Shown piece by piece: positions 1 through 64,000 of a stretch of DNA of 64,000 nucleotides. This stretch comes from Escherichia phage vB_EcoM_ESCO10. A program made the translations under genes and the position numbers. The notes beneath the pieces are model-generated. The model did not search any database and was not told the DNA's origin. It was given only the letters and a program-made list of their open reading frames with translations. The stretch lies in the sequence record OM386655.1. One strand, written 5' to 3'. Position 1 is the stretch's first letter. Each line of letters opens with the position of its first letter.

Positions 1-887
<887 letters not shown>

Positions 888-896
888 GGACTACAA

Positions 897-1715
897 ATGG
901 CTATTACATTAAGTCCATCTTCAATAGACGTAGAATACGGTGACTCTTATACAGTCACTGCTAATATTCCAGATATTAGCCCTGGTTCATCTATTGTGTA
1001 TAACTGGACTAAGAATAAAAAATTTATTAGTTCCGGAACTAATGTATTCACTGAAATAGCATCATCGGTAGAAACATTAAGTATTGCGTGCCGAATTGAA
1101 ATTATATCACCGGATAAAAACACTGAATATATTTTATCGGATTCTTGCTTGGTTAATGTTAGTAAAAACACAAAAGCGGACGGTATAAATTCTCAGCTAG
1201 TTTATTCACCAGATGTTCATAAAATAGGTGACCAAGTTATTCTTTCTGTAGAATCCCGCCATGTAGACCCTGGCTATATTAAAGGAGTTATTTGGAAAGA
1301 TCCATCGGGTAATGTCGTGTCAATTGGTAAAGAATATACGCATAAGATTAAGACGACAGAAGATGTTGTAGATGTAAAAATAGATTTGGCTTCTGAAAAT
1401 TATGCATATTACAATAAAACACTTCAAATTGTTCTTAAAGCTATTGAAGAAGATAATTCGGAGTGTAGTGTAAGATATATTCATCCTTTAGACCACAGGG
1501 ATTCAGGATACATCTGGATGGGTTGGTGGGTTATGGACGAAATTGAAAGGGCAACGGTAGAAGGATTAAATTGGAAAGCGCCGGACGGTACTGACCTGAA
1601 GTATAAGTGCGACTTGAAAACTCTTTCTATAATGCTTGACTTATATAATAATGTTGAAGTACAAGAATCAAGGAATGGTTATATTCTAAACAGGGCAGAT
1701 TTACTTCCAAAATAA
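897..1715 (+). CDS. Hoc-like capsid decoration paralog (Ig-like region plus Hoc-type C-terminal capsid-binding domain)
   Basis: C-terminus YIHPLDHRDSGYIWMGWWVMDEI...VQESRNGYIL parallels C-terminus of hoc product at 1742-2845. Confidence 0.6.
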   Translation: MAITLSPSSIDVEYGDSYTVTANIPDISPGSSIVYNWTKNKKFISSGTNVFTEIASSVETLSIACRIEIISPDKNTEYILSDSCLVNVSKNTKADGINSQLVYSPDVHKIGDQVILSVESRHVDPGYIKGVIWKDPSGNVVSIGKEYTHKIKTTEDVVDVKIDLASENYAYYNKTLQIVLKAIEEDNSECSVRYIHPLDHRDSGYIWMGWWVMDEIERATVEGLNWKAPDGTDLKYKCDLKTLSIMLDLYNNVEVQESRNGYILNRADLLPK

Positions 1716-1720
1716 AAAAA

Positions 1721-1737
1721 GGGCCGCAAGGCCCTTT
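1721..1737. terminator. bidirectional intrinsic terminator between convergent Hoc-like gene and hoc
   Basis: GGGCC-GCAA-GGCCC hairpin, A-run upstream, TTT downstream. Confidence 0.6.
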
Positions 1738-1741
1738 ATCA

Positions 1742-2845
1742 TTAATAGACGTAATCGTATATAATACCAGCTTCCAATGCCGAACGGTGGACGATACGAC
1801 CGTTACGAGATTCCTGTACATCAACTTCCGGGTAATCACTAAGCATTTTGGCTAATACAGCCAGATGACAATAATACGGTGTATCCTCTTTAGTGGCTTT
1901 TTTCCAATCTGTACTTTCAGATGTTAATTTCTGAATAGCGTCCATAACCCACCAACCACACCAAATATACGCAGTATTACGGACAGGAAGTGGATGTACA
2001 TAAATTAAAGGACATTCTTCTGGAACAACAGGCTCTGCTTCTGCCACCGTAACAGACTTATTACCTGATTTAACTGAATTTGTAAAGCCTGATTGTGATG
2101 CAGTAACTTCACAAGTATATGACTTCAAGCCTTCAGTGGATTCCGTTATTGCTCTTGTTGCTTCTGTTGAGTTGTCGTCCCATTTATATGCAAGAGTAGC
2201 ACCAGGGATAGCAGGGGACACGGAAGCTGTCAAATTGAATGGAACATCAACCGTTGCAGTAGACGGGCCTGAAATCTCAACAGTGAACTCAGGAAATGTA
2301 TTGTTTTCGACCGTAACAACTACTGCATCAGGATTAATAACTTGGTTGTCATAATCTGCAGCAGAAATGGTAATTTGACAAGTTAAAGAAACCGGTCCTG
2401 CAACAGTAGCGGTGCGAGTAATATCTTTGGTAGTTTCACCGGTAGACCACAAATATGCTATTGAAGCTCCACCAGGTTCACCTGTTACATTAGCCGAAGC
2501 TTTATATTCCTGTCCAACTTTAACGGTAGGAGTGGAAGTTGTTAATGTTGCGGTTGCAGACATAGTCTTATTATTAACTGTGATGGTTGTTTGAGCCTCT
2601 GCCGTTTCAGGCTCTCCTTCTTCCGGCGTTGTGGTGGCAACAACTTTAATTACTTTTGAACCTGCTGGCCCAGCTGCAATATAATCCATAGTAGCAATAA
2701 CAGAATCTTGTGGAACCTCATCAACGGTCCATACAAAAGATTCGGTACCAGCGACAGCGGCTCCAGCTCCAGTGGCAGTAAAATTAGTTGTTGCACCTAT
2801 AACCGCTGTAGGTGTTAAAGGGGCAATTGATACAGTATAAGCCAT
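1742..2845 (-). CDS. hoc: highly immunogenic outer capsid protein Hoc
   Basis: tandem Ig-like domains; C-terminal YVHPLPVRNTAYIWCGWWVMD...VQESRNG matches T4 Hoc; ATG 2845 preferred over track TTG 2857. Confidence 0.8.
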   Translation of the reverse strand: MAYTVSIAPLTPTAVIGATTNFTATGAGAAVAGTESFVWTVDEVPQDSVIATMDYIAAGPAGSKVIKVVATTTPEEGEPETAEAQTTITVNNKTMSATATLTTSTPTVKVGQEYKASANVTGEPGGASIAYLWSTGETTKDITRTATVAGPVSLTCQITISAADYDNQVINPDAVVVTVENNTFPEFTVEISGPSTATVDVPFNLTASVSPAIPGATLAYKWDDNSTEATRAITESTEGLKSYTCEVTASQSGFTNSVKSGNKSVTVAEAEPVVPEECPLIYVHPLPVRNTAYIWCGWWVMDAIQKLTSESTDWKKATKEDTPYYCHLAVLAKMLSDYPEVDVQESRNGRIVHRSALEAGIIYDYVY

Positions 2846-2872
2846 AAAAATCTCCAAAAGGCCACTAGGGCC

Positions 2873-3556
2873 TTAGTTTAAACGAATAAAAGATGAGTTA
2901 CGTGTTTCACGAATAAGAATGGAACCGTCACGATTGATATAGTAAATCAAACTAAACAATGTTTGGTGTGCGCTTGCATGAGCAAAAGAAGTGGGGCGTT
3001 CTTTCCAGTCCGGGGTCTCTTTAATCCACTGGTAAATCCACCAAGGGAGGGTACAATACCCAGGAGCTTTGCCCAGCATAAGCAGATTAGGACTAAAATT
3101 TTCAGGTAATTTAAATTTAGGTTTTTCAGATTCAACAATCTTAGATACGGCTTCTTCGAACTTCTCTTCAACAAAAGGAGTTTCAACAACAGCTATTTCA
3201 ACTGTTCCTGGGGTATCTTTTATTTCAATAACTTCAACAGGTTCGGCAGGAGCCGTCGGAGCGTCAAACAATAATTTAGCTTCAATTTTAGATTCTTCAA
3301 CATTTGCCAGGTGAGCATTAGTGCCCTGAAGCTCATCGTCGGCATCGATTAAATCAGTAATAGATAAACCTTCAGTTTCAGGTATAGGTTCATCTGCTAT
3401 AGCCTTAAGGGCTTCAGCGATGTCTATTACCAAGTTGTCAAAACTTTTAGTTTTCTTAAGTTTTAAACCGAACTGTTCGCCGTATTCGATTAACTTAGCT
3501 TTAGCTTCTTTTTTATCTTCGAGTGAACGAAGCTCTTCAATATATTGAGTATCCAT
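2873..3556 (-). CDS. putative Inh-like protein (prohead protease inhibitor) by synteny and size; acidic
   Basis: 227-aa ORF immediately upstream of hoc as in T4; no motif recognised. Confidence 0.4.
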   Translation of the reverse strand: MDTQYIEELRSLEDKKEAKAKLIEYGEQFGLKLKKTKSFDNLVIDIAEALKAIADEPIPETEGLSITDLIDADDELQGTNAHLANVEESKIEAKLLFDAPTAPAEPVEVIEIKDTPGTVEIAVVETPFVEEKFEEAVSKIVESEKPKFKLPENFSPNLLMLGKAPGYCTLPWWIYQWIKETPDWKERPTSFAHASAHQTLFSLIYYINRDGSILIRETRNSSFIRLN

Positions 3557-3575
3557 AATTAGTCTCTTGTTGGTG

Positions 3576-3583
3576 TATAAATA
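3576..3583 (+). promoter_or_regulatory. T4-type late promoter TATAAATA upstream of uvsW
   Basis: exact TATAAATA ~29 nt before uvsW ATG. Confidence 0.45.
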
Positions 3584-3612
3584 TAACTATATTTATTACT
3601 GGGATTATTCCA

Positions 3613-5109
3613 ATGAAGATTAATGTACATTTTGAAGATTTTAGTCATGTCCGAATTGAGTGTGACGATTCCACTTTCTTCGAACTCAGAGACTATTTTA
3701 GTTTTGAAGCCGATGGCTATAAGTTTAACCCAAAGTATCGTTATGGCCAATGGGATGGGAGAATTCGTCTTCTAGACTATAATCGTAAACTCCCTTATGG
3801 TCTGGTTTCACAGATGAGAAAATTCGCAGACCAATTCGAATACCAACTGTGGATTGACCCCCGTATCACCGAAACTGAAGAAATTTCTGAAACCGAATTA
3901 AAAGAATGGATTGCTTCTAAAGAAATCTATTCAGGTAATACTAAGATTGAGCCTCATTGGTATCAAGCTGATGCCGTATTCAATGGTCTTAAACATCGTA
4001 GACGCATTCTTAATTTACCTACATCCGCAGGTAAATCATTAATCCAGGCACTCCTGGCGCGTTATTACGTAGAACATTATGAAGGTAAAATTCTTATCCT
4101 TGTTCCTACTACTGCTCTCGTCGACCAGATGATTAATGACTTCGCTGATTATCGTTTATTCGGTAAACAACATATGCTTGGTATTCGAGCTGGTACCAAA
4201 CGTGATTCAGACGCAATGATTTATGTTTCAACTTATCAAACGGCTGTTAAACAACCTAAAGAATGGTTTGCTCAGTTTGGTATGTTTATGAACGACGAAT
4301 GTCACTTGGCTACAGGTAAGAGTATTTCTACTATTATTGAAGGTCTTACTAATTGCATGTTTAAATTTGGTTTGTCTGGTTCTTTAAAAGACGGTAAAGC
4401 TAACCTGATGCAATACATGGGTTTGTTTGGTGATATTTTTAAACCTGTTTCCACCTCCCAATTAATGGAAGAAGGACAGGTCACCGATTTAAAAATAAAC
4501 AGTATTTTCCTTAGATATCCAGACGAATTCACTGTTAAGATGAAAGGTAAAGATTACCAATCAGAAATTAAAGTCATTACTAAGGCTACTCGTCGTAATA
4601 AATGGGTTGCTAATTTAGCTGTTAAGCTCGCTAAGAAAGAAGAGAACGTATTCTTGATGTTTAAAAACATCGAGCACGGTAAAACTCTTTTTGAAATGGT
4701 TAAAGAGCAACATAAAGAAGTTTATTACGTATCAGGCGAAGTTAATACAGAAACTCGTAATGCTCTTAAGTTAATGGCGGAAAACGGTAAGGGTATTATT
4801 GTTGTGGCAAGTTACGGTGTATTTTCTACAGGTATTTCTGTTAAGAATCTCCATCACGTAATATTTGCCCATCCTGTAAAATCTAAAATTATTGTACTGC
4901 AAACCATCGGTCGTGTACTTCGTAAACATGACAGTAAACAAGTCGCGCAAGTTTTTGATATCATCGACGACATGGGCGTGAAACCTAAATCCAAAGATTC
5001 TAAAAAGAAATACGTTCACCTAAATTATGCATTAAAACATGGATTGGATCGTATTCAACGATATGCAGACGAGAAATTTAATTATGTCATGAAAGAGGTC
5101 CAAATTTGA
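3613..5109 (+). CDS. uvsW: UvsW DNA/RNA helicase (SF2)
   Basis: near full-length match to T4 UvsW as remembered; Walker A LPTSAGKS, DECH box. Confidence 0.95.
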   Translation: MKINVHFEDFSHVRIECDDSTFFELRDYFSFEADGYKFNPKYRYGQWDGRIRLLDYNRKLPYGLVSQMRKFADQFEYQLWIDPRITETEEISETELKEWIASKEIYSGNTKIEPHWYQADAVFNGLKHRRRILNLPTSAGKSLIQALLARYYVEHYEGKILILVPTTALVDQMINDFADYRLFGKQHMLGIRAGTKRDSDAMIYVSTYQTAVKQPKEWFAQFGMFMNDECHLATGKSISTIIEGLTNCMFKFGLSGSLKDGKANLMQYMGLFGDIFKPVSTSQLMEEGQVTDLKINSIFLRYPDEFTVKMKGKDYQSEIKVITKATRRNKWVANLAVKLAKKEENVFLMFKNIEHGKTLFEMVKEQHKEVYYVSGEVNTETRNALKLMAENGKGIIVVASYGVFSTGISVKNLHHVIFAHPVKSKIIVLQTIGRVLRKHDSKQVAQVFDIIDDMGVKPKSKDSKKKYVHLNYALKHGLDRIQRYADEKFNYVMKEVQI

Positions 5110-5801
5110 ATTATCAAAAAATTTATGACAATTTAATTAGAAGCCGAAAGGCTTCTAAACCTGAGGGTTATACAGAATCTCATCATATTATCCCGTCATG
5201 TATTGGCGGGCCTGATACTCAGGAAAATAGAGTACGCCTTACCCCAGAAGAACATTTTATAGCTCATAAATTACTAGCTAAAATTTATCCAAATAACTAC
5301 GGACTCATAAAAGCTGTTATTTCTATGGGTATGAGTTCCAGGACTCATAAAAGACAATTTAGTAAATCATACGGCTGGGAACGTAGACAATTGGCAATTC
5401 TTCAGACTGGCGAAGGAAATCCATTTTACGGTAAGCACCACACTGAAGCTCATAAAGAATACATGAGCAATTTATTTAAAGGTAGACCTATTTTATGGGG
5501 CGATAAAATATCCGCAACTAAAAAAGCGAATCCTTATAAATACACACAAGAACAATGTCAAGCTATATCTGAAAGAAATTCTGGGGTCGGCAACGGCATG
5601 TATGGTAAAAATCATACACCAGAAGCTTCTAAGAAAATTTCAGATAAAGCTAAAGAAAGATATAAAGACCCATCTAAAAACCCGGCAGCTAAAAAGGTTA
5701 CTATACATGGTGTTGAATATGGCTCGATGAAACAAGCTTCCGAAGCCACGGGTCTTTCTCGTCACAAAATCAGAAATTTAATGAAACAGGTGGATTTATG
5801 A
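5106..5801 (+). CDS. HNH homing endonuclease with NUMOD-like DNA-binding repeats
   Basis: HHIIP...N...H motif; two G-N-x-YGK-H-T-E repeats; 4-nt overlaps with uvsW stop and uvsW.1 start; apparent TTG start after AGAGG. Confidence 0.8.
   Translation: MNYQKIYDNLIRSRKASKPEGYTESHHIIPSCIGGPDTQENRVRLTPEEHFIAHKLLAKIYPNNYGLIKAVISMGMSSRTHKRQFSKSYGWERRQLAILQTGEGNPFYGKHHTEAHKEYMSNLFKGRPILWGDKISATKKANPYKYTQEQCQAISERNSGVGNGMYGKNHTPEASKKISDKAKERYKDPSKNPAAKKVTIHGVEYGSMKQASEATGLSRHKIRNLMKQVDL
5106..5801 (+). mobile_element. free-standing homing-endonuclease gene inserted between uvsW and uvsW.1
   Basis: T4 has segE upstream of uvsW, not an HNH gene at this junction. Confidence 0.5.
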
Positions 5802-6025
5802 AGTCCTTTAAAGAAGTTATCTATGAAGCCTCTATCGAGAGCTTCATGTCTAAAATTAGTTCTTGCCAAACCATGGACGGTTTGGAGGAATTGGAGAAGT
5901 ATTACAAAACCCGAAGTAAAGAAGCCGAACTTCGTGATTCGGATGATATCAGTGTCCGTGATGCCCTAGCAGGTAAACGATCTGAATTAGAATCTATGGA
6001 TGATGACGAAGAAGAAGAGTTCTAA
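5798..6025 (+). CDS. uvsW.1: UvsW.1 small acidic protein
   Basis: 75 aa, acidic C-terminus, position after uvsW. Confidence 0.7.
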   Translation: MKSFKEVIYEASIESFMSKISSCQTMDGLEELEKYYKTRSKEAELRDSDDISVRDALAGKRSELESMDDDEEEEF

Positions 6026-6028
6026 AAC

Positions 6029-6057
6029 AAAAAAAGGCCCAACCTTTCGGAAGGGCC
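6029..6057 (-). terminator. intrinsic terminator ending leftward uvsY operon
   Basis: GGCCC...GGGCC hairpin followed on minus strand by T7. Confidence 0.5.
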
Positions 6058-6088
6058 AATAACCATAAAAATGGCTATACACACTAGA

Positions 6089-6256
6089 CTAAAGCAATAA
6101 TTGTGTTTCGTTCAGCTGTTCTTCAGTGTTTTCCGTAACAGGCAGGCTTTGAACGTAATTATAACATGGACCCGGATGAACCGGACCTTTTTCTGTTTCA
6201 ACAACCAATGCAGCATCGATTGGAGTTTTACAGACAACGCAAATCTTATCTGACAT
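6089..6256 (-). CDS. small protein (55 aa), uvsY.-2-like position
   Basis: hand-translated MSDKICVVCKTPIDAALVVETEKGPVHPGPCYNYVQSLPVTENTEEQLNETQLLL; AAGGAG SD 7 nt upstream. Confidence 0.5.
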   Translation of the reverse strand: MSDKICVVCKTPIDAALVVETEKGPVHPGPCYNYVQSLPVTENTEEQLNETQLLL

Positions 6257-6284
6257 GATTGTCTCCTTAGTTTATCTTACATAT

Positions 6285-6383
6285 CTATTTATTACTTGCT
6301 AAAGCAGCGTTAATGAATTCTTGAATAAGCTTCATTTTATCAGCATCTACTTTAATAGGTTTGGTATTTTTAGTACGTCTCAT
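6285..6383 (-). CDS. small protein (32 aa), uvsY.-1-like position
   Basis: hand-translated MRRTKNTKPIKVDADKMKLIQEFINAALASNK; TAATG overlap with uvsY stop. Confidence 0.35.
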   Translation of the reverse strand: MRRTKNTKPIKVDADKMKLIQEFINAALASNK

Positions 6384-6817
6384 TATTTACCTGCCTCAAA
6401 CTGCCTCATCTCGTGCATTGTCTTAAGGTTAAAACCCCTGGCCTTAATAGCATCCAATGCCGAACTACAAAAGTCTTGTAATAAGGCCCAATACTGGATT
6501 GAAGTATCGATTTTAATTACGCTTGAATCTGCAGCCATTACGGTCTTTAATTCCGACCTCTCGTACTGGTCCATACAAACCTCATCACCAGGCTCTCCAC
6601 GTCCCGTGTAGAAATCTAATCTCTTCTTAAGAGAGGTCTTTTTCTGGATTTCTAATCGCATTATCTCTTTCTTACAATTCGTATATAGTCTTAGCCATTT
6701 GCTGTGCAGCAAAACGTTGTTCTGTACTTCATACTGTAAACGAGTCCCATCAATCTTTAAATCTTCATCTAATGCATCTTGGAACGATTCTAATTTATAT
6801 TCAATCTCTTTACTCAT
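6383..6817 (-). CDS. uvsY: UvsY recombination mediator
   Basis: matches T4 UvsY from internal ATG (MSKEIEYKLESFQDAL...); track N-terminal extension rejected. Confidence 0.9.
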   Translation of the reverse strand: MSKEIEYKLESFQDALDEDLKIDGTRLQYEVQNNVLLHSKWLRLYTNCKKEIMRLEIQKKTSLKKRLDFYTGRGEPGDEVCMDQYERSELKTVMAADSSVIKIDTSIQYWALLQDFCSSALDAIKARGFNLKTMHEMRQFEAGK

Positions 6818-6848
6818 GGCATGTTTCCTGTTGAATGACCGTAGGACC

Positions 6849-6875
6849 ATTATACACCATTTGTTTGTACAGCAA
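6849..6875 (-). promoter_or_regulatory. MotA-dependent middle promoter for uvsY
   Basis: minus strand aTTGCTGta, 13 nt, TATAAT; ~30 nt upstream of uvsY ATG. Confidence 0.45.
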
Positions 6876-7265
6876 TTAACCACTCTGTGAGAGCTGGATT
6901 CTAATTTGCTCTAATGTGTCCGGGTCGTCAACAATACTAAACTGGACTGTTACTATAATAGAGTTGTCATCATAAACAGGGGTTACACCTACAGCAAGAG
7001 CAGAAATTCTAGGTTCGAAGTTCCGCACAGCGGAAACTATATTACGCTTAATGGTATCTGTTATTAACGGGGTGATATTCTCAAACAACTGATTGCTAAT
7101 ATCACATCCAAATTCAGGCATAAAAGGGCGAGAACCTTTACGGGTAGTAATAATGCCTAACAAACTATTTTTTACTGCACGGGACCCTGTAGCTTTAGCG
7201 ACGTCTCTATTCCAAGACGTCCTCATTTCAGGGTCCAAATCTGAATACATTTTATTGATATTCAT
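6876..7265 (-). CDS. 25: baseplate wedge subunit gp25
   Basis: strong similarity to T4 gp25 (KNSLLGIITTRKGSRPF...PEFGCD). Confidence 0.9.
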   Translation of the reverse strand: MNINKMYSDLDPEMRTSWNRDVAKATGSRAVKNSLLGIITTRKGSRPFMPEFGCDISNQLFENITPLITDTIKRNIVSAVRNFEPRISALAVGVTPVYDDNSIIVTVQFSIVDDPDTLEQIRIQLSQSG

Positions 7266-7888
7266 TACATCACCTTAAAGAACTCTTTAAGTCCCTCAAT
7301 AACGTGGACGGTGTGCTCACCACATTCACAAGAAATAGGTATAGCCAAAATAGGCTTAGGGGCGACTAGAGCGTCATAAACTTCTTTTATATCTTTTTCT
7401 GTTATCACAGAATAAAGGTCATCTAGTTCCGCATCACTTAAATCAGAAAGAAGAAGCTTTTCGCCTGCAGAAGTTAAAATATAATCGATACACCCTGCGA
7501 CCATCATAGCTCTATTTTTGTCTTCAAAGAGTTTAGGATATCTGAACACAATTTTAAAGTTACCAAAGTCCTTAATAACATCAGGCTCTTTACCTAATGT
7601 AGCGCGAGTTAATGTCATAGGGACAACCTGTGAGCGACCACAACTACAAACCCACTCACGTTCTATATTCACTTCAGCTAATGAATGGGCCCACAGGTTT
7701 ATCACCAGGAGCTCAGATTCTTGCTTGTTTAAATCACGAGCATCTGTGCAATTCAAAATGAGTTCATTGATAAAGGACTCTATTCTGTCTTCTAATTTAG
7801 CTTGGAGCAAGTCCTTATACTCTCTGAGGGTAAATGCTCTGCATTTTATAGTCTTGTTTTTAATTTTTACATCAAAAGTATAATTCAT
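7265..7888 (-). CDS. 26: baseplate hub subunit gp26
   Basis: synteny, size 207 aa, TAATG coupling to gene 25. Confidence 0.75.
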   Translation of the reverse strand: MNYTFDVKIKNKTIKCRAFTLREYKDLLQAKLEDRIESFINELILNCTDARDLNKQESELLVINLWAHSLAEVNIEREWVCSCGRSQVVPMTLTRATLGKEPDVIKDFGNFKIVFRYPKLFEDKNRAMMVAGCIDYILTSAGEKLLLSDLSDAELDDLYSVITEKDIKEVYDALVAPKPILAIPISCECGEHTVHVIEGLKEFFKVM

Positions 7889-7906
7889 TGTCTTCTCCTT
7901 TAAGCT

Positions 7907-7914
7907 TATTTATA
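7907..7914 (-). promoter_or_regulatory. late promoter TATAAATA for genes 26-25
   Basis: plus tatttata = minus TATAAATA, ~18 nt upstream of gene 26 ATG. Confidence 0.6.
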
Positions 7915-7918
7915 AATA
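7911..7918 (+). promoter_or_regulatory. late promoter TATAAATA for gene 51 operon
   Basis: exact TATAAATA ~20 nt upstream of gene 51 ATG; overlaps divergent partner. Confidence 0.6.
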
Positions 7919-7938
7919 CATCAATAAGAGGATACCTT

Positions 7939-8691
7939 ATGGCTAATATAGTACGTTGCGAAATGCCTGATGGAGTCCACCGATTTAAACCTTTTACCGT
8001 AGCTGATTATCGTGATTTTATTTTGATTCGAAATGATATGAATAACAAATCACCTGAAGAGCAAAAACAAATTTTAGATGAGTTACTGGAAGAATACTTC
8101 GGTGAGTACCCTATGTCATGGCGACCATACATGTTTATTGAACTGTATACGTCATCTCTCGGCAAGACCAAAATTCCTATCCGTTACACTTGCAGTAAGT
8201 GTGAAAAAGATAGACAAGTTTTATTTAATTTGAAGCAGACTAAGTTAGATAACCCTACAATTGAAGTGGCTGGCTTGAAACTGACCTTCAAATTCCCTGA
8301 AATAGAATATCATGATAAATCTGAATTGATTTTGAATACCCTCCAAACTGTAGAAGATGAAAACGGGGCCTATAATTGGGTAGACCTTTCTGAAGAGGAC
8401 CAGTTAGCTGTAATAGATGCTATAGACTTATCTACTTTAGAGGATATAGTCAAACAAACCAGCCCTATTCATTTCGAACTCAAGTATGGATGCTGTAATC
8501 GTAGAACAATTACGTATACCGATATTTTAGAAGTGTTTAAGCTTATAGTCAATCCGGATGAGATATTTTTATTTTACCAAATAAACCATTTACTGGTAAA
8601 GAACAATTATTCGTTAGAAAGCATTATGCAGATGATTCCAATCGAACGCGGTATTGCTTTGTCTTTGGTTGAAAAGGACCTTAAGAAATGA
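7939..8691 (+). CDS. 51: baseplate hub assembly catalyst gp51
   Basis: synteny; ATG 7939 with AAGAGGA SD preferred over track TTG 7888. Confidence 0.75.
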
Positions 8692-9857
8692 GTTCAAAAA
8701 CTATGCAGCGTGAAGGCTTTCCTAATATTAGTATACGCCTTTACGAAGATTATGACGCCTGGTTAGAGCATCGTTTTGTTGAACTAGGCGCGACATTTAC
8801 TACCCTAACAATGCGAGACGGGCTTTATGGTAGTAATGAAGGATTGCTCCAGTTTTATGATGCAAAAAACCTTCATACCAAAATGGATGGTGAACAGATT
8901 ATCCAAGTTTCCGTTAAGAACGCCAACTCAGAACGTACCCAATCAAGAATTTATGGAACCAAGCATTTTGCCGTAGGAGTGGATTCTAAGGGCGATAATA
9001 TCATAACAATACAACTCGCCCCTATCCACTTTTTAGAAAATCTTAAATTCGGACGTATGTTTTTCCCTAGTGTTCAAGAAACATTAACTGAAATGATTGG
9101 GGTTATTTACCAGGACCGACCACTTCTTGCCCCACCGCTGAACGGGATAAACGTTTATGTTCCTAATGTCCCGTGGTGCGATTCTATGGATAGATATATG
9201 GAGTTTGTACGAGAAGTCGGTATGGCTGTTGAATCTGATAAATTTGTATTTGTTTGGGAAGATATAGATGGTATTTCTATTATGGACTACGAATTTATGG
9301 TTAATCAAGAGCCGATCAATTTTGTAGTAGGTGAGCCTCGTTTAATAGGGCAGTATGTCCAAGATATGGACACTCCTATTGCATTTGATTTTGAGTGGCT
9401 AACTAAAGCTAACCAACATATCCGAAAACCATACGAAAATGCTACAGTATACGCTCATTCGTTCTTAGATAAAAACGCTACACGAATTACTTTTGGAGAC
9501 GGGCAAAACAGTATACTAGTTTCTCGTTCCGGCGGATATTCTGATTATACATATCGAAACGGATTTGAAGAAGCCGATAGATTAGTTACTATGGCCCAGT
9601 ATGATGGGTATGCTCATTGCAAGGTATACGGGAACTTTGAATTAACCCCAGGTGATAAGATTAATTTCTATGACCCTAAAAACCAATTCCAGTACGATTT
9701 TTATGTAGACGAAGTTATTCATGAAGTGAGTAACAATACATCAATTACAAACCTTTATATGTTTACCAATGGTAAGCCTATTAAGATTGAAGAACCACCG
9801 AAGGTTAAAAATGAACTTAAAACTGATACTCCCGATCAAGAAAATAACGCTGGGTGA
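8688..9857 (+). CDS. 27: baseplate hub subunit gp27
   Basis: synteny and size 389 aa; ATGA overlap with gene 51. Confidence 0.8.
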
Positions 9858-10332
9858 TAAAGAGATTTCTATTCCTAAATTAGGTCTTAAACACCAGAAA
9901 TTAGTTAAAGATGAAAAGGACCCTTATAAAGCTCTTCATATATTAATGGATTCCATTTATAAGGGTTTAACTGCAGCAGAAACTGATTTTGCCGCACTCC
10001 ATCTTTTAGAATTCAACGGACGTCTAAAAGAAAAAGTAACCAAAGATGGATTTACATATAATCTAAATGACCTTTATATCTGCCAACGTCTTGAATTCCA
10101 ATTCCAAGGTAAAACGTTTAAATTTAAATCACACGAACCATTCCAAACATTTGGTCCTGTTGATAGTGTACTACAATCTCTTTATCTTGGTGATGATGTA
10201 CCAGATTTTCTGGATATGCCTGCCTTTGTTGCGACATGGGCCGACGATATAACTTCTACTGTAGCTATCCCTGGTCCTAATGGTCCTATTAAAGGATTGC
10301 TTAAAATCATGGATATCTTAAATGAAGAATGA
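9811..10332 (+). CDS. 28: baseplate hub distal subunit gp28
   Basis: synteny; internal ATG ([11 protein letters not shown]) chosen, overlaps gene 27 end. Confidence 0.6.
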
Positions 10333-12058
10333 ATCTAATCAGAATAGTTTTCGTCGTAATAAACTGATTGAACAAATGGCTCCTCAGCGTCGTGCTGAGG
10401 CGCTAGCCCAAACTCAGAACGACGAATTAGGAAATATAACAGAAGCTTTATCAGAAACCCAGGCATCGTCTGAATTGCTCTCTGAAGTTGTTGAAACAAA
10501 GTCTAATCAGATTATTAGTTCTGTAGACCGAGTAGATAAAAGTGTCCAAGATGTTGTCGCTGGAACAGAATTAACAGCTGAAGCTATATCAGAACAGACC
10601 CAACAATCTAAAGCTCTTTCAGACGCATTAAACGAAAAGATTAATAAGCTTTCTAATATGTTGGAGGCTAAATTTTCTGGTATTTCTATACCACCAGAAG
10701 GGAGCTCGCTAAAGGTTATTGAGGACTCTATTCCAGAAGAACCTAAGGCTGAAACTCCTAAAGTCCCGGCAGTTATTGAAGATATTCTCCCGCCGGAAGA
10801 TAATAAACCTGATGCTGAATTTGTACCAGAGCCTCCTAAAAATTCGGATGAAGGTGAAGAAGGTGGTAAGAGTTCTCTTTCTGATAAAATTGAAGCCCTT
10901 ACAAAAATAACCGAAAAAGGATTTAAAGCTTCTGTAAGCGTAGCCGATAGAATTTCAGGTATGCTTTTTAAGTATACCATTACTGCTGCCGCTGAAGCAG
11001 CTAAACTGGCCGCTGGTCTGGTTCTTTTAATATTTGGTATAGATGCCATTAGAGTTTACTTCCAATATTTTATGAAGCAATTTGAAGCCGGTTGGAAAGA
11101 ATTTAACGAAAAGTTTAAAGAGTGGGGACCTGTACTTGAAGGATTAATGACTTGGGCCAAGAATGCTGAAGCCATGTTTAGTGAAGGAAATTGGCTAGGC
11201 CTAGCTGAAGCTATTATTCGTGGTATGGTTAATCTTACTAAAAATATGGCACAACTTTTAATGCTTGGTATTTCTAAGTTGATTTCATCTATTTTAAGTA
11301 AAATACCTGGTATGGGTGATTTAGCTGAAAATGTAGAGGCGTCCGCTTTAATGTCGTATCAACAAAATACAGGAGCCACTTTAGATGACGAAGACCAAAC
11401 TAAAGTAGCCAAGTACCATGATAGACGTTCAGCAGAGGCTTTAGAAACAGCCGAGAAAATGAATAAGAAGTATAAAGATAAACCTGAGCTTATAAACCAG
11501 GCAGAGAAATACGGTAATCTTACCAAAGAACAAGCTGACCAGTTACGTGCAGGTGGAATTGACACAAGCTTCCGCGACCTCCCTGAAGAAGAACGTTTGG
11601 ACTATTTCAAGAAACGTGATAAAGCCCAGGCTGATATTATTCGTTTAACCCAAACCGCTGATAATATAATGAAGCCTGATTCTAAAGATATCGAAAACGC
11701 TAAGGCATTTAAAGCGGATATCGAGAAACAATTAGCCGACCCTATTATGGCTAAAGGTGGAGCACCCAAAGACCTTAATATTCAGCAATTACTTGATAAG
11801 ATGGATAAATCTTTAGAGAAATTTAATGATGCTGAAAAGCCTAAACCAGCTTCTGTAGCTGAAGCCCCTGAAACAGCTCAAGCTAAAAAGGTTGACGAGC
11901 AAATGAGAGCAAAGGAAAATGCTAAATATAGTCAGCAAGCTCCAACTCAAATAAATCAGCAAACGAATATCAAGAAAACGAGTAAGACTAGTTATAATTT
12001 ACCACCACAGTCTTCTACTCCTGCCCCTGGTATGCGTCAAGCTACTAAAGTTAATTAG
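10322..12058 (+). CDS. 29: baseplate hub subunit / tail length determinator gp29
   Basis: 578 aa, low-complexity central region, synteny. Confidence 0.8.
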   Translation: MKNESNQNSFRRNKLIEQMAPQRRAEALAQTQNDELGNITEALSETQASSELLSEVVETKSNQIISSVDRVDKSVQDVVAGTELTAEAISEQTQQSKALSDALNEKINKLSNMLEAKFSGISIPPEGSSLKVIEDSIPEEPKAETPKVPAVIEDILPPEDNKPDAEFVPEPPKNSDEGEEGGKSSLSDKIEALTKITEKGFKASVSVADRISGMLFKYTITAAAEAAKLAAGLVLLIFGIDAIRVYFQYFMKQFEAGWKEFNEKFKEWGPVLEGLMTWAKNAEAMFSEGNWLGLAEAIIRGMVNLTKNMAQLLMLGISKLISSILSKIPGMGDLAENVEASALMSYQQNTGATLDDEDQTKVAKYHDRRSAEALETAEKMNKKYKDKPELINQAEKYGNLTKEQADQLRAGGIDTSFRDLPEEERLDYFKKRDKAQADIIRLTQTADNIMKPDSKDIENAKAFKADIEKQLADPIMAKGGAPKDLNIQQLLDKMDKSLEKFNDAEKPKPASVAEAPETAQAKKVDEQMRAKENAKYSQQAPTQINQQTNIKKTSKTSYNLPPQSSTPAPGMRQATKVN

Positions 12059-12066
12059 GATTGATA

Positions 12067-13155
12067 ATGAAAGTAAAAGAACTCGACTTTGATGTAGCCT
12101 CCTTATTTAAAGGAGGTTCAAAAACCTCCGCAGGTCAATCTAAAGCTAAACCGGCCCAAACTACGGTAACAGCCCAGTATCCAGCAGAGAGGGCTTCCGG
12201 TAATGATACTTCTACAGATATGGTACTAAACGATTTATATAAAAATGGTTTACTTTTTACAGCATATAATTTTAGCTCTCGTGTATCGCCCGATTTGCGT
12301 AATGACCGTTCGAGCCAAATGACTAAAAAGTTTTCAAAAGCCGCTAATAAACTTACCGGTAATACTGGTGGGTTCAGTGCAGTTAAAAACCTGTTTAGTA
12401 GCAACTCTAAAGGAGTAAAATTTGATAGCCAGGCTTTAGCCAACATTTTACTCCCACGTTCCAAGTCTGATGTTGATTCAGTCACCCATAAATTTAATGA
12501 TGTAGGCGAATCATTAATTACTAAAGGCGGTGGTACTGCTACAGGTATTTTGAGTAACGTTGCTAGTACTGCGGTATTTGGTGCATTGGAATCTGTAACT
12601 AATGGGGTAATGGCTGATTCAGGAGAACAGATATATACCACCGCTCGTAGTATGTACGCAGGACCTGATAACCGTACTAAAGTATTTACTTGGGAAATGA
12701 CCCCTAGAAATGCTCAGGACCTTATCCAGATTATCAAAATATACGAAATCTTTAATTATTATTCTTATGGCGAAACAGGCAACTCTGCCTTCGCGGGTGA
12801 ATTAAAAGAGAAGATTGACACATGGTACAGGTCTACATTTAAAAAAGAAGCTATTGATAACTTTGATGGTAAGCTATTAGGAGAAGGTATTACAAGTTTC
12901 CTTTCCAATGTTATTGTAGTAAGTAACCCGACCATTTGGTATATTCGAAACTTTGGCGATACAAGTTCATATGACGGGCGCGAAGATATTTTTGGACCGT
13001 GTCAAATCCAGAGTATACGATTTGACAAAACTCCTGATGGGCATTTTAATGGTTTGGCTATTGCTCCTAACTTACCATCTACATTTAGTTTAGAAGTTAC
13101 TTTCCGTGAAATCATTACTTTGAACCGTGGCTCACTTTATACGGAAGGATTCTAA
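12067..13155 (+). CDS. 48: baseplate tail tube cap gp48
   Basis: synteny, size; ATG 12067 (track TTG 12061). Confidence 0.8.
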   Translation: MKVKELDFDVASLFKGGSKTSAGQSKAKPAQTTVTAQYPAERASGNDTSTDMVLNDLYKNGLLFTAYNFSSRVSPDLRNDRSSQMTKKFSKAANKLTGNTGGFSAVKNLFSSNSKGVKFDSQALANILLPRSKSDVDSVTHKFNDVGESLITKGGGTATGILSNVASTAVFGALESVTNGVMADSGEQIYTTARSMYAGPDNRTKVFTWEMTPRNAQDLIQIIKIYEIFNYYSYGETGNSAFAGELKEKIDTWYRSTFKKEAIDNFDGKLLGEGITSFLSNVIVVSNPTIWYIRNFGDTSSYDGREDIFGPCQIQSIRFDKTPDGHFNGLAIAPNLPSTFSLEVTFREIITLNRGSLYTEGF

Positions 13156-14108
13156 TGTATACTTTACAAGAATTTCAGAATCAGGCAATTAATATTGACC
13201 TACAAAGGAATAACCTGTTTAGCGTAGTATTTGCTACAGTTCCTTCTTCTAAATCCCAAGCGCTCCTCGACCAGTTCGGTGGAGCTTTATTTAACAACAT
13301 CCCTTTAAATACAGATTTGCTGGGTATTACACAAGGAGAGTTGACTCAAGGTGTTACGACATTAGTGACAGCGGGCACTCAGAAGTTGATTCGTAAGTCA
13401 GGCATAAGTAAATATCTGATTGGTGCTATGTCATCCAGGGTTGTGCAGAGTTTACTAGGTGAGTTTGAAGTCGGGACTTATCTTATGGATTTTTTCAATA
13501 TGGCTTATCCCACTGCGGGACTTTTAGTCCATGCAGTTAAAATCCCGGATAACACGTTGAATTATGAAATGGACCTTAACCATAACTCTCCTAATATAAA
13601 AATCACTGGAAGAGAATATTCCCCATTAGTATTAAGCTTCCGTATGGATTCTGAAGCTGCTAACTACCGTGCTTTTAATGATTGGGTCAATAGTGTCCAA
13701 GACCCTATTACGCAGCTAAGAGCATTACCTGAAGATGTTGAAGCTGACATCCAAGTCAACCTTCATTCTCGTAACGGATTGCCACATACGGTAGTAATGC
13801 TTAACGGTTGCGTTCCCGTTAGTGTTTCATCACCGGAATTATCCTACGACGGTGATAACCAAATTGCTTCGTTTGATGTTACATTTGCTTATAGAAGTAT
13901 ACAGACAGGTGCAGTTGGTAAACAAGCTGCTTACGAATGGTTGGAAGATAAAGTCCTTAAAGGTGTAGCGGGTCTAAGTGAGAGTAACTCATTAAGTTCT
14001 TCTGTAGCTAAATTGAGTAGACTTTCAGGAGCAGCAAGTGGATTGACTGGATTGGTTAATACGTTTGGTGGACGTGCTATTAATAATGGAATATCAAGGT
14101 TGTTATAA
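13155..14108 (+). CDS. 54: baseplate tail tube initiator gp54
   Basis: synteny, size 317 aa; TAATG coupling. Confidence 0.8.
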   Translation: MYTLQEFQNQAINIDLQRNNLFSVVFATVPSSKSQALLDQFGGALFNNIPLNTDLLGITQGELTQGVTTLVTAGTQKLIRKSGISKYLIGAMSSRVVQSLLGEFEVGTYLMDFFNMAYPTAGLLVHAVKIPDNTLNYEMDLNHNSPNIKITGREYSPLVLSFRMDSEAANYRAFNDWVNSVQDPITQLRALPEDVEADIQVNLHSRNGLPHTVVMLNGCVPVSVSSPELSYDGDNQIASFDVTFAYRSIQTGAVGKQAAYEWLEDKVLKGVAGLSESNSLSSSVAKLSRLSGAASGLTGLVNTFGGRAINNGISRLL

Positions 14109-14110
14109 TA

Positions 14111-14136
14111 AAAAAGGAGAGCCTTGGCTCTCCTTT
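14111..14136. terminator. bidirectional intrinsic terminator after gene 54
   Basis: GGAGAGC-CTTG-GCTCTCC hairpin, A5 upstream, TTT downstream. Confidence 0.6.
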
Positions 14137-14141
14137 AGGGG

Positions 14142-14432
14142 TTACTTACGGAACGAGATAAAACCTGCTGCAGTCATTAAGGGTTGCTTTTTAACAAATA
14201 CAGTAACTGAAATAGGAGCTTCAGATTCAAGCTGACCTGTCACTACACCATTAAAGATGTTTTCGGTTTGCTCAGGTTGTGAAAAATTTTCAACCGGGCG
14301 TAAGTCGAACTGCTTGTCTTCACCGAAAACGCGACGTAATTCATTACCTACTGCACTGTCGAACTCTTCAGAAGCTGGGATAACGTTTTCAACTACCAGT
14401 TCTTGACCATTAAAACGGAATGTAGATTTCAT
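14142..14432 (-). CDS. hypothetical protein (96 aa)
   Basis: ORF track; GAGGAG SD; own early promoter. Confidence 0.5.
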   Translation of the reverse strand: MKSTFRFNGQELVVENVIPASEEFDSAVGNELRRVFGEDKQFDLRPVENFSQPEQTENIFNGVVTGQLESEAPISVTVFVKKQPLMTAAGFISFRK

Positions 14433-14460
14433 ATTGTTCTCCTCATGTTTGTGTAAGGTA

Positions 14461-14490
14461 ATAGTACCACATCCTTGTGGTGTTGTAAAC
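14461..14490 (-). promoter_or_regulatory. sigma70-like early promoter
   Basis: minus GTTTAC, 18 nt, TACTAT; overlaps stop of Alt-like gene. Confidence 0.45.
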
Positions 14491-16613
14491 TACATTTTGA
14501 ATTTAGTTGGTAAAGCGGAGATGTTCAAAGATGCTGCAAGGATTTCCATAGCTTCGTTGCTTTCAGAAATAGATTCACTAATCAAGAATTGGCTGAATCC
14601 ATCCATCAGGCGAACTTCGCCGGTTTCCATCAAATGGTCACCATCGTAAACAGATTCGCTGAGCTCTGAAGGAGGTGTTACGGTAGCTTCCATAAGGTAT
14701 TTGTGAGACACTCTATCATTCATGGCAAAAGCCGCTACTTTATCAACCTTCAACAATAATCCGCGCGGAAGGATAATTTCTGCTTCTTCGGCATATTCTG
14801 TAAGGTCGCCGGGAGCGATAACTTTAACTGCTTCAGCACCTCGAATAACCATACCAATTTCAGCAATTCTATCCGCAGGGCCTTCAGGTGCAATTGGATT
14901 ACCAAACTCGTCTTCTTCCCATTCTACCTCTTCGTCATCGACTTCACCCACATCAGATGAACTACCACTAGCCAATTTAAACAACTCATCAGCGGAGGAT
15001 AAAGAACCTTCACCACCAACAAAAACGGCTTGGTTGTCGAGGGCCATATAATTTTTACCGAATTCACCAAAGATGTTAGGCTTTAATGAGGCTGACACAA
15101 AGTTCTTAAAGTAAAATGTTTTGTTATCGATATTATGGCGCAGAATTTTGTATGGCAAATCCTGACCACGATACAAAATAGTACCCTTAGGAAGTTTAAT
15201 ACCCTTAGTAAATGCTGAGTCTAAATCCTTAATCAATTTAATAGCCGTTGTATTGTTTTCGGATTCAGGTTTACCTAAAAGGAATAAGTTCATAGGAGCA
15301 TATTCAGCTGCGCAATATTCAATAATAGCGTTGCTTTCGTCTTTGGTTAGGTCCTTAGGTTTAATGAGCTCACCTGAATAAGCATATGCATCACTAATAG
15401 AATCGTTAATTAGTTTATAAACGGCTTCCATAGCGAAAGCAATTCGAGAGGCCTTTTCTGAAGGGGAGCCTTTAAAACGAGCGCTCAAGTTATTAACAAT
15501 TTTCTTAATAATATCCAGACTATTGGTGGTATTGATTTGCGAAAGGCCGCTTAAAAGTCTATCGACTTCTGTATTAAAAAATGCCATATTTTTAGAGTAA
15601 ATTTCAAACCCTTGTTTATCTCTATTAGCATAATTTAGTTTAAATTTACTATCAGTCATTAAAGCGTGCGTGAGAGCAATGGTGTATCTAAAGTTGGCAA
15701 GGTCCTCGCTCTTAGATTTAAACTGAGAAGCCTGGCGCATTTTGGTAATAGCACCTTTTTTAAAGTTCTGGCTAATCTGTTCAATACCTTCATTCTCAGG
15801 GCCTTCGGCAGTGTGAACCGGTACAGAAGCTTCAAATTCGTTATATACCTGCAATTCTTTAGGGGACAAAGTTTCAGGCTCAGCAGTAGAATACTGTGCG
15901 GCTGCTGCCATACGACGGGAAATCTTAGTACGGGTAATGACAGCCTTATCAGTACGTTTCTCTTCAACCTTAGCGATACTTGCCGCCATAGCTTCGACCT
16001 TACTTACGGCTTGACCTGTTTTCTTAGAAACATAAACTTCACCAACTTTAGACTCGACCTTAGTATAAAGATCGGCATCAATTTCAGGCATACCTTTGAT
16101 ATCTTCGATATTAGAACCACGACGTACTAAAAGAACGTAGGTATGTTTTCCACTGAATTGGAACATATCATCAACAACTTTAAACTTACCACCAGTACGA
16201 GCCATTACTAAACGAGCCAATACACGTTGTACAGTAGGGCCCTTACCTTTCATTTTCTTAGTAGGGAAACGGAACAGAACTGCGTCCATTTTAAGTTTGT
16301 TTACTTGTTCATATACTGTATCGAAAATAGTATTCAATGCACCAAGTGGGTCAGAACCAAGTCCACCTTTGAGTTCAGCCGGGGCTCCTTTGCTTGACAA
16401 ACTCATTAGAATAACATGAACATATTTGTCACCCGGCTTAACCATTTTAACTGCGTCTCCTTGAGACGCATAAGATACCATACGAGCAACAAGGTTATCA
16501 TTACCTGGAGCTTGAATAGAGAAAATCTGTGGGATACCGGAACCTGGTTTAAGATTTGTTACTGGATAGTTTTTAGCGGAATCACTATCAAAAACTTCGT
16601 TTAAATTTTCCAT
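14490..16613 (-). CDS. Alt-like ADP-ribosyltransferase paralog (divergent copy)
   Basis: N-terminal third similar to the adjacent alt product; R (YRGQ), S-x-S (FVSASL), E-x-E (EEAEIILPRG) motifs; acidic insertion. Confidence 0.8.
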   Translation of the reverse strand: MENLNEVFDSDSAKNYPVTNLKPGSGIPQIFSIQAPGNDNLVARMVSYASQGDAVKMVKPGDKYVHVILMSLSSKGAPAELKGGLGSDPLGALNTIFDTVYEQVNKLKMDAVLFRFPTKKMKGKGPTVQRVLARLVMARTGGKFKVVDDMFQFSGKHTYVLLVRRGSNIEDIKGMPEIDADLYTKVESKVGEVYVSKKTGQAVSKVEAMAASIAKVEEKRTDKAVITRTKISRRMAAAAQYSTAEPETLSPKELQVYNEFEASVPVHTAEGPENEGIEQISQNFKKGAITKMRQASQFKSKSEDLANFRYTIALTHALMTDSKFKLNYANRDKQGFEIYSKNMAFFNTEVDRLLSGLSQINTTNSLDIIKKIVNNLSARFKGSPSEKASRIAFAMEAVYKLINDSISDAYAYSGELIKPKDLTKDESNAIIEYCAAEYAPMNLFLLGKPESENNTTAIKLIKDLDSAFTKGIKLPKGTILYRGQDLPYKILRHNIDNKTFYFKNFVSASLKPNIFGEFGKNYMALDNQAVFVGGEGSLSSADELFKLASGSSSDVGEVDDEEVEWEEDEFGNPIAPEGPADRIAEIGMVIRGAEAVKVIAPGDLTEYAEEAEIILPRGLLLKVDKVAAFAMNDRVSHKYLMEATVTPPSELSESVYDGDHLMETGEVRLMDGFSQFLISESISESNEAMEILAASLNISALPTKFKM

Positions 16614-16616
16614 TAT

Positions 16617-18701
16617 TTACCCTTGGATGAATTTTTCTGGGATGTCGTCAAAATCAATACATGAAGCCAAAAGAGGCAACACATCAAAACGTGTGGATTT
16701 TACAAATGAGTCAAAGGACACAGGACTTTCGGAAGTATCAAAATCATCTTGGTATACAGCCAATTCACCGGTTTCCATTAATACGTCACCATCATACACT
16801 ACAGATTCTTGAAGCTCATCTGTTGTCATAACTTCAGCTTGAATGAGCTTTGTATTACTAGATGTTGTCCCGTCATTATTAGAAGCATCAGTTATTTTAT
16901 TAACTTTGACCATCAATCCGCGCGGTAGAATAACTTCAGCTTCTGTTGCTATACCTAATTGGCCTGGATAAACAACATTAACTTTATGAGCACCGTCAAT
17001 AGCCCATCCTATTTGAACTTTAACGTATTCAGGATTTTCTCTATATGCTCTTATTTCGCTTGGGTTAATAGTTATTCCTTCTTCATTTTTATCAACTGTT
17101 AGTTCATTGCGAGCTTCTGGTTCTAAAAGACCCACGCCAGCGTGAGTAACACCAAAACGACCAAAAATAATAGGAGTCAGTGAAGTAGATACAAAATTTC
17201 TAAAATAGAACACTTTATTTTTAACTAGTGCTTCGTATATAGGAGCAGTCATACTTTGGGCACGATAAACTGTAATGCCTTCTGGTATACGGTCTCCATT
17301 TTCAAAAGCTGAATCCAGATTATTAACGGCAGATTCGATATCTTTTTCGCCCATAACCTCATAGTTCTGAGGATTATAACGTCCTAAAAGAAGGTTATTG
17401 ATATCACCATATCCGGAACCACAATATTCACGAATACCACGTTTTTGAGAAGGGGTATATTTATCTGCACTATGACCCAAAGTAATATCAACCATAATAC
17501 CGCCGCCCACACCAGCAAAACTATACACACGTTTTTTAATGAACTTGGTCTTGGCTGCTTTCCACTTGGACTCAGTCAATTCATTCCAGAGGTCATCAGG
17601 TTGCCCTTTACGGGTTTTGTTGTGCGTGGCCACCCACTCGCCTTTATATTCTTCGAAGACACTGTTAATAACCGAAGCATATTTTTCCAGAGCTTTAACA
17701 GATGTTAAAGGTTCATTTTTGATAGCCGTAAGGATTCTCTCTTTAATTTTCTCTTGGATTTCACCAATAGCATGAAGTGGGAACATTTTATATTCGTAAT
17801 GCAACTCTTCAGCAGTACCTTCAGCCACTATATTAACAACCTTATTTTTAGCCGCTGGAGAATTATTATTCGTAACCATTTCCTGCGCGTCAGGGATTAA
17901 TGGAGCTGTAGCCGGTTTATTAAAATCTGCTGAAGTAGCTTCATACTTCTTAAACAGTTCGCTTTCATTACGATAAGATTCTAACGATTGGCTTGCTGCA
18001 ATCGCTCGCCGCGAAATCTTAGTTTTGGTTATAACCATTTTATCAGTGCGACGTTCTTCAACTTTAGCAATACTGCCGGCAATAGCAGTTTCTTTAGTAA
18101 CCTGCACGCCTTCTTTTTTAGAAATATAAACTTCACCAACATCAGAATCTACCTTAGTATACAGTTCAGCATTAATTCCTGGCATACCTTTGATATCTTC
18201 GATATCAGCTTGTTTACGAACTACTAGGATATACGTGTGTTTACCTGTAAATTGGTACATGGCCGGAACTACTTTGAAGCGTCCGCCTGTTTTTTGAGTT
18301 ACTAAACGTTGGATAATTCTCTGGACAACAGGACCTTGACCTTTCATTTTCTTGGTAGGAAAACGGAACATAACAGCATCCATACGAAGCTTTTTAACTT
18401 GTTCGAATACTACGTCGAAAATGGTATTAATAGCATCAATAGGAGTAGGGCCTAAGCCGCCTTTAAGTTCAGCTGGTGAACCTTTAGCTGAAAGGCTCAT
18501 AAGGATGATGTGGGCGTATTTATCACCTAATTTAACCTGTTTAATAGCATCGCCTTCAGAGGCATAAGATACCATACGAGCAACCAATTGGGATTCGGCA
18601 TTACCGATCTTCCAAATCTGGGGCACTTTAAGTTTTGGGTTTAAGTTTACAGTAGGCAGGGTGCCTTCAGACTCAAACACTTCATTTAATTGTTCGGTCA
18701 T
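16617..18701 (-). CDS. alt: Alt ADP-ribosyltransferase (packaged, modifies host RNA polymerase in T4)
   Basis: close match to T4 Alt incl. C-terminus ...LPRGLMVKVNKITDASNNDGT...IQAEVMTT; R/STS/ExE motifs. Confidence 0.9.
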   Translation of the reverse strand: MTEQLNEVFESEGTLPTVNLNPKLKVPQIWKIGNAESQLVARMVSYASEGDAIKQVKLGDKYAHIILMSLSAKGSPAELKGGLGPTPIDAINTIFDVVFEQVKKLRMDAVMFRFPTKKMKGQGPVVQRIIQRLVTQKTGGRFKVVPAMYQFTGKHTYILVVRKQADIEDIKGMPGINAELYTKVDSDVGEVYISKKEGVQVTKETAIAGSIAKVEERRTDKMVITKTKISRRAIAASQSLESYRNESELFKKYEATSADFNKPATAPLIPDAQEMVTNNNSPAAKNKVVNIVAEGTAEELHYEYKMFPLHAIGEIQEKIKERILTAIKNEPLTSVKALEKYASVINSVFEEYKGEWVATHNKTRKGQPDDLWNELTESKWKAAKTKFIKKRVYSFAGVGGGIMVDITLGHSADKYTPSQKRGIREYCGSGYGDINNLLLGRYNPQNYEVMGEKDIESAVNNLDSAFENGDRIPEGITVYRAQSMTAPIYEALVKNKVFYFRNFVSTSLTPIIFGRFGVTHAGVGLLEPEARNELTVDKNEEGITINPSEIRAYRENPEYVKVQIGWAIDGAHKVNVVYPGQLGIATEAEVILPRGLMVKVNKITDASNNDGTTSSNTKLIQAEVMTTDELQESVVYDGDVLMETGELAVYQDDFDTSESPVSFDSFVKSTRFDVLPLLASCIDFDDIPEKFIQG

Positions 18702-18736
18702 AATAATTCCTCTTTAATAACCGTATTTATGCCATT

Positions 18737-18754
18737 AAAGGCCCGAAGGCCTTT
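18737..18754 (-). promoter_or_regulatory. stable hairpin upstream of alt (UUCG tetraloop on transcript)
   Basis: AAAGGCC-CGAA-GGCCTTT; no U-run so not called terminator. Confidence 0.35.
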
Positions 18755-18755
18755 A

Positions 18756-18938
18756 TTAAAGTACTAATAGCGTACGGTATACTTCAAACTTAGGGCCCTT
18801 TTCATACCGGTCAAAAGTATCTTTGAAATCAGCAAAAGTGATTTCATTATCAAATTCAAGGATAATTTGTGAACATGAAGTAGAAACATCTCCACCTTCT
18901 TTATATCCAATAACCACGGTTTCTAAATAAGCTTTCAT
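18756..18938 (-). CDS. hypothetical protein (60 aa)
   Basis: ORF track from internal ATG; overlaps ligase stop region. Confidence 0.35.
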   Translation of the reverse strand: MKAYLETVVIGYKEGGDVSTSCSQIILEFDNEITFADFKDTFDRYEKGPKFEVYRTLLVL

Positions 18939-18939
18939 A

Positions 18940-20463
18940 TTATAACCCTGTCTGAGACCAATCACCAAATACGTCTTCAAACGTATCAGCTTCTGTTTTA
19001 TCAAATCGCCAACCTTTAATAATTGGGAGGAAAATACCTACAGTATCAGTACGTCCTTTAGAATGAACCCAACCATTGCATTCACAATCAGCAATACGTC
19101 CAATCAACTTACCTTCACGTGCTTGTTTCATAAGAAGTTCACGGTCTAAATCAGGACGATCTTCCAATGGAATCGACACCTTTTTACCTGATTTATCTTT
19201 CTTATGGGTGGTATCTTTAAAGCCAGAACCGCAGTCACTTGTAATTCGACGACAACGTGATACTAACTCGACACCACCAAGTTTGTTAGGGTCTTTAGAG
19301 TGTTCATAATAACCTACTACTTCTAAAGCGATATCGATTACTTCTTTGAACTTGATAAGATTCTTAGAACGGCGGTTTTCCCAGTAGGAGTCCATGTTCT
19401 TAAGGATAATACCTTCCAGACCTTGGTCGACGTATTTTTTATAAACGACTTTAGCTTCAGCCAAATTGTTAACCCATTGGTTTTCAATAGCTTCAACACG
19501 TGTTGTACCATGCAATACGACATTATGAGCAACCATAAGTTCTAAGGCAGTAAAGCGTAAATCATACTTATCGCCTTTAATTTTACCTTCGGAATACACT
19601 ACATCTAACGGAACGTAATCCCACGCCTGTAATACCATGCCAGCAGCTTCAGTAGCAGAAATAGTTCCTTGAAGAGCTTTGTTAGCCAAGCCGTTTGATG
19701 TAGAACGATCGGCGACGGTTTGGAATTCCTTTGCCTTACTTAATTCAGGGACTTCTTCATCAAACATGCTAAACAGGTCATTGGATGTTTTGGGTTCAAC
19801 CTTAGGGGTATGGTAAACTAATTCACCGTCAATCATAACACCATTAGGATGACGTTTACGAGCTTCTTCAGTCATCACCATTAATTCGGCTGCCAAAAGA
19901 TTAAGTCCTTGGTATTCATTACCACCACGGGTAAGGAATGTAACACCCGAATCACGTACTTCAGCAAAGCAACGAGCCCCATCAGCTTTTAATTGAGCAA
20001 ATGCAGGCCATTTAATATTTTTCTTAATCAGAGCTTCATCATAAGAACTAGCCAACATCTGAGGTTGTTCAGGGATTAAACCTTTCCAAACCTTGTTGGC
20101 AATAGAAATAGATGCACCACATTCAAGGTCACGCATCATTACACGACGTAATACCTCAACATCTTGTCCTTTGGCATCGGCAATAATTTGGGCAAGTTCT
20201 TCAATGGCCGCATTACCTGTAATCTTACGGGTGGCTAATGTGAACTCAGCGAAATCAAGAAGGTCTTCAAGTGTAATCATACCAAAGGATTGAGACGTAA
20301 ATCCAGGTTCTGGCCACTTTTTAATACCGTAGTTTAATCGGCGCGTATAAGCCATACGATAAACACGTTTAAGAAGCTCGTTGTCCTTTTCACGAGCAAT
20401 AATAGCTTCTTTAGCTTTGGTAGAATCGATAGCAGCAATTTCGTTCAAGATATCTAAAATCAT
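18940..20463 (-). CDS. 30: ATP-dependent DNA ligase gp30
   Basis: strong match to T4 DNA ligase; start at MILDILNEIAA. Confidence 0.95.
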   Translation of the reverse strand: MILDILNEIAAIDSTKAKEAIIAREKDNELLKRVYRMAYTRRLNYGIKKWPEPGFTSQSFGMITLEDLLDFAEFTLATRKITGNAAIEELAQIIADAKGQDVEVLRRVMMRDLECGASISIANKVWKGLIPEQPQMLASSYDEALIKKNIKWPAFAQLKADGARCFAEVRDSGVTFLTRGGNEYQGLNLLAAELMVMTEEARKRHPNGVMIDGELVYHTPKVEPKTSNDLFSMFDEEVPELSKAKEFQTVADRSTSNGLANKALQGTISATEAAGMVLQAWDYVPLDVVYSEGKIKGDKYDLRFTALELMVAHNVVLHGTTRVEAIENQWVNNLAEAKVVYKKYVDQGLEGIILKNMDSYWENRRSKNLIKFKEVIDIALEVVGYYEHSKDPNKLGGVELVSRCRRITSDCGSGFKDTTHKKDKSGKKVSIPLEDRPDLDRELLMKQAREGKLIGRIADCECNGWVHSKGRTDTVGIFLPIIKGWRFDKTEADTFEDVFGDWSQTGL

Positions 20464-20473
20464 AATCACCTCA

Positions 20474-20752
20474 TTAGTCATGGATTCTATTATAAGCCAC
20501 ATCAGCCAAAAGCAAGTCTAATCTCTTATGATAAGAGAACACAAATCTCATTTGACCGTTGGATTTCATTTTAGACATAAAGTGGACATAGATAAATCCT
20601 TGCTCAACGCATTCACGCCAGACCGGATGGTCTTTAGCAGGGTTTACATCAAAAGAATAATCATGATTCACATGTCGAATAAACTGGTTTACATGACCGT
20701 AATCCATTGTAGTGGTAGGGCCACGGTCTGAAATTGTATGAACTACAAACAT
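20474..20752 (-). CDS. hypothetical protein (30.1-like)
   Basis: ORF track; internal ATG abutting upstream stop. Confidence 0.45.
   Translation of the reverse strand: MFVVHTISDRGPTTTMDYGHVNQFIRHVNHDYSFDVNPAKDHPVWRECVEQGFIYVHFMSKMKSNGQMRFVFSYHKRLDLLLADVAYNRIHD
20489..20516 (-). promoter_or_regulatory. MotA-dependent middle promoter for gene 30
   Basis: minus cTTGCTTtt, 15 nt, TATAAT ~25 nt upstream of ligase ATG. Confidence 0.4.
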
Positions 20753-20753
20753 A

Positions 20754-21392
20754 TTAACCTCGAGCAACCCATTCAACGGCTGTATTATTACGAAGAGATT
20801 CGATAGCTGCTATATCGTCCCACGAATTAACCTTTACTGCTAAATTAGGTTTAAAGTCACGTTCACCACGGGCCAACCAATAAACTTGGATATCCATGAG
20901 AACATTAGATGCAGCATCACAGTGGTGAGCCAAATCATCAACATAAAACTTAATACGCTTACCATAAGTATTTTTAGCTCTTACGAACAGGTCTTCTTTT
21001 GATTCTGAATGGCCACACATCAGAATCTCCTTGAATGCGCCAGGGAACAAAGCATTCAAATTGAATTGTCTATTCAGCAGGGCATCAATTGAGTCGCCTA
21101 GCGCAGTCACGGCTACAAAATCGAAGTCTTTTTTGAGCTTGTTGATATGTTTTAGTGCGTCCATATAAGGAGACAGATAACGAATGAAATCTGACTGATT
21201 GTATTTCTCGATTAAACGAGCGCCTAATTCGTTGTCACAATTAAACAACTCACCTGGAGATAAGAAACGTTCGTCCTGAATCATATTCAAAATATGTTCT
21301 AAAGGCAGATTATATTTCTGTGCAAAATAAGGCAAGCCAGACTGCCAACTTAAACATACTCCATCGATATCTGTTAAGATAACTGGTTTCAT
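20754..21392 (-). CDS. HAD-superfamily-like hydrolase (30.2-like)
   Basis: N-terminal DIDGV motif-I-like sequence. Confidence 0.5.
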   Translation of the reverse strand: MKPVILTDIDGVCLSWQSGLPYFAQKYNLPLEHILNMIQDERFLSPGELFNCDNELGARLIEKYNQSDFIRYLSPYMDALKHINKLKKDFDFVAVTALGDSIDALLNRQFNLNALFPGAFKEILMCGHSESKEDLFVRAKNTYGKRIKFYVDDLAHHCDAASNVLMDIQVYWLARGERDFKPNLAVKVNSWDDIAAIESLRNNTAVEWVARG

Positions 21393-21856
21393 AATAAATC
21401 TCTCAATTTGTTTAGGATGTCGATAAACTCTTTTTCAGTTAGTATTGTATCACATTCTGTAAGGTGGCTTGCCATCGAATGCTTTAAAACTTTGCCTTTT
21501 GTAGCTTGTAATGCGTCGCGGAATCCTTTGTTTTGGAGCGCCGCTTCAAAATACGCATTTTCATACAACTCTTTCCATGCTGCAGAGTATCTTGAAAACG
21601 GAACTCCAAGCCAGAACAACGTGCCACGGTCCGCAGCTCTTGCATAAGCTCTTCCAGTTTGTTGGGCTGCAAGCCCGGACATCCTAAATATACGTCTTTG
21701 TTGTTCAACATTTTTCACCTTACACCCTTGGAGGAATCCTTCGAGTCCACCAAATTGGATACCGTCCATAACAAAAGGCCACTTAGCAAAGTTACTTAAT
21801 GCACATGATGGCCATGGGAAATTACTTCTAATTTCTAACTCAGACATCTTTAACAC
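21389..21856 (-). CDS. NADAR (YbiA/DUF1768)-like protein, putative ADP-ribose processing enzyme (30.3-like)
   Basis: F-SNF...PF..DG..F...EG.LQ..K......Q..I......A...GR pattern resembling NADAR signature. Confidence 0.5.
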   Translation of the reverse strand: MLKMSELEIRSNFPWPSCALSNFAKWPFVMDGIQFGGLEGFLQGCKVKNVEQQRRIFRMSGLAAQQTGRAYARAADRGTLFWLGVPFSRYSAAWKELYENAYFEAALQNKGFRDALQATKGKVLKHSMASHLTECDTILTEKEFIDILNKLRDLL

Positions 21857-22052
21857 TTATAATATCGATATCACACCAATGGCCATAACCCGGTAGACGG
21901 TCTTCAACAGATAAACCGCTGACATATTTGAGCATCGTTGTTTTCATTATAACAGGTTCAATATCTTGACCGCCTGGGCGAACGTCTGTTACGCGATAAG
22001 TCACTTCGACCATTTCAGTACCTAACAATTTCTGAATCAGTTTCTTAAACAT
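21840..22052 (-). CDS. hypothetical protein (70 aa)
   Basis: ORF track; overlapping start/stop packing. Confidence 0.45.
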   Translation of the reverse strand: MFKKLIQKLLGTEMVEVTYRVTDVRPGGQDIEPVIMKTTMLKYVSGLSVEDRLPGYGHWCDIDIISVKDV

Positions 22053-22053
22053 A

Positions 22054-22248
22054 TTATCCTCGCTTTAAACATTTGATTACAGACAATTCTTGTCCCATGC
22101 GTACGTCTTCAGTTCCGTCAACCCACAGGACTGAATAGGCTTCTTTAATTACTTTACCGTTAATTTTAAAAGCAGGTAAAACCTTTGAAATCATTCCAGG
22201 AATACCTATGCCTTTTAACTGGACTGTTTGTGATAAAAATAGTTGCAT
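22054..22248 (-). CDS. hypothetical protein (64 aa)
   Basis: ORF track; tight packing. Confidence 0.4.
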   Translation of the reverse strand: MQLFLSQTVQLKGIGIPGMISKVLPAFKINGKVIKEAYSVLWVDGTEDVRMGQELSVIKCLKRG

Positions 22249-22535
22249 TAGAACCTCATCTGAAATCCGTGTGATTTAACATTACCACCATAGACATCAG
22301 AGGTATTGACTTCACGTGCAGCGCTAGGGTCAATGTTAATATCATGGTTGAGCTTAGTGATTGCTAGGGTATCACGACCATTGACGGTACGGAATTCTAC
22401 AGGGCATACCACATCAGCATAGGCCTTAATAGATTCACGAGTAGGCTGTTTGTCAGCAGGAACACCTTTACCGGCTTTAGAGAAAACAACTTCACAGAAA
22501 TTTTTACGAGTATCGAAATAAGTGGTCATAAACAT
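22248..22535 (-). CDS. hypothetical protein (95 aa)
   Basis: ORF track; GAGGA SD. Confidence 0.45.
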   Translation of the reverse strand: MFMTTYFDTRKNFCEVVFSKAGKGVPADKQPTRESIKAYADVVCPVEFRTVNGRDTLAITKLNHDINIDPSAAREVNTSDVYGGNVKSHGFQMRF

Positions 22536-22549
22536 AATATTTTCCTCAA

Positions 22550-22565
22550 GGAGGCCGAAGCCTCC
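22550..22565 (-). promoter_or_regulatory. intercistronic RNA hairpin GGAGGC-UUCG-GCCUCC just upstream of SD
   Basis: perfect 6-bp stem with UUCG loop on minus transcript; identical copy at 60477-60492. Confidence 0.5.
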
Positions 22566-22573
22566 ATTTAAGA

Positions 22574-22939
22574 TTAGATATCAAACTCGTTAAGAACTAC
22601 ATCAAAGATTGCTTCAAGATGTTCAGGTTTAGCTCGGTTACTCAGAATATGACGAATCCAAGTTTTAACTAAGAGTTTACGATTATCACCGTTCCAACAA
22701 GGATGAGTGCCTAAATCGCGTTCACGGAAATCATCATCTAGAGCGATTTTAAAGTTGGAACCTTCCTTAGTTATTGAAAGAGTGATACCGTTTTCAAATC
22801 GCATATAAACGTAGTTAGGAGTCATGCACTGCTCGATTTCACATACTGAACCGTTTTCATGTTTCCACAGGCAAATAACTTCAGAAGAACCAGCGATACC
22901 GTTAGAAACATATTTACGTTCGAAGTTGATGTAGTTCAT
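22574..22939 (-). CDS. hypothetical protein (121 aa)
   Basis: ORF track. Confidence 0.45.
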   Translation of the reverse strand: MNYINFERKYVSNGIAGSSEVICLWKHENGSVCEIEQCMTPNYVYMRFENGITLSITKEGSNFKIALDDDFRERDLGTHPCWNGDNRKLLVKTWIRHILSNRAKPEHLEAIFDVVLNEFDI

Positions 22940-22970
22940 TTTATTATCCTTTGGTTTGATTTCGTATTAT

Positions 22971-23005
22971 TTGGTACAGGTCTATAATAACACAACCTGT
23001 ACCAA
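22971..23005. repeat. perfect 10-bp inverted repeat flanking the -10 element
   Basis: TTGGTACAGG ... 15 nt ... CCTGTACCAA. Confidence 0.7.
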
Positions 23006-23012
23006 AGTAAAA
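22984..23012 (-). promoter_or_regulatory. sigma70-like early promoter
   Basis: minus GTTTTAC, 17 nt, TATTAT. Confidence 0.4.
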
Positions 23013-23015
23013 CAT

Positions 23016-23348
23016 TTATTTCACAACATTCCAATTTTTCATATCAAGTTTACCAACTTTTTTCATCTGAGCAATCAGACGTTCGGCACGCTCACGAGCA
23101 GTAACATAATAGAATTCACCGATTTTGTTTTCTTCAATACGACCTGTAATTACAGTTTTCAGTTCATAAATCCAACCTGTAAAGAAGTTGTGAAGCTCGA
23201 TAGTAAAGGTGAAATCAGTACCCATACCTTCAGTGGTTTCAACTTCAATAATATCACCTTCAACCGCTGTCAGGACCCACATGGTTTCTTGATATTCACC
23301 GTTGAAACATTTAGCTTTAACAGATGCATTCAGGTTTACAGTTTTCAT
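23016..23348 (-). CDS. hypothetical protein (110 aa)
   Basis: ORF track; GGAGAATAAAATG SD. Confidence 0.5.
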   Translation of the reverse strand: MKTVNLNASVKAKCFNGEYQETMWVLTAVEGDIIEVETTEGMGTDFTFTIELHNFFTGWIYELKTVITGRIEENKIGEFYYVTARERAERLIAQMKKVGKLDMKNWNVVK

Positions 23349-23389
23349 TTTATTCTCCAGTTTGTTTTCGTATTTGTTGGTACAAGTCT

Positions 23390-23418
23390 ATAGTATCATG
23401 CCTACTGGAGAAGTAAAC
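23390..23418 (-). promoter_or_regulatory. sigma70-like early promoter
   Basis: minus GTTTAC, 17 nt, TACTAT; flanked by 8-bp inverted repeat 23354-23361/23404-23411. Confidence 0.5.
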
Positions 23419-23436
23419 ACTTTTTTAAAGATACAG

Positions 23437-23464
23437 AAACAAAAATGGGACTCCGAAGAGTCCC
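23437..23464 (-). terminator. intrinsic terminator
   Basis: GGGACUC-UUCG-GAGUCCC hairpin followed by UUUUUGUUU on minus strand. Confidence 0.6.
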
Positions 23465-23469
23465 ATAAC

Positions 23470-23631
23470 TTATGCCCGAGGCTTACCAAAACGAGAAGCA
23501 TCGTCGCGGATAACAGCACGAGCCCGACGCATAATCTTCTCAACTGTCTGATTGATACGTGAGTTAGACGCACGCTTGTAACCAGCGCGTTTAGAGGTTC
23601 CGTCAACTACTTTAACTTCTTTCTTAGCCAT
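23470..23631 (-). CDS. small basic protein (53 aa)
   Basis: hand-translated MAKKEVKVVDGTSKRAGYKRASNSRINQTVEKIMRRARAVIRDDASRFGKPRA; below track cutoff. Confidence 0.45.
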   Translation of the reverse strand: MAKKEVKVVDGTSKRAGYKRASNSRINQTVEKIMRRARAVIRDDASRFGKPRA

Positions 23632-23926
23632 TATAAAATCTCTTTAAATGAAAATGCAGGACTTATTGGCATTGCCTGCGCAAGCCCTCGAAGGGAACAT
23701 AGGTTTTGGATATTTAACGACAGGATAACCATAAACCTCGTCATCATACCAACCACGACTTAGACAGATAACCTTTTTCTGACGCGTGATAGTACAAAAT
23801 ACATTCAAGAGGTACACCGTAAAACTGTCGGGGTCTTAAAACTATAATGATTCGCAAATCATTAATAAGACAGTTCGACGGCTCCTCGATTTTCTAGCCG
23901 CACTAAGGTAGCGAATCACCTAAAAC

Positions 23927-24175
23927 TTATTTAAGGGTAATAACAAAATGACGTACTGCTTTACGAGCTGCCGAAGCCAAAGGCTTAGCATATTTCAGTT
24001 CATCTTTTGCTTCCAGTTCAGAAGCCAAAGCTGCCTGGACCGGGTTCAGATGTTTGAAATAACGCAGGATTTCCAGTGCTTCGGCTTCAACATCAATAGA
24101 TGCGCCATAGTTTTCGTGACCGTTGTTCCAAGCGTTGCGTTGCAGTTCAAGAGCGTGATTCAGATGTTTGTTCAT
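23927..24175 (-). CDS. rIII: rIII-like lysis-inhibition accessory protein (by synteny and size)
   Basis: 82-aa ORF immediately downstream of gene 31 as in T4. Confidence 0.5.
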   Translation of the reverse strand: MNKHLNHALELQRNAWNNGHENYGASIDVEAEALEILRYFKHLNPVQAALASELEAKDELKYAKPLASAARKAVRHFVITLK

Positions 24176-24318
24176 TTTAGTTTCTCAATTCGAGATAAAG
24201 ATTGGTGGACACGTTCTTCTGAATTTCACTTCCTTTCAGCAAGTCTCTCAGTTGTAGTCCACTGCTTAGAAGGTTGGTCATGTCCCTTTGGAGGTAGTTC
24301 TCCAACTCTTCATATTAT

Positions 24319-24326
24319 TATTTATA
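24319..24326 (-). promoter_or_regulatory. possible late promoter TATAAATA upstream of rIII
   Basis: exact match in gap between gene 31 stop and rIII, ~145 nt before rIII ATG. Confidence 0.3.
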
Positions 24327-24650
24327 TCACTTATAAAGACACGGAATAGCTTTATAATGACAAGTAACGAATTTCTGTTTAATTTCTTTAGGCTGTTTAA
24401 TACCTAATGCAACTAACGGATGAGGCACGTTAGCAATCTTACCGACAGGAAGTGGGGTCAAATCACCTACTTCACAAAAATCTTCAGGGACATCAGGTCC
24501 TACAGAATAAACTTCACAGAGTTCAGGGATTTCACCTTGATGAAGTTTGCCAATAACGATACCTGATGCAGTAGTTTCTTCATCACCAGCTTGTTTTGGT
24601 TCGGAAACGAGAATAATATATTCTCCGACCGCTTTAATAGGAAGTTCCAT
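24327..24650 (-). CDS. 31: co-chaperonin gp31 (GroES-like)
   Basis: close match to T4 gp31 (...[23 protein letters not shown]). Confidence 0.9.
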
Positions 24651-24681
24651 ATTTAATCCATGTTGTTTTGTTGATAAGATA

Positions 24682-24709
24682 ATAGTACCACATTATTCTT
24701 AAAGCATAT
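24682..24709 (-). promoter_or_regulatory. MotA-dependent middle promoter for gene 31
   Basis: minus atATGCTTtaa, 14 nt, TACTAT. Confidence 0.5.
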
Positions 24710-25008
24710 TACATGACAAGCAGAGTTTCAGTCTGGAGCCCATTAACAGAAACCAGTTTATCGAAACGGAACGAGCGCCATTCGTTGAGCTTGGTATCAA
24801 ATACCCTGATATAGCTAACAGGTTCTTTACTAGCTTCTGGCCTAGGGGCCTGGATTTCTTTATAAGGGAGCAGGTCCAGGTCGCGAGTACAAGTCATATG
24901 ACGGACACTGCCATCTGTTTTTTCAAACAGAACTTCATGAAAGCCGACAGACAAGATAGTCTTGACTTTTTCACGAAGACGGATAGTTTCTTGTTCAGTT
25001 AAAATCAT
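24709..25008 (-). CDS. hypothetical protein (31.1-like, 99 aa)
   Basis: ORF track, synteny. Confidence 0.5.
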   Translation of the reverse strand: MILTEQETIRLREKVKTILSVGFHEVLFEKTDGSVRHMTCTRDLDLLPYKEIQAPRPEASKEPVSYIRVFDTKLNEWRSFRFDKLVSVNGLQTETLLVM

Positions 25009-25010
25009 AA

Positions 25011-25244
25011 TTATTCCAAGACAGTTTTAATAGTGGTTGCATTACGCTCTTTTAGAGCACTTAATAGGTTATTACAATTCTCAAGAATAGGCGCCGTTTT
25101 GTATTTAGAATAAACATCAACCCAATCTGATTTGTAATATGACTTCCATCGAGAGAAAAAGTACTTTTTGTATTCTACTGAAAAGGCTACTAAGCTTTCA
25201 CCTTTTGAGTTCAGACCTGATATTTTAACAAGACGAAATTTCAT
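25011..25244 (-). CDS. hypothetical protein (31.2-like, 77 aa)
   Basis: ORF track, synteny. Confidence 0.45.
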   Translation of the reverse strand: MKFRLVKISGLNSKGESLVAFSVEYKKYFFSRWKSYYKSDWVDVYSKYKTAPILENCNNLLSALKERNATTIKTVLE

Positions 25245-25789
25245 TATTCACCACAATAGTTTTGAATTGATTCCCAGTTCAGAGAACGGAGGCCTGTACG
25301 GTTATACTGGATAACTTCAATCCCTGATTCACGGAGGATATCGTCCCATCCTTCAGGATTTCGGTCATAGAGTTCAGCATAAACCAATGTTTTAATTCCG
25401 GACTGCGCAATAGACTTAGCACAATCTGCACACGGAGATAATGTCACGTACATAGTAGCTCCGTCAATAGAACTTCCGGTACGAGCCGCAAACAAAATGG
25501 CGTTCAGTTCGGCGTGGATTTCATTTTTAGATGACCATGCGGCATGAGCCATACGATGTTCTTTAAGAAGAATTGATTTATGCGACATTCGTGCAGTGTC
25601 ATACACAACCCGAGTCCAGTCTTGTTCAACTGCATGGTCACAACAGTTCACACCACCGGAAGGCGAACCATTATATCCTGTAGAAATAATGCGGCCATTC
25701 TTTTCGATAACTGCACCCACTTTCCATGAACAACATTTTGATTCTTGAGAAATCAGATATGCAATCTGAAGGTATGTGCTTGCTCTCAT
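25244..25789 (-). CDS. cd: dCMP deaminase
   Basis: HAELNA...SPCADCAK zinc-binding deaminase motifs. Confidence 0.9.
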   Translation of the reverse strand: MRASTYLQIAYLISQESKCCSWKVGAVIEKNGRIISTGYNGSPSGGVNCCDHAVEQDWTRVVYDTARMSHKSILLKEHRMAHAAWSSKNEIHAELNAILFAARTGSSIDGATMYVTLSPCADCAKSIAQSGIKTLVYAELYDRNPEGWDDILRESGIEVIQYNRTGLRSLNWESIQNYCGE

Positions 25790-26127
25790 TACATCACCAC
25801 TAGATAAGCTGTGTTATTGGTTTCGACACGATATAAATCGGTACGAAGTTTAGTGATAGATTTCACACGTGAGGTTAATATACCATAACCGTCTGGGAAG
25901 CGTTTTTGTTTATCGAAAAATACTGCCGCTGGTATTCTATCACCAATTTCAACAGGAAGAACGGTAGCCAGAACAGCATCGTAAGTCGAAATATGAATAC
26001 TTTGGAAATCTTCACTCAGCTTAAAAAGGTCTTTGATATACTGAGCAGCATTTTCAGAGAGACCTCGATGGTCTCCGTCTTCATCAGATTGTAAGGCGGC
26101 ATTAACCGCTGATTTCAAATTAAACAT
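25789..26127 (-). CDS. hypothetical protein
   Basis: ORF track from internal ATG. Confidence 0.4.
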   Translation of the reverse strand: MFNLKSAVNAALQSDEDGDHRGLSENAAQYIKDLFKLSEDFQSIHISTYDAVLATVLPVEIGDRIPAAVFFDKQKRFPDGYGILTSRVKSITKLRTDLYRVETNNTAYLVVM

Positions 26128-26353
26128 TATAAACTCGCTGCGCTTCGACCAAACCATCAGAACCGAGTTTCAACTGGGTAATTTGGTCGCCATCTTTAGG
26201 ATTAACGATAACTAATACCGTACGTGGAGATTCCTGGATTACACGCAGAGTGGCATCAGGAAAACGTACGGAAACCTTATTAATCAGGGCCTGAGCAAAT
26301 TCTTTAACTTTAACATGGAACTGCTCTACAGTAATAGGTTGTTCGCTCAGCAT
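26120..26353 (-). CDS. hypothetical protein (77 aa)
   Basis: ORF track. Confidence 0.4.
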   Translation of the reverse strand: MLSEQPITVEQFHVKVKEFAQALINKVSVRFPDATLRVIQESPRTVLVIVNPKDGDQITQLKLGSDGLVEAQRVYNV

Positions 26354-26907
26354 CAGATAGTCTCCAACTTAAGTTGTCTTGTAGTGGTAGCTTGGGTAAC
26401 GTCGCCTTTAACGATATAACACACTTGTTGGAATGAATTAATCAAAAGCTCCTCGGCTTGTCGATCAGCTTGTTCCTTTGTGTTATGGCGAGAATGGACT
26501 TCAATCTTACCATTTTTAACTACAAGCACTTTCCAGTCGGCAGTAGTTTTTACAGGTTTAGGCTCATCGTTTTCAGGAATACTTACTGATGCCAATGGAC
26601 GTACCACTTCAATAAAGCATTCGAATTCATGGCCAAAAAAGCCTTCTGAATTAAAAAGAACACTATTTGAATCATCAGGATTACCTGTGATTTTACTCAG
26701 GTCAACAAACATCATCTCGTCATATACACGAATTCGGCTTACACGTTCGCGCCCATTATGATAATCAATTTCAACTTCAAACGGATTCATACCTACATAC
26801 TTGGCAAAAGCAGTATTAAGCCTGTAAGCACCGTTATTAGTGAATTTATTTTTATAATGCTCGCTTATAAATTTGTAAAACTTACGCTCTTCAAAGAACT
26901 TACCCAT
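26353..26907 (-). CDS. hypothetical protein (184 aa)
   Basis: ORF track; GAGGAAATCGAAATG SD; own early promoter. Confidence 0.5.
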   Translation of the reverse strand: MGKFFEERKFYKFISEHYKNKFTNNGAYRLNTAFAKYVGMNPFEVEIDYHNGRERVSRIRVYDEMMFVDLSKITGNPDDSNSVLFNSEGFFGHEFECFIEVVRPLASVSIPENDEPKPVKTTADWKVLVVKNGKIEVHSRHNTKEQADRQAEELLINSFQQVCYIVKGDVTQATTTRQLKLETI

Positions 26908-26935
26908 TTCGATTTCCTCATGTGTTGGTAGGACT

Positions 26936-26965
26936 ACTATACCACAGTCCTACCATGGTGTAAAC
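26936..26965 (-). promoter_or_regulatory. sigma70-like early promoter with extended -10
   Basis: minus GTTTAC, 18 nt, TGgTATAGT; 9-bp inverted repeat 26927-26935/26946-26954 flanks -10. Confidence 0.45.
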
Positions 26966-26967
26966 AC

Positions 26968-27246
26968 TTAAATTGCTTCGACAACTACCGTTTGTTTCTG
27001 GAAGTCCATTTTGCATGAAATAGCCAAAATATGGTCATCAATTTTAAATGGAACAATTGCAAATGCTGCGCCTGGCGTGAGTTGAACAGTGATTGCATCA
27101 ACTGCATCCGGGAACATGATTTCCAGAATAGCAGACAAACGACCATGCACTTTTAGTTCAGTCGACACGTCGACGCTTTCGTATAGATAATCGGATACGA
27201 TCTGACTAAAAACTACTTTAACAATTTCAGAATAGGTAGGAAACAT
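26968..27246 (-). CDS. hypothetical protein (92 aa)
   Basis: ORF track. Confidence 0.45.
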   Translation of the reverse strand: MFPTYSEIVKVVFSQIVSDYLYESVDVSTELKVHGRLSAILEIMFPDAVDAITVQLTPGAAFAIVPFKIDDHILAISCKMDFQKQTVVVEAI

Positions 27247-27292
27247 TTCTTTTCTCGCTCAGTTATTGGGGTTATTCAAAGGACCTAGACCC

Positions 27293-27320
27293 ATTATAAC
27301 ATAAAATTTTTTAAAGCATT
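27293..27320 (-). promoter_or_regulatory. MotA-dependent middle promoter
   Basis: minus taaTGCTTtaa, 15 nt, TATAAT. Confidence 0.45.
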
Positions 27321-27534
27321 AATGAACGGTATGCACCTTGACATTAACGATAAATCGGTCGACGACTTCAGTCAGCGGAACGAACTCAACGTAGTACTCG
27401 CCTTTGTAACGTTCGTTCAAATCGTTACGCAGTGCGGCCAGGTTATTGATAAGAGCAGGAGACATATTCTGCCCTACCAGTTTCTGAAGCTCTTTATAAG
27501 CTTCTTCTTCGATTTCATGGTGTTTGTTATACAT
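27319..27534 (-). CDS. hypothetical protein
   Basis: ORF track from internal ATG. Confidence 0.4.
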   Translation of the reverse strand: MYNKHHEIEEEAYKELQKLVGQNMSPALINNLAALRNDLNERYKGEYYVEFVPLTEVVDRFIVNVKVHTVH

Positions 27535-27723
27535 AATGTTCTTCCAAGAAGGCAAGGAGTTCCGGTGCGGATTTAAAAATACCACCATCCACCTTGTCTT
27601 CATTATCATAGTCCATTACATCCAGGCCAATACGTCCATCAGTTAAAGGCCATACGCCGAAGTAAAAGCATTTACGTTTTTCAATCTCTTCGATTGTACG
27701 AAAAATCTTTTCGATGTTATTCA

Positions 27724-27724
<1 letters not shown>
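27527..27724 (-). CDS. hypothetical protein
   Basis: ORF track from internal ATG abutting pseT stop. Confidence 0.4.
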
Positions 27725-28924
<1,200 letters not shown>

Positions 28925-28928
<4 letters not shown>

Positions 28929-29407
28929 ACACCAAGCTCCTTATAAAGTTCTTCGCGACAGGTTTTAAGGATTTTACCAGTTTCATAAGCTGTGCTTTCA
29001 GAAACATCACCAAGTGCAGCGGCAGCTTGCATTTGACCATGGCGTTTAGCAGCATATTCAAAACTTTTTACTAGCTCACGAATACGTTCTTTTTCATTGT
29101 ATTCTCCAATAAATTCTGGATATTCCCAAACCGGGCGCATCATACGATACCACTGTTGGATGGTAATATAATTACTTCCATTCAAATTAATAATCTGTGA
29201 AGGCTCAATAGACCCTGGAGCATAAAAAGTTACCTGTCTTACTACATCAATACCGTCTACAATAGCCCAAGCAAAATCGAAAGTTGCCTTCTTTTCAATC
29301 GGCGTGCTTGCACAGGACCCTAGTTTAAGGAGCTTTTGTAATACAGGAGATTTAATACTTGAAATGTATTCAGGCTTAGCCACAAAACTGTTATCACGTA
29401 ATGTCAT
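28925..29407 (-). CDS. hypothetical protein (160 aa)
   Basis: ORF track; SD; own early promoter. Confidence 0.5.
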
Positions 29408-29439
29408 AATAATTTCCTCAATTTATAATCCGTAGGAGC

Positions 29440-29469
29440 ATTATACTCTGCTCCCAAGAGTTTGTAAAC
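29440..29469 (-). promoter_or_regulatory. sigma70-like early promoter
   Basis: minus GTTTACA, 17-18 nt, TATAAT. Confidence 0.5.
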
Positions 29470-29474
29470 TACTT

Positions 29475-29576
29475 TCCAAAAAGACCATGCATACACATGC
29501 TGAACACAATCCCAAAACAAAAGAATGCAGCGCCAAATCTAACAGCATCCCAACCACAAACACATGTCTCGATCAT
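29475..29576 (-). CDS. possible small Cys-rich hydrophobic peptide (33 aa)
   Basis: hand-translated MIETCVCGWDAVRFGAAFFCFGIVFSMCMHGLFGK; ATGA overlap with o-spanin stop. Confidence 0.25.
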
Positions 29577-29863
29577 TTACACTTCTCCTCTTTTAACCCA
29601 GAACGATAATAACATAACATAGATTTCTGGTCTTGTACATATCTTTTTACATCGTTTAACCAAATACGATGTTCTTGGGAGTCTTCGAACGGCATTCCAA
29701 CCCAAGCCTTACCATCGATTACCTTGACCTGCCACTTAACATTATGTTCGGCAATAGGTTGTGGCCATGAAGGGTGCAGTTGTTGCTTAGGCGCCACAGG
29801 AACATCCTGAGCACACCCGACTAACAAGCCAATAGATAACATTACCACAGCTGATTTAATCAT
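29573..29863 (-). CDS. o-spanin (outer-membrane lipoprotein), pseT.2-like
   Basis: signal peptide with lipobox LVGC; 4-nt overlap with upstream i-spanin. Confidence 0.6.
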   Translation of the reverse strand: MIKSAVVMLSIGLLVGCAQDVPVAPKQQLHPSWPQPIAEHNVKWQVKVIDGKAWVGMPFEDSQEHRIWLNDVKRYVQDQKSMLCYYRSGLKEEKCK

Positions 29864-30213
29864 TCTGTGGTGCTCCTGAAGTCTTTGGCAAAGGAATCGA
29901 AGGAGTTGTTGATTTGTTTTTCGACCAGTCCTGGCTTACTTGCCACCACGTGCGCCTTCTTCGAATCTTTACGGAGCTTTTCATTTTCTACCTTAATTTT
30001 ATCCATTCGGGCGTTCATTTCAGTAGTACGGAATTCAATATCAGCGTATTGGCCGTGAAGGTCTTCTAAAGCTTCAGCGTTCTGTTTAGCTGTTTGCTGG
30101 ATTGTTTTCAGTTCTTCAGTTAGCGTATCAATACGGCTTGATTGATACGAAATAAGACTGTAAGCACCTACTACAATGGCTCCAGCTAAAAGGTAAATAC
30201 TTAATTTAGACAT
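29860..30213 (-). CDS. i-spanin (N-terminal TM helix plus coiled coil), pseT.3-like
   Basis: MSKLSIYLLAGAIVVGAYSLISY TM segment then charged helical region. Confidence 0.6.
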   Translation of the reverse strand: MSKLSIYLLAGAIVVGAYSLISYQSSRIDTLTEELKTIQQTAKQNAEALEDLHGQYADIEFRTTEMNARMDKIKVENEKLRKDSKKAHVVASKPGLVEKQINNSFDSFAKDFRSTTE

Positions 30214-30701
30214 TTGTTAATAATCTCAATGATGTCATCACGTGACAGGGAGTTAATAAGAACAGTTTTAGGATTTTCACACTGGATTTTGTATGTTTCA
30301 AACATCACACACAATTCTTCAGAGGTATGGTAAGGACTTGAAATACCGAGGCGATTAGTTTTATCACCTAGTGGGTCGCAAATCAAATAGAAAGTGATGC
30401 CAGCGATTTTAACATTAGGTTGACTGATATTAATGAACACGTGGGCATCATATTTGGAAAGGTTATTCTGAAGGAATTCGACCATTGCATTAACAGCTTC
30501 AGGCATGGCCTCACGTTTCTCTTCAGTATAACGAGTAGAATATTCTTTTTGTTTAATTTTCTTTTTAGCATTACGAGCCATCGTAACACGAAGGTCGGTG
30601 AGGTAACCAACTGCACGAGAACCTTTGAAAACTTGGATACCGTCAGTTGAGTCACCATAAGCCTTAACAATCATTTCGTTAGTGATAAGTTGCATGTTCA
30701 T
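30201..30701 (-). CDS. Alc-like protein (by synteny next to rnlA)
   Basis: 166-aa ORF in T4 alc position; sequence not independently recognised. Confidence 0.4.
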   Translation of the reverse strand: MNMQLITNEMIVKAYGDSTDGIQVFKGSRAVGYLTDLRVTMARNAKKKIKQKEYSTRYTEEKREAMPEAVNAMVEFLQNNLSKYDAHVFINISQPNVKIAGITFYLICDPLGDKTNRLGISSPYHTSEELCVMFETYKIQCENPKTVLINSLSRDDIIEIINKCLN

Positions 30702-30708
30702 TTTGTTT

Positions 30709-30753
30709 TCTCCTCATTAGTTGATAGGCTTATACTAACACATCATGAGGAGA
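30709..30753. repeat. 9-bp perfect inverted repeat; one arm is the alc SD/start region, the other lies inside the promoter spacer
   Basis: TCTCCTCAT ... 27 nt ... ATGAGGAGA. Confidence 0.7.
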
Positions 30754-30760
30754 TGTAAAC
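30732..30760 (-). promoter_or_regulatory. sigma70-like early promoter for alc-like gene
   Basis: minus GTTTAC, 17 nt, TAGTAT. Confidence 0.45.
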
Positions 30761-31908
30761 TACTCTATCACAATTTCTTTCAAATATTTTTCAGGGATTT
30801 GGGCCTTATGATTTTTCAAGAACACAGAGTTAATCTGGTCTACGACAGTGTCATAATTAATACCGCCTGCGTACGCCTGCATAAGAATAGAGAACAAGCC
30901 AGGGAAGTCTTTGAGGATTAACTGTCCGGTAACGGCATAGTCCTTACGGTCACGCCCCTTGAGCTGAGAATATGCCGCTTCTAACAAGGCTAAAGATTGT
31001 TCTAAGTAGTCTAAATGGATACGTTCAAACGCATTGATTTTCTCGATGGCAAATGAATCCGTACTGAACAAACCTCGGAGGTCATCAGTTCCACCAGCCA
31101 CTACAACTTCAAACAACCGTTCGTTATTGTTAATGGAATCCTTAGTATGATGCAGTGCGCTATACCAAGCAGTTTTGAGTTTAAAGAACGTGCCATCTTT
31201 AAGTACAAAGATAAAGCCTTCAATACCCTCTTGTTTACGGATATCGCCAACAAAATCGCCTTCAGAGAGTTCGTAGCTTTTAACCAAATGCTTACGCAGA
31301 GCGCCATCTTTAAACAGTTCAGCGTAAGGGATATACTCGCCTGTTTCGTTATTACGAACGTTCAGTAAGATAAGGTTTGTTTCTTGGTAAGCCAACACAA
31401 TACGGTTAGTAGGGGCGACGTACTCAAGGTTGCATGTATATCCTGCTTTAGTAATTTCTTCTAAACGGGCAGCGAAGGCCTCGTTTTCAGGGAGACGAAG
31501 GAAACGTAAAGAATCATGCACCATTGATGAATGGATAGAGCCTTTAGATTTAACAGAAAGATACTGCCGGTCCATGAAGGTAGAAATCAAGGAACCATCT
31601 TCCTTAGCCATAACCAAGTCAATATTTTCCGGCGATAAATCCAGACCAATGGTCATAGGGTTTTCATCTAGATTAAAGAACTTTTGCATAGGACGAGCCG
31701 CAATACGTACGGGACCACTCTCGTCCATTTCAAACATAATGCCTCGGCACTCTAGTGCGCCGTCTTCCAACCAATCACTGTACGATGCATAGTTATAACT
31801 AAAGATGCGATAGTTGACTCCTAGCGCACTCTGGAAGTCTTTAAAGAAGAACTTAGATTTAGTCGAGTTTTTAACCAGGGCCATTAAGTTATCATATAAT
31901 TCAATCAT
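30760..31908 (-). CDS. rnlA: RNA ligase 1
   Basis: matches T4 Rnl1 (gp63): ...YRIFSYNYASYSDW...ECRGIMFE... Confidence 0.85.
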   Translation of the reverse strand: MIELYDNLMALVKNSTKSKFFFKDFQSALGVNYRIFSYNYASYSDWLEDGALECRGIMFEMDESGPVRIAARPMQKFFNLDENPMTIGLDLSPENIDLVMAKEDGSLISTFMDRQYLSVKSKGSIHSSMVHDSLRFLRLPENEAFAARLEEITKAGYTCNLEYVAPTNRIVLAYQETNLILLNVRNNETGEYIPYAELFKDGALRKHLVKSYELSEGDFVGDIRKQEGIEGFIFVLKDGTFFKLKTAWYSALHHTKDSINNNERLFEVVVAGGTDDLRGLFSTDSFAIEKINAFERIHLDYLEQSLALLEAAYSQLKGRDRKDYAVTGQLILKDFPGLFSILMQAYAGGINYDTVVDQINSVFLKNHKAQIPEKYLKEIVIE

Positions 31909-32318
31909 TGCTTTATCCTATGTTGGGTATTCCAAGGTGGATTAAATTTCTTTATGAACATTGGCTCTTCAAGAGACATGGTCTCAACTGACATAGTTCC
32001 AAGTTCGTTAGTCATTGACAGATTAAAGCACTGCCGTGCATAGAACTCTACCTTTTTACCTGCCATTAATGCTTCATGAATCAGAATGGACTTAGTCGAA
32101 TCTGACGTTTGGTCCTTACGATTAATAGCGGTTCGGTAGTAGTTGATGCGCTTACGAAGATTTTTAGTCTTCCCGACGTAGACTAGTATATCATCAACCG
32201 CTATAGCATATATGACATTTTGTTTATTTGGTACTGTGAGTGGAGCTATGGTGGCGTCATCTTGGAGTTCTAGGGTGACGTACTTGATAAAGCTAAATTC
32301 GTCTGCGATTTCTTTCAT
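31905..32318 (-). CDS. denA: endonuclease II (GIY-YIG family)
   Basis: matches T4 DenA from MKEIADE...; YVGKTKNLRKRINYYR motif; alternative upstream ATG at 32342. Confidence 0.85.
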   Translation of the reverse strand: MKEIADEFSFIKYVTLELQDDATIAPLTVPNKQNVIYAIAVDDILVYVGKTKNLRKRINYYRTAINRKDQTSDSTKSILIHEALMAGKKVEFYARQCFNLSMTNELGTMSVETMSLEEPMFIKKFNPPWNTQHRIKQ

Positions 32319-32326
32319 AGCAATAA

Positions 32327-32340
32327 GGGGCCGAAGCCCC
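32327..32340 (-). promoter_or_regulatory. RNA hairpin GGGGC-UUCG-GCCCC between SD and denA start codon (split ribosome-binding site)
   Basis: AAGGA SD, 14-nt hairpin, UUAUUGCU, AUG; same hairpin sequence as upstream of gene 38. Confidence 0.5.
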
Positions 32341-32345
32341 ATTCC

Positions 32346-33524
32346 TTAAAAATATTTCTTGTATGATGCCATTACTTTTTCATCGACATCATTATCAATT
32401 TGTGCTACTAAGTAAGAACTGATTTCCACTTCCTGAGGAGCTGCCTGTACTGCATCAGAGTTCAGGTATTCGCGAATCCAAGGGTAAGGATGTCGAGTAG
32501 GGGCATCAGTAATTGGACACGGTAATCCACACTGCTTCATACGCGAAACAGTCAAGTAATCGACAAAAGCACCCATGTTCTGGGTATTTAATCCTGGGCA
32601 GGTACCATCTTTGAATAGGTGAGCGGCCCATTCTTTTTCTTGTCGGTTAACTTCCATGAAAATATCAACTGCTTCTTGTTCACATTCTTGAGCAATTTTA
32701 ACCCATTCATCGCCATCTGTACCAAGTTGAAGTTGACGAATAATGTACTGAGTACCTTTAAGGTGGAGCTGCTCATCGCGTGCAATGAACTTCATAATCT
32801 TGGCATTACCTTCCATGATTTCCATGTTCTTATGGAAGTTAAAGGTGCATGCGAAAGATACGTAAAAACGAATAGCTTCCAAGGCGTTGATTACGTGCAG
32901 GCAGAGGTAAAGAGAACGCATTAGTTCACGTTTCCAATACATCTCATGCTCTATGGCATCTTCATTATCATCTTCGTCTGCGTTAATTTCTTTTTGGTAC
33001 TCAATATCAGCTTTAGCATTCTGCCAATATCTAGTTTTCTTTAAAACATCGTCATAATAACGACCAATAGATTCAGCACGTTTCATGATGGCGTCATCTA
33101 ACAGAATTTCATCAAATACCTTAGATGGGTCTGTATAGAGGTTACGCATGATATGGGTATACGAACGGGAGTGAATAGTTTCACTAAAGGTCCATGTTGC
33201 CACCCAAGTATCAAGGCTAGGGTCTGAAATCAAGGCCTGAAGTGCTGCAGAAGGAGCACGTCCCTGGATACTATCCAGAAGTGATTGATACTTCAGGTTA
33301 TTGGTAAAAATATTTTGCTGGAATTGTGGAAGCTTATTAAATTGAGCAGCATCCATCATCAAGTTAACTTCTTCTGGGCGCCAGAAAAAACTCAACTGCT
33401 TTTCACAAAGCTCTTCGAATACTTTATGACGTTGGATATCATAACGAGCAATACCCAATCCTGAACCAAAGAACATCGGTTCGACTAAAACATCAACTGG
33501 GGTGGTATTAAAAACTGTAGACAT
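32346..33524 (-). CDS. nrdB: ribonucleotide reductase small subunit
   Basis: matches T4 NrdB from MSTVFNT...; uninterrupted (no intron). Confidence 0.95.
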   Translation of the reverse strand: MSTVFNTTPVDVLVEPMFFGSGLGIARYDIQRHKVFEELCEKQLSFFWRPEEVNLMMDAAQFNKLPQFQQNIFTNNLKYQSLLDSIQGRAPSAALQALISDPSLDTWVATWTFSETIHSRSYTHIMRNLYTDPSKVFDEILLDDAIMKRAESIGRYYDDVLKKTRYWQNAKADIEYQKEINADEDDNEDAIEHEMYWKRELMRSLYLCLHVINALEAIRFYVSFACTFNFHKNMEIMEGNAKIMKFIARDEQLHLKGTQYIIRQLQLGTDGDEWVKIAQECEQEAVDIFMEVNRQEKEWAAHLFKDGTCPGLNTQNMGAFVDYLTVSRMKQCGLPCPITDAPTRHPYPWIREYLNSDAVQAAPQEVEISSYLVAQIDNDVDEKVMASYKKYF

Positions 33525-33577
33525 ATTATTCTCATTTGTTGGTGACTCATCCATGAGTCAATTATAATCAGATTTTC

Positions 33578-35833
33578 TTAAAGCTTACAAGCTGCACAAT
33601 CATCGGCTTTAGGAGTTTCGATTTCGTAATCGTCAGTACCAGAGCCATCACGGGTATTATGATAATAGAGATTTTTTCCGCCATAATACCAGAAGTACAT
33701 CAAGTCGTCAAGCATTACTGACATAGGAACTTTTCCTTTTGGAAAAATCTGTGGGTCGTAATATGTATTAGCTGACGCAGATTGGCATACCCATTTCAAC
33801 ATAATCGCTACCTGAGTCAGATAAGGTTTATTACCTTTCTTAGCCAGGGTCCAAGCGTAATCATACAATCCTTGGTTATGTTCTACATTAGGAACTACCT
33901 GACGGAAGTTACCTTCTTTAGATTCTTTAATACTTACTGGGCCGCGCGGAGGTTCGATACCGTTGGTAGAGTTTGAAACCTGGCTGCTTGACTCACATGG
34001 CATGAGTGCTGATAATGTGCTATTACGGATGCCATGTGCAGATAAGTCTTCCCGCAACTGCGACCAGTCACAAACGTATTTTGGAGCTGCGATTTGGTCA
34101 ATCTTTTTATTGTACCAGTCGATAGGAAGCTCGCCTCGAGACCATTTAGTGTCTGAATAATACTCGCAAGGTCCTTTTTCTTTGGCGAGCTTGATTGATG
34201 CTCGGATAAGGCCATACTGTAATCTCTCAAATAATTCATGGGTTAAATCATTAGCATCTTCATAAGAAGCAAAGTTGCTTGCCAACCAAGCGGCATAGTT
34301 CGTAACACCGACACCCAGGTTACGGCGCTTCTTAGCCTTCAGAGCTTCAGGAACAGGATAGCTTTGATAATCTAATAGGTTATCCAGCGCTCGCACTTGT
34401 ACTTCAGCGAGTTCGTTAATCTTGTCTTGGTCTTGCCACTCAAAGTTATCCAATACGAATGCAGACAGAGTACATAACCCAATTTCAGCTTCAGGGCTAT
34501 TTACGTCATTAGTCGGGATCGCAATTTCACAACACAAGTTGCTCTGACGGATAGGAGCACGTTCACGAATAAATGGGGTGAAGTTGTTAGTGTTATCTAC
34601 GAACTGAGGATAAATTCGAGCTGTGCCTGAACGTTCAGTCATGAACAATTCGAAGAGGTCGCGTGCTTTAATACGTTTCTTACGAATACTAGGGTCTTTT
34701 TCAGCCGCTTCATACAATTCGCGGAAACGGTCTTGGTCTTCAAAATAAGAATAATAAAGCTCACCACTCATTTCGTGAGGACTAAACAGTGTGATGTAAT
34801 CATTTTTACCGAAACGTTCCATCATAAGGTCGTTCAACTGGATTCCGTAGTCCATATGACGAATACGGTTCTCATCAACGCCTTTGTTGTTTTTCAGAAC
34901 GAGCAGATTTTCAACTTCCAAATGCCAAATAGGATAATAAGCAGTAGCAGCGCCGCCACGGATTCCACCTTGTGAACATGATTTAACTGCAGTCTGGAAA
35001 TGCTTCCAGAATGGAATAACACCGGTATGTTTGACTTCACCCATACCAATACGAGAACCTTCAGCACGAATCATACCAACGTTGATACCAATACCTGCAC
35101 GTTTAGAAATATATTCGATTATTGAGTTAGCAGTTTTATTAATTGATTTCAGCGAGTCACCGGCTTCAATAACAACGCAAGAACTAAACTGTCGGGTCGG
35201 AGTACGAGCACCTGCCATAATAGGAGTAGGCAATGAAATCTGACGGGTGCTAACAGCATCATAAAAACGAATAATATGCGCTAAACGATTACCCGGTTCT
35301 TCTTGGTGAAGAGCCATACCAATACACATGATAGCGAACTGAGGAGTTTCGTAGATTTTACCTGTGGTCTTATCTTTAACCAAGTATTTCTCTTTCAGCT
35401 GCATCGCTCCAGCATAGGTCAATTCGAAATCACGCTCATGCTTAATATGCGATTCTAAAAAAGTAATCTCTTCTGCAGAATATCGAGACAACAATTCAGG
35501 GTCATATTTGCCTTCGTTAACACAGTAGGAAATATGGTCAATAAAACTACGAGGTTCAAACTGACCGTAAACTTCTTTACGCAGAGCAAACATCAATTCC
35601 TTTGCAGCTACATACTGGTAATCAGGTTCTTCAACCGAAATAAGGTTGGCTGCAACTTTAACAGTCAGATTCTGTATATCTTTGGTGGTCATACCATCAC
35701 GAAGATGTAGTTTAATTTCTTCGTATAATTCGTAGGGATCGATTTGGGTTCCTTCACAACCCCAAGTCAAAACTTTAATAATTTTTTGTGAGTCAAAATC
35801 TTGGGATACACCACTACTCTTTTGTACTTGCAT
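33578..35833 (-). CDS. nrdA: ribonucleotide reductase large subunit
   Basis: 751 aa class Ia RNR alpha; C-terminal CxxC. Confidence 0.95.
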   Translation of the reverse strand: MQVQKSSGVSQDFDSQKIIKVLTWGCEGTQIDPYELYEEIKLHLRDGMTTKDIQNLTVKVAANLISVEEPDYQYVAAKELMFALRKEVYGQFEPRSFIDHISYCVNEGKYDPELLSRYSAEEITFLESHIKHERDFELTYAGAMQLKEKYLVKDKTTGKIYETPQFAIMCIGMALHQEEPGNRLAHIIRFYDAVSTRQISLPTPIMAGARTPTRQFSSCVVIEAGDSLKSINKTANSIIEYISKRAGIGINVGMIRAEGSRIGMGEVKHTGVIPFWKHFQTAVKSCSQGGIRGGAATAYYPIWHLEVENLLVLKNNKGVDENRIRHMDYGIQLNDLMMERFGKNDYITLFSPHEMSGELYYSYFEDQDRFRELYEAAEKDPSIRKKRIKARDLFELFMTERSGTARIYPQFVDNTNNFTPFIRERAPIRQSNLCCEIAIPTNDVNSPEAEIGLCTLSAFVLDNFEWQDQDKINELAEVQVRALDNLLDYQSYPVPEALKAKKRRNLGVGVTNYAAWLASNFASYEDANDLTHELFERLQYGLIRASIKLAKEKGPCEYYSDTKWSRGELPIDWYNKKIDQIAAPKYVCDWSQLREDLSAHGIRNSTLSALMPCESSSQVSNSTNGIEPPRGPVSIKESKEGNFRQVVPNVEHNQGLYDYAWTLAKKGNKPYLTQVAIMLKWVCQSASANTYYDPQIFPKGKVPMSVMLDDLMYFWYYGGKNLYYHNTRDGSGTDDYEIETPKADDCAACKL

Positions 35834-35850
35834 AATTTCCTCAATATGTT

Positions 35851-35880
35851 AGGTTCTATATCTATAATAACATAGAACCT
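35851..35880. repeat. perfect 9-bp inverted repeat flanking -10 element upstream of nrdA
   Basis: AGGTTCTAT ... 12 nt ... ATAGAACCT. Confidence 0.7.
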
Positions 35881-35890
35881 GTTAAGCATG
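35864..35890 (-). promoter_or_regulatory. MotA-dependent middle promoter for nrdA
   Basis: minus caTGCTTaa, 14 nt, TATTAT. Confidence 0.4.
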
Positions 35891-36254
35891 GACTGATATT
35901 TATAGGTCTTCTAATGAGAACGTATCTTTGAAAAGTTTGTTAACAACCAAGGCTATCACATCACCGTGGCAATCCTTAGGTTTGCAGGTACATGCTATTC
36001 GCATACCTCTAAGGGTTTCGAGGTGTTCTCTTTTAATTTCACCTGATTTTATTTTAGCAATAAAGTATTCTTTAAAATTTCTGATGTTTTCCTCGCGGGT
36101 ACCATCTTTAAATGGATTACCCCACATGGTTCCACGCTGGATGTTGACATCAAAATCTTCTTTATACTTGTTAACAACTCTACAGACTCTCATTATAGCA
36201 CCAAATTCAGTCCAACCATAATAATCAAAAATAAGATACCTACGATTTGAATTT

Positions 36255-37932
<1,678 letters not shown>

Positions 37933-37941
37933 TATATTTCC

Positions 37942-38184
37942 TCAAACAGACTTTTTCACAATTTTCCAATCGGCTTTGAACTGGTCAACATCAGAGTGGT
38001 GAATCCAGAAACCAGATGAGCTACCATCTTCATAAAGAGGACAACCATCACACTCATCTTTCCAACCCATTGCACACAAAGTTTCTTCTGCTTTTTCCAG
38101 AGCTTCTGGATTATTACCTTGGATTGTGAAGTACCATTTGCCTTTAACTTCTGAATCTTTGATTGATTCACGTTTTAATTTCAT
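37942..38184 (-). CDS. hypothetical protein (80 aa)
   Basis: ORF track; GAGGAGAATAAAATG SD. Confidence 0.5.
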   Translation of the reverse strand: MKLKRESIKDSEVKGKWYFTIQGNNPEALEKAEETLCAMGWKDECDGCPLYEDGSSSGFWIHHSDVDQFKADWKIVKKSV

Positions 38185-38210
38185 TTTATTCTCCTCAAGT
38201 TGATAAGGCT

Positions 38211-38240
38211 ATAGTATCACTACCATAGCCTGTTGTAAAC
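38211..38240 (-). promoter_or_regulatory. sigma70-like early promoter
   Basis: minus GTTTAC, 18 nt, TACTAT; 7-bp inverted repeat 38206-38212/38225-38231. Confidence 0.45.
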
Positions 38241-38242
38241 AT

Positions 38243-38470
38243 TTATTTTTGAATTAAGCCCATATAAAATTCAGCATCTTCAGCATGCATACCATCACAA
38301 TACTCGTCAGCCATAAAACGAGTCAGGTCTTCAAGAGGACCTTGGATTTCAATTTGGATACTAAAGAATTGAGTATCTTTGATGTAAGCCATACTCAAAG
38401 AAGGATAACGATTACGGATAACTTCGTAAGTGTATTCAAAATCGACGATATCAATATTAACTTTAGCCAT
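38243..38470 (-). CDS. hypothetical protein (75 aa)
   Basis: internal ATG with GAGGAAAATAAAATG SD; track TTG extension rejected. Confidence 0.5.
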
Positions 38471-38475
38471 TTTAT

Positions 38476-38511
38476 TTTCCTCATGTTTTGATATGTCTAT
38501 AGTATCATGTT
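38476..38511 (-). repeat. 36-bp promoter/5'UTR cassette, copy 1 of a perfect direct repeat
   Basis: TTTCCTCATGTTTTGATATGTCTATAGTATCATGTT identical to 39162-39197. Confidence 0.8.
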
Positions 38512-38527
38512 TAAAGGGGTTGTAAAC
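38499..38527 (-). promoter_or_regulatory. sigma70-like early promoter
   Basis: minus GTTTAC, 17 nt, TACTAT. Confidence 0.5.
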
Positions 38528-38531
38528 TACT

Positions 38532-38801
38532 TTATGAAATTTTATCAAGCCATTTGCCAAGTTTAATCATTTCTTTGGTGGCCTTTTCCATACTTCTGAA
38601 CTTAACTAATAAAGGATAAGTATCTACACCCATAACTAAAGTGGTTACAAGACTATGCTCACCTACAAGCCATAGAGAATACGTTTGAATATCAAGTCCG
38701 TAATTTCGGTCTTTATGGACACGTACACCCATCACTTCAAACTGTTCGCTGGCTTTTTCTACTGCATCCAGGAAATCATCTTTAGTCATATTAAATTCCA
38801 A
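38532..38801 (-). CDS. hypothetical protein (89 aa)
   Basis: ORF track. Confidence 0.45.
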
Positions 38802-39156
38802 AGGTAGCTTTAATCAGGGCAATGACTTCAGCAGCATTTTTGTGATTAACCTGCACATGAATGGTTTGGGTGTCAACAACAGGAGCATCTTCATCAACTT
38901 CTAGGAAGTGTCGGAATTCACCTTCAGCGAGTTCAAAGTACTCATCAGCATCATCCATACTATCCAAGATGGTACCATCTTTCATTTCAACTTTTTCGAC
39001 AAAATAATTGCCATCAATAAAGCACATATCCAGGACTTTGAAGGAACTGCCATGCTGTTCCATCAGCTTGACCATGCGCGAATTATCATCCGGACAGTCG
39101 GCGATGAAACGTTTTTTAGCAGCAGGGTCTAATACGTAAGTTTTACCAGTTTCCAT
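38791..39156 (-). CDS. hypothetical protein (121 aa), acidic
   Basis: ORF track; GAGGAAATAAAAATG SD. Confidence 0.5.
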   Translation of the reverse strand: METGKTYVLDPAAKKRFIADCPDDNSRMVKLMEQHGSSFKVLDMCFIDGNYFVEKVEMKDGTILDSMDDADEYFELAEGEFRHFLEVDEDAPVVDTQTIHVQVNHKNAAEVIALIKATFGI

Positions 39157-39161
39157 TTTTA

Positions 39162-39197
39162 TTTCCTCATGTTTTGATATGTCTATAGTATCATGTT
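39162..39197 (-). repeat. 36-bp promoter/5'UTR cassette, copy 2
   Basis: identical to 38476-38511. Confidence 0.8.
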
Positions 39198-39213
39198 CCT
39201 AGAGGATGTAAAC
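39185..39213 (-). promoter_or_regulatory. sigma70-like early promoter
   Basis: minus GTTTAC, 17 nt, TACTAT. Confidence 0.5.
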
Positions 39214-39224
39214 CATTAAATGCC

Positions 39225-39249
39225 AAAAAGGGAAGACCGAAGTCTTCCC
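39225..39249 (-). terminator. intrinsic terminator after gene 32
   Basis: GGGAAGAC-UUCG-GUCUUCCC 8-bp stem then UUUUUGGCAUUU on minus strand. Confidence 0.65.
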
Positions 39250-39265
39250 ATTATAAATCAATAAC

Positions 39266-40171
39266 TTATAGACCAGCTAACAGGTCGTCCAGACCATCGT
39301 CATCAGAAGGACTTACTGACGGCTCAGGAGTAGTGGAACGAGTTGGTGTAGATGGTTTGGAGTCATATGCATCAAGGTCTGCACTGAATGCGTCCAGGTC
39401 ATCACCAATCTTATCAGCGGCTGCAGAAGCTTTAGCGGCAGCACCACCAAGAGCAGCTGTACCAACAACTTTCTTAAACTTGGCTTCGTTAGTTTCAAAG
39501 GATTTGAATTCGAGCAGTTTAGAAAGGTCGTGCATTTCTTCCATCAATTTAGCTTGATAAGCTTCGTCATTGATGTTAGGAATTTCGGACTGGTTCATGA
39601 ACTTGGAATCGTCATAGTTCTTGAAGTCGCCAACTTTCTTAGATTTCAGTACGAAGTTCGCACCATCAAACGGACAAGTGGCATCAATTGGTGTTTCACC
39701 AATATCAGTGTCAACTTCAACCATCTGGTTGATTTTATCCATGATTTTCTGACCGAAACGGAATTTAAACACTTTACCTTCATTAGCAGGCACTGCACTA
39801 TCCTTAATAACAAGGATGTTAGCCCAGAAGGAAGTTTTACGTTTCATCAGTTTGTATTCAGCGTTATTAGTATTAAAGCTGTCGTTCTGGTTCATGTATT
39901 TACATACAGGACATGAATCGAAATCACCGTGAGTAGACGTACAGTTCTCAATGTACCATTGACCATTTTTCTTGAAGCCGTGGTTAACGAGCTTAACGAA
40001 TGGAGATGGGTTTTCTTCGTTTTTCGAAGGAAGGAAACGAATTACCGCAGTACCAACGCCGTTGTCATCTTTCAATTTCCATTCAGCTTTATCGTCGGAA
40101 GAGAAAGAAGAGCCACCTTTCATAGCGGACAGTTGAGCAGCCAGTTGGGCAGGGTCTTTACGTTTAAACAT
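39266..40171 (-). CDS. 32: single-stranded DNA-binding protein gp32
   Basis: matches T4 gp32 from MFKRK; acidic C-terminal tail; alternative ATG 6 nt upstream. Confidence 0.95.
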
Positions 40172-40242
40172 TGACATATTATTTACCTTAGCAGATTTTA
40201 GCAGTTGTATTTTATACACAGTTTTTAACAGATTGAGTTAGT

Positions 40243-40267
40243 ATATTAACACATTTAATATGAAGCA
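40243..40267 (-). promoter_or_regulatory. MotA-dependent middle promoter for gene 32
   Basis: minus aTGCTTca, 14 nt, TAATAT; AU-rich leader follows. Confidence 0.35.
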
Positions 40268-40921
40268 TTAAAACTTACAGGATTTGATAGTTTCAATGAA
40301 CAATTTACGAGCTTCTAAATTATCGATTATAAGAATTTTCTTATAAGCATTTAATTTAGTTGAATACTTAGACCAAACCAGGTCGTTGGTCTGTTCATCA
40401 TGTTTATTTATTATGTCCATAAATGAATCAAGCAAAATAAACGTTTCGAACGAAATAACATTCGATTGAAGGAGCTTAAAAATATAGCTCGAGTTAACTT
40501 TTTTATTATAATCAAAAATTTCAGAAAGCGCTTGAACTTCCACTTTCTTACTGAAATAATAGATGTTTTTGATATCATCCTCAAAAACTTGTTTTATTCT
40601 TTTAAGCCTACCGATATATTCTCGGTAAAAGACTAAGGCGTCAGCATCACTGATGTCACCAATCCATGCGTCTTGGTTAGCCACCAAGTTACTCATGAAG
40701 ATAAGAGCAAGCTCTTTCAAAGTGTATTTATCACTCAATTTCTCAAAGAAATATTTGTCACGACGTTTTTGGTAAGCCGTATCAGAGATTCGCATGACCC
40801 AGTTATATTTTATAACGTCGTATTTGGCATTGAAGTGATGTTTGAGCATTAAGTATAATGAATATACGCTCTTACCATTCACCATACGATTATTGTTTGG
40901 TGGCATGCGAATCTTAATCAT
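40268..40921 (-). CDS. 59: gp59 helicase loader
   Basis: strong match to T4 gp59 (...ALIFMSNLVANQDAWIGDISDADALVFYREYIGRLK...). Confidence 0.9.
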   Translation of the reverse strand: MIKIRMPPNNNRMVNGKSVYSLYLMLKHHFNAKYDVIKYNWVMRISDTAYQKRRDKYFFEKLSDKYTLKELALIFMSNLVANQDAWIGDISDADALVFYREYIGRLKRIKQVFEDDIKNIYYFSKKVEVQALSEIFDYNKKVNSSYIFKLLQSNVISFETFILLDSFMDIINKHDEQTNDLVWSKYSTKLNAYKKILIIDNLEARKLFIETIKSCKF

Positions 40922-41220
40922 AACAAGAAATCCAGGGTATTAGTTTTTTGCGTTCGGGCCATTGAAGGACGAAGCAAGTTATCATCAATGGCTTCGTTCA
41001 TAATTTTATCAATAATTCCTGCAGGCAAATATCGAGCAAAGTTACCTTCAGGGATGCTGTTCTCTTCCAACCATGCAGTAGCCGCTTCGAGATAGCTACA
41101 TCCTTCAGCCTCAACAAAGGCCTCAATATCGAGACCATTTTGTTGCTTGTTCACCAATACATGGACTGGTTCGGAAGCGGTATTAACCGCTCCATCAAAA
41201 TCATTCAAAGATTGTGTCAT
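40918..41220 (-). CDS. 33: gp33 late transcription co-activator
   Basis: C-terminus ...NLLRPSMARTQKTNTLDFLL matches T4 gp33. Confidence 0.8.
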   Translation of the reverse strand: MTQSLNDFDGAVNTASEPVHVLVNKQQNGLDIEAFVEAEGCSYLEAATAWLEENSIPEGNFARYLPAGIIDKIMNEAIDDNLLRPSMARTQKTNTLDFLL

Positions 41221-41470
41221 ACAGTTCTACCACTTCAGTTTTCTCATCTTCGAAACGTTCACGAGTACCTTTATGATACAGGGAGAACAGTTGATTAAAC
41301 ATTTTACCGTCGACACCAAGTTCGGTCTTAGCACGGTCTTTGATATCTTTAATTTCGTCACCGTATGCTTCCATTTTTAATTTAGTATCGGAAGCAGTTT
41401 TAATCAACTGGGCCAGGGTATTACCATGTTCTTCTTGATTGAATTCAACTTTCACTTTTTCTTTAGCCAT
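41201..41470 (-). CDS. dsbA: DsbA double-stranded DNA-binding protein
   Basis: synteny; ATG (MAKEK) preferred over track GTG 41479. Confidence 0.7.
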   Translation of the reverse strand: MAKEKVKVEFNQEEHGNTLAQLIKTASDTKLKMEAYGDEIKDIKDRAKTELGVDGKMFNQLFSLYHKGTRERFEDEKTEVVELYDTIFE

Positions 41471-41480
41471 TATATTCACC

Positions 41481-42428
41481 TTAATAGAAATCAGCTACTG
41501 TAGCGGTTAGTTTAGACAAACCTGATTTAACGAAATAAGGATAAACTTTAGATTTCGAAGGTTTGATGTAGTTATTATATCTTTCAGTAATTAAAGCAAC
41601 AATATCATCTGGGATAAAGTCCATATCAATTAAGATTTGGTTTTCACAGAAACGTTCATATTGTTCTTCAGTAAGAAGTGTTTTAATTATATCATGGTCG
41701 TAATAATTCAGAGCAATTGCTTCAAGTTCTTTAGCACGAGTACTTGGAGTACGTTCGCCTTCAACCATGGTCAACCAATAATCACCGCGAACTTTAATAC
41801 TTGCGACGTTATCCTTGCGGTCGCCTTTAACAACTTTAGTTACACAATCAAGCAACGAGTCACCGGATTTTGTTTTGACGAATTTTTTCTGCATTGGGGA
41901 CCATTGTTTTACCCCAGGGAATTTATGAAGTTGGGTAAAGTCACCGTCAGAAGAACCAATCATTATAGGGTGGCCTAAAGCAGTGAGGATTCGAGTCAAA
42001 ACAGCAATATGGTCATCAGCCTCGATTGTATCGATATTCATAACAATATAAGGCATGTTTTGTTCTAGTTCATCCACAATAATATGCATTGCAGTAAATA
42101 GACCTTCCCAATCAAATGGCGATTCATCACGTGCCTTAGCACGGTTTTTCTTATAATAAGAAGAATAACGACGTCGCCAATACCCTGATTTAGAGTTATC
42201 AACGCAAACGATTAATTGGTTGTAACCTTGTTTTTTAAAGTCTTTAATATTTTTCTTAATTGAGTTCAGCACGAGGTGCCGAAGCATTGCTGTGGTTACT
42301 TTAGGAAATCCAGCGTTTTCACCGAATTCTTGGAAGGCCGCAGCCATAATGATTTGGCTAAAGTCTAACAATAAAAATCCGTCTTTTTGTCGTTCTTCTT
42401 CAGGAAGTAAAAAATCTAAATCGTTCAT
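41481..42428 (-). CDS. rnh: RNase H (5'-3' exonuclease / flap endonuclease)
   Basis: matches T4 RNase H from MNDLDF...; track extension rejected. Confidence 0.9.
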   Translation of the reverse strand: MNDLDFLLPEEERQKDGFLLLDFSQIIMAAAFQEFGENAGFPKVTTAMLRHLVLNSIKKNIKDFKKQGYNQLIVCVDNSKSGYWRRRYSSYYKKNRAKARDESPFDWEGLFTAMHIIVDELEQNMPYIVMNIDTIEADDHIAVLTRILTALGHPIMIGSSDGDFTQLHKFPGVKQWSPMQKKFVKTKSGDSLLDCVTKVVKGDRKDNVASIKVRGDYWLTMVEGERTPSTRAKELEAIALNYYDHDIIKTLLTEEQYERFCENQILIDMDFIPDDIVALITERYNNYIKPSKSKVYPYFVKSGLSKLTATVADFY

Positions 42429-42459
42429 ATGAACCTCTGTCCAATTAGTGTAGGAGTTC

Positions 42460-42488
42460 ATTATATCATGGCCCTAGAAGAAGTAAAC
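42460..42488 (-). promoter_or_regulatory. sigma70-like early promoter for rnh
   Basis: minus GTTTAC, 17 nt, TATAAT. Confidence 0.5.
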
Positions 42489-42495
42489 ACTTTGC

Positions 42496-42503
42496 TATAA
42501 ATA
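42496..42503 (+). promoter_or_regulatory. late promoter TATAAATA for gene 34
   Basis: exact match 32 nt upstream of gene 34 ATG. Confidence 0.6.
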
Positions 42504-42535
42504 GTTCTATACCCTGAAAACGAAAAGGAAATAAA

Positions 42536-45500
42536 ATGGCTGATATTTTAAAACCTGCATTCCGTGCTACATCCGGACTCGATGCTGCGGGCGAGAAAGT
42601 TATCAATGTTGCCAAAGCCGATTACAATGTACTAGATGATGGCGTCAACGTTGAATTCTTTATAGATGAGAACACCATCCAAGCGTACGACGAGACGCGC
42701 GGATATAAGAAAGGGTTTGCAGTAATCCATGACCAACGTATTTGGGTTGCTCAACGTGATATTGATGCCCCTGCTGGAACTTTTGTACCTGGTTATTGGA
42801 CTGCCACTCGTACCGACCCTAAATGGATTACTGTGGCATCTCCTACACGCCAGTTGGCTTCCGGTGAATATATTGCAGTAGATTCAGCTGCAAGCTTTAC
42901 TACATTTACGTTACCTCCGAATCCTACAGACGGGGATACCGTTGTAATTAAGGATATCGGCGGGCGAGTAGGTTATAATGAAATAAAGGTCCAATCTAGT
43001 TCTGCTCCGGGCGGTGGTAATCAGAAAATTGTACGTTTCGGTAACCAGTTCACTGAAACTCTGATTACTAAACCTTTTTCTTATAACATGATTATCTTTG
43101 CCAACCGTTTATGGCATTTCTGGGAAGCCGGTAACGAAGAACGCGGTGTTCGTGTAGAACCTAACACGGCCCAGTTCCAGGCCCAAGCAGGTGATAATGT
43201 TTTACGTCGTTATACTTCAGGCGCAGTAATTAAATTTACTCTTCCTAAGTATGCTAACCAAGGTGATATGATTAAAACCGTTGATATCGATGGCCTTGGA
43301 AGTAAGTTCCATTTAATCGTTGAAACATTCGATGCTTCGTCTGCTTTAGGTAAACAAGGTCAGCATAGTATGGAATTCCGTACCTCTGGTGATGGATTCT
43401 TCGTTTATAACTCTACAGAAAAATTATGGTATGTTTGGGATGGTGACCGTCAAACTCGACTGCGTGTTATTCGTGATGACGTAGAACTATTGGCTAACGA
43501 AAGTATTATTGTTTTTGGTCCTAATAACACGACTCCTCAGACAATTAATATTACATTACCTACCGGTGTTGCCCAAGGTGATACGGTTAAAATTGCTCTG
43601 AACTATCTTCGTAAAGCGCAGACGGTAAATATTAAAGCTGCTGTAGGAGATAAGATTGCTTCTTCTGTTCAATTGCTTCAGTTCCCTAAACGTTCAGAAT
43701 ATCCGCCTGATACTGAATGGGTGTTAAATGATGTACTAACCTTCAATGGTAATTTGAGCTATACCCCGGTTATTGAACTGAGTTATATAGAAGACAACAC
43801 TACAGGTGGAAAATATTGGGTTGTTGCTCAGAACGTTCCTACTGTAGAGCGTGTAGATTCTAAGGACGATTTAACTCGTGCTCGTCTTGGTGTTATTGCT
43901 CTGGCAAGCCAGACTCAAGCTAACGTTGACCATGAAAATAACCCTGAAAAAGAATTGGCTATTACTCCGCAGACTTTGGCTAACCGTGTAGCGACTGAAT
44001 CACGTCGTGGTATTGCTCGTATTGCTACAACTGCTCAAGTAAATCAGAACACCGGATTTGCATTCCAGGATGATTTGATTATTTCTCCTAAGAAATTAAA
44101 CGAACGTACTGCTACTGAAACTCGTCGTGGTGTCGCTGAAATTGCTACGCAACAGGAAACTGATGCTGGTGTTGATGATACAACCATTATCACTCCTAAG
44201 AAGCTACAGACGCGCCAGGGAACTGAAGACCTCTCAGGTATAGTAAAATATGTATCTACTGTAGGAACCACTCCTGCCGATACTAGAGAAAACGTAGGTA
44301 CTAACGTTTATAATAAGAACACAACTACGTTGGTTATTTCTCCTAAAGCTTTAGACCAATATAAAGCTGACCAAAATAACCAAGGTGCCGTATATCTTGC
44401 TACGCAAGCGGAAACCGATGCAGGTGCTACTAATCCGGGATTTAGTAACTCAGTTGTTACTCCTGAAACATTAGGTGCTCGTCGTTCTACTGATACTAAT
44501 CATGGTTTGATTGAAATTGCTACGCAAGTTGAAGTCAACGCCGGAACTGATTATACACGTGCGGTAACGCCTAAGACGTTAAATGATAGGAAAGCTACTG
44601 AAGCTTTAAGTGGTATAGCAGAGATTGCTACTCAGGTAGAATTTGATGCTGGTACTGATGATACTCGTATTTCAACTCCGTTGAAAATTAAAACAAGATT
44701 TAATAATACTGCTAGAACTTCTGTCTCAGCAGCCAGTGGTTTGATTGAATCAGGAACCTTATGGAACCATTATACACTAGATATCAGTGAAGCAAGTAAT
44801 ACCCAACGTGGTACAGCTCGTCTGGCTACACAAACCGAAGTTAACGTTGGTACTGATGACAAAACCATCATTACTCCTCTTAAACTTCAAGCTAAAAAGG
44901 CTACTGAATCCTCTGAAGGTATCGTTAAAATCGCTACGCGAGCAGAGACTATTACCGGAACGAGTATTATTACTGCTGTATCTCCAGGTAGTTTAAAATG
45001 GATTGTACAGTCTGAGCCGACTTGGGCAGCAACCACGACGACCCGCGGCTTTGCTAAGATGTCTGAAGGCGCAATTACTTTTGTTGGTAATGCAACTGCA
45101 GGTTCTACTCAGGCTCTTGACTTGTACGAGAAAAATAGCTATGCTATCTCTCCGTATGAGTTAAACAAAACCCTTGGTAACTTCCTGCCACGTCTGGCTA
45201 AAGCGGTAGACTCTGATAAACTGGACAACCTGGATAGCACGCAGTTTATTCGTCGTGACGTAGCCCAGGATATTAACGCTGCTATGACATTTAAACAGCC
45301 TGTAAGAATTGAAAGTACTTTAACCGTTACAGGTGTGGTTAATTTGAGTGGTTCTATTACTTCAAATAATACTACATTAACCGGTTCTACTACAATCAAT
45401 AGCAATTCTACAGTAGGTGCTCTGAATTACATTGAGTTTACTTCAGAATCTCAAGGTTCCGGTACTTGGAACTCCCAACATGATAGTAATGTTAAAGCTC

Positions 45501-46411
45501 CTGTATTTTTAAATATAACTACTCCGGCAGGCTCATCTAGATATGTTCCTTTAATTAAGCAACGTTATAAAGATGGGACATTTACCTTTGGTACATTGAT
45601 AAATGAACCCACCTCAAATGATGAAGGTGCTTTTATTCTTCACTATATAGATGCGATAAAAACCCAGCGCAAATGGACCTTTAGACGGAATGGTGATTTA
45701 GAAATAACTACAGGTAATTTCGTTCTTGGTGATGGGTCTGCTATAATTAACGGCGGTCTTAGTGTTACTAAAGCTTCAGGTATCACAACCACTGGGCTAG
45801 TTGCTAATAGTGAATCCAGATTCGAAGGCGCTGTTACTATTAACAACTTCCTTACGGTAAGCAACAAAACCACACTTAACAACGGCTTAGCTGTTCAGAA
45901 ATATGCAAGGGTTGCAGGAGATAAGACTTCTGATATCTATAGTAGAAAACCTACAATGGATACCGCAGGTTTTTGGTCTGTTGACATTAATGATTCAACC
46001 ACATATAACCAATTCCCAGGTTATTTCAAAATGGTTGAAAAGACCAACGAAGTAACAGGTTTGCCTTATCTGGTTCGTGGTGAAGAAGTTAAGTCTCCAG
46101 GTACTTTGACTCAGTTTGGTAACACTCTGAACTCACTTTACCAGGATTGGATTACCTATCCAAACACTGCAGACGGAAGCACCACTCGTTGGACCCGTAC
46201 CTGGCAGCAAAATAAAAATGCTTGGTCTGGATTTGTTCAGGTATTTGATGGCGGTAACCCACCTCAACCATCTGATATCGGTGCATTGCCTTCTGATAAC
46301 GCATCGATGAGTAACTTGACTATTCGTGACTGGTTAAGAATCGGAAACGTTCGTATAGTTCCAGACCCAGTAACTCGTTCAGTTAAATTTGAATGGATCG
46401 ATACACCATAA
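42536..46411 (+). CDS. 34: long tail fiber proximal subunit gp34
   Basis: 1291 aa, synteny, repeated ...RRG(I/V)A(E/R)IAT... motifs. Confidence 0.95.
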   Translation: MADILKPAFRATSGLDAAGEKVINVAKADYNVLDDGVNVEFFIDENTIQAYDETRGYKKGFAVIHDQRIWVAQRDIDAPAGTFVPGYWTATRTDPKWITVASPTRQLASGEYIAVDSAASFTTFTLPPNPTDGDTVVIKDIGGRVGYNEIKVQSSSAPGGGNQKIVRFGNQFTETLITKPFSYNMIIFANRLWHFWEAGNEERGVRVEPNTAQFQAQAGDNVLRRYTSGAVIKFTLPKYANQGDMIKTVDIDGLGSKFHLIVETFDASSALGKQGQHSMEFRTSGDGFFVYNSTEKLWYVWDGDRQTRLRVIRDDVELLANESIIVFGPNNTTPQTINITLPTGVAQGDTVKIALNYLRKAQTVNIKAAVGDKIASSVQLLQFPKRSEYPPDTEWVLNDVLTFNGNLSYTPVIELSYIEDNTTGGKYWVVAQNVPTVERVDSKDDLTRARLGVIALASQTQANVDHENNPEKELAITPQTLANRVATESRRGIARIATTAQVNQNTGFAFQDDLIISPKKLNERTATETRRGVAEIATQQETDAGVDDTTIITPKKLQTRQGTEDLSGIVKYVSTVGTTPADTRENVGTNVYNKNTTTLVISPKALDQYKADQNNQGAVYLATQAETDAGATNPGFSNSVVTPETLGARRSTDTNHGLIEIATQVEVNAGTDYTRAVTPKTLNDRKATEALSGIAEIATQVEFDAGTDDTRISTPLKIKTRFNNTARTSVSAASGLIESGTLWNHYTLDISEASNTQRGTARLATQTEVNVGTDDKTIITPLKLQAKKATESSEGIVKIATRAETITGTSIITAVSPGSLKWIVQSEPTWAATTTTRGFAKMSEGAITFVGNATAGSTQALDLYEKNSYAISPYELNKTLGNFLPRLAKAVDSDKLDNLDSTQFIRRDVAQDINAAMTFKQPVRIESTLTVTGVVNLSGSITSNNTTLTGSTTINSNSTVGALNYIEFTSESQGSGTWNSQHDSNVKAPVFLNITTPAGSSRYVPLIKQRYKDGTFTFGTLINEPTSNDEGAFILHYIDAIKTQRKWTFRRNGDLEITTGNFVLGDGSAIINGGLSVTKASGITTTGLVANSESRFEGAVTINNFLTVSNKTTLNNGLAVQKYARVAGDKTSDIYSRKPTMDTAGFWSVDINDSTTYNQFPGYFKMVEKTNEVTGLPYLVRGEEVKSPGTLTQFGNTLNSLYQDWITYPNTADGSTTRWTRTWQQNKNAWSGFVQVFDGGNPPQPSDIGALPSDNASMSNLTIRDWLRIGNVRIVPDPVTRSVKFEWIDTP

Positions 46412-46419
46412 GAGGTAAT

Positions 46420-47547
46420 ATGGAAAGATTTATGGCTGAATTTGGACAAAACTATGTTCAAATTCCTGTATTATCTGAAAATAACGCCGTTCGATATAAA
46501 CTTAGTATAGCAGGGAGCTGTACTAAGTCTACCGTAAAGGCTTATGTTAAATTTCAAGATGAGGTCTTCGGACCTCAAAACTTTTTACCAGGGCTTAATC
46601 TTGTTGAAATAGACCCTGTAACTAACACAATAACGGCCTCTAAGAATTACCAGCTTACAAGTTCCCATGATACTATATCTCAAGCCTTTATAACATATGT
46701 GAACTCTATTCCGGCCAACAGAATAGTTTGCTTAATTTCCTCCGGAAGGCTATTTGCTTCACAGACATTAATAGATTGGTTTAAGGCTGCTGGAAGTACG
46801 GTATTTCCGGATAAATGGCTTATTGATAAAGTAGAACCAAGTTATTCGGCTTTTTATGTTTCGGGTCGAAATGCTATAGTAAAAGAGCATGTGCTTTATA
46901 ACGATGGCATTTTGGTTGAAGATGTATCAACCCCTTTAGAAATGGTTTATGACACTATTAATGATGTAGGAGCCACAGGATTCCCACTTCGTATTATAGA
47001 AGATGAAACCGAATACTTTAGTAGCGGAAGCCAAGAAATTAAACGTTTCCCTACTTCAGAGACCATAACTCCTATGGCAAATTATAATATGAAACCTGGT
47101 GATTGGTTTTATATTAAATTCCAAAGTAATTATGATGCTGCATTGAAGGCTGAAGGAACAACCCAAGTTTCAGTTAGGTTCTTTAATGGGCTTTCATTAA
47201 TCCAGTCCACTGATATGGATATTCCTGTGGGCGCCGGTTCTCCTCCAGCAGGAGCATGGATGAGTTTTGAGCGTTATATTCAAGCCCCAGCAAATTCTGA
47301 CGGATTCACAGTTTATGCTCGTAAAACGGTAAATGTGGGTATTGGCGGTCTTAGAAATATATCATTCGGTGAAATATCCTCGCAAGAACCTCAACCTAAA
47401 GATGCTGAAATCGGTGTGAATGGTATGCGTATGAACTTTGGTACAGAAACACTTAACTTGGCTCCTGATTTGATTTCTCAGTTGAATGATAAAGCTAGTG
47501 GTTATGCAGGCAAGGTATTTGCTGCAGAGTTTAAAGAAAAATATTAG
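46420..47547 (+). CDS. 35: long tail fiber hinge (knee) protein gp35
   Basis: matches T4 gp35 from MERFMAEFGQ; AGAGG SD. Confidence 0.85.
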   Translation: MERFMAEFGQNYVQIPVLSENNAVRYKLSIAGSCTKSTVKAYVKFQDEVFGPQNFLPGLNLVEIDPVTNTITASKNYQLTSSHDTISQAFITYVNSIPANRIVCLISSGRLFASQTLIDWFKAAGSTVFPDKWLIDKVEPSYSAFYVSGRNAIVKEHVLYNDGILVEDVSTPLEMVYDTINDVGATGFPLRIIEDETEYFSSGSQEIKRFPTSETITPMANYNMKPGDWFYIKFQSNYDAALKAEGTTQVSVRFFNGLSLIQSTDMDIPVGAGSPPAGAWMSFERYIQAPANSDGFTVYARKTVNVGIGGLRNISFGEISSQEPQPKDAEIGVNGMRMNFGTETLNLAPDLISQLNDKASGYAGKVFAAEFKEKY

Positions 47548-47567
47548 GAACCTTCGGGTTCCTTTTT
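47547..47567 (+). terminator. intrinsic terminator after gene 35
   Basis: GGAACC-UUCG-GGUUCC then UUUUU. Confidence 0.65.
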
Positions 47568-47573
47568 CGTTTC

Positions 47574-47581
47574 TATAAATA
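47574..47581 (+). promoter_or_regulatory. late promoter TATAAATA for genes 36-37
   Basis: exact match ~24 nt upstream of gene 36 ATG. Confidence 0.6.
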
Positions 47582-47604
47582 CTCTTATTAATAAGGGGAA
47601 CACT

Positions 47605-48264
47605 ATGGCTGATTTAAAATTAGGCTCTACAGCAGGTGGTTCAGTTCTTTGGCACCAAGGTAACTTTCCATTAACTCCTGTAAGCAACGACGTTTATTAT
47701 AAAACGTATAAGATTTATTCTGAATTCAATAAACCTAAAGCCGCGGATAATGATTTCGTTTCTAAAGCTAGCGGTGGTAATTATTTAAGCGTTGTTGGAT
47801 TTGATAAAGATTTACAGTTTAAAGACACCGATGGGTATTGGGTTAAATTAGGACGTAAAGTAAACAACTCTCCGATGTCGGCTGCATATTCTTTCTCTTT
47901 TAGAATGAGTAAAGGAATGGGTCTTGAGACATCTGATGGTACTCCATTTGTTATTTTCGACCCCAGTACAGTGGTCGGCGCAAACCGTCTTACTGTTATG
48001 GGCGATATTTTAGGTCGTCATCTTAAAGATGAATCTGGGAGAGTATTTTCACCGGGTAATACCCCTACTAAAGCTCAGGTAGGTTTAAGTGACGTAGACA
48101 ACGCAAAACAGGTTCAAATAAATAATACTAGCTTACAGACAATGGCTGGTGTTTTGTCTGCACCAAATTTTATATCTAGGAACCCAGGTACATTGAACGA
48201 ACACGTTCCTCGTATTGACCAGGTTGTTCTTAGAGGCACATACGAAGATTTTGGATATTATTAA
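47605..48264 (+). CDS. 36: long tail fiber distal-proximal connector gp36
   Basis: synteny, size 219 aa. Confidence 0.85.
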   Translation: MADLKLGSTAGGSVLWHQGNFPLTPVSNDVYYKTYKIYSEFNKPKAADNDFVSKASGGNYLSVVGFDKDLQFKDTDGYWVKLGRKVNNSPMSAAYSFSFRMSKGMGLETSDGTPFVIFDPSTVVGANRLTVMGDILGRHLKDESGRVFSPGNTPTKAQVGLSDVDNAKQVQINNTSLQTMAGVLSAPNFISRNPGTLNEHVPRIDQVVLRGTYEDFGYY

Positions 48265-48272
48265 GAGGCAAT

Positions 48273-51200
48273 ATGGCTACTTTAAAAGCGATACAATTTA
48301 AAAGAAGTAAGACAGCTGGTGCCAAGCCTACTGTAGACCAGTTGGTTGAAGGTGAACTGGCTATTAACTTACGCGACCGTACGATTTATACAAAAACCGA
48401 CCAGAATCAGATTATTGACCTTGGCTTTGCTAAAGGTGGACAGGTTGATGGTGATATTCTCCAGAACGGCACATTTAACCTCAATGGTAATATGTTCGTT
48501 TACGCTGGTAAGTATATTGAATTCCTGCCTAAAACTGCGGGTAATGGCGCCTGGGCAAACCAACATTTAACTAAAGCTCCTATCTTTGCAGATTTAAGTT
48601 CAACTGCCTCAGTATCAGAATATCATCCTCTGATTAAGCAACGTTATAAAGACGGTACTTTTTCTGCTGGTACATTAGTAAGCGAAGGCTCATTTAGAGT
48701 TCATTATATTGATTCTACAGCTCCAGACAATTCTAAACACTGGGTCTTTAATCGAAATGGTAATTTCATCGTAGATTCTGGTAGTATTGAAGTTCGTACC
48801 GGTAATATTTCTGCTTCAGGCAATATTAACTCTGCTAATGGTATTATCACTGGTCCTGAAATTGTTACTAAAAATATTAATTTCAGTACAAAACCATTTA
48901 TAGCTAATGCCAACATTGGATATGATTGGGTTTCTTTACCTACTTGGGTTTATAACCCACCGGCTGATGGTTCTGATAATACTACTAACGGTTTAAACTA
49001 TTTGCGTAAATTGCGTGCATCAAGTGCATCAAGTATTTTCCATGAAATTGCTGATTGTCGAAAAGGCAAGCCACAAGAAATTTCCTGGTGGACCGGTGTA
49101 GGTCCGGCATCTTTCCAATGGGCGTTTGATACCTCTGGGCGTATTACCGCAGGTAAATCTATTTCAGTAGGTCTTCCTGATAACGGGGCAAATGGGCGTT
49201 ATCCTTTAGATTCAGCTATTTCTATTGGTATTGCCATCGGTGATAACGATACAGGTATTAAATGGGTCCGTGACGGTGTTTACGACCTGATGGCCAATGG
49301 TATTTCATCTGCTACTATTTTGAATAACGGTATTAATAGTACTAAAAAATTGATGGTTGGTTATAGCCGAGATTCAGGTTCTACTTGGGATTTCCCGAAT
49401 AATAACCAAGCAATGTTTACTGCGCGTACTGATGTTGATGGCAATAATAACGGCGATGGTCAGACTCATATCGGTTATAGCAGCAATGCTAAAATGTATC
49501 ACTATTTCCGTGGCGCGGGTCGTATGTCCGTTAGTATGGCCGAAGGGCTTATTGTTGAACCAGGAATTTTAGATATTAAAACCGGTTCCAATAGCGTTGC
49601 TATTAGAGCGGACGGAACAATTAACTCCACCCAGCGTATTTCTATGCGTACGGGCTTGTTTTTAAATGGTGATGATAATACTAATGCTTTATCGTTTAAA
49701 GCGCCTTCTGGTGTTGATGGTACTAAAACTATCAATTGGGACGCGGGTATTCGTAACGGTCAAAACAAAAACACTGTAACACTTAAAGCTTGGGGTAATT
49801 CATTTAATGCAGGCGGCGGTAACAGAGAAACTGTATTTGAAGTATCGGATTCACAAGGTTATTATTTTTATGCCCAGCGTACCAATCCGGCCGTTGCCGG
49901 AGGTATAGGACCTGTCAACTTTAAGTTTAACGGAACTATTGAAACAGGTCATATCATAGGCCTTGGTGATATTACTGCTTCCGGTACAGGTTCTTTTGGT
50001 GGCAATGTTACCATGACTAATGGCCTGTTTGTCCAAGGTGGTTCTTCTATTACCGGCCAAGTTAAAATCGGTGGAACAGCTGATGCATTAAGAATTTGGA
50101 ATGCTGAATATGGCGCTATTTTCCGTCGTTCCGAAGATAAGCTTTATATTATTCCAACTCCGCAGAATGCTGGAGAATCAGGTGGTATTTCTAATTTACG
50201 TCCGTTCTACATTACATTAAGTACTGGTCAAGTTTCTATGGACCATGTAGTAGATATCGGCGGTGGTAGATTTAAAGTAGATACAACTGGTACTACGGCT
50301 GGCCAACGTATTACAGTTAATGCAGCAAGCGATGCTGTTGTATTAAATGCCCCTAATCAAGAATCATCCAACTTTATCCAGGGTCGTAAAGCCAATGTTA
50401 CTAAATGGTATCTTGGTATTGGCGATGGTGGTAACGTTGTTCGTATGCACAACTATACATATGCGCACGGTATTGCGTTGAATGCTGATACTGTTGATAT
50501 AACCAAGGCGCTTAAAATTGGTTCCGATATTCGTATTGGTCTTGATGGCAATATTACAGGCAGCACTGCATTAGAAAACTTTAAAAACCTGAACACCACT
50601 TTAAACCGTAAAGTTAATGTCGGAACTTGGTCGGGTGGTGCGGCTGCGGGTTGGTATAAATTTGCTACTGTAACTATGCCTCAAAGTGTGGCTACTGCCC
50701 AATTTAAAATTACTGGCGGTAACGGATATAATGTCAATTCATCGGAACAAGCCACAATTACTGAAATAGTTCTTAGAACTGGTAATAACAACCCTAAGGG
50801 TATTAATGCCACCTTATGGGCGCGCACAGGTAATGGATTTACTAATATAGCAACAATTAATACCTCCGGCGATGACTATGATGTTTACCTATACGTTGGA
50901 ACTTACGCGGACAAACTTATAGTCGAATATGATTATACAGCAAACACCCGTTATATTTCGGTAGTCGGTCTTAATGATGTGAATCAAACCCCAGTCGCGG
51001 AATTACCTACTGGTCACCAGCGCGGACAAGTGTATATGATGTATTCTGATGCTCAGATACCTTATCCGGTGGGTGCTCCGATTCCATGGCCGAGCGATTC
51101 AGTTCCAGCCGGATTTGCTTTAATGGAAGGTCAAACCTTTGATACCGGAGCTTATCCTAAACTAGCTGCAGCTTATCCGTCGGGTACTATTCCGGATATG

Positions 51201-51821
51201 CGTGGACAGACTATTAAAGGTAAACCAAGTGGTCGTGCAGTGTTGAGTGCAGAAGCTGATGGTATTAAGTCTCACAACCATGGCGGCTCTGTTGCGAGTA
51301 CTGATTTAGGTACTAAAAACACCTCATCATTTGATTATGGTACTAAAAACACCTCATCATTTGATTATGGTACTAAAACCAGCAACACAACAGGTAACCA
51401 TAACCATAGCGTTAGTGGCAATACTGGCGCAGCAGGTAATCATCAGCACTCACAGACAGGTCCAAGAGGTCCTAATAATCAACCAACAGGAATATTTCCT
51501 AATGGAGCTACTCAAATTAGTGGAACCCAGGTTGTTTCTTTTGGCATAAGCAACGGTGTTGTGCCTGGTGTAAACCAATATATTGCAAAGTCATCGACAG
51601 AAGGTAACCATACACACTCTTGGTCTGGAACTACAAATACCACCGGTAACCATGCCCACACCGTTGGTATCGGTGCTCATAGTCATTCGGTCGGTATTGG
51701 TGCTCATAGTCATTCGGTTGCAATCGGGTCCCACGGTCATGGTCTTACCATAAATAGTACAGGTAATACAGAAAACACGGTTAAAAACATTGCTTTTAAC
51801 TATATCGTTCGCTTAGCATAA
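48273..51821 (+). CDS. 37: long tail fiber distal subunit gp37 (receptor-binding tip with His-box repeats)
   Basis: 1182 aa; C-terminal G-N-H-x-H-S repeats; followed by gene 38. Confidence 0.9.
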   Translation: MATLKAIQFKRSKTAGAKPTVDQLVEGELAINLRDRTIYTKTDQNQIIDLGFAKGGQVDGDILQNGTFNLNGNMFVYAGKYIEFLPKTAGNGAWANQHLTKAPIFADLSSTASVSEYHPLIKQRYKDGTFSAGTLVSEGSFRVHYIDSTAPDNSKHWVFNRNGNFIVDSGSIEVRTGNISASGNINSANGIITGPEIVTKNINFSTKPFIANANIGYDWVSLPTWVYNPPADGSDNTTNGLNYLRKLRASSASSIFHEIADCRKGKPQEISWWTGVGPASFQWAFDTSGRITAGKSISVGLPDNGANGRYPLDSAISIGIAIGDNDTGIKWVRDGVYDLMANGISSATILNNGINSTKKLMVGYSRDSGSTWDFPNNNQAMFTARTDVDGNNNGDGQTHIGYSSNAKMYHYFRGAGRMSVSMAEGLIVEPGILDIKTGSNSVAIRADGTINSTQRISMRTGLFLNGDDNTNALSFKAPSGVDGTKTINWDAGIRNGQNKNTVTLKAWGNSFNAGGGNRETVFEVSDSQGYYFYAQRTNPAVAGGIGPVNFKFNGTIETGHIIGLGDITASGTGSFGGNVTMTNGLFVQGGSSITGQVKIGGTADALRIWNAEYGAIFRRSEDKLYIIPTPQNAGESGGISNLRPFYITLSTGQVSMDHVVDIGGGRFKVDTTGTTAGQRITVNAASDAVVLNAPNQESSNFIQGRKANVTKWYLGIGDGGNVVRMHNYTYAHGIALNADTVDITKALKIGSDIRIGLDGNITGSTALENFKNLNTTLNRKVNVGTWSGGAAAGWYKFATVTMPQSVATAQFKITGGNGYNVNSSEQATITEIVLRTGNNNPKGINATLWARTGNGFTNIATINTSGDDYDVYLYVGTYADKLIVEYDYTANTRYISVVGLNDVNQTPVAELPTGHQRGQVYMMYSDAQIPYPVGAPIPWPSDSVPAGFALMEGQTFDTGAYPKLAAAYPSGTIPDMRGQTIKGKPSGRAVLSAEADGIKSHNHGGSVASTDLGTKNTSSFDYGTKNTSSFDYGTKTSNTTGNHNHSVSGNTGAAGNHQHSQTGPRGPNNQPTGIFPNGATQISGTQVVSFGISNGVVPGVNQYIAKSSTEGNHTHSWSGTTNTTGNHAHTVGIGAHSHSVGIGAHSHSVAIGSHGHGLTINSTGNTENTVKNIAFNYIVRLA
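51309..51368 (+). repeat. perfect 30-bp tandem duplication inside gene 37
   Basis: ggtactaaaaacacctcatcatttgattat x2 encoding GTKNTSSFDY twice. Confidence 0.9.
51663..51716 (+). repeat. 27-bp near-perfect tandem repeat in gene 37 His-box region
   Basis: two units encoding VGIGAHSHS with two synonymous differences. Confidence 0.8.
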
Positions 51822-51826
51822 GGAGA

Positions 51827-51840
51827 GGGGCTTCGGCCCC
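51827..51840 (+). promoter_or_regulatory. RNA hairpin GGGGC-UUCG-GCCCC between SD and gene 38 start codon (split ribosome-binding site)
   Basis: AAGGAG at 51820-51825, hairpin, AUG at 51849 (23-nt spacing, ~9 nt when folded). Confidence 0.55.
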
Positions 51841-51848
51841 TTCTAAAT

Positions 51849-52391
51849 ATGAAAATCTATCATTTTTATTTCGATACAAAAGAATTTTACAAAGAAGAAA
51901 ATTACAAACCGGTTAAAGGTCTTGGTCTTCCTGCTCATTCAACAATTAAAAAACCTTTAGAACCTAAAGAAGGATACGCAGTTGTATTTGATGAACGTAC
52001 CCAAGACTGGATTTATGAAGAAGACCATCGAGGCAAACGTGCATGGACTTTTAATAAAGAAGAAATTTTTATAAGTGACATTGGAAGTCCGGTTGGTATA
52101 ACTTTTGATGAGCCGGGCGAATTTGATATATGGACAGATGATGGCTGGAAAGAAGATGAAACATATAAACGAGTAATGATTCGCAATCAAAAAATCGAGG
52201 GGTTTTATAAAGAATTCCAGGTATTAAGTAATATGGTTGAAGCCTCAGTCGCCGATAAGAAAGAAAAATTCTATCACCAGAATCTTAAACGTTTCTTTGC
52301 TCTTTTAGAAAAACATGAACACTTGGGTGGTGAATTCCCGGCTTGGCCAGAAAAAGATAAAAAGCCTTGGTATAAGTGCTTTTTCAAATAA
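51849..52391 (+). CDS. 38: gp38 long-tail-fiber assembly chaperone (T4 type)
   Basis: matches T4 gp38 as remembered (MKIYH.YFDTKEFYKEENYKPVKGLGLPAHS...). Confidence 0.85.
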   Translation: MKIYHFYFDTKEFYKEENYKPVKGLGLPAHSTIKKPLEPKEGYAVVFDERTQDWIYEEDHRGKRAWTFNKEEIFISDIGSPVGITFDEPGEFDIWTDDGWKEDETYKRVMIRNQKIEGFYKEFQVLSNMVEASVADKKEKFYHQNLKRFFALLEKHEHLGGEFPAWPEKDKKPWYKCFFK

Positions 52392-52402
52392 TACTTCTAT
52401 AT

Positions 52403-52410
52403 TATAAATA
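52403..52410 (+). promoter_or_regulatory. late promoter TATAAATA for holin t
   Basis: exact match 18 nt upstream of t ATG. Confidence 0.6.
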
Positions 52411-52428
52411 TCTTTAAAGGAGAAAAGT

Positions 52429-53082
52429 ATGGAACCAAAAGTAGGATTTTCATTAACAGACCTACTTTTTGGACTTCTTGATAGAATTTTTAAAGATACT
52501 ACTTCCGGGAAAGTAGTTTTTTCCCGGGTCCTAGTCGTAATATTATTGTTCTTTATGACATTGATTTGGTATAAAGGCGAGTATATTCTAAACTTTTACA
52601 AAGAGACAACTTATGCCTCTTATACTGAAATGATTAGACAAGACCAGGACAATAGATTTAAAATTGCGGCTATCGAGCAGCTCCGAATAGTGCATTCTTC
52701 TTCAGGCGCAGACTTCACAGCAATATATTCTTTTAGGCCGACCAACATGAATTATTTTGTGGATATGGTAGCTTATGAGGGTAAATTACCAGAAACGGTA
52801 GACGCAAAAAATACGGGAGGGTTTCCGATTGACAAAACGTCAGTAGAGTATATGGCGGGAGTTAACGGGAACTATTTTGAATCATCTACTGAATCAGTGT
52901 TTCTCCCTACAAAAGAGAAAACTTATTTCACTTATATGTTTTCGTGCCCGTTTTTTAATTTGGATAACATCTATGCCGGTTCGATATCATTATACTGGTA
53001 TGACATCAAACCGGATTTAGGATTTCCTAGACTTTCGTCTATGTGTGGTCAGGCCGGGAGGACATTAGGTCGAACTCGTTAA
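52429..53082 (+). CDS. t: holin T
   Basis: matches T4 holin T (N-terminal TM, large periplasmic domain); 217 aa. Confidence 0.9.
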   Translation: MEPKVGFSLTDLLFGLLDRIFKDTTSGKVVFSRVLVVILLFFMTLIWYKGEYILNFYKETTYASYTEMIRQDQDNRFKIAAIEQLRIVHSSSGADFTAIYSFRPTNMNYFVDMVAYEGKLPETVDAKNTGGFPIDKTSVEYMAGVNGNYFESSTESVFLPTKEKTYFTYMFSCPFFNLDNIYAGSISLYWYDIKPDLGFPRLSSMCGQAGRTLGRTR

Positions 53083-53354
53083 AAATTGGAGGTATACATC
53101 ATTAGATAACGGTGTATATCTTCATACCCTTCATTAAATTGCTCAATAAGAGTATCACGTTCATCTTCAGTTAAAGACTTAAAGAGTTTATTAAAAGATA
53201 GACCATTAAGTTCCTTTCCTTGTTCATTACGAATACCTAGCTCGTTCAAAAAGGCAATAAACTCATCACGACGTTGCATGATGTCTTCACAATCCGTTTT
53301 AATTAAAATAGAAACAATAGTAGCAATTTCAGAAACGATTTCAATTTTAGTCAT
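53079..53354 (-). CDS. asiA: AsiA anti-sigma-70 factor
   Basis: matches T4 AsiA (...DEFIAFLNELGI...LIEQFNEGYEDIHRYLMMYT). Confidence 0.9.
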   Translation of the reverse strand: MTKIEIVSEIATIVSILIKTDCEDIMQRRDEFIAFLNELGIRNEQGKELNGLSFNKLFKSLTEDERDTLIEQFNEGYEDIHRYLMMYTSNF

Positions 53355-53403
53355 TTTAATTTACTCAAGTATTCAATAGGACGTTCATTTATTCAGTAAG
53401 AAT

Positions 53404-53432
53404 ATTGTAACACTATTCTTCTAGGTTGTACA
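53404..53432 (-). promoter_or_regulatory. possible sigma70-like early promoter for asiA
   Basis: minus TGTACA, 17 nt, TACAAT. Confidence 0.3.
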
Positions 53433-53664
53433 CATGATTTTTCATCCGTACAACATATTCCTGATATATCTCTTCTACTGGTTCCTGGAACTTAAAATCA
53501 GCTCCCAGGAATTCCTCAAAGCACTCCTGCTCACGTGTACGTTGACCTGATACAGTGTTCTCTAAGTTATGACTCATAGCCTTTACCCTTATGTTTCTGT
53601 TTACGAGTTGACTCTTTAAAGTTTTTCTTCTTGTCCTTATGGACAGAAGCCTTATTGAAATCAT
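53413..53664 (-). CDS. hypothetical protein (83 aa or shorter)
   Basis: ORF track. Confidence 0.4.
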   Translation of the reverse strand: MISIRLLSIRTRRKTLKSQLVNRNIRVKAMSHNLENTVSGQRTREQECFEEFLGADFKFQEPVEEIYQEYVVRMKNHVYNLEE

Positions 53665-53678
53665 GCTTAGCTACTAGA

Positions 53679-53876
53679 TTATTCATAATGTGCAATTACC
53701 TCTCTTAAACATCCACCTGTAAGACTGAAACGCTTGGCTACCCCACACTCAATGATATGTTCTGAAAGCATATTCACATCAGTATAACCCAGCTCGACGA
53801 TGAAGTATTTTATAGTTTCCTTATCACGAGAATTTAAACTACTGAAATACTCTGATTTTGAATTAAGAGTCTTCAT
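53679..53876 (-). CDS. hypothetical protein (65 aa)
   Basis: ORF track. Confidence 0.4.
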   Translation of the reverse strand: MKTLNSKSEYFSSLNSRDKETIKYFIVELGYTDVNMLSEHIIECGVAKRFSLTGGCLREVIAHYE

Positions 53877-54138
53877 GTAATTTCCTTAATTGATATTCTA
53901 AAGAGCTAATAATTTCTTTATTAGTTGCGATATACATATCACGTAGGAATGGCTTAAGGCCTTCCATATTCCCATGAATGGTCTTAGAACTAATATTCTT
54001 TATATATTCATGGTCTAAAGCGTCCCATGCCGGTTGGTTGACATAAGTACCCCAGTTATCTTCCATCATAGCATTCAGACGCTTGATATGATTAATGTGG
54101 GCTTCAATAGCATCAATCTGGATTTGTTTAAGGTTCAT
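53863..54138 (-). CDS. hypothetical protein (91 aa)
   Basis: ORF track; arn-region position. Confidence 0.45.
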   Translation of the reverse strand: MNLKQIQIDAIEAHINHIKRLNAMMEDNWGTYVNQPAWDALDHEYIKNISSKTIHGNMEGLKPFLRDMYIATNKEIISSLEYQLRKLHEDS

Positions 54139-54608
54139 TAGTAAAGGTCCTCTGAATAAAGTTCGTCTTCGCGCCCGCCACGTTCAATACGTACCTGGCC
54201 TGCATAAGTAGCAATAATCATGGCTTCTTTACGGGTCCAATAATTGCTGTATTGGTCGATAAATCCTTGGTCATCACCACATACCTGACATGAAACAACT
54301 CTGTCTTCAACTGCATCTAATACAGCAGCCATGTCTTTAGAATAATGACGAGCACCCGGAATAATGAGTGTTCCACCTTCCTTTAATTTAAAACGGTTCG
54401 CTGCTGAAACAATACGTCGTTGGAATTTCTGGTCATTACACCAGTACCCAAGTTCCCAACAGATTTCAGGAACTTCATCCAGGACATCTTGTTCTGTATA
54501 TTCACCACCATAAGAAGCTAATTTAGCAGCCAGACTTTCAGGAGTCTCGCGTGACAGAGCTTTATCTAACAGAGCCAAACGTTCTTCAAATGTTTTCATT
54601 TGAACCAT
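54138..54608 (-). CDS. hypothetical protein (156 aa)
   Basis: ORF track. Confidence 0.5.
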
Positions 54609-54925
54609 CCTTTAACACGTTGCCAGAGGCTTTTCTGTTGAGCTTTATTAGCACCAATTGAGCGGATAACCGGTTGTGATTCCTGGTATTCTTTGTAGTC
54701 TGCCTGATACACTTCATAAGCAATAGGAACAAAGGAGCTGATGGCAGCCATAAAGTTCTTACGAATTCCCATAGAAGCTTCAGAACCACCACGGATGATT
54801 AAGTATTTACCCGCTTTAATCTTAACAATAGTGCCGAGATAAGCGCCATGGTACCAAATGTCCCAACCTTCTTGAGTAGGTTCTGCACAACGACGAAGTT
54901 CATTAACAATATTCAGCTTGTTCAT
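54596..54925 (-). CDS. hypothetical protein (109 aa)
   Basis: ORF track. Confidence 0.45.
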
Positions 54926-54943
54926 AATAATTTCCTCAGTCAG

Positions 54944-55576
54944 TTAAATTGCATTAGTTACGGTTTTGATAACTTCAGATGATACGTTTTGGAAGTCAAT
55001 ATAAGTATTCTTACCACCAGTCTTAATCTTAACATCAAGGTTCAAGGAAGTAAACACTTGTTTTTCTTTATCAGACATATTATAACCGAAGATGCGCATC
55101 ATTCCATCACGACGAACTTCGATTTGACGAATACCTGCAGTACGTTTTGCGAATCGAACTTCAAGATTACTACGGTTTTCAGCGATTTCACGAATCTCAA
55201 TACGTTCTTCTAACAAAGCTTTGACTTCATCAGCCAGAGTAATCATTTCTGGAGTAACACCACGTGAACTACGTGTTTTACGTTTTTCCAGCATCTCTGG
55301 AGCATTTTCAGAAGCGAACAAATCGGCAGCTTTTTGAACTAGGTCCATTGCTTCACCTGTAGCCACTAAACCGTCACCAGATTTTTCGATAAAACCTTTC
55401 TTAATCAATACACCAATGTTAGAGTTAACTACCGCGGCACTAAATTGCTCACTCAGGGCTTCACGGACTTCGCCTGAAGTGATGAAGTTGTGCTTGATGA
55501 TATGTACTAAGATCGAAGCAGTTTTTTCATTCAGGACGTCTTCAGAAGCTTTGATGATATAAGTAATTTTAGACAT
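54944..55576 (-). CDS. motA: MotA middle-transcription activator
   Basis: matches T4 MotA from MSKITYIIKAS...; track extension rejected. Confidence 0.9.
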   Translation of the reverse strand: MSKITYIIKASEDVLNEKTASILVHIIKHNFITSGEVREALSEQFSAAVVNSNIGVLIKKGFIEKSGDGLVATGEAMDLVQKAADLFASENAPEMLEKRKTRSSRGVTPEMITLADEVKALLEERIEIREIAENRSNLEVRFAKRTAGIRQIEVRRDGMMRIFGYNMSDKEKQVFTSLNLDVKIKTGGKNTYIDFQNVSSEVIKTVTNAI

Positions 55577-55610
55577 TTTAATCTCCGATAACCATTTATT
55601 TGATAGGTCT

Positions 55611-55639
55611 ATAGTATCATGTTTAAAGCATAAGTAAAC
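55611..55639 (-). promoter_or_regulatory. sigma70-like early promoter for motA
   Basis: minus GTTTAC, 17 nt, TACTAT. Confidence 0.55.
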
Positions 55640-55658
55640 ACTTTTTTGCACTAAACCC

Positions 55659-55679
55659 AAAAAGGAACCCAAAGGTTCC
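55659..55679 (-). terminator. intrinsic terminator
   Basis: GGAACC-UUUG-GGUUCC then UUUUU on minus strand. Confidence 0.6.
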
Positions 55680-55784
55680 TTAGTTTTTGAAGTGGGCTGC
55701 TATTAAACCTATAGCTAGACCTGTCGCTAGGCCTAGAATAACGGCAAAGATGCAGAGTAACAAGAACTCTACTCCGAAGCTCAT
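55680..55784 (-). CDS. small hydrophobic peptide (34 aa)
   Basis: hand-translated MSFGVEFLLLCIFAVILGLATGLAIGLIAAHFKN; ATGA overlap with gene 52 stop. Confidence 0.35.
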   Translation of the reverse strand: MSFGVEFLLLCIFAVILGLATGLAIGLIAAHFKN

Positions 55785-57160
55785 AGAGCCTCCAAATCTT
55801 TAACGTACTCGGTCACTACATCAGTAGTTTTCCAGTATTGGTGCTCTTCTTTCTTAGCCTTGGCTTCCAAAGCCAGTTTCTTAGCTTCGTCAGATGTGAT
55901 GTGGAAAATATTCATTGCTACGAGTTTATCAGCGTATTCACCGTAGACTTTATTACTAGCCAATTCCTCAGTTAAAACTTTGCGAGTTTTACCTTGGATA
56001 ACTACTACACCATCAATAACATCTTTAATGAATGTGGCTTTAGCCAGTGCCAGTTTAAATGCTTGTTCGGTTTCGACGATTTTACCGTCAATACGTTTTT
56101 GAACAAAGGTCTTACGGACCTCAACGAAATCACGAATCAGTTCAACAGCATCTTCGTAAACCTTGAGCTTACCTTTCTCATTAATAACTGTCAAGTTTTG
56201 TGAACGACGTTCGATTAACCCGAAGTCCTTCATAATTTTTTCGTGCTTCTTATTTTCTTCAGTAGGTAATTCATATTCTTTACGAATTTTTACCTTGAAG
56301 CCGAAACCATTCTCATCGCAGTCGTCATCATACGTGATATACCCTTTGTCTTCCAGAGGGTCCAGTACTTTGGCCACGTATGTTTCACGGTCGTATTTGT
56401 ATGGGATTTCTGTGATATGCATTTGGGTTCGGGATGTGAACTTATACGTACCACGTAGTTCATAACTTCCAGGTTCAATCTCAATCACGTCTCCGCGGAA
56501 TTCCGGGTAAGCCACTTTAGGCTTAGTTACTCGTTTTTCTTGGAGAACCTGCAATACAGCTTTCTTAACAGAATCAAAACTATGAGGAAGAATATTAGTT
56601 GCATAACCAGTTGCAATACCGGAAATACCATTAAGAAGAACAGTAGGAATAATAGGCAGATAAAAAGCCGGTGGCTTATGTTCGACGTCCGCATGAACCG
56701 GTGCATATTCTGTATCCTTATAAACCTTTGCGAAATTAGTTCCAATACGAGCAAAAATATAACGAGAGGCAGCCGCTTTTTGAACTAAACGAGAGCCGAA
56801 GTTACCTTGTCCATCTAACAAAGGGAAGTTATTGTTCCACGTGTTGGCCATCAAAGCCCCGGCTTCCTGGGCAGAGCCTTCACCGTGGTGGTATCCAAGA
56901 TCAGCTACACCACCCGCAATAGAAGCAAGTTTGTGGAATTTTTCTTTATTACCACGAGCCATATCAAGACAACGAGCAACTACAAATCGTTGTACAGGTT
57001 TAAAGCCGTCAATCATATTTGGAATGGCCCGGTTTTCGACAGTATACATTGCATAAGCCAACGCTTCATTGTCGATAATGCTTTTTAAGTCACGTCGAGT
57101 AAAAGCATCGTCGTAAACATCTAAAGCTTGTTTAAAAAGAGTATCAATTACATCAGCCAT
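55781..57160 (-). CDS. 52: DNA topoisomerase II medium subunit gp52
   Basis: GyrA-like N-terminal domain; synteny. Confidence 0.9.
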   Translation of the reverse strand: MADVIDTLFKQALDVYDDAFTRRDLKSIIDNEALAYAMYTVENRAIPNMIDGFKPVQRFVVARCLDMARGNKEKFHKLASIAGGVADLGYHHGEGSAQEAGALMANTWNNNFPLLDGQGNFGSRLVQKAAASRYIFARIGTNFAKVYKDTEYAPVHADVEHKPPAFYLPIIPTVLLNGISGIATGYATNILPHSFDSVKKAVLQVLQEKRVTKPKVAYPEFRGDVIEIEPGSYELRGTYKFTSRTQMHITEIPYKYDRETYVAKVLDPLEDKGYITYDDDCDENGFGFKVKIRKEYELPTEENKKHEKIMKDFGLIERRSQNLTVINEKGKLKVYEDAVELIRDFVEVRKTFVQKRIDGKIVETEQAFKLALAKATFIKDVIDGVVVIQGKTRKVLTEELASNKVYGEYADKLVAMNIFHITSDEAKKLALEAKAKKEEHQYWKTTDVVTEYVKDLEAL

Positions 57161-57164
57161 AATT

Positions 57165-57305
57165 TTACCATACTAGTGAATGAATAGCCATAATAACATC
57201 GGAAATAAAAAGCACAACTTGGATAAGTCCGAACATTACTCCATAATACAGTGCTACTAACAAAGCAGCAAGGGCTAACGAGTAGCCCAAGATTTGTTTA
57301 ATCAT
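57165..57305 (-). CDS. small membrane protein (46 aa), 52.1-like position
   Basis: hand-translated MIKQILGYSLALAALLVALYYGVMFGLIQVVLFISDVIMAIHSLVW. Confidence 0.35.
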   Translation of the reverse strand: MIKQILGYSLALAALLVALYYGVMFGLIQVVLFISDVIMAIHSLVW

Positions 57306-57466
57306 TTATTAACCACTGATTCTAGAAATTTGACTAAGGCATCCAGTACAAACCATGTGCAAATAAATCCTGTAAAAAAATCACCCGGGACCCATACACC
57401 TGTAGCAAAAAGAGTCACAGCAACGATAACAGCTACGAGCCAGATAAAAGTAAAAACTGTTTGCAT
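57302..57466 (-). CDS. small membrane protein (54 aa), ac-like position
   Basis: hand-translated MQTVFTFIWLVAVIVAVTLFATGVWVPGDFFTGFICTWFVLDALVKFLESVVNK; GAGGAAAAT SD. Confidence 0.4.
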   Translation of the reverse strand: MQTVFTFIWLVAVIVAVTLFATGVWVPGDFFTGFICTWFVLDALVKFLESVVNK

Positions 57467-57473
57467 ATTTTCC

Positions 57474-57554
57474 TCACAGGCGTCCGAAGACGCCGGTAAT
57501 TTTAAGATTATTACGATGCCATTGCATCACATGTTCGTTATAGAAATTACTCAT
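57474..57554 (-). CDS. stp: Stp peptide (26 aa)
   Basis: hand-translated [26 protein letters not shown], close to remembered T4 Stp; below track cutoff. Confidence 0.7.
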
Positions 57555-57720
57555 ATATACCACACATTTTGCATAAACGTTCAAAACATATATATCCGCC
57601 ACCAAAACACATCGCGACAGCGACTTTATCATTAAATGGCGCACCAAAGGCCATAAAGGCTCCAGCCATTGTGAATAAAGCTAAAACAAATATATAACCT
57701 GTTACAAGTAGATGTTTCAT
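57547..57720 (-). CDS. small Cys-rich membrane protein (57 aa)
   Basis: hand-translated [57 protein letters not shown]; TAATG overlap with ndd stop. Confidence 0.35.
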
Positions 57721-58169
57721 TAGTATGCCTGCAGAATGAATTTAAAGTTATCAGCCAGGATTCGGTTCATTTCTTCCAGGGTCTGGAGGTCTGAACTATG
57801 ATTACGAGTGAAAGCCATTGCAATTTGGCCTTTACCAAAACCTGTAGTCAGAGGTTTCATTTTAGAAGCAGGTACATAAAGAACTTCATACAGGACACTG
57901 TTAGTTTTCATGGTACGGTTGGCTTGAGAACGAGCTGAACGAATATTCTTAAGAACACCATCCAGACCTTGTCCTGAGCGCTGGTTACCTACATAGAAGC
58001 GAGCAGCTACGATACGGTTTTCACCAACACCTTTAACAAAGAAATAGAAGCCTGGTTGGGCTGCTGTTTCTTTAGAAGGCCTGCCAATTTTGTATTCGCC
58101 GTTCATAACGTAAGCAACGGTAGTAGCACCAGCAGTCAGAACATTTTTGCGAGTCATATAAGTAGTCAT
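57720..58169 (-). CDS. ndd: Ndd nucleoid disruption protein
   Basis: matches T4 Ndd (...[12 protein letters not shown]...[25 protein letters not shown]...LEEMNR.LADNFKF.LQAY). Confidence 0.85.
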
Positions 58170-58214
58170 ATCAATTTCCTCAGTAAATGATTTATTATCC
58201 AGTCAACGAGAACC

Positions 58215-58243
58215 ATTATAACATGATTCTCGAGGTTGTAAAC
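58215..58243 (-). promoter_or_regulatory. sigma70-like early promoter for ndd (extended -10)
   Basis: minus GTTTAC, 17 nt, TGtTATAAT; 6-bp inverted repeat flanks -10. Confidence 0.55.
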
Positions 58244-58584
58244 TATTTTTGTAGCTGTTCTAAAATAAATCCAGACGTATAAAATGAAGCATTATAAACC
58301 TTATTAAGAGGGTTCAAAGCACGTCCGTAGGTATCACGCAATTCTTTGATAACATTTTCATAGCTTACATAGTAAGCATTGCGATAGTCTGGGTCCAGGC
58401 TCATACGGAATTTAATGAATCGATAGAAGCCTGTTTCAGGGTCTTGAATGAAAACAAAATCAGAACTCATCACAGGTTTTAGTTGTAACCCTGGAATCTG
58501 CCCTTGATTACATAACGATGCGTCTTGAAGGCTGAGTTGTTTAAAGAACATCACCTTAGAGTTACCAAAAAAGACTTTAGACAT
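58243..58584 (-). CDS. hypothetical protein (113 aa)
   Basis: ORF track. Confidence 0.45.
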   Translation of the reverse strand: MSKVFFGNSKVMFFKQLSLQDASLCNQGQIPGLQLKPVMSSDFVFIQDPETGFYRFIKFRMSLDPDYRNAYYVSYENVIKELRDTYGRALNPLNKVYNASFYTSGFILEQLQK

Positions 58585-58598
58585 GATATTTTCCTCAA

Positions 58599-58844
58599 TT
58601 ATTCAGGGTCTACAGCGCCATCCCATGGGTCAACTTCTTCAGATGATTCCATAAGTTCATCGACTGTAAAGCACTCGGTATTATTTTCAATAGCAAAACG
58701 TTTTTGATAAAAAGGATAATCCAAACAATTTTCAGTACGTACAGGACGTTCACTAGAATCCATCAGAGGAGAAATACGAATCAGCTGCTGACCGTTACTA
58801 AGAACAAATTTCTCACCAACTTCAACGTCTTTAAAAAGTTTCAT
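58599..58844 (-). CDS. hypothetical protein (81 aa)
   Basis: internal ATG with GAGGA SD; track TTG extension rejected. Confidence 0.45.
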   Translation of the reverse strand: MKLFKDVEVGEKFVLSNGQQLIRISPLMDSSERPVRTENCLDYPFYQKRFAIENNTECFTVDELMESSEEVDPWDGAVDPE

Positions 58845-58854
58845 AATGTTATCC

Positions 58855-58971
58855 TCAGAAGAAATAGTTAAAATATACACGTACATGGTCAATCATAAAA
58901 GCGATTGGGAAAATGCATAATACCATAAACAGAATAAACATGTTCCAAATTGCTTTAAGTAACTTTTTCAT
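58855..58971 (-). CDS. small hydrophobic peptide (38 aa)
   Basis: hand-translated MKKLLKAIWNMFILFMVLCIFPIAFMIDHVRVYFNYFF; stop overlaps next SD. Confidence 0.3.
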   Translation of the reverse strand: MKKLLKAIWNMFILFMVLCIFPIAFMIDHVRVYFNYFF

Positions 58972-58997
58972 AATCATCTCCATTAGTTGATAGGTCT

Positions 58998-59026
58998 ATA
59001 GTATCATGTCTAATAGAGATGTAAAC
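58998..59026 (-). promoter_or_regulatory. sigma70-like early promoter
   Basis: minus GTTTAC, 17 nt, TACTAT. Confidence 0.5.
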
Positions 59027-59116
59027 TATTTTATGCAAGTTTTAACAACAATAAACTGAAGCATACACAAATAATTGGAATACACAACATCCAGATAAGG
59101 CACCACATTTTGCTAC

Positions 59117-59383
59117 TCAAAATATCACCTCTTTGATTTCAATCAATCCATCAGACAATGCAGTGCGGAGGTCATAAAGAATATCTATACCATCAATATT
59201 GTCCAGCTTACCATCAATAAGCTTTTTTAAATCACGCTTTGAGGCAACTAGTGGGCGAAGAAATTTACAATCAGAAAGAGATAACTCTGTAGTAACATCA
59301 TCACCATCACCTGACGCATCATACATAGCGGCAACAACCATACCTGTAACTTTGTGTTTGGCGTAGTATAATTTAATATCCAT
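59117..59383 (-). CDS. hypothetical protein (88 aa)
   Basis: internal ATG with GAGGAAAACAAAATG SD. Confidence 0.45.
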   Translation of the reverse strand: MDIKLYYAKHKVTGMVVAAMYDASGDGDDVTTELSLSDCKFLRPLVASKRDLKKLIDGKLDNIDGIDILYDLRTALSDGLIEIKEVIF

Positions 59384-59412
59384 TTTGTTTTCCTCTCGTA
59401 GTTGATAGGAAG

Positions 59413-59442
59413 ATAGTAACACCGTCCTTGGTGTATGTAAAC
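59413..59442 (-). promoter_or_regulatory. sigma70-like early promoter
   Basis: minus GTTTAC, 18 nt, TACTAT. Confidence 0.45.
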
Positions 59443-59457
59443 TGATTTATGAAAAAA

Positions 59458-60015
59458 TTATAAGGCGAGATACCAGCCATTGTAATTGCTCTTACGGACT
59501 AGCTTTTTGATGGATTCTCTGTCACCAGAGAACTTAGGAGTGAACAGGACATCGCCTGTCTCATTTACTGAAGTGTCGAATATGATTATACAATCCGCAA
59601 CTTTATGATTCAAGAGCGGTCCCAGGTTAATCCCTGTTCCATAAGGGAAGTCACCGGAGTATCCTGTAGTACAGGAAATCCACTTAGAATCAGATTGGTG
59701 GGTCTTAACCTCTACACGTAGTCCACAATACATAGGATGGGCTAAAACATCCCAGGCATAGGTGTAAGGGTCATCATGGTCTTCCAGGCCACTGTTGACG
59801 TATCCATTCAACCAATCAGCAACCATGTACTCGGCGTACGTTGCGATGACACACCGAGTCAATACCTCTTTCTTATCTTGGGACGGGTCTTGACTTAAGG
59901 AATACAATACTGTATCCTTAATCTTAACCTTCATTTCGCCTGTCAAATCAGATGTCTTCAGGGTAAATGTCGGCATCTTCGACAGTCGAACTAGTCCCGG
60001 ATTTGACGGATTCAT
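59458..60015 (-). CDS. putative endonuclease IV (DenB)-like protein, by synteny and size only
   Basis: 185 aa from internal ATG, between ndd cassette and rIIB as T4 denB. Confidence 0.35.
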   Translation of the reverse strand: MNPSNPGLVRLSKMPTFTLKTSDLTGEMKVKIKDTVLYSLSQDPSQDKKEVLTRCVIATYAEYMVADWLNGYVNSGLEDHDDPYTYAWDVLAHPMYCGLRVEVKTHQSDSKWISCTTGYSGDFPYGTGINLGPLLNHKVADCIIIFDTSVNETGDVLFTPKFSGDRESIKKLVRKSNYNGWYLAL

Positions 60016-60277
60016 AATCACCACCAATATACAATTCTTCGACGTGAACATTACCAAAATAGATACGAGAGTTTTCACTCAATTTACTGTGGTCTAATTT
60101 TTTAAGGTTTTCAACTGAATCGAAAATCACATCTGTTGCAAAAAGATGGCCTGTAGCTTTATCAGATGTGATTACATCTACGCAATAAACCTTATCGACC
60201 ACATGATTACCTTGGAGATAACTATCTTTGATATCTTCGTCGCCGACGTTCATGTAATTAATCATTTTACTCACCAA
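59948..60277 (-). CDS. hypothetical protein
   Basis: ORF track; overlaps denB-like 5' region. Confidence 0.4.
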   Translation of the reverse strand: MVSKMINYMNVGDEDIKDSYLQGNHVVDKVYCVDVITSDKATGHLFATDVIFDSVENLKKLDHSKLSENSRIYFGNVHVEELYIGGDYESVKSGTSSTVEDADIYPEDI

Positions 60278-60464
60278 AATAAGAAATACGAACCTCTAAA
60301 CAATGAGCGTATGCACCCATCGCATCCAGTTGTGCAATCAGTAACCCTTGTTGACGGATATCAAGAGTTTCAAAAACACCACCTTTAATAAACTCTTCAA
60401 GAGCATTAATTTTCAGGGCCAATTGGTCATATTCTTCGATTACACGTGCTTGAAAACCTAACAT
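60267..60464 (-). CDS. hypothetical protein (65 aa)
   Basis: ORF track; GAGGA SD. Confidence 0.45.
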   Translation of the reverse strand: MLGFQARVIEEYDQLALKINALEEFIKGGVFETLDIRQQGLLIAQLDAMGAYAHCLEVRISYFGE

Positions 60465-60476
60465 AATTCCTCATTA

Positions 60477-60492
60477 GGAGGCCGAAGCCTCC
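60477..60492 (-). promoter_or_regulatory. intercistronic RNA hairpin GGAGGC-UUCG-GCCUCC just upstream of SD
   Basis: identical to element at 22550-22565. Confidence 0.5.
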
Positions 60493-60502
60493 ATTTATTG
60501 AT

Positions 60503-61537
60503 TTAGTATTTGTATTCGTTTGCGAACTGTTCAGTGACGTCTTCCAGAACTTCATAATAACATACACGCATTTTAGCATCACCGTAATCAACTGGGATAC
60601 TAACGACATCACGTGGGTTAACTTTACACGAAACTACTTTACAGCTTGAGCTACCAAAGTGGCCGATATAACTACGAGAGCAAACGTGTAGACCACTTGA
60701 ACAAGTTACTTCGTCGTCATCATTAACACGCGAACGAGGCATTTTAACTGGCTTACCTGGTGAGTTATCAAACGTACCAGTGCGACAGTCGGTGTAATCA
60801 GCGTTAACAACTTTCCATGTGATAAATTGGCCGTCTTCAGTGATTTTGATATCGTTCGCTACAAGGAAGTCGAACAGACGTTGCACAGCTTTTTCACTCG
60901 GGTTTTCTAACAGGTTCTCAAGGAACGGCAGGTAGAATTCGAAGTCTTCGCCGTTTTCCATTGAAGCAATAATACGGTCAATAAGACCGGAACGGAGTTC
61001 GATACCTTGATAGACTAGGCGACCGCCTTCAATACGAACGTTACCTTTAACGAAAGCCTTAACAGCTTCTTTAATAGAAATCAGTTTAATCGCATCATCG
61101 AAACGGGATTCTTTAAGAGCCTGTACAATGGTATCAAAATGTTTGTTCTTATTAGTGGTATTCCATACTGTACGTCCTTCAGTGATGGATACGAATTTAG
61201 TGCTTGCATTCCAAATAATTTCAGGACGCGAGCCACCAATGGTAACTTCAACCGGAACTACACGAGGCTCATTAGGAACTGTTACGGTAATATTTCCGGT
61301 AATAACCACTTTTGATGGTTCATTTAAAGGTACAGTAGGCGCTTTTTTAAGAGACTCTGCCATAGAATTAGCTACTTTAGAAAGATTAAATTCTTTATCG
61401 TTTTTAATGACCCTACGAATGGTATCAACCGAAACACTATACCACTCAGCCAGTTCTTGTTGAGTATAATTACCTGAAGCATACAGAGAAACAATTTGTT
61501 TTTGTTCGTATTCAGAGACACATTTAATATTATACAT
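60503..61537 (-). CDS. rIIB: rIIB membrane-associated protein
   Basis: strong match to T4 rIIB (MYNIKC...SGNYTQQELA...VSVDTIRRV...). Confidence 0.9.
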   Translation of the reverse strand: MYNIKCVSEYEQKQIVSLYASGNYTQQELAEWYSVSVDTIRRVIKNDKEFNLSKVANSMAESLKKAPTVPLNEPSKVVITGNITVTVPNEPRVVPVEVTIGGSRPEIIWNASTKFVSITEGRTVWNTTNKNKHFDTIVQALKESRFDDAIKLISIKEAVKAFVKGNVRIEGGRLVYQGIELRSGLIDRIIASMENGEDFEFYLPFLENLLENPSEKAVQRLFDFLVANDIKITEDGQFITWKVVNADYTDCRTGTFDNSPGKPVKMPRSRVNDDDEVTCSSGLHVCSRSYIGHFGSSSCKVVSCKVNPRDVVSIPVDYGDAKMRVCYYEVLEDVTEQFANEYKY

Positions 61538-61550
61538 AATATTTCCTAAG

Positions 61551-63761
61551 TTAAGCCGCTTCCACGGCTTTCATGAATTTAACGATTTGAGCTACAGAAG
61601 CCTCGGTAATGGATGTTCCACGACGATACATATAGTCTGAAACTAAATGGTAATCAGATTCAAACTGTACAGTCATTTTATCATTGTTGTTTGAAGCATT
61701 ATTGGTTAACGTATTGAACGTATTGTTACAGATTCTTTTGATAATAGAAAGTTTGTCATCAGTGATATACCCATGGAAATTCATATAACGGAATATATCA
61801 TAGAAATTACTCAGACGAGTATACGCTTCAGACACCGGCTTATCGCTGAAATACTTAGTCATAAACCCAAGCTCAGGGAACTTAGCAATTATTTCAAGAT
61901 AATACCGGGCGCGGGTATTGCTACCGATATAATCATCAATATCTACAGCATCTAATGCTTCAGCATAAGCTTCTAATGTGGCTTCCATTAGGCATTCGCA
62001 CTGGCCTAACTTTTTAATCTTTTTGGCAATCTGAGGACGAATGATATGGAATTCGGTAATACCTAACAAATTAGCCATACGAGTCATTGTAGTGGTGTTG
62101 ATATCAAAGTTACCATAAGCTTCATCCATTCCTAGGATATCAGAACGTCTACCGAACAACACATAACCTGAAATCTCTTCAGCTTCAGCCGCAGTCAAAT
62201 ACATTGTTTCTTGTTGCCAGCGACCGTCTTTAATGAACCAACGATATGCACTTGGTGTTTTAGGACGAGGTTCAGATGAACGAACTGTAACCGGAATCCA
62301 CGGCTTAACAATCTTATTCAGTTCCGAGACTTTATAAAAATGAATTGTGTCACCCTTAAAAAGAGCTTTAACTTTTTCAAGTTGCTGCATTTGCAGCATT
62401 GAATTCGGGTCAACAAAAATAAGGTCCGTTCCGTATTTAGGAATATTGTGCTCTTTAACAATTTTCTTGGCTTTGACAGAATTATCCATTGCTAGCGCCC
62501 ATAGACCTCGAACCAGAGGCACACGTCCCTTTTCGTCATCATAAACAACATGGATTTCTTTATTATTAATGCCTAATAAGCCGCTAAGTCCTGCCACGGA
62601 AGAAGTATTACCACTCGACTTAATTCGTTTCAAACGAGGGTCCGAAATAACTTCGTAAACTACACCTAAATTAACAAGGTCGTTTTGAAGCGTATAACGT
62701 TGGTACAATTTCTCGTATGTTAATTTTTCAGTTGTGAACTGTTTAGTAACACCTCTTTTAGAAAGGTATTCACGAGCACTATAACCGAGGTTAGCAAGGT
62801 CGCGATAAACATGACGCGGATTATCAGATTCCACCCATTCTTTTGTATCATTTTTAAAGACTACTGCATCTAGGGCTTCAATGCGGGTTGCAATATTTTC
62901 CATAGTACGCTTATCAAGCGACAACGCTTCACGAGATGGAGCAATATCTAATGAACCCATAGGGAACTTAATATAAACTACATCATGACGGGTACGCATC
63001 CATGTGCCTTTAATATAGGCAGAATCTAATGGATAAACAATACCGCCATAAACAGCATAAAGTCCTGAACGTTCAAAATCACCGTAGCCTGTATCAGTTA
63101 CTGAATGGTAGTCTTCGAACTCAGGGAAATAATTAACTTCGACACCATCGACATCACCTAGTCCAATGAAAGGACGCATGATATAACGAATTTCAGTTTC
63201 AAACTTACGGAAATCTTCTTCGTCAACAGGAACAGTGATTTCAATACCTGTTTTATCGCCAGGTTGCATCGGTTCGACAAAAGTAGGTTTAATCTGTGGG
63301 CCATCACCATCCATATAAGCTACATAACCACGAACTTCACCATTATGCCATGATGTAATGTTAAACGTTTCTGTATAACTAAATGGAGATTTCGAACCAA
63401 GTCCAAAGCCGCCAATAAAATCGTTAGAAGCCGTTTTGGATGAAGCGAAATAAGAGTTATACAAACCTGTTTCATTTTCATCACCACGAATCTGGAAATC
63501 ACTCATGCCTGGGCCGAAGTCTCGACATACGAAACGTGGGTCAAGCTTACCAGGAACCTGTACTTTCCAACGTTCTTTATTACCATTCAGAATATGGGCA
63601 TCAATCATGTTGGTGATTAGTTCACGAACTACAGCACGTACCTTATTACTATAAAGGTCTGATGACAAAATTTTAAAGACCTTAGGAGAAGCCTGGATAG
63701 TAAAGCCTGTAGACTTAGAGCCGTTACCGATGATTTGTTCTTTTTCAGTTTCAATAATCAT
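61551..63761 (-). CDS. rIIA: rIIA protein (GHKL-type ATPase fold)
   Basis: 736 aa, synteny adjacent to rIIB. Confidence 0.9.
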   Translation of the reverse strand: MIIETEKEQIIGNGSKSTGFTIQASPKVFKILSSDLYSNKVRAVVRELITNMIDAHILNGNKERWKVQVPGKLDPRFVCRDFGPGMSDFQIRGDENETGLYNSYFASSKTASNDFIGGFGLGSKSPFSYTETFNITSWHNGEVRGYVAYMDGDGPQIKPTFVEPMQPGDKTGIEITVPVDEEDFRKFETEIRYIMRPFIGLGDVDGVEVNYFPEFEDYHSVTDTGYGDFERSGLYAVYGGIVYPLDSAYIKGTWMRTRHDVVYIKFPMGSLDIAPSREALSLDKRTMENIATRIEALDAVVFKNDTKEWVESDNPRHVYRDLANLGYSAREYLSKRGVTKQFTTEKLTYEKLYQRYTLQNDLVNLGVVYEVISDPRLKRIKSSGNTSSVAGLSGLLGINNKEIHVVYDDEKGRVPLVRGLWALAMDNSVKAKKIVKEHNIPKYGTDLIFVDPNSMLQMQQLEKVKALFKGDTIHFYKVSELNKIVKPWIPVTVRSSEPRPKTPSAYRWFIKDGRWQQETMYLTAAEAEEISGYVLFGRRSDILGMDEAYGNFDINTTTMTRMANLLGITEFHIIRPQIAKKIKKLGQCECLMEATLEAYAEALDAVDIDDYIGSNTRARYYLEIIAKFPELGFMTKYFSDKPVSEAYTRLSNFYDIFRYMNFHGYITDDKLSIIKRICNNTFNTLTNNASNNNDKMTVQFESDYHLVSDYMYRRGTSITEASVAQIVKFMKAVEAA

Positions 63762-63768
63762 ATTTTTC

Positions 63769-63972
63769 TCAATTCAGGTTACGTTTAAAAATATCTGCTA
63801 CTTCAAGGAGCTCATCCTTAGTAGCGATGTCGTTGAGTATTTTATACCGTATTTCCTTAAAGCGTTCTTTAAAATCTTCAGCCGCATTGATATCAAAAAA
63901 TCTCTGAATTAGCCGGAATTCTTTGTGGACCGCTTTATCAAACAAATCAATATTGACTTTAAAGTTTGTCAT
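63769..63972 (-). CDS. hypothetical protein (rIIA.1 position, 67 aa)
   Basis: ORF track. Confidence 0.4.
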   Translation of the reverse strand: MTNFKVNIDLFDKAVHKEFRLIQRFFDINAAEDFKERFKEIRYKILNDIATKDELLEVADIFKRNLN

Positions 63973-64000
63973 TTTTAACTACCTCATGTTGAACATATTC

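Follow-up and report, generated by a model that had tools for sequence, protein, structure and literature searches.

The closest described counterparts of the element analysed here are hairpins over ribosome-binding sites in phage T4. In the long RNAs of e, soc, 49 and I-TevI the ribosome-binding site is buried, and an internal promoter gives a short RNA that can be translated (PMC3014915). In these genes the promoter inside the structure belongs to the gp55-dependent late class (TATAAATA), and it is early RNA that is silenced. Promoter-early stem-loop (PeSL) cassettes, described by Arbiol et al. 2010 and Comeau et al. 2014 (PMC2839356, PMC4122927), are repeated, exchangeable units that combine an AT-rich stretch, a strong sigma-70-like early promoter, a stem-loop or terminator, and an SD and start codon at the 3′ end. 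Their stem-loops are local hairpins read as terminators or attenuators and as recombination sites; a helix between promoter spacer and SD is not described there, and the words 'sequest...' and 'translation' are absent from the 2010 paper. The consensus for efficient cleavage by RegB/S1 is the 11-nt GGAG(R)A(Y)A(R)AA (GGAGAAUAAAA); single-stranded RNA is required and secondary structure inhibits the enzyme (Durand et al. 2006, PMC1702504).

Here we describe an inverted repeat ahead of the homologue of T4 gene 30.8 in a 64,000-nt stretch of DNA (the window, meaning the whole stretch analysed). As in e, soc, 49 and I-TevI, and also in Aeh1 mobE and T4 segB, the SD and/or AUG falls in a helix of the long transcript, at 30.8 a predicted one, and the promoter lies inside the structure, with its own transcript lacking the 5′ strand. 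In contrast to the e set, 30.8 has an internal promoter of the early sigma-70 type whose own spacer supplies the 5′ strand, and the RNA to be silenced would be any that reads through from a promoter upstream, which would reverse the temporal logic. No TATAAATA lies between the arms, where the promoter reads GTTTAC-17-TGnTACTAT, and the 30.8 repeat is therefore a variant of the published set and not a member of it. The 30.9–30.8 spacer has the same parts as a PeSL; its local stem-loop of the PeSL type is the UUCG hairpin at 23435-23466, which is separate from the long-range repeat. The exact RegB/S1 consensus occupies the SD position, as in known targets, but whereas those targets are defined as single-stranded, the 30.8 site is predicted to be so only in the promoter-initiated transcript. 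In the literature searched we found no description of SD sequestration by an early-promoter spacer, which older T4 papers (Liebig & Rueger 1989, Miller et al. 2003, Truncaite et al. 2006) may mention, and no report of transcript-specific protection from RegB; a T4 omics paper (PMC9697503) does not mention 30.8.

The 30.8 locus

The window is a segment of a T-even-type phage with its early genes on the minus strand, ~91-94% identical by megablast to phages VR5 and MX01 and ~77% identical to T4. The ORF list and comparison with T4 give the gene order cd, 31, rIII, 30.9, 30.8, 30.7 around the repeat (Table 1), and the window gp30.8 shares 79% identity with that of T4. On the mRNA strand, the 30.9 stop codon is followed by the terminator, the A-tract, the -35 element, TTCTCCAGT (23412-23404), the -10 element, a leader of ~35 nt, ACTGGAGAA (23361-23353), TAAA and the ATG. 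The terminator consists of a 9-bp stem with a UUCG loop (23445-23466) and the U-tract UUUUUGUUUC, has an annotated equivalent in phages Lutter, Mineola and G9062, and is separated from the 30.8 early promoter by 20 nt. The promoter is close to the T4 early consensus and comprises an A-tract (23426-23421), the -35 hexamer GTTTAC (23418-23413), a 17-nt spacer, TGn (23398-23396) and the -10 hexamer TACTAT (23395-23390). Its position is that of the T4 30.8 upstream region and of an annotated (predicted) promoter in phage Lutter, whose record places promoter features ahead of both the 30.8 and the 30.7 homologues. A generic sigma-70 scan omits this promoter because it scores against TTGACA, and a scan with the T4 early consensus was used in its place. 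Transcription probably starts near 23384-23383.

Table 1 Features around the 30.8 repeat in the window
Feature	Position	Strand	Basis or remark
Putative late-promoter motif TATAAATA upstream of rIII	24319..24326	-	Pattern search
gp30.9 homologue, 53 aa	23470..23631	-	ORF list; position as T4 30.9; gene upstream of 30.8, stop codon before terminator
Intrinsic terminator after 30.9	23435..23466	-	Terminator scan, perfect inverted repeat, MFE fold
T4-type early promoter of 30.8	23390..23426	-	Sequence and scan with T4 early consensus
5′ (anti-SD) arm UUCUCCAGU, in promoter spacer	23404..23412	-	Weaker extension to 23417
3′ arm ACUGGAGAA with SD GGAG	23353..23361	-	Weaker extension to 23348
RegB/S1 site GGAGAAUAAAA	23348..23358	-	Exact match to 11-nt cleavage consensus; overlaps SD, ends at A of AUG
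gp30.8 homologue, 110 aa, ATG 23348-23346	23016..23348	-	PF06019 Phage_30_8, E=1.9e-48
gp30.7 homologue	ORF after 30.8	-	PF06919

Phage Lutter has an annotated promoter feature at the position of the TATAAATA motif upstream of rIII. The count of this motif across the window is not above chance, so that its assignment as a late promoter follows from position only; it is a plausible source of late RNA that would run through rIII and 30.9 to the terminator and, with read-through, into 30.8. The gap between rIII and 30.9 (23632-23926; 295 nt, against ~245 nt in T4) has no assigned ORF, folds unremarkably (z=-1.07) and gave no Rfam match. Rfam likewise returned no family for 22500-24500, the only hits being two sub-threshold miRNA models on the 30.7 promoter hairpin (E about 0.8).

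That hairpin (22970-23006, minus strand) is a perfect 12-bp stem, TTTGGTACAGGT/ACCTGTACCAAA, whose 13-nt loop holds the -10 of the early promoter of 30.7. It stands directly after the 30.8 stop codon, has no U-tract, dominates the predicted fold (-22.4 kcal/mol) and is kept in T4 as GGTACAGG/CCTGTACC; it appears to be a stem-loop of the PeSL type that overlaps a -10. Short-loop repeats also span the -10 at the minus-strand early promoters whose -35 elements start at 26965, 58243, 38240 and 29469 (GGTAGGACT/AGTCCTACC, 9 bp; CGAGAATC/GGTTCTCG; AGGCTAT/ATAGCCT; GGGAGC/GCTCC), and at many T4 early promoters, for example those of ipI, ipII and ipIII and the one at T4 57990.

Pairing of the promoter spacer with the ribosome-binding site

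An 8-bp inverted repeat had been described from the sequence, with one arm over the ribosome-binding site belonging to the ORF at 23016-23348 and the other beside the -35 of its promoter. We find this geometry as described. On the plus strand the arms are TCTCCAGT (23354-23361) and ACTGGAGA (23404-23411), separated by 42 nt; perfect pairing continues to 9 bp (23353-23361/23404-23412) and, at its longest, the repeat has 12 complementary positions out of 14 (23348-23361/23404-23417). Read on the minus strand, the 5′ arm UUCUCCAGU directly follows GTTTAC and thus sits between the -35 and -10 hexamers, and the 3′ arm ACUGGAGAA includes the SD GGAG (23358-23355), 7 nt before the ATG. Because the 5′ arm lies upstream of the -10, an RNA initiated at the 30.8 promoter cannot contain it.

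In isolation an 8-bp repeat is unremarkable in this window, and its significance comes from its context. The window contains 150 perfect 8-bp inverted repeats whose loops measure 3-60 nt, compared with 85 +/- 15 in Markov-1 random sequence. When the 110 nt upstream of 51 candidate ribosome sites on the minus strand were searched for perfect complements of 8 bp or more, five sites had one (1.2 expected), and a 9-bp complement was present only at 30.8 and at the alc-like gene. None of 1,000 shuffles of the 30.8 spacer matched the native duplex with the SD region. Since raw repeats of 8 bp are common, one of the ~85 random examples expected in 64 kb could simply have fallen on the 30.8 ribosome site. 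The shuffling result speaks against such a coincidence, as do the recurrence of the pairing at orthologous loci with other arm sequences and its covariation across cassettes (below), and we regard chance as an extremely improbable explanation.

The repeat could also act in DNA, as a cruciform or single-strand hairpin with a part in promoter opening, replication or cassette recombination, or serve as a PeSL-like transcription attenuator. Several neighbouring early promoters do have short-loop hairpins spanning the -10, and PeSL stem-loops have been shown to terminate transcription (PMC2839356, PMC4122927). However, with its 42-nt loop and no U-tract the repeat is not an intrinsic terminator; it is followed by AAUAAAAUG, and the actual terminator is a different hairpin (23445-23466). 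A role in DNA is further at odds with the placement of one arm on the SD in every cassette examined, which would be meaningless for DNA, and with pairing that is kept only as G.U on the mRNA strand in WG01/VR5-type cassettes, at 59026 in the window and in S13; a formal count of G.U against A.C, meant to tell the RNA strand from DNA, came to 1 versus 1 and favours neither. We consider both the DNA-level role and attenuation very unlikely.

A second complementarity lies close by: the U-rich tail region of the terminator (23431-23443, UUUGUUUCUGUAU) is 85% complementary to AUACGAAAACAAA (23361-23373), beside the SD arm. This pairing and that of the arms would cross, in a pseudoknot-like or mutually exclusive manner; it may be due to chance because the sequences are AU-rich.

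Predicted folding of read-through and promoter-initiated RNA

The structure anticipated for the read-through RNA was recovered in folding calculations. For a read-through RNA of 86 nt, the predicted fold pairs the arms and has an MFE of -13 kcal/mol (z=-2.1), a value equalled or bettered by 4 of 200 shuffles. In the partition function, GGAG pairs with 23407-23410 with a probability of 1.0 in a 116-nt context and of about 0.5 in contexts of 191-391 nt that include the terminator or the whole 30.9 gene. Predicted masking with longer upstream context is only about 50-65%, and the drop arises because the anti-SD arm can instead be taken up by a local hairpin, GUGUUUAC/GUAGGCAU. The fold predicted for RNA that begins after the -10 has an unpaired SD, and in the partition function for an RNA starting near 23383 GGAG is 0.56-0.92 unpaired.

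We compared these predictions with established T4 hairpins using the unpaired probability of positions -13 to -6 in the short (promoter-initiated) and the long RNA. This value falls from 0.84 to 0.04-0.26 for the window 30.8 and from 0.90 to 0.14 for T4 30.8, compared with 0.51 to 0.25 for e and 0.50 to 0.01 for 49, both experimentally proven. On this measure, the effect size predicted at 30.8 equals or exceeds that at the proven T4 e and 49.

Specificity across early promoters

For each early promoter we calculated the duplex energy of the stretch from -35 to -10 with every ribosome site and permuted the pairs. Across 15 T4-type early promoters in the window, promoters paired better with their own sites (mean -7.48 kcal/mol) than permuted pairs did (-5.96 +/- 0.50; p=0.003). 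The own site ranked first at 59026 (-16.7 kcal/mol), at 30760 ahead of the alc-like gene (-15.5), at 23418 ahead of 30.8 (-14.7) and at 23012 (-9.2). A scan of three T4 loci covering early regions gave the same preference among 36 promoters (p=0.011), with seven own pairs at -12 kcal/mol or better, compared with 3.5% of non-cognate pairs; strong own pairs in T4 are those of motB.2, nrdC.8, regB, denV, e.8, alt.-2, 30.8, alc, mrh.2 and a promoter in the ndd region. In RB69 (1-50 kb), where 10 promoters had the strict pattern, the result was marginal (p of 0.055). Own-pair energies are bimodal, one subset pairing strongly and the rest not at all, and about a quarter of T4 early promoters show spacer–SD pairing. 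Anti-SD 4-mers are likewise enriched in early-promoter spacers, with 5 of 17 in the window (1.1 expected) and 10 of 43 in T4 (2.1 expected). The spacers of this promoter class are C/T-rich just past the -35 and C-rich at positions 3-6, and part of the complementarity comes free from this composition.

The original prediction had called the 30.8 repeat a second case after the alc-like gene. Both have 9 perfect bp and both rank first for their own ribosome site, but 30.8 is one member of a class: the window holds a third strong case (59026) and a weaker case (23012), and there are many in T4. At the alc-like gene (30701-30760, minus strand) the arms are TCTCCTCAT/ATGAGGAGA. T4 alc (136275-136336) has a different, longer pairing, AAGTCCCTCGTGTT.../...AACATGAGGACTT, at -18.2 kcal/mol; a second gene thus keeps the pairing through unrelated arm sequences. 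The cassette at 58971-59026 (minus strand) pairs its spacer ATCTCTATTAG with the ribosome site CTAATGGAGAT over 11 bp with one U.G, and precedes a hydrophobic ORF of 38-42 aa (58855-58983). At 30.7, a pairing of UUUUACUUUGGU with ACCAAAGGAUAA (-9.2 kcal/mol) was considered as a further switch and set aside, as the 12-bp local hairpin outcompetes it in the predicted fold.

Conservation at 30.8 orthologues

We gathered 30.8 upstream regions from GenBank phages and IMG/VR. The arms differ between lineages: TTCTCCAGT/ACTGGAGAA in the window; TCTCCGGT/ACTGGAGA, with a G.U pair, in the WG01 group (VR5-type cassette); TTCCTTTGT/ACAAAGGAG, with the arm beside the -10, in the T4 group; TCCAGTG/CACTGGA in VR25; a 14-bp helix on a GGGG-type SD in Cronobacter S13; and TTCTCC/GGAGAA in Kanagawavirus and Winklervirus. 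T4, S13 and VR25 differ in both arm sequence and spacer position. Pairing barely exceeds the 5-6-bp TCTCC/GGAGA core in Mosigvirus and Kanagawavirus. Four 30.8 lineages pair weakly or not at all: Mineola, KMB17 (Karamvirus), Serratia 4S and L045, which comes from IMG/VR.

A column-wise covariation test on an alignment of 16 of the 30.8 upstream regions was not significant (69.7% paired versus 68.5% when shuffled) because the arms sit in different registers. We replaced it by register-free comparisons of own and other duplexes and by an in-register test on cassettes that share TCTCC. With 13 representatives, one per clade, and only spacer set against only SD region, own pairs reached -8.75 compared with -6.57 +/- 0.59 (p=3e-4); spacer shuffles gave p<=0.001 for the window, T4, S13 and VR25. 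These comparisons indicate that at 30.8 the pairing is conserved and the arm sequence is not.

Two very divergent alleles of 30.8 exist (about 38% identity), beginning MKTVNLN... and MKINLNSYIK.... The second is found behind two cassettes, of VR5 type in L057 (IMG/VR 2974735671) and of a different type in L055 (VR25), a sign of recombination at the SD/start boundary or close to it. Each of these two cassettes ahead of the same allele has its own matching arms.

Covariation across cassettes

Like PeSLs, the 30.8 cassette is a repeated, exchangeable unit linked to gene replacement. In L057 the VR5 type stands ahead of the other 30.8 allele, and the same TTCTCCAGTAG...CTACTGGAGAA cassette precedes an unrelated gene, ORF040c, in RB69; we therefore searched IMG/VR for GTTTAC-N-TCTCC-N11-TANTAT, and found this type ahead of many genes. 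Thirty-five distinct cassettes were picked only by GTTTAC-N-TCTCC and a GGAGA SD, disregarding the flanks. The helix was extended by at least 3 bp in 25 of the 35, compared with 5.85 +/- 2.0 expected from permuted pairs (p<0.0005), and there were at least 7 different fully complementary 5-nt extension haplotypes. Matching extensions include TGTAG/CTACA, TCATG/CATGA, TCTAG/CTAGA, ATTAG/CTAAT, TCTGG/CCAGA, AGTAG/CTACT and GGTGG/CCACT. For 27 distinct arm pairs, the window's included, in-register covariation was 0.212 compared with 0.075 +/- 0.015 after shuffling (0 of 500 shuffles reached it) and 0.015-0.091 in slid registers, and changes had occurred on both sides in 8 of 14 pairs. The cassettes are related by descent, so their counts are not fully independent; the shuffle control ignores this relatedness and the slid control keeps it.

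Such matching could be a passive by-product of recombination, if a C/T-rich spacer and a purine-rich SD spread together and the co-inherited arms mimicked covariation around a functionless helix. In its favour, the spacer is C-rich at positions 3-6 after the -35, an unrelated RB69 gene lies behind the same cassette, cassette and gene are exchanged between phages, and PeSL-mediated shuffling is documented (PMC2839356, PMC4122927). Permutation among non-cognate pairs preserves the class composition, however, and own pairs still pair better. The various fully complementary extensions, the collapse of the signal in slid registers and the arms of T4, VR25 and S13, which are of unrelated sequence and at other spacer positions, also argue against a by-product, and we find this explanation improbable. 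The sequence comparisons point instead to the repeat as a selected RNA helix, an early-promoter variant of the T4 late-promoter hairpins that is carried on PeSL-like cassettes.

At most early promoters in the window a conserved, initially transcribed motif, AGNCCTATCAAC(TAC), lies 10-14 nt past the -10, and its 3′ part (CAACTAC) makes up the outer portion of the 3′ arm in many cassettes.

A proposed promoter-dependent switch and the RegB site

The original prediction was of a translational switch that depends on the promoter used. As a prediction this stands, in that the SD is paired in the modelled read-through RNA and open in the promoter-initiated RNA, and the pairing is conserved and covaries. 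The sequence comparisons show that the two arms are complementary, where they sit and that their pairing is conserved with compensating changes, and the folding calculations add a predicted structure; beyond this, the model supposes a start site, a read-through RNA and effects on translation and on RegB that would operate as follows. RNA entering from upstream, as early, middle or late transcripts that pass the 30.9 terminator, would carry the promoter spacer; its anti-SD UUCUCCAGU would pair with ACUGGAGAA and bury GGAG, which should block 30S binding. Because RegB needs GGAGAAUAAAA in single-stranded form, cleavage of the read-through RNA should be blocked too. Promoter-initiated RNA would begin about 20 nt downstream of the anti-SD arm with its ribosome site open, and would be translatable at once and then inactivated by RegB. 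The net effect would be to couple gp30.8 synthesis to its own early promoter, which is active only briefly, and the helix would be a built-in property of mobile cassettes made of a T4-type early promoter, 5′ UTR and SD. We judge it reasonably probable that the repeat encodes an RNA helix that licenses 30.8 translation by the start point of the transcript. Caution about its selective importance is due mainly to the strong terminator 20 nt upstream of the promoter, as a result of which read-through RNA may be scarce.

Since the helix masks the RegB site, sensitivity to RegB should depend on the transcript, and protection from RegB is a likely second consequence of the helix. Protection might even be the main object of selection: by hiding GGAGAAUAAAA in long transcripts, the helix would leave the long RNA uncut in the 30.9–30.8 intergenic region and keep 30.7 to the ligase gene 30 on intact mRNA, and destruction would be confined to the short early-promoter transcripts. 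The 11-mer hidden by the helix is identical to the RegB/S1 consensus, RegB requires single-stranded RNA (PMC1702504) and the predicted fold is identical to that under translational control. However, many helix cassettes have SDs that make poor RegB sites, and SD masking is therefore their common denominator. T4 denV has a helix and is stated to be a RegB non-substrate (PMC1702504); alc GAGGACUUU and nrdC.8 GGAGGAACAC read as poor sites, a reading taken only from their departure from the consensus. We consider it unlikely that the helix was selected mainly for RNA stability, and note that SD masking and RegB protection are not mutually exclusive. At the next gene, RegB is known to target the site of T4 30.7 (PMC9409239). 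The window 30.7 ribosome site (22939-22955, minus strand), GGAUAAUAAAA, is a GGAU-type RegB site with a perfect A-rich tail.

Taking control of 30.8 translation by transcript start point as the preferred reading, we tentatively propose, with rather less confidence, a general design rule. In roughly a quarter of T4-type early promoters, the spacer, when read through, would become the anti-SD strand for the first gene of the cassette, and translation and RegB sensitivity would be licensed only for the promoter's own RNA. The rule makes predictions that can be tested directly in T4, at 30.8, alc, regB, denV, nrdC.8 and motB.2. The 5′ arm can be altered from TCTCCAGT to a TCTGGAGT-type sequence while keeping the -35, the -10 and the spacer length. 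For synthetic circuits, it would offer a transferable design that restricts translation of an ORF to RNA from its own promoter.

T4 serves as the reference system for timed gene expression. According to the reviews consulted, how early protein synthesis is shut off is understood only in part, and these reviews leave open why RegB discriminates between transcript classes. If true, the design rule would help to explain the sharp shut-off of many early proteins, the sparing by RegB of middle and late RNAs with the same GGAG, and the insulation of tandem promoter cassettes from one another. With a spacer that silences its own gene on transcripts from elsewhere, a promoter would link translation compactly to where transcription initiates, and this silencing would travel with the cassette during gene shuffling.

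What the first reader, a model, noticed from the sequence alone, without database searches (positions are those of the whole stretch)
23632..23926. 295-bp segment without a convincing ORF in an otherwise saturated coding region
Between the 53-aa basic ORF and rIII there is no ORF with a plausible SD on either strand. The segment contains a perfect AT-rich palindrome (AATGATT-CGCA-AATCATT near 23846-23863) and a GC hairpin near 23680. It could encode a small RNA, a regulatory leader, or a degraded cassette.
Basis: seen in the sequence. Interest (0 to 1): 0.4.

Follow-up and report, generated by a model that had tools for sequence, protein, structure and literature searches.

The report
Structured RNA spacer with antitoxin mimic
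The "empty" 295 bases between the T4-type phage genes rIII and 30.9 do not code for protein: they are a conserved stretch of folded RNA that starts with one copy of ToxI, the RNA antitoxin of the bacterial ToxIN suicide defence, so the phage probably carries an RNA decoy against that defence.

Summary
Window 23632-23926 lies between rIII and the 53-aa gp30.9 homologue, both on the minus strand. It has no conserved ORF.

The gap is not junk. It is present in about 775 phage genomes, and its aligned bases are 95-97% identical to T4-type phages, against 82-84% for the flanking genes. No promoter or terminator separates rIII from 30.9, so it should be transcribed as an intercistronic spacer.

On the sense strand it is a chain of structured modules:
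- D, a solitary ToxI-like unit (23921-23891).
- E, a long hairpin of about 25 bp, with the palindrome at its tip.
- F, a variable segment.
- A, a 44-nt H-type pseudoknot supported by covariation (23742-23699).
- C and G, two hairpins ahead of the 30.9 ribosome-binding site.

Module D matches the 36-nt ToxI repeat found upstream of toxN on E. coli and Pectobacterium plasmids at 29 of 31 aligned bases. It keeps the pseudoknot pairs through compensatory changes and keeps C27/U28.

Best reading: an RNA antitoxin mimic of the PhiTE "pseudo-ToxI" kind, embedded in further RNA modules of unknown function. Function was not tested. Neither the unit nor the other modules are annotated, and Rfam matches none of them.

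The parts
23927..24175 (-). rIII gene (82 aa). Its stop codon TAA at 23929-23927 marks the 5' edge of the spacer on the RNA.
   Evidence: ORF list. 92-99% identical to annotated rIII of IME08, mogra and others.
24319..24326 (-). T4-type late promoter TATAAATA upstream of rIII. It is a likely source of transcripts that run through the spacer.
   Evidence: Pattern scan. Consensus match only.
23891..23921 (-). Module D: a solitary ToxI-like antitoxin unit, AGGUGAUUCGCUACCUUAGUGCGGCUAGAAA. With its tails it spans about 23925-23889.
   Evidence: This is the only part of the gap that matches plasmids or E. coli genomes. The matches are tandem 36-37-nt arrays directly upstream of toxN/abiQ-family toxin genes. 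Best window alignment to the ToxI consensus scores 45, against 24 +/- 2 (max 28) in shuffles, with 29/31 bases identical. The ToxI pseudoknot pairs are kept with compensatory changes.
23882..23885 (-). An invariant GGAG in AAAUCGAGGAGCC at the 5' foot of hairpin E. This is the sequence motif of T4 RegB endoribonuclease sites.
   Evidence: Pattern scan. Invariant in alignment. Role is inferred only.
23809..23887 (-). Module E: a long irregular hairpin of about 25 bp.
   Evidence: RNAalifold on 14 relatives gives 25 pairs for this element, 6 of them with changes on both sides. Examples are ACUGUU/AACAGU, CCAU/AUGG and AUCGAUU/AAUCGGU in L021. Several G-U pairs fix the strand.
23750..23808 (-). 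Module F: a variable segment. It is deleted in T4-type phages and replaced by a structured RNA of about 140 nt (module B) in VR5-type and other relatives.
   Evidence: Alignments. There is no variation within the group that has it, so there is no structural evidence either way.
23699..23749 (-). Module A: a conserved GUAUGAUG lead (23749-23742) followed by an H-type pseudoknot. S1 is 23742-23736 with 23724-23719. S2 is 23733-23727 with 23705-23699. The A-rich loop GUUAAAUAUCCAA is at 23718-23706.
   Evidence: the count of structure pairs on 27 and then 34 distinct sequences gives 79-80% of cells paired, against 66.5% in shuffles. Covariation is 0.35-0.37 against 0.15 (0/500 shuffles as high), and slid controls reach at most 0.17. 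S1 pairs are never broken (UA19/AU14/GC1 and CG22/GC8/UA4). A covariance model finds one copy in the 64-kb window (74.7 bits, next best 16) and one per related locus.
23685..23695 (-).
   Evidence: Sequence. It is conserved with loop and stem variants (CCCCUUGAGGG, CCUCUUAGAGGG, GCCUUCGAGGC) and sits at different places in relatives. It is single copy in the window.
23656..23679 (-). Module G: the stem-loop GCAGG[CAAUGCCAAUAAGU]CCUGC, just upstream of the 30.9 ribosome-binding site.
   Evidence: By-eye covariation in the alignments: CUGG/CCAG (L032, L022), GGGAGC/GCUCCC (L025), GUGGAG/CUCCAC (L036). Not formally scored. RNAalifold preferred an overlapping alternative pairing.
23629..23645 (-). 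The weak Shine-Dalgarno AAAGAG (23645-23640) and the ATG (23631-23629) of gene 30.9.
   Evidence: Sequence. The start MAK(K/Q) is conserved in 29 distinct homologues.
23445..23466 (-). An intrinsic terminator (9-bp stem, CUUCGG loop, U run) after gene 30.9. It marks the end of the rIII-spacer-30.9 transcription unit.
   Evidence: Terminator scan. Annotated at the same place in ATK48 and NRG-P0074.

Best explanation
The gap is an untranslated, structured intercistronic RNA. It is made whenever rIII is transcribed and ends at the terminator after gene 30.9.

Its first module, directly after the rIII stop codon, is one copy of the ToxI antitoxin RNA of ToxIN type III toxin-antitoxin (abortive-infection) systems. 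These systems are carried on plasmids of E. coli and other enterobacteria.

Proposed mechanism:
1. Phage shut-off of host transcription lets the host's own unstable ToxI decay, which would free the ToxN ribonuclease.
2. The phage transcript supplies a ToxI look-alike pseudoknot.
3. ToxN can bind it, and probably trim it at the flanking A-rich sites.
4. This keeps ToxN inhibited, as shown for the 'pseudo-ToxI' of Pectobacterium phage PhiTE.

The remaining modules are conserved RNA structures whose function is unknown. They are long hairpin E, pseudoknot A, and hairpins C and G. The most likely roles are processing and stability signals or a translational leader for 30.9, or possibly further decoys.

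Shown here: non-coding status, conservation, the RNA helices, homology of module D to genuine ToxI, and retention of its fold and contact bases.

Inferred: transcription, processing, ToxN binding and any protective effect.
For: Non-coding and conserved. No conserved ORF, and single-base indels occur among near-identical relatives. The gap is more conserved than the flanking genes. It is present in 775 phage records.

One transcription unit. There is no sigma-70, T4 early or T4 middle promoter in the gap, and no terminator between rIII and 30.9. A late promoter lies upstream of rIII and a strong terminator after 30.9.

Sense-strand RNA. Many G-U pairs occur in the supported helices.

ToxI identity.
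- blastn of the gap against 72,556 plasmids and 5,426 E. coli genomes hits only bases 3-47 of the sense strand.
- The hits are always on plasmids, in tandem arrays, immediately upstream of and co-oriented with genes annotated 'type III toxin-antitoxin system ToxN/AbiQ family toxin'.
- The alignment to the pTA113-2 ToxI consensus scores about 10 sd above shuffles.
- The pseudoknot pairs are 97.6% kept across phage units and genuine ToxI, with compensatory U9C/A25G and G10A/C24U.

Literature (PMC3475682). In single-repeat ToxI constructs, the changes U-1C, U9C+A25G, UUU->UU and an extra 3' A did not impair antitoxin activity. C27G or U28A abolished it. The window unit carries U9C+A25G, a shortened loop and the extra 3' A, but keeps C27 and U28.

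Other support. ToxIN from enterobacteria aborts T4-type phages (PMC5449768, PMC9391042), so the selective pressure exists. The unit comes and goes among close relatives: it is absent from RB69, replaced in IME08 and degenerate in T4. That is as expected for an arms-race accessory.
Against: - There is only one unit. Bacterial ToxI arrays have 1.9-13 repeats.
- PhiTE wild type, with 1.5 repeats, is not protected and had to expand them (PMC3475682).
- The 5' tail differs (UUUU instead of AUUC), and the nearest AAAU site on the 5' side is 5 nt further out than in ToxI.
- The L3 loop is 2 nt shorter than in ToxI. Only a 1-nt shortening was tested in the literature.
- No expanded array was seen in any T4-type locus.
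- T4 is sensitive to ToxIN despite having a (degenerate) unit, and RB69, which is less sensitive, has no unit (PMC9391042). So the unit is neither necessary nor, in T4's form, sufficient.
- There are no expression data.
- The other 250 nt are not explained by this mechanism.
Confidence: 0.55

Rival explanations
1. The ToxI-like unit is a relic. It would be the remains of an old recombination with a toxIN plasmid (as in PhiTE-F) or of a decayed array, now carried passively. The spacer would be conserved for other reasons.
For: The unit is solitary. It has a non-canonical 5' tail and a shortened loop. T4's version has a broken S1 pair. It is absent from RB69 with no obvious consequence. PhiTE wild type, with 1.5 repeats, is inactive (PMC3475682).
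Against: At least 73 phage records keep a unit that is at least 95% identical to the window's. Its substitutions relative to ToxI are compensatory or fall at positions shown to be neutral, while C27/U28 are intact (PMC3475682). Similar solitary units recur independently in unrelated phage types, which argues for selection.
Confidence: 0.22
2. The spacer is mainly a cis-acting mRNA element. Hairpins and the pseudoknot would act as processing sites (RNase III-type for hairpin E, RegB at GGAG), as barriers that stabilise rIII and 30.9 messages, and as a translational leader. That leader might be bound by the very basic 30.9 protein, by analogy with the gene 32 pseudoknot. The ToxI-like unit would be incidental.
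For: Modules A, C and G always lie upstream of 30.9 on the same strand across genera. Distant relatives have an anti-SD/SD hairpin UCUCC...GGAAGA at the 30.9 start. The GGAG is invariant. More distant phages that lack these modules have an ordinary terminator-promoter junction instead (L039, L085).
Against: The module order is shuffled: A lies before D and B in the Klebsiella and Enterobacter phages and after them in the window. That is odd for a leader that depends on distance. 30.9-like genes exist without the modules (L085). In phi92-like phages the modules were kept without 30.9. There is no experimental link to RegB, RNase III or gp30.9.
Confidence: 0.3
3. The gap encodes one or more small proteins, as annotated in some relatives: 33- and 37-aa ORFs in NRG-P0074, a 42-aa ORF in PTE-Eco05, and an N-terminally extended 30.9 in a T4 record.
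For: ORFs of 25-57 codons are open in the window. A peptide-like frame YDDEVYGYPVVKYPKP recurs in several genera. One ORF ends in a TAATG overlap with the 30.9 start.
Against: - There is no ATG plus SD.
- There is no Pfam or PHROG family.
- Frames are broken by 1-nt indels in phages 97-99% identical and by stops at varying places.
- The first and eighth 'codons' of the peptide-like frame are always reverse complements (GAC/GUC, GUC/GAC, GUG/CAC), and L027-type phages keep the helices while losing the frame. That is an RNA-pairing signature.
Confidence: 0.03
4. The gap is a DNA-level element: a promoter-terminator (PeSL) recombination cassette, a replication origin repeat or an endonuclease site.
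For: ATK48 annotates a 10-bp 'ori type 2 repeat' next to the 30.9 start. The region is mosaic among relatives. PeSL cassettes are known in T4-type phages (PMC4122927).
Against: No promoter or terminator consensus occurs in the gap. Only one relaxed early-like match was found (23824-23796), and it is not conserved in T4. The helices contain G-U pairs, which would be A-C mismatches on the other strand. The modules are single copy in 64 kb, unlike dispersed PeSLs.
Confidence: 0.03

Closest known systems
ToxI, the RNA antitoxin of ToxIN type III toxin-antitoxin / abortive-infection systems (P. atrosepticum pECA1039; E. coli plasmids such as pTA113-2)
   Same: Module D shares 29 of 31 aligned bases with the 36-nt repeat. 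It has the same H-type pseudoknot pairs (G2-C15...G5-U12; U9-A25, G10-C24, C11-G23) with compensatory substitutions. It keeps the GCUAG segment that contains the ToxN-contact bases C27/U28, and it has an A-rich 3' boundary.
   Different: It is a single unit, not a tandem array. There is no toxN gene and no terminator next to it. It sits in a phage mRNA spacer. Its loop is 2 nt shorter, its 5' tail is UUUU instead of AUUC, and it has one extra 3' A.
Pseudo-ToxI of Pectobacterium phage PhiTE (Blower et al. 2012, PMC3475682)
   Same: Both are phage-encoded ToxI look-alikes that are not linked to toxN and lie in a non-coding stretch near structured RNAs. Both share the U9C/A25G pair and the extra 3' A. 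Both are present at low copy number in the wild type.
   Different: PhiTE is an rV5-like phage. It has 1.5 repeats carrying the inactivating GGACG (C27G/U28A) version, and it needs expansion to work. The window unit is a T4-type phage element at a fixed locus (rIII-30.9). It has the canonical GCUAG but only 1.0 repeat, and no expanded variants were seen.
Autoregulatory H-type pseudoknot in the gene 32 mRNA leader of T2/T4/T6 (recalled from established literature, not tested here)
   Same: Both are H-type pseudoknots in an untranslated leader of a T-even phage gene, conserved among relatives.
   Different: There is no sequence similarity. Module A is larger (6-bp S1, 4-7-bp S2, 13-nt A-rich loop). 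Its distance to the 30.9 start varies from about 70 to over 250 nt. No binding protein is known.
Longer type III antitoxins (CptI, TenpI) and the pistol ribozyme
   Same: Module A is an H-type pseudoknot with a very short L1 and a long A-rich loop, in a unit of about 50 nt. TenpI repeats average 50.9 nt, and tenpIN aborts T4-type phages (PMC3401426, PMC5449768, PMC5086642). Pistol ribozymes also pair a hairpin loop with a downstream segment after a ...CGUUAAAUA-like linker (sequence recalled from memory).
   Different: No sequence match to any plasmid, E. coli genome or bacterial species representative was found. No TenpI or CptI sequence was available to compare. The Rfam Pistol model gives no hit even at E up to 10. 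These are resemblances only.
Solitary repeat units used by phages as RNA anti-CRISPRs (recalled from established literature, not tested here)
   Same: The concept is the same: a phage carries a single copy of a host defence system's repeat RNA to titrate the protein partner.
   Different: The defence system and the RNA are different. The analogy is conceptual.

Membership tests
ToxI antitoxin RNA (ToxIN family) | Sequence similarity to the 36-nt ToxI repeat | tested here: met
   29/31 aligned bases are identical to the pTA113-2 consensus. The score is 45 against 24 +/- 2 in 40 dinucleotide shuffles. blastn hits to toxI arrays were found on 61 plasmids.
ToxI antitoxin RNA (ToxIN family) | H-type pseudoknot pairings of ToxI are maintained | tested here: met
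   97.6% of cells are paired across 18 phage and bacterial units. Three pairs show compensatory changes. Slid controls reach at most 63%. The S2 pairs are confirmed by PMC3475682; the S1 assignment is from memory of the crystal structure.
ToxI antitoxin RNA (ToxIN family) | ToxN-contact nucleotides C27 and U28 are present | tested here: met
   The window has GCGGCUAGAAA. C27G or U28A abolish activity (PMC3475682).
ToxI antitoxin RNA (ToxIN family) | Tandem array of at least 1.9 repeats | tested here: not met
   There is one unit, followed only by AAAAUCGAGGAG, which resembles the start of a further unit.
ToxI antitoxin RNA (ToxIN family) | Followed by a terminator and a toxN/abiQ-family toxin gene | tested here: not met
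   The neighbours are rIII and gp30.9. The genuine arrays in L088-L090 do have toxN downstream.
ToxI antitoxin RNA (ToxIN family) | ToxN cleavage sites (AA^AU / GAAAU) at both unit boundaries | tested here: inconclusive
   The 3' boundary GAAAAU contains AAAU but not GAAAU. The 5' AAAU overlaps the rIII stop codon, 5 nt further out than in ToxI (motif from PMC10853763).
Phage pseudo-ToxI (PhiTE type antitoxin mimic) | ToxI-like sequence in a phage genome, not linked to toxN | tested here: met
   PhiTE's own locus was recovered by the same searches and is annotated 'pseudo-ToxI'.
Phage pseudo-ToxI (PhiTE type antitoxin mimic) | Expressed during infection and suppresses ToxN-mediated abortive infection | not testable with these tools
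   Only inferred, from its position inside the rIII-30.9 transcription unit.
H-type RNA pseudoknot (module A) | Two helices, with the loop of the first pairing downstream, both supported by covariation | tested here: met
   S1 has 88% of cells paired, and 4 of its 6 pairs show double changes. S2 has 72% paired, and 4 of its 7 pairs show double changes. Loop lengths of 2, 2 and 13 nt fit the geometry.
Any Rfam family (riboswitch, ribozyme, leader, sRNA) | Covariance-model match | tested here: not met
   There is no relevant match at E up to 10 in the window region (one chance snoRNA hit at E 9.5 outside the gap), and none at E up to 1 in 13 related loci.
PeSL promoter-terminator cassette of T4-type phages | Early promoter (TTTACW-N17-TAYWAT) followed by a stem-loop terminator | tested here: not met
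   No match in the gap. Consensus taken from PMC4122927.

The most novel reading that the evidence does not exclude
The whole rIII-30.9 spacer of enterobacterial T4-type phages is an RNA-based counter-defence island. It would be a string of exchangeable, independently folding decoy RNAs cut out of the rIII transcript. The members would be the solitary ToxI mimic, pseudoknot A (perhaps a mimic of a longer, TenpI-like antitoxin or of another RNA partner of a defence nuclease), and the 140-nt module B in relatives. Each would neutralise a different host RNA-dependent defence. That would explain why modules are gained, lost and reordered between phages while each is kept almost invariant.
Probability: 0.15. 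Interest if true: 0.85.

Novelty: new variant of a known kind. Interest (0 to 1): 0.62.

Why it matters
T4 and its relatives are the reference phages for work on ToxIN. The papers read here describe a protein counter-defence (TifA) in T4-type phages and an RNA mimic only in the unrelated phage PhiTE.

A conserved, unannotated ToxI look-alike at a fixed locus in many Mosigvirus, Dhakavirus-like and other T4-type phages, with the contact bases intact, gives a directly testable second route of escape. It may help explain differences in ToxIN sensitivity between phages. Similar solitary units appear in T5-like, Vibrio and other phages.

The same spacer holds at least two further covariation-supported RNA structures that no database describes: pseudoknot A, and module B in relatives. 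Since T4-type genomes are otherwise densely coding, these are good candidates for new phage regulatory or anti-defence RNAs.

In practice, the small ORFs that some genome records annotate here are probably spurious.

Tried and rejected
- **Rfam and tRNA scans.** Rfam on the window region and on 13 related loci gave nothing. A control showed Rfam lacks a ToxI model. The tRNA/tmRNA scan of the window found none.
- **Thermodynamic folding** of the whole gap gave z = -0.56, which is not informative.
- **Promoter and terminator scans** for sigma-70, T4 early, middle and late found none inside the gap.
- **Small-ORF hypothesis.** The peptide-like frame in module A looked like synonymous variation at first. 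I rejected it because the 'codons' covary as reverse complements and the frame is broken in close relatives.
- **'Two copies of module A in some phages'** was an alignment artefact. The covariance model finds exactly one per locus.
- **Dispersed-repeat idea.** Modules A, C and D are single copy in the 64-kb window.
- **A bacterial original of module A.** blastn against plasmids and E. coli genomes found none. A degenerate pattern scan of 185,579 species genomes gave 11 hits, all chance (at most 18 bits against at least 48 for real copies). Module A is also absent from other phage types that carry ToxI-like units.
- **A bacterial original of module B.** None found.
- **RB69 as a test case.** RB69 is reported as less ToxIN-sensitive, so I checked it. 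It lacks the ToxI-like unit, so that correlation fails.
- **TenpI/CptI sequences.** The supplement of PMC3401426 is not held, so I could not compare them.
- **Pistol-ribozyme resemblance.** The architecture is partly similar, but there is no model hit and I found no P2/P3 equivalent, so I dropped it.
- **Literature on rIII/30.9 transcription.** Only a citation to a 2003 Biologija paper that is not held.

Full report
**Context.** The window comes from a T4-type myovirus (Straboviridae); in this region its closest records are Mosigvirus and Dhakavirus phages. Genes around the finding are on the minus strand in the T4 order 31 - rIII - 30.9 - 30.8. rIII is 23927-24175. The '53-aa basic ORF' is the gp30.9 homologue at 23470-23631 (phrog_1427, function unknown). 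The 295 bases between them are the finding.

**Observation check.** The palindrome AATGATT-CGCA-AATCATT is at 23846-23863 and the GC hairpin CCCTCGAAGGG at 23685-23695, as described. Open frames of 25-57 codons exist. None has an ATG with a Shine-Dalgarno on the gene strand, and none matches Pfam or PHROGs. Phages 97-99% identical in this stretch differ by single-base indels inside these frames, and the frames stop at different points. A peptide-like frame in the 30.9-proximal part (YDDEVYGYPVVKYPKP) briefly looked coding. However, its first and eighth codons are always reverse complements (GAC/GUC, GUC/GAC, GUG/CAC), and one phage group keeps the pairings while losing the frame. That is RNA pairing, not protein.

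**Conservation.** The gap matches 775 phage records, 579 of them over at least 80% of its length. Against T4-type phages its aligned bases are 95.5-96.6% identical, while rIII is 82.5% and 30.9 is 84% identical at the DNA level. The rIII-30.9 spacer varies between 135 and 437 nt among 43 loci and is clearly modular. More distant T4-like phages have an ordinary terminator-promoter junction instead (L039, L085).

**Transcription context (inferred).** No sigma-70, T4 early or T4 middle promoter and no terminator lies in the gap. A late promoter TATAAATA lies upstream of rIII (24326-24319), and a strong CUUCGG terminator follows 30.9 (23466-23445). The gap should therefore be an intercistronic part of rIII-30.9 transcripts.

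**Anatomy on the sense (minus) strand, 5' to 3'.**
- D, 23921-23891: a ToxI-like unit.
- An invariant GGAG, 23885-23882.
RNAalifold on 14 relatives gives 25 pairs, 6 of them with changes on both sides, plus many G-U pairs.
- F, 23808-23750: variable, deleted in T4, and replaced by another structured RNA in some relatives.
- A, 23749-23699: GUAUGAUG followed by an H-type pseudoknot.
- C, 23695-23685: the hairpin CCCUUCGAGGG.
- G, 23679-23656: a stem-loop with by-eye covariation (CUGG/CCAG, GGGAGC/GCUCCC, GUGGAG/CUCCAC).
- A weak SD and the 30.9 ATG.

**The pseudoknot.**
- S1 is GAC-g-AGG with CCU-GUC. S2 is (UAU)GGUU with AACC(UAU). L1 is 2 nt, L2 is 2 nt, and L3 is GUUAAAUAUCCAA.
- On 27 sequences, and again on a model-made alignment of 34 distinct sequences, 79-80% of cells pair, against 66.5% in shuffles. 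The covariation score is 0.35-0.37 against 0.15 (0 of 500 shuffles as high), and versions slid by 1-3 columns reach at most 0.17.
- Two S1 pairs never break while switching between three pair types.
- A covariance model finds exactly one copy in the 64-kb window (74.7 bits, next best 16) and one per related locus.
- Its position varies. It lies after D-E-F in the window but directly after rIII, before D and B, in Klebsiella and Enterobacter phages.
- Rfam has nothing.

**The ToxI-like unit.** I recognised module D from memory of the ToxI repeat and then tested the match.
- blastn of the gap against 72,556 plasmids and 5,426 complete E. coli genomes hits only sense-strand bases 3-47. The hits are always on plasmids, with several places per record.
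- In the three records examined, the hits are tandem arrays directly upstream of, and co-oriented with, genes annotated 'type III toxin-antitoxin system ToxN/AbiQ family toxin'.
- The arrays are 36 nt x 5.6 (AGGTGATTTGCTACCTTTAAGTGCAGCTAGAAATTT, E. coli pTA113-2), 37 nt x 13.1 (P. atrosepticum pPA21A) and 36 nt x 4 (pU90-1).
- The best alignment of that consensus anywhere in the window is 23921-23891 on the minus strand. It scores 45, against 24 +/- 2 (max 28) in shuffles, with 29 of 31 aligned bases identical and a 2-nt loop deletion.
- The two substitutions inside the fold, U9C and A25G, are a compensatory pair.
- Across 18 phage units and genuine ToxI repeats, the ToxI pseudoknot pairs are 97.6% kept, with three covarying pairs.
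- Published mutagenesis of single ToxI repeats found U9C+A25G, UUU->UU and an extra 3' A to be neutral. C27G or U28A abolished activity (PMC3475682). The window unit has the neutral changes and keeps C27/U28.

**Distribution.**
- At least 99 phage records carry such a unit, 73 of them at least 95% identical to the window's. The unit is unannotated in all the listed records but PhiTE's, which label it 'pseudo-ToxI'.
- It is absent from RB69 and some Dhakavirus-like phages, replaced by other sequence in IME08, and degenerate in T4, where one S1 pair is broken.
- Solitary or 1.5-copy ToxI-like units also occur in unrelated phages: T5-like Klebsiella and Salmonella phages, Vibrio JSF12, Bas88 and several metagenomic contigs.
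- The papers I could read describe the RNA mimic only for PhiTE (PMC3475682, PMC5449768). Those on T4 and ToxIN describe the protein TifA and do not mention a toxI-like sequence.

**Most likely mechanism.** The rIII transcript supplies a ToxI look-alike that binds, and is perhaps trimmed by, ToxN once host ToxI decays after transcription shut-off. This would blunt abortive infection.
- Against it: there is one unit only, with a non-canonical 5' tail and a shorter loop. PhiTE needed expansion to be protected. T4 is sensitive to ToxIN, and RB69, which is less sensitive, has no unit.
- My estimates: about 0.9 that D is a true ToxI homologue in a non-coding structured RNA, and about 0.45 that it gives measurable protection in nature.
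- The other modules are unexplained. The leading ideas are processing and stability or a translational leader (E as an RNase III-type hairpin, GGAG as a RegB site, A/C/G as a leader for the basic 30.9 protein), or further decoys. Their reordering between phages, and their retention in phi92-like phages without 30.9, fit independent units better than a distance-dependent leader.

**Comparison with known systems.** Module D meets the sequence, fold and contact-base criteria of ToxI. It fails the criteria of a bacterial toxI locus, which are a tandem array and an adjacent toxN. It therefore belongs with the phage 'pseudo-ToxI' mimic, as a new variant: solitary, canonical GCUAG, at a fixed locus in T4-type phages. 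Module A is an H-type pseudoknot with no family. Its resemblances to the gene 32 pseudoknot, to long type III antitoxins and to pistol ribozymes are architectural only.

**Verdict.** The finding is real and more interesting than first scored. The region is not a decayed cassette in this phage but a conserved string of RNA structures. One of them is recognisable as an antitoxin mimic, and the others are undescribed. Function remains to be shown.

Noticed in passing
L007 2386-2520, L025 2368-2502, L086 about 1165-1300, and 16 other related loci (not in the window; it replaces window segment about 23750-23808): A conserved structured RNA of about 140 nt ('module B', CGGCAAGUGCAUGC...GGUGUGCAACAGAUAAGAG) sits in the same rIII-30.9 spacer of many relatives. 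RNAalifold gives 45 pairs, 22 with compensatory changes. There is no Rfam family and no match in plasmids or E. coli genomes.
   Followed up: partly
L045 1790-2140, L046, L087 (phage phi92 FR775895.2 about 53,490-53,830): phi92-like phages (Justusliebigvirus, unrelated to T4) carry a T4-type copy of modules D-E-A-C-G, followed by the 30.9 start codon fused to the last 27 codons of rIII. It is inserted between tRNA-Gly and tRNA-Gln at a shared 13-mer TTTATTGGAGATT. Other phi92-like phages lack the insert. This looks like a circular-permuted piece acquired by recombination.
   Followed up: partly
L092, L093/L095/L104/L105, L099, L100, L101, L102; phage records H314-H320, H324: Solitary ToxI-like units lie in non-coding stretches of diverse non-T4 phages: T5-like Klebsiella and Salmonella phages, Vibrio phage JSF12, E. 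coli phage Bas88, and metagenomic contigs. Some sit right after a promoter or just before a terminator. All are unannotated.
   Followed up: partly
L088 1197-1672 (P. atrosepticum 21A plasmid pPA21A): This toxIN locus has an unusually long antitoxin array of 13.1 repeats. The repeats carry the GGGACG variant, the same variant as the PhiTE pseudo-ToxI and not the canonical GCUAG.
   Followed up: no
L029 2407-3033 (contig of 162,101 bp; size and sequence match Yersinia phage vB_YenM_TG1): The first 16 codons of 30.9 are fused to an unrelated ORF, giving 208 aa in all. The upstream RNA modules (C, A, D and a further stem) are kept.
   Followed up: no
L006 1200-1425 (NRG-P0074), L003 1764-1892 (PTE-Eco05), L005 1024-1242 (T4 mutant record): Public records annotate small ORFs inside the spacer, or extend 30.9 to 72 aa. 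These frames are not conserved and are probably annotation artefacts. The conserved 30.9 start is MAK(K/Q).
   Followed up: yes
window 23796-23824 (minus strand): This is the only relaxed early-promoter-like match in the gap (TTTTAC-N17-TATTTT). Its -10 part is deleted in T4, so it is probably not functional.
   Followed up: partly
L001 about 2240-2305 on the sense strand (IME08, in place of module D): IME08-type phages have a different 65-nt insert (AGTGGATGTTGGCAGGTACCTCCACTATAATATGATACCTGCTTG...) where the window has the ToxI-like unit. It was not analysed.
   Followed up: no

Follow-up and report, generated by a model that had tools for sequence, protein, structure and literature searches.

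An early promoter spacer complementary to the Shine-Dalgarno sequence of alc in T4-type phages: a predicted block to translation of read-through RNA

Stem-loops at T4 promoters

In the arrangement typified by T4 gene e, the Shine-Dalgarno sequence (SD) and AUG are sequestered on long transcripts, and the block is relieved by initiation at a promoter that lies within the structure's 5' strand (PMC3014915). This type of control is documented for e, soc, 49, and I-TevI, and it has been predicted or shown for I-TevII, I-TevIII, Aeh1 mobE, and segB (PMC3014915). For gene e itself, a 100-fold translational effect is cited in the same review (PMC3014915). The proximal promoter in the gene e type is a late one (TATAAATA), and the block stops premature early expression.

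A second kind of element consists of the promoter-early stem-loop (PeSL) cassettes of T4-like phages (Arbiol et al. 2010, PMC2839356; Comeau et al. 2014, PMC4122927). A PeSL is defined as a σ70-type early promoter with a stem-loop in variable position, followed by an SD and an ATG (PMC2839356; PMC4122927); the PST/T4 consensus for the promoter is TTTACW-N17-TAYWAT (PMC4122927). The stem-loops have been read as terminators or attenuators and as recombination sites (PMC2839356; PMC4122927), and one stem-loop of RB49 cut reporter expression as much as rrnB T1 (PMC2839356). No translational role is proposed in the PeSL papers, and the word "translation" has 0 occurrences in PMC2839356. Five positions of the stem are distinguished: upstream of the -35, over the -35, between the -35 and -10, over the -10, and just before the start site.

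In T4, host transcription on cytosine-containing DNA is stopped by Alc. The T4 reviews PMC3014915 and PMC2988021 do not explain what restricts Alc synthesis to the first minutes after infection. The preliminary description of the present locus had presented alc as a gene different from the known cases of gene e-type control, and alc is indeed absent from the gene list in PMC3014915. Neither the alc hairpin, nor anti-SD arms at early promoters, nor a pattern of spacer-arm/SD pairing over T4 early promoters is mentioned in PMC3014915, PMC2988021, PMC2839356, PMC4122927, PMC1702504, or PMC1524935, although older T4 literature might describe the hairpin; in the time-resolved omics study PMC9697503, both occurrences of "alc" are in the reference list.

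Anatomy and predicted folding of the rnlA-alc junction

The window (the whole stretch of 64,000 nucleotides analyzed here) belongs to a phage of the genus Dhakavirus (JS98-like, T4-type); there are 51 matching records, of which vB_EcoM-VR5 is the best match, with 96% identity. The minus strand has a T4-like gene order, nrdB-denA-rnlA-alc-pseT.3-pseT.2...pseT. Pfam matches bear out the earlier assignment of an alc-like gene preceded by an open reading frame for T4 RNA ligase 1 (Table 1). The predicted Alc is 49% identical to T4 Alc, the two starts align, and alc is the name given to the homologous gene in the annotation of the closest relatives. The annotated start of alc varies among relatives: JS98 (L002 2206) uses a second ATG, 6 nt downstream, and in NHEP36 (L031 1438) the gene is annotated with an upstream extension overlapping the promoter. 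Within 30695-30701 of the window, the alignment with T4 Alc and the spacing from the SD favor 30701 as the start.

Read as transcript, the intergenic region (58 nt) is TAG(stop) TTTACA TCTCCTCAT GATGTGT TAGTAT AAGCCTATCAACTA ATGAGGAGA AAACAAA ATG, and an A/T-rich stretch, AAAAATATTTGAAAGAAATT, lies upstream of the alc early promoter. A promoter scan calls TTTACA-16-TAGTAT with TG upstream of the -10. The preliminary description had pointed to a perfect 9-bp inverted repeat with one arm over the alc SD and the other between the -35 and -10 of the proximal early promoter. The repeat proved to be exact, TCTCCTCAT being fully complementary to ATGAGGAGA, with GAGGAG inside the latter, and the coordinates of the promoter elements agree with the placement of the former. 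A repeat search returns the same perfect 9-bp core within a 19-nt pair of 79% complementarity (30709-27 / 30735-53).

Table 1. Positions of the features discussed (window numbering except for T4)
Feature	Position	Strand	Basis
Stop codon TAG of rnlA (RNA ligase 1); its G is the G of GTTTACA	30760-30762	-	open reading frame list; Pfam T4_Rnl1_C, RNA_lig_T4_1
-35 hexamer TTTACA of T4-type early promoter	30754-30759	-	promoter scan; alignment; PeSL consensus
5' (anti-SD) arm TCTCCTCAT, within promoter spacer	30745-30753	-	repeat search; spacer shuffles
Extended -10 TGT (30740-30738) and -10 TAGTAT (30737-30732), in hairpin loop	30732-30740	-	promoter scan
Predicted start site of promoter-proximal transcripts, 6-10 nt after -10	30722-30726	-	inferred from -10 position
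3' arm ATGAGGAGA with alc SD GAGGAG (30715-30710), 8 nt before ATG	30709-30717	-	
Full predicted read-through hairpin, 56 nt, -17.2 kcal/mol	30705-30760	-	folding
alc-like gene, 166 aa, inhibitor of host transcription; ATG 30701-30699	30201-30701	-	PF17527 ALC, E = 7.6e-40
Element of gene 30.8 homologue (ATG 23348): TTCTCCAGT (23412-23404), ACTGGAGAA (23361-23353)	23353-23417	-	PF06019
Element of 38-aa hydrophobic open reading frame (ATG 58971; -35 at 59025): ATCTCTATTAG (59020-59010), CTAATGGAGAT (58986-58976)	58976-59025	-	
Stem TGGTAGGACT...AGTCCTACCA	-35 at 26964	-	
Stem TTTGGTACAGGT/ACCTGTACCAAA, 12 bp	-35 at 23011	-	
-35 of T4 (NC_000866) cassettes with anti-SD arm: ndd.4 region, alc, 30.8, alt.-3, denV, regB, nrdC.8, motB.2	166806, 136335, 130309, 123092, 65412, 62796, 53942, 8217		

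Folding of both forms of the transcript gave the predicted outcome that the preliminary description had anticipated, with the SD in a stem on read-through RNA and free on promoter-started RNA, which lacks the upstream arm. The read-through RNA folds at a predicted -17.2 kcal/mol (z = -3.08; 2 of 200 shuffles fold as well) into an outer helix GUUU/AAAC (4 bp), the 9-bp core, and a small inner helix, and all of GAGGAG is paired in its minimum-energy fold. RNA begun at the predicted start site is predicted to be unstructured (0 kcal/mol), and any start within 30726-30722 leaves the ribosome-binding site open in the predicted folds. The hairpin is retained in predicted folds of RNA contexts of 101-199 nt, and in RNAs of these lengths opening the region from SD to AUG would cost 10.2-11.5 kcal/mol on read-through RNA versus 1.2-1.4 on promoter-started RNA. 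The validated hairpin of T4 gene e, used as a benchmark with the same method, gives 15.9-16.5 kcal/mol versus 1.9-4.7 for late-promoter RNA, and T4 alc gives 19.7-20.4 versus 3.7 kcal/mol. Both T4 hairpins, of alc and of gene e, are thus stronger than the one in the window, whose opening cost is nonetheless similar in size to that of gene e.

By itself, a 9-bp repeat is unremarkable, since perfect inverted repeats of 9 bp or more with loops of 3-40 nt number 24 in the window, compared to 10.6 +/- 3.1 in dinucleotide shuffles. The case rests instead on the geometry, a promoter spacer set against its own SD, and on comparative data. When the promoter spacer was paired with its own leader and SD, 0 of 500 and 0 of 300 shuffled spacers matched the observed duplex energy.

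As in the gene e type, the SD at this locus is held in a (here predicted) helix, and since the 5' strand of that helix is situated within or ahead of the proximal promoter, proximal transcripts lack it. The preliminary description had assigned it the logic of gene e; this stands for sequestration of the SD on the long transcript but not for the type of proximal promoter, which is late in gene e and a σ70-type early promoter here. Because the proximal promoter of alc is early, the temporal logic is reversed: the alc block would end expression after early promoters are shut off, unlike that of the gene e type. No late promoter TATAAATA is present within about 5 kb of the alc junction, and we therefore infer, rather than assign, the source of read-through into rnlA and alc.

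The preliminary description had omitted that the alc element is a member of the published PeSL class. Like a PeSL, it comprises an upstream stop codon, an AT-rich region, a σ70-like early promoter, a stable stem-loop, and an SD with ATG; the stem lies within or overlaps the promoter (here it flanks the -10); and the motif is repeated within a genome (14 cassettes in the window, 33 in T4), with apparent movement between loci. However, none of the published PeSL stems reaches the SD, whereas the alc stem spans from spacer to SD and has no U-tract. As modeled here, the alc element is a combination of PeSL anatomy and gene e logic, that is, an early-promoter version of the gene e mechanism.

An intrinsic terminator was also considered and rejected: the hairpin is missing from the terminator scan, and its tail is AAAACAAAA, which is not a U-tract. 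It resembles intrinsic terminators as a stable hairpin directly after a stop codon and differs from them in lacking a U-tract and in having a 27-nt loop and an only moderately GC-rich stem.

Two other features of the region may be recorded. At 30702-30713 (minus strand), GGAG with the A-rich AAAACAAAA matches the RegB/S1 cleavage context of T4 early mRNAs, whereas the GAGGAC of T4 alc does not. Farther upstream, at 32327-32340 (minus strand), the denA AUG is immediately succeeded by a UUCG-tetraloop hairpin, GGGGCUUCGGCCCC, with UUAUUGCUAU behind it. The hairpin has the appearance of a terminator, situated just past nrdB and inside the first denA codons, and might curb both read-through towards rnlA/alc and translation of denA.

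Pairing at other alc loci and at other early promoters

Junctions between rnlA and alc were taken from IMG/VR contigs and GenBank phages sampled across 1136 Alc-encoding records. In 14 of 20 representative alc loci, the minimum-energy fold joins the SD to the spacer arm; these loci carry 11 different arm sequences and come from Dhakavirus, Tequatrovirus, Gelderlandvirus, Karamvirus, Moonvirus, Jiaodavirus, Winklervirus, Kanagawavirus CIP9, the inferred Proteus phage phiP4-3, and two further lineages. GTTTACA is invariant in 15/15 aligned sequences (alignment A2, columns 1-7), and a block G-T-G-(T/A)-T-A before the -10 is conserved in the same alignment. The sequence right after GTTTACA varies by genus, yet is still complementary to that genus's own SD region. 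The arms (5'/3') are TCTCCTCAT/ATGAGGAGA in the window; AAGTCC(C)TCGT/ATGAGGACTT, with one G.U, in T4; TCCTCATTTTGTTG/CAACAAAATGAGGA, of 14 bp, in L012; TCTCCTCAG/CTGAGGAGA in L014; TCTCCGTTTAGTT/AACCAAACGGAGA in Gelderlandvirus; TCTCCATTTGGTT/AACCAAATGGAGA in Karamvirus and Moonvirus; TCCTCATCAG/CTGATGAGGA in Jiaodavirus; TCCTCATTTCGTT/AACGAAATGAGGA in Winklervirus; ATCCCATTTTGT/ACAAAATGGGGAT in Kanagawavirus CIP9; and ACCTCTCATTTT/AAAATGAGAGGT in L021.

Several lines of evidence indicate that this complementarity has been maintained. The duplex between a spacer and its own leader has an energy of -15 to -21.6 kcal/mol in 14 of 16 lineages, with 0 of 500 shuffled spacers as good, and in an alignment-free test in which spacers were swapped, the own leader beats every other lineage's leader in most lineages. 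In the 15-lineage MAFFT alignment A2, several 3' arms are out of register, since loops vary in length and the position of the helix relative to the -35 shifts by 1-2 nt. Pairs were therefore counted in A3, a MAFFT alignment of a seven-lineage subset that is in register by sequence alone. In A3, 96.9% of the cells are paired, and both partners vary in 4 of the 14 pairs (10 cells). Covariation scores 0.347, versus 0.180 +/- 0.033 in shuffles (0/500), and pairing falls to 31-55% when the partner is slid by 1-3 columns. A covariance model built from seven alc loci (R1) recovers the window element and the T4 alc, regB, denV, motB.2, alt.-3, and 30.8 elements, but serves as corroboration only, since it also scores reverse strands and promoter sequence. 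Rfam yields no match at the gathering score; the best, snoU6-53, is a chance hit with 20.2 bits versus a gathering score of 36. Judged from these comparisons, the alc helix is conserved and covarying across genera, a selected feature.

The T4 locus also bears on the strand concerned. The sense strand of T4 alc folds at -24.4 kcal/mol versus -15.4 for the antisense strand, and the T4 helix has a G.U where a relative (L024) has an A-U. Together these point to the sense RNA; outside T4, the energies do not discriminate between strands.

Not all alc loci conform. In Yersinia TG1-type phages (L013, L015), Edwardsiella phage PEi20 (L032), and Lazarusvirus (L036), equally strong hairpins form around the -10, and the 3' arm ends 1-12 nt before the SD. 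Among the alc loci folded, spacer-SD pairing is absent from the NHEP36 type (L011, L031) and from L022, which have a small stem inside the spacer only. In the Zedzedvirus Acinetobacter phage Henu6 (L035 1415-1457), a 10-bp hairpin, ACCCATTATG/CATAATGGGT, followed by the U-tract UUAUUCUUUUU, overlaps the -10; this element is best read as a terminator-promoter overlap rather than an SD mask. Gaprivervirus TH57 (L028 1381-1500) lacks a GTTTACA-type promoter within 120 nt upstream of alc, and its upstream context is unlike that of all other lineages. Predicted SD masking is thus common at alc, but not universal. Since hairpins end short of the SD or pairing is absent in some lineages, masking may not be the sole or primary selected function, and what is conserved may be a hairpin around the -10, not a masked SD. 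In addition, the leader is only ~24 nt long, which gives a 3' arm a high prior chance of touching the SD. The exceptions may, on the other hand, be cassette replacements, as cassettes appear to move between loci.

The same design recurs at other early promoters. An anti-SD arm is found in 3 of 14 early-promoter cassettes of the window (minus strand, GTTTAC-type) and in 8 of 33 in T4 (Table 1), where the eight hairpins range from -13 to -28 kcal/mol. In T4, pairing of -9 kcal/mol or stronger occurs in 24% of own spacer/SD pairs versus 7.4% of swapped pairs. The three window cassettes are those of alc, the gene 30.8 homologue, and a 38-aa open reading frame, and in each the arm comes directly after the -35. 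At the gene 30.8 homologue, the perfectly complementary arms enclose a 42-nt loop that holds the -10; the 5' arm follows and overlaps the -35, TTTACT, and the 3' arm contains the SD. T4 gene 30.8 has a weaker version of this design. The helix at the 38-aa open reading frame has 11 bp, including one G.U, and covers the SD. Stems of other PeSL-like cassettes in the window (minus strand; -35 at 26964, 23011, 38239, 29468, 14489, and 59441) lie in the spacer or flank the -10, and they stop short of the SD.

There are also signs of exchange between cassettes, and a different cassette stands at alc in some lineages. The T4 alc and alt.-3 cassettes (L042 36672-36736 and 23430-23493) are identical at 57 of 64 positions covering promoter, hairpin, and SD, alt.-3 being unrelated to alc. 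This near-exact duplication is what a mobile PeSL cassette would be expected to show. The NHEP36 alc cassette is similar to the window promoter at 59441, and the arms of the TG1 alc hairpin recur in the window promoter at 26964; in both cases, overall identity is only modestly above that of unrelated-cassette controls.

What the hairpin would do

The reading preferred here, to which we assign a probability of roughly 0.6, is that alc is translated from early-promoter transcripts and poorly, if at all, from read-through RNA. The rnlA-alc intergenic region would be a PeSL-type early-promoter cassette with its 5' arm in the spacer, directly after the -35, and with the alc SD as its 3' arm. Right after infection, polymerase firing at the predicted site of the alc early promoter would yield a ~24-nt unstructured leader with a free SD, and Alc would be made. 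RNA entering from rnlA or from further upstream, by delayed-early or middle read-through, would carry both arms. The hairpin would close once the SD is transcribed, raising the cost of 30S binding by ~9 kcal/mol, and on such RNA alc would be translated poorly, if at all.

Early promoters shut down within minutes (PMC3014915). Some of the middle RNA is early transcript extended further, and polarity or decay is avoided only through translation (PMC2988021). Once the early promoters are silent, upstream transcripts are still being extended, and Alc synthesis would stop with the early promoter and so be tied to its short life. The untranslated alc segment would then be open to Rho-dependent polarity or decay, and the hairpin could act as a U-tract-independent attenuator. 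Such polarity or decay would reconcile a translational block with the published view of PeSL stem-loops as attenuators.

That published view can also be held without a translational block: the stem-loop would be chiefly an attenuator or terminator for upstream polymerases and a recombination cassette, its overlap with the SD being incidental to the short leader. The element fits the published PeSL definition, and the RB49 stem-loop was as repressive as rrnB T1 (PMC2839356; PMC4122927). Consistent with this are the window cassettes with stems off the SD (several of the 14), the alc hairpins that avoid the SD in TG1, PEi20, and Lazarusvirus, the Zedzedvirus alc promoter overlapping a hairpin with a U-tract, and the signs of cassette exchange, strongest for T4 alc and alt.-3 and modest for NHEP36 and TG1. 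However, the alc hairpins of the Tevenvirinae lineages examined all end without a U-tract, in tails such as AAA, TATG, ACATT, and ATTAAA, and the hairpin is therefore not a canonical intrinsic terminator. In addition, the outermost pairs set a CCTC-type sequence exactly against the GAGG-type SD in 14 of 20 loci, even where the arm could directly follow the -10, and translation was neither tested nor discussed in the PeSL papers. An account that leaves translation aside is rather doubtful. A role in attenuation is in any case compatible with a translational block, since an untranslated leader could itself cause Rho-dependent attenuation.

A second alternative is translational coupling, in which the hairpin blocks independent initiation at alc and is melted by ribosomes ending at the rnlA stop, making alc expression proportional to rnlA translation. 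The footprint of a ribosome on a stop codon extends about 9-10 nt past it. With no more than 6 nt between the rnlA stop and the arm in the window, a ribosome ending there could melt the stem for a short time, since its footprint would take in all 4 outer pairs and 3-4 pairs of the 9-bp core; L012, Winklervirus, both Kanagawavirus phages, and TG1 share this 6-nt spacing (GAGTAG|TTTACA). Against this, T4, Karamvirus, Moonvirus, Jiaodavirus, and Gelderlandvirus have a gap of 9-11 nt and L014 one of ~20 nt, and in all of these the stem would stay closed; fraying of the end would also fall far short of opening the T4 stem (-24 kcal/mol). Coupling also leaves the placement of the arm inside the promoter unexplained. 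It is therefore plausible in the window phage but not in T4 or Karamvirus, with their 9-11 nt gap, and is unlikely as the general explanation.

Very unlikely is a role in RNA stability, whether by hiding the GGAG of the alc SD from RegB or by providing a protective 3' hairpin for processed rnlA mRNA. The window SD does have the GGAG followed by an A-rich run (GGAGAAAACAAAA) typical of RegB/S1 targets, RegB is known to spare GGAG within secondary structure, and the majority of middle and late transcripts resist it (PMC3014915; PMC1702504). On read-through RNA, the alc GGAG would lie in the stem and probably escape RegB. However, the SD of T4 alc, GAGGAC, lacks GGAG and yet has the strongest hairpin, and shielding has no obvious benefit by itself because the shielded RNA would still be untranslatable. 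Finally, chance complementarity without function is scarcely tenable: although ~10 perfect 9-bp inverted repeats are expected per 64 kb of shuffled sequence, this idea is already contradicted by the comparative data, namely compensatory changes over at least 11 arm variants, the failure of all 500 shuffled spacers (0/500) to attain the observed pairing, and the same design at other early promoters.

If the hairpin blocks translation of read-through RNA as predicted, Alc output would be hard-wired to one early promoter, with no repressor needed. This would join the RNA-structure paradigm of gene e with the PeSL cassettes, at early promoters and in the opposite temporal direction, and for the stem-loops so often found in T4-type early promoters it offers a function that can be tested. 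It is possible, though this is put forward tentatively, that spacer anti-SD arms constitute a general insulation rule of T-even-type phages, by which about a quarter of PeSL cassettes would be translated only from the transcripts of their own promoter. Were this true, PeSL stem-loops would have a translational function, the cassettes would be self-contained modules that can be safely shuffled, and the immediate-early shut-off would have a built-in translational part.

Follow-up and report, generated by a model that had tools for sequence, protein, structure and literature searches.

The 36-bp perfect direct repeat that flanks two small genes in the window (the whole stretch of 64,000 nucleotides analysed here) is made of the -10-to-Shine-Dalgarno (SD) parts of two neighbouring early promoter units. 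These units quite probably bound a PeSL-type cassette, have been homogenised by exchange and constitute a substrate for recombination. The two copies share variants that are private to them, and in natural relatives the cassette is absent, relocated or expanded, with breakpoints in the units. Recombination between units appears to have produced these arrangement variants, and it may be continuing in the window phage.

The window comes from a T4-type myovirus whose closest genus is Dhakavirus. VR5 is 93.9% identical across the interval, and the closest records are approximately 88-94% identical to the window, none of them above about 90% over 24 kb. All genes of the region 37942-40171 lie on the minus strand, and along the direction of transcription the order is 59, 32, a hairpin, a promoter unit, frd.2 plus an 85-aa ORF, a promoter unit, frd.3, a promoter unit, frd.1, an 80-aa ORF, frd and td. 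Three promoter units are found within 1 kb, from gene 32 to frd.1, and the gene content of this interval varies among relatives. The conserved gene 5' of the cassette is gene 32 (39266-40171, minus strand, start at MFKRK), which encodes the single-stranded DNA-binding protein and whose product has 97-98% amino acid identity to the annotated gp32 of Dhakavirus relatives. A terminator scan identified the gene 32 hairpin, GGGAAGAC-UUCG-GUCUUCCC followed by a run of five U, at 39225-39249 (minus strand). It has an 8-bp GC-rich stem, a UUCG loop and an RNA folding energy of -14.5 kcal/mol (z = -3.2), is kept in VR5, JS98, NC-G and AnYang, and supplies the upstream promoter-stem-loop unit with its stem-loop half.

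The first gene of the cassette is a frd.2-like gene of 121 aa (38791-39156, minus strand; Pfam FRD2 PF03197, E 1.3e-32), whose product is 98% identical to VR5_240. The T4 frd.2 gene is a non-essential early gene, since its amber mutants plate normally, and its product has a predicted LSm-like fold (PMC12152347). The second gene, here called orfX, encodes 85 aa (38532-38789, minus strand) and belongs to the JS98 orf232 family (phrog_4423, E 2e-49). The original prediction had placed two ORFs between the repeat copies. Both exist, but they are on the minus strand, and the second probably begins at the ATG at 38789 rather than at 38801, which leaves an overlap of a few bases between its start and the frd.2 stop. 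Homologs of orfX were found in 349 phage records, unrelated siphoviruses among them. The dispensability of frd.2 in T4 and the occurrence of orfX in many unrelated phages fit a dispensable and exchangeable module. Homologs of orfX about 60% identical are present in myoviruses of approximately 150 kb and in a T1-like phage, and others with 39-51% identity in Klebsiella and Pseudomonas siphoviruses, which makes orfX a widely travelling small gene. Behind the downstream repeat copy lies a frd.3-like gene of 75 aa (38243-38470, minus strand; Pfam Phage_FRD3 PF05798, E 1e-37), followed by a frd.1-like gene of 80 aa with a DUF5417 domain (37942-38184, minus strand; Pfam PF17438, E 3e-35) and by the 80-aa ORF between frd.1 and frd (37690-37932, minus strand; phrog_4308). 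No Pfam family was assigned to orfX or to this 80-aa ORF, and PHROGs gives function-unknown families only for both.

An exact match search found TTTCCTCATGTTTTGATATGTCTATAGTATCATGTT exactly twice in the window, at 38476-38511 and 39162-39197 (plus-strand coordinates), the second of these being the upstream copy in the sense of transcription. The identity first noticed at these positions therefore stands. The copies are 686 bp apart from start to start, and the window holds no third match with up to three mismatches permitted. None of 100 dinucleotide-preserving shuffles contained a match, and the chance expectation of a 36-bp exact repeat is zero. Around the repeat, ungapped similarity extends over 70 nt with 84% identity (38467-38536 versus 39153-39222). 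The exact 36-mer had no match among the IMG/VR viral contigs and JGI metagenome contigs, so that these collections yielded neither a near-identical phage nor a deletion variant of the lineage. An assembly artefact was rejected as the source of the repeat, since the order 32/frd.2-orfX/frd.3 is common to VR5, NC-G and VR26, and since 36 bp is too short to mislead assemblers.

Read on the minus strand, both copies are AACATGA-TACTAT-AGACATATCAAAACAT-GAGGAAA, and each spans from just 5' of an extended -10 (TGaTACTAT) through the presumed transcript start and the leader to the SD sequence GAGGAAA. This agrees with the proposal of a duplicated early promoter/5'UTR unit, each copy being the -10-to-SD part of a T4-type unit on the minus strand. 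The further claim of a -10 and a transcript start in each copy holds for the TG-extended TACTAT, which is present in both, while the start is placed by geometry. The upstream unit, P_frd.2, occupies 39153-39222 on the minus strand, with its -35 TTTACA at 39207-39212, TG-extended -10 TACTAT at 39185-39190, SD GAGGAAA at 39162-39168 and ATG at 39154-39156; its spacing puts the probable start near 39178. The downstream unit, P_frd.3, occupies 38467-38536 (minus strand), with TTTACA at 38521-38526, TACTAT at 38499-38504, the SD at 38476-38482 and the ATG at 38468-38470, and its start would likewise fall near 38492. A third and more diverged unit, P_frd.1, is found at 38178-38250 on the same strand (-35 at 38234-38239, -10 at 38211-38216). 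TTTACA, 16 nt by the counting of the scan, and TG plus TACTAT make up the geometry of both repeat copies and of the third unit, and in both repeat-bearing units the ATG follows GAGGAAA after 5-6 nt. Promoters of the T4 early type are recognised, as soon as infection begins, by the host sigma-70 RNA polymerase in its unmodified form, with a start about 7 nt after the -10. The upstream copy (39162-39197) is predicted to drive the cassette and the downstream copy (38476-38511) to drive frd.3. RNA folding found no stable fold upstream of P_frd.3, because the orfX stop codon is only 5 nt from its -35, and P_frd.3 was consequently rejected as a full PeSL. A riboregulatory element in the repeat was also dropped as a candidate, the shared leader being unstructured (0 kcal/mol).

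In order to separate what is common to the promoter family from what is particular to this pair, the early promoter units were compared with each other. The window has 12 credible early-promoter units, all on the minus strand, and an independent repeat search grouped six of these as a 70-nt family. A core of about 20 nt, GATACTATAGACCTATCAA, is common to at least five window units and to all orthologous units in relatives. Among the units sharing it are the one before the MotA gene (phrog_1345, E 2e-89) and the one near 58998; the shorter related versions predicted at motA and around 58981 were indeed recovered, as 22-23-nt cores at 55601-55623 and approximately 58987-59009. The longest in-register exact run among the 12 units is 36 nt for the frd.2/frd.3 pair, followed by 23 and 22 nt, with a median of 8. 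The orthologous pair shares 19-25 nt in seven relatives (VR5, NC-G, JS98, IME281, IME341, QL01 and dhabil). Compared with at most 23 nt elsewhere in the window and 19-25 nt in the relatives, the identity of the window pair is exceptional.

A trace of exchange shows when 25 units, drawn from nine genomes, are aligned. The A in AGACATATC, a private C-to-A change, is confined to the two window copies, and the same position, the central A of AGACATATC, is C or T in all 23 other units. In addition, the post-gene-32 (frd.2) unit of the VR5 and NC-G group typically has the leader AAC-ATGAGG. Only in the window is the AAC leader found within a frd.3 unit, all other aligned frd.3 units having CTAC or CTAA. 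The top database match to the core of the window frd.3 promoter is the frd.2 promoter of NC-G, and a megablast search of phage records with the 106-nt frd.3 promoter unit returned no identical unit. A private variant in both copies, together with a frd.2-type leader in the frd.3 unit, indicates an exchange of sequence between the two units within the lineage of the window phage. Most simply, one unit received from the other a tract no shorter than about 12 nt and no longer than 36 nt. The route could have been gene conversion, or two unequal crossovers, the first duplicating the cassette and the second deleting one copy.

The comparison with related phages that had been proposed as a check found the cassette variable rather than invariant: it is absent in AnYang and relocated or expanded elsewhere, and the breakpoints lie within promoter units. 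With gp32 as the anchor, loci were taken from IMG/VR and GenBank and their gene order was determined by tblastn. Since the regular expression used for promoters missed the GTATACA and GTGTACA -35 boxes of the VR25/VR26-type loci, those intergenic regions were read directly. With a slash for a promoter unit and a hyphen between genes that share one unit, the window, VR5, NC-G and VR26 are 32 / frd.2-orfX / frd.3 / frd.1; JS98 and IME281 are 32 / frd.2a-frd.2b-orfX / frd.3 / frd.1; and dhabil and QL01 are 32 / frd.2b-orfX / frd.3 / frd.1. In IME341, 32 / frd.2b-orfX / frd.3 / frd.2a / frd.1, the frd.2a gene has moved past frd.3. VR25 is 32 / 85-aa frd.2-like / frd.2-orfX / frd.3 / frd.1, and L012, an IMG/VR genome of 170,336 bp near VR25 and VR26, is 32 / frd.2b-like / frd.3 / frd.2-orfX / frd.1. 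Wherever intergenic regions of Dhakavirus and VR-type genomes were read, each slash is an early-promoter unit. As gene order, RB51 has 32, frd.3, frd.2-orfX, frd.1, and T4 has 32, frd.3, frd.2, frd.1; the T4 frd.3/frd.2 boundary carries a hairpin without a promoter. The rearranged homology blocks of VR26 and L012 overlap by approximately 20-30 nt at the SD-ATG and -35 motifs, which places the breakpoints inside promoter units.

A cassette-free arrangement occurs in Escherichia phage AnYang (MK234886.1 and the RefSeq duplicate). A synthetic deletion junction of 965 nt, composed of the 3' end of gene 32, the hairpin, one promoter unit, frd.3 and frd.1, was matched by AnYang without a break over 964 nt, with 93% identity. 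All other records that cover at least 80% of this query (34 records in total, GenBank and RefSeq duplicates being counted separately) needed two or three pieces. The AnYang annotation has a frd.3 homolog directly after gp32, and both window units align onto a single AnYang unit of 63 nt, whose upstream half is of the post-gene-32 type and whose downstream half is of the frd.3 type. Searches of the complete 169,215-bp AnYang genome with Frd.2, the JS98 Frd.2b and orfX (tblastn) and with the cassette DNA (blastn) gave no match. AnYang thus genuinely lacks the cassette, and its junction consists of exactly one unit. This state could be ancestral and precede insertion, but a deletion seems more likely, given that almost every other Dhakavirus genome has the module. 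As AnYang alone is without the cassette among the 34 records, loss must be rare or selected against. The original suggestion that direct repeats of this kind are substrates for loss or gain of the cassette gains support from the AnYang junction and the relocated modules.

On a larger scale, Frd.2, orfX, Frd.3 and Frd.1 of the window are 90-97% identical in amino acids to those of the VR25/VR26-type loci (L010-L012), and the flanking proteins gp32, Frd and Td are 72%, 63% and 66% identical to theirs, respectively. The entire small-gene block 37942-39156 looks as though it has been horizontally exchanged between genera.

Such mobility lends some weight to a different history, one of recent insertion, in which frd.2-orfX would have come in on a promoter-bearing circle or through exchange with a related phage during co-infection, and the integration itself would have made the flanks identical. 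The module does move among genera (90-97% identity to the VR25/VR26 type, against 72% for gp32 and 63% for Frd), orfX is 96% identical in some Tequatrovirus genomes, and an integration model is already published (PMC2839356, PMC4122927). We nevertheless regard this history as unlikely. The arrangement 32 / frd.2-orfX / frd.3 is common to VR5, NC-G and VR26, so the insertion would be older than the window lineage, whereas the perfect identity is private to the window. A single crossover, moreover, swaps flanks, and a private variant in both units requires an associated conversion. No donor phage having a single unit with the AGACATATCAAAACATGAGG tract was found in IMG/VR, the JGI metagenomes or the INPHARED phage records.

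Selection for the same strong promoter, leader and ribosome-binding site, with no role for recombination, would account for the core of about 20 nt, whose presence in at least five window units and in the orthologous units of relatives is what promoter function predicts. As an explanation of the whole repeat, however, it is very improbable. The same two promoters work with different leaders in the seven relatives, where they share just 19-25 nt; the private C-to-A change is in both copies and in no other unit, and selection would not yield that twice; and the breakpoints of the cassette polymorphisms sit in the units. Least credible of all is that breaks by a homing endonuclease, encoded by a seg-type gene beside gene 32, led to co-conversion with the promoter repeats as bystanders: such a gene lies between 59 and 32 in VR5, NC-G and AnYang, though not in the window, and homing endonucleases are named as a further source of plasticity in such regions by Comeau et al. 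2014 (PMC4122927), but co-conversion brings in donor sequence and leaves unexplained an intragenomic repeat with a private variant, breakpoints at promoter units on both sides of the module and a deletion exact to one unit. In the window just 96 nt (40172-40267) separate genes 59 and 32, and the same gap holds a seg-type homing endonuclease gene in T4 as well as in VR5, NC-G and AnYang. Homing endonucleases near gene 32 in some relatives may add to the mosaicism between phages.

Exchange between the two promoter units is therefore the reading that we retain, and a mechanism can be proposed for it. The core of about 20 nt, taken as shared by all early promoters of the window phage, would have a functional cause. 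The additional identity would have arisen when the frd.2-type leader and the private C-to-A change were copied into the frd.3 unit in the window lineage. The resulting homology would be a substrate for the very active general recombination of the phage. A crossover anywhere in the repeat would release a 686-bp circle with one promoter, frd.2 and orfX, and would leave behind gene 32 with its hairpin, a single promoter that is hybrid but intact, and frd.3. Since the hybrid promoter before frd.3 would be intact, expression of the neighbouring gene would be preserved after the crossover. The module would be inserted elsewhere if the reaction ran backwards or took place at another promoter unit. 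About 50 bp are reportedly needed for recombination at full efficiency in T4, a figure attributed to Singer et al. in 1982, and as the repeat of 36 bp is below this threshold, the events should be infrequent. It is also imaginable, but in our view improbable, that the units are more than passive homology, that concerted evolution through frequent conversion between neighbours within the genome keeps them long and perfect, and that frd.2-orfX is consequently a high-frequency mini-circle, the exchange perhaps being sequence- or structure-specific at the hairpin-promoter rather than of the UvsX type. Arbiol et al. and Comeau et al. do not decide between a homologous and a site-specific reaction (PMC2839356, PMC4122927).

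The proposed mechanism has close precedents. According to Arbiol et al. 2010 (PMC2839356), small ORFs of phages RB49 and phi1 that are flanked by units of a hairpin and an early promoter are excised as mini-circles; sequenced circles had their crossovers between the -10 and the ATG or SD, about one circle was present per 1e5 virions, and relatives differed by PeSL-flanked cassettes. The likeness to the window includes the composite of terminator hairpin, sigma-70-type early promoter, SD and ATG; the repeated units flanking small non-essential ORFs in plastic regions; and close relatives in which the flanked ORFs have been deleted, inserted or replaced, with one hybrid unit remaining. The segment of the mini-circle crossovers, from the -10 to the SD or ATG, is the segment that is identical in the window. 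There are also differences from the same account: the window -35 is TTTACA, of the T4 type, and that of the RB49 PeSL is TTGACA; the window genes belong to the recognised families FRD2 and phrog_4423, unlike the ORFan cassettes of RB49 and phi1; and the mini-circles were seen by experiment, whereas the window cassette is known from sequence alone. In the window, unlike in the RB49/phi1 PeSLs, the hairpin is confined to the upstream unit.

Comeau, Arbiol and Krisch 2014 (PMC4122927) carried the PeSL model over to T4/PST and vibriophages and also reported "half" PeSLs. The T4/PST phages dealt with there belong to the same subfamily as the window phage, and the window units fit their early-promoter consensus TTTACW-N17-TAYWAT, with the qualification that the spacer is 16 nt by the counting of our scan against the N17 of the consensus. 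In the same study, "half" or degraded PeSLs stand beside indels, a class ("1/2 PeSL") to which P_frd.3 of the window corresponds, and models of excision and integration account for differences in topology between phages. The available text of PMC2839356 and PMC4122927 yielded no treatment of the gene 32-frd interval or of Dhakavirus. Both articles refer to the internal-protein (IP) loci of T-even phages, where Repoila et al. 1994 found conserved regulatory sequences flanking variable small genes and proposed shuffling (PMC2839356, PMC4122927). As cited there, the IP loci differ from the window in position and in repeat sequence, and the study of them had no worked-out mechanism. Integron cassettes may also be likened to the locus, as small promoter-associated modules with excised circles, re-entry at defined sites and essential genes left intact; the reference list of Arbiol et al. 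includes an integron review (Mazel 2006; PMC2839356). Unlike integrons, the window system has no integrase, attC or attI, would depend on general homologous recombination and has an own promoter for each module.

By the features that define PeSLs, the window has a dispersed repeat beside variable small ORFs, represented by the six-copy family of 70 nt. Both repeat-bearing units have sigma-70-type -35/-10 spacing, with an SD and a start codon at the 3' end, and relatives differ in the flanked ORFs with junctions in units (AnYang, L012, RB51, JS98 and IME341). The locus is a further example, fully resolved in sequence, of the published PeSL-type promoter-bounded cassette and not a new mechanism, and it leaves the current view of T4-like phage evolution unchanged. 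Its value is that one locus presents all the predicted states, namely perfect flanking repeats, a trace of exchange, a one-unit deletion junction and a module past frd.3. For the engineering and sequencing of therapeutic T4-like coliphages, it implies that a 686-bp segment could drop out with the expression of the neighbouring gene unharmed.

Other variable or repeated sites were observed in the window. The slot between frd.1 and frd (37690-38184; loci L001-L008 and L027) is also variable, and contains one 80-aa ORF in the window, two other ORFs in VR5 and JS98, one ORF in dhabil and none in QL01 and AnYang. The window ORF is preceded by an SD only, with no promoter unit, so recombination between promoter units does not account for the variability of this slot. 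A second pair of related early promoters is found on the minus strand at 22940-23030 and 23350-23433, 406 bp apart and flanking a 110-aa ORF (23016-23348). Their leaders are unusually long and similar (TAGACcTGTACCAA..AATACGAAA.CAAAC), and the segment 22940-23433 may be another promoter-bounded cassette. At 171-452, repeats with a period of 9 nt encode collagen-like Gly-X-Y triplets and form eight overlapping units of 84 nt. The segments 16015-16490 and 18109-18584, which are 2094 bp apart, have 73-85% identity over 100-263 nt, which suggests a paralogous gene pair. Finally, a 30-nt unit is repeated in tandem at 51302-51361 with 93% identity.
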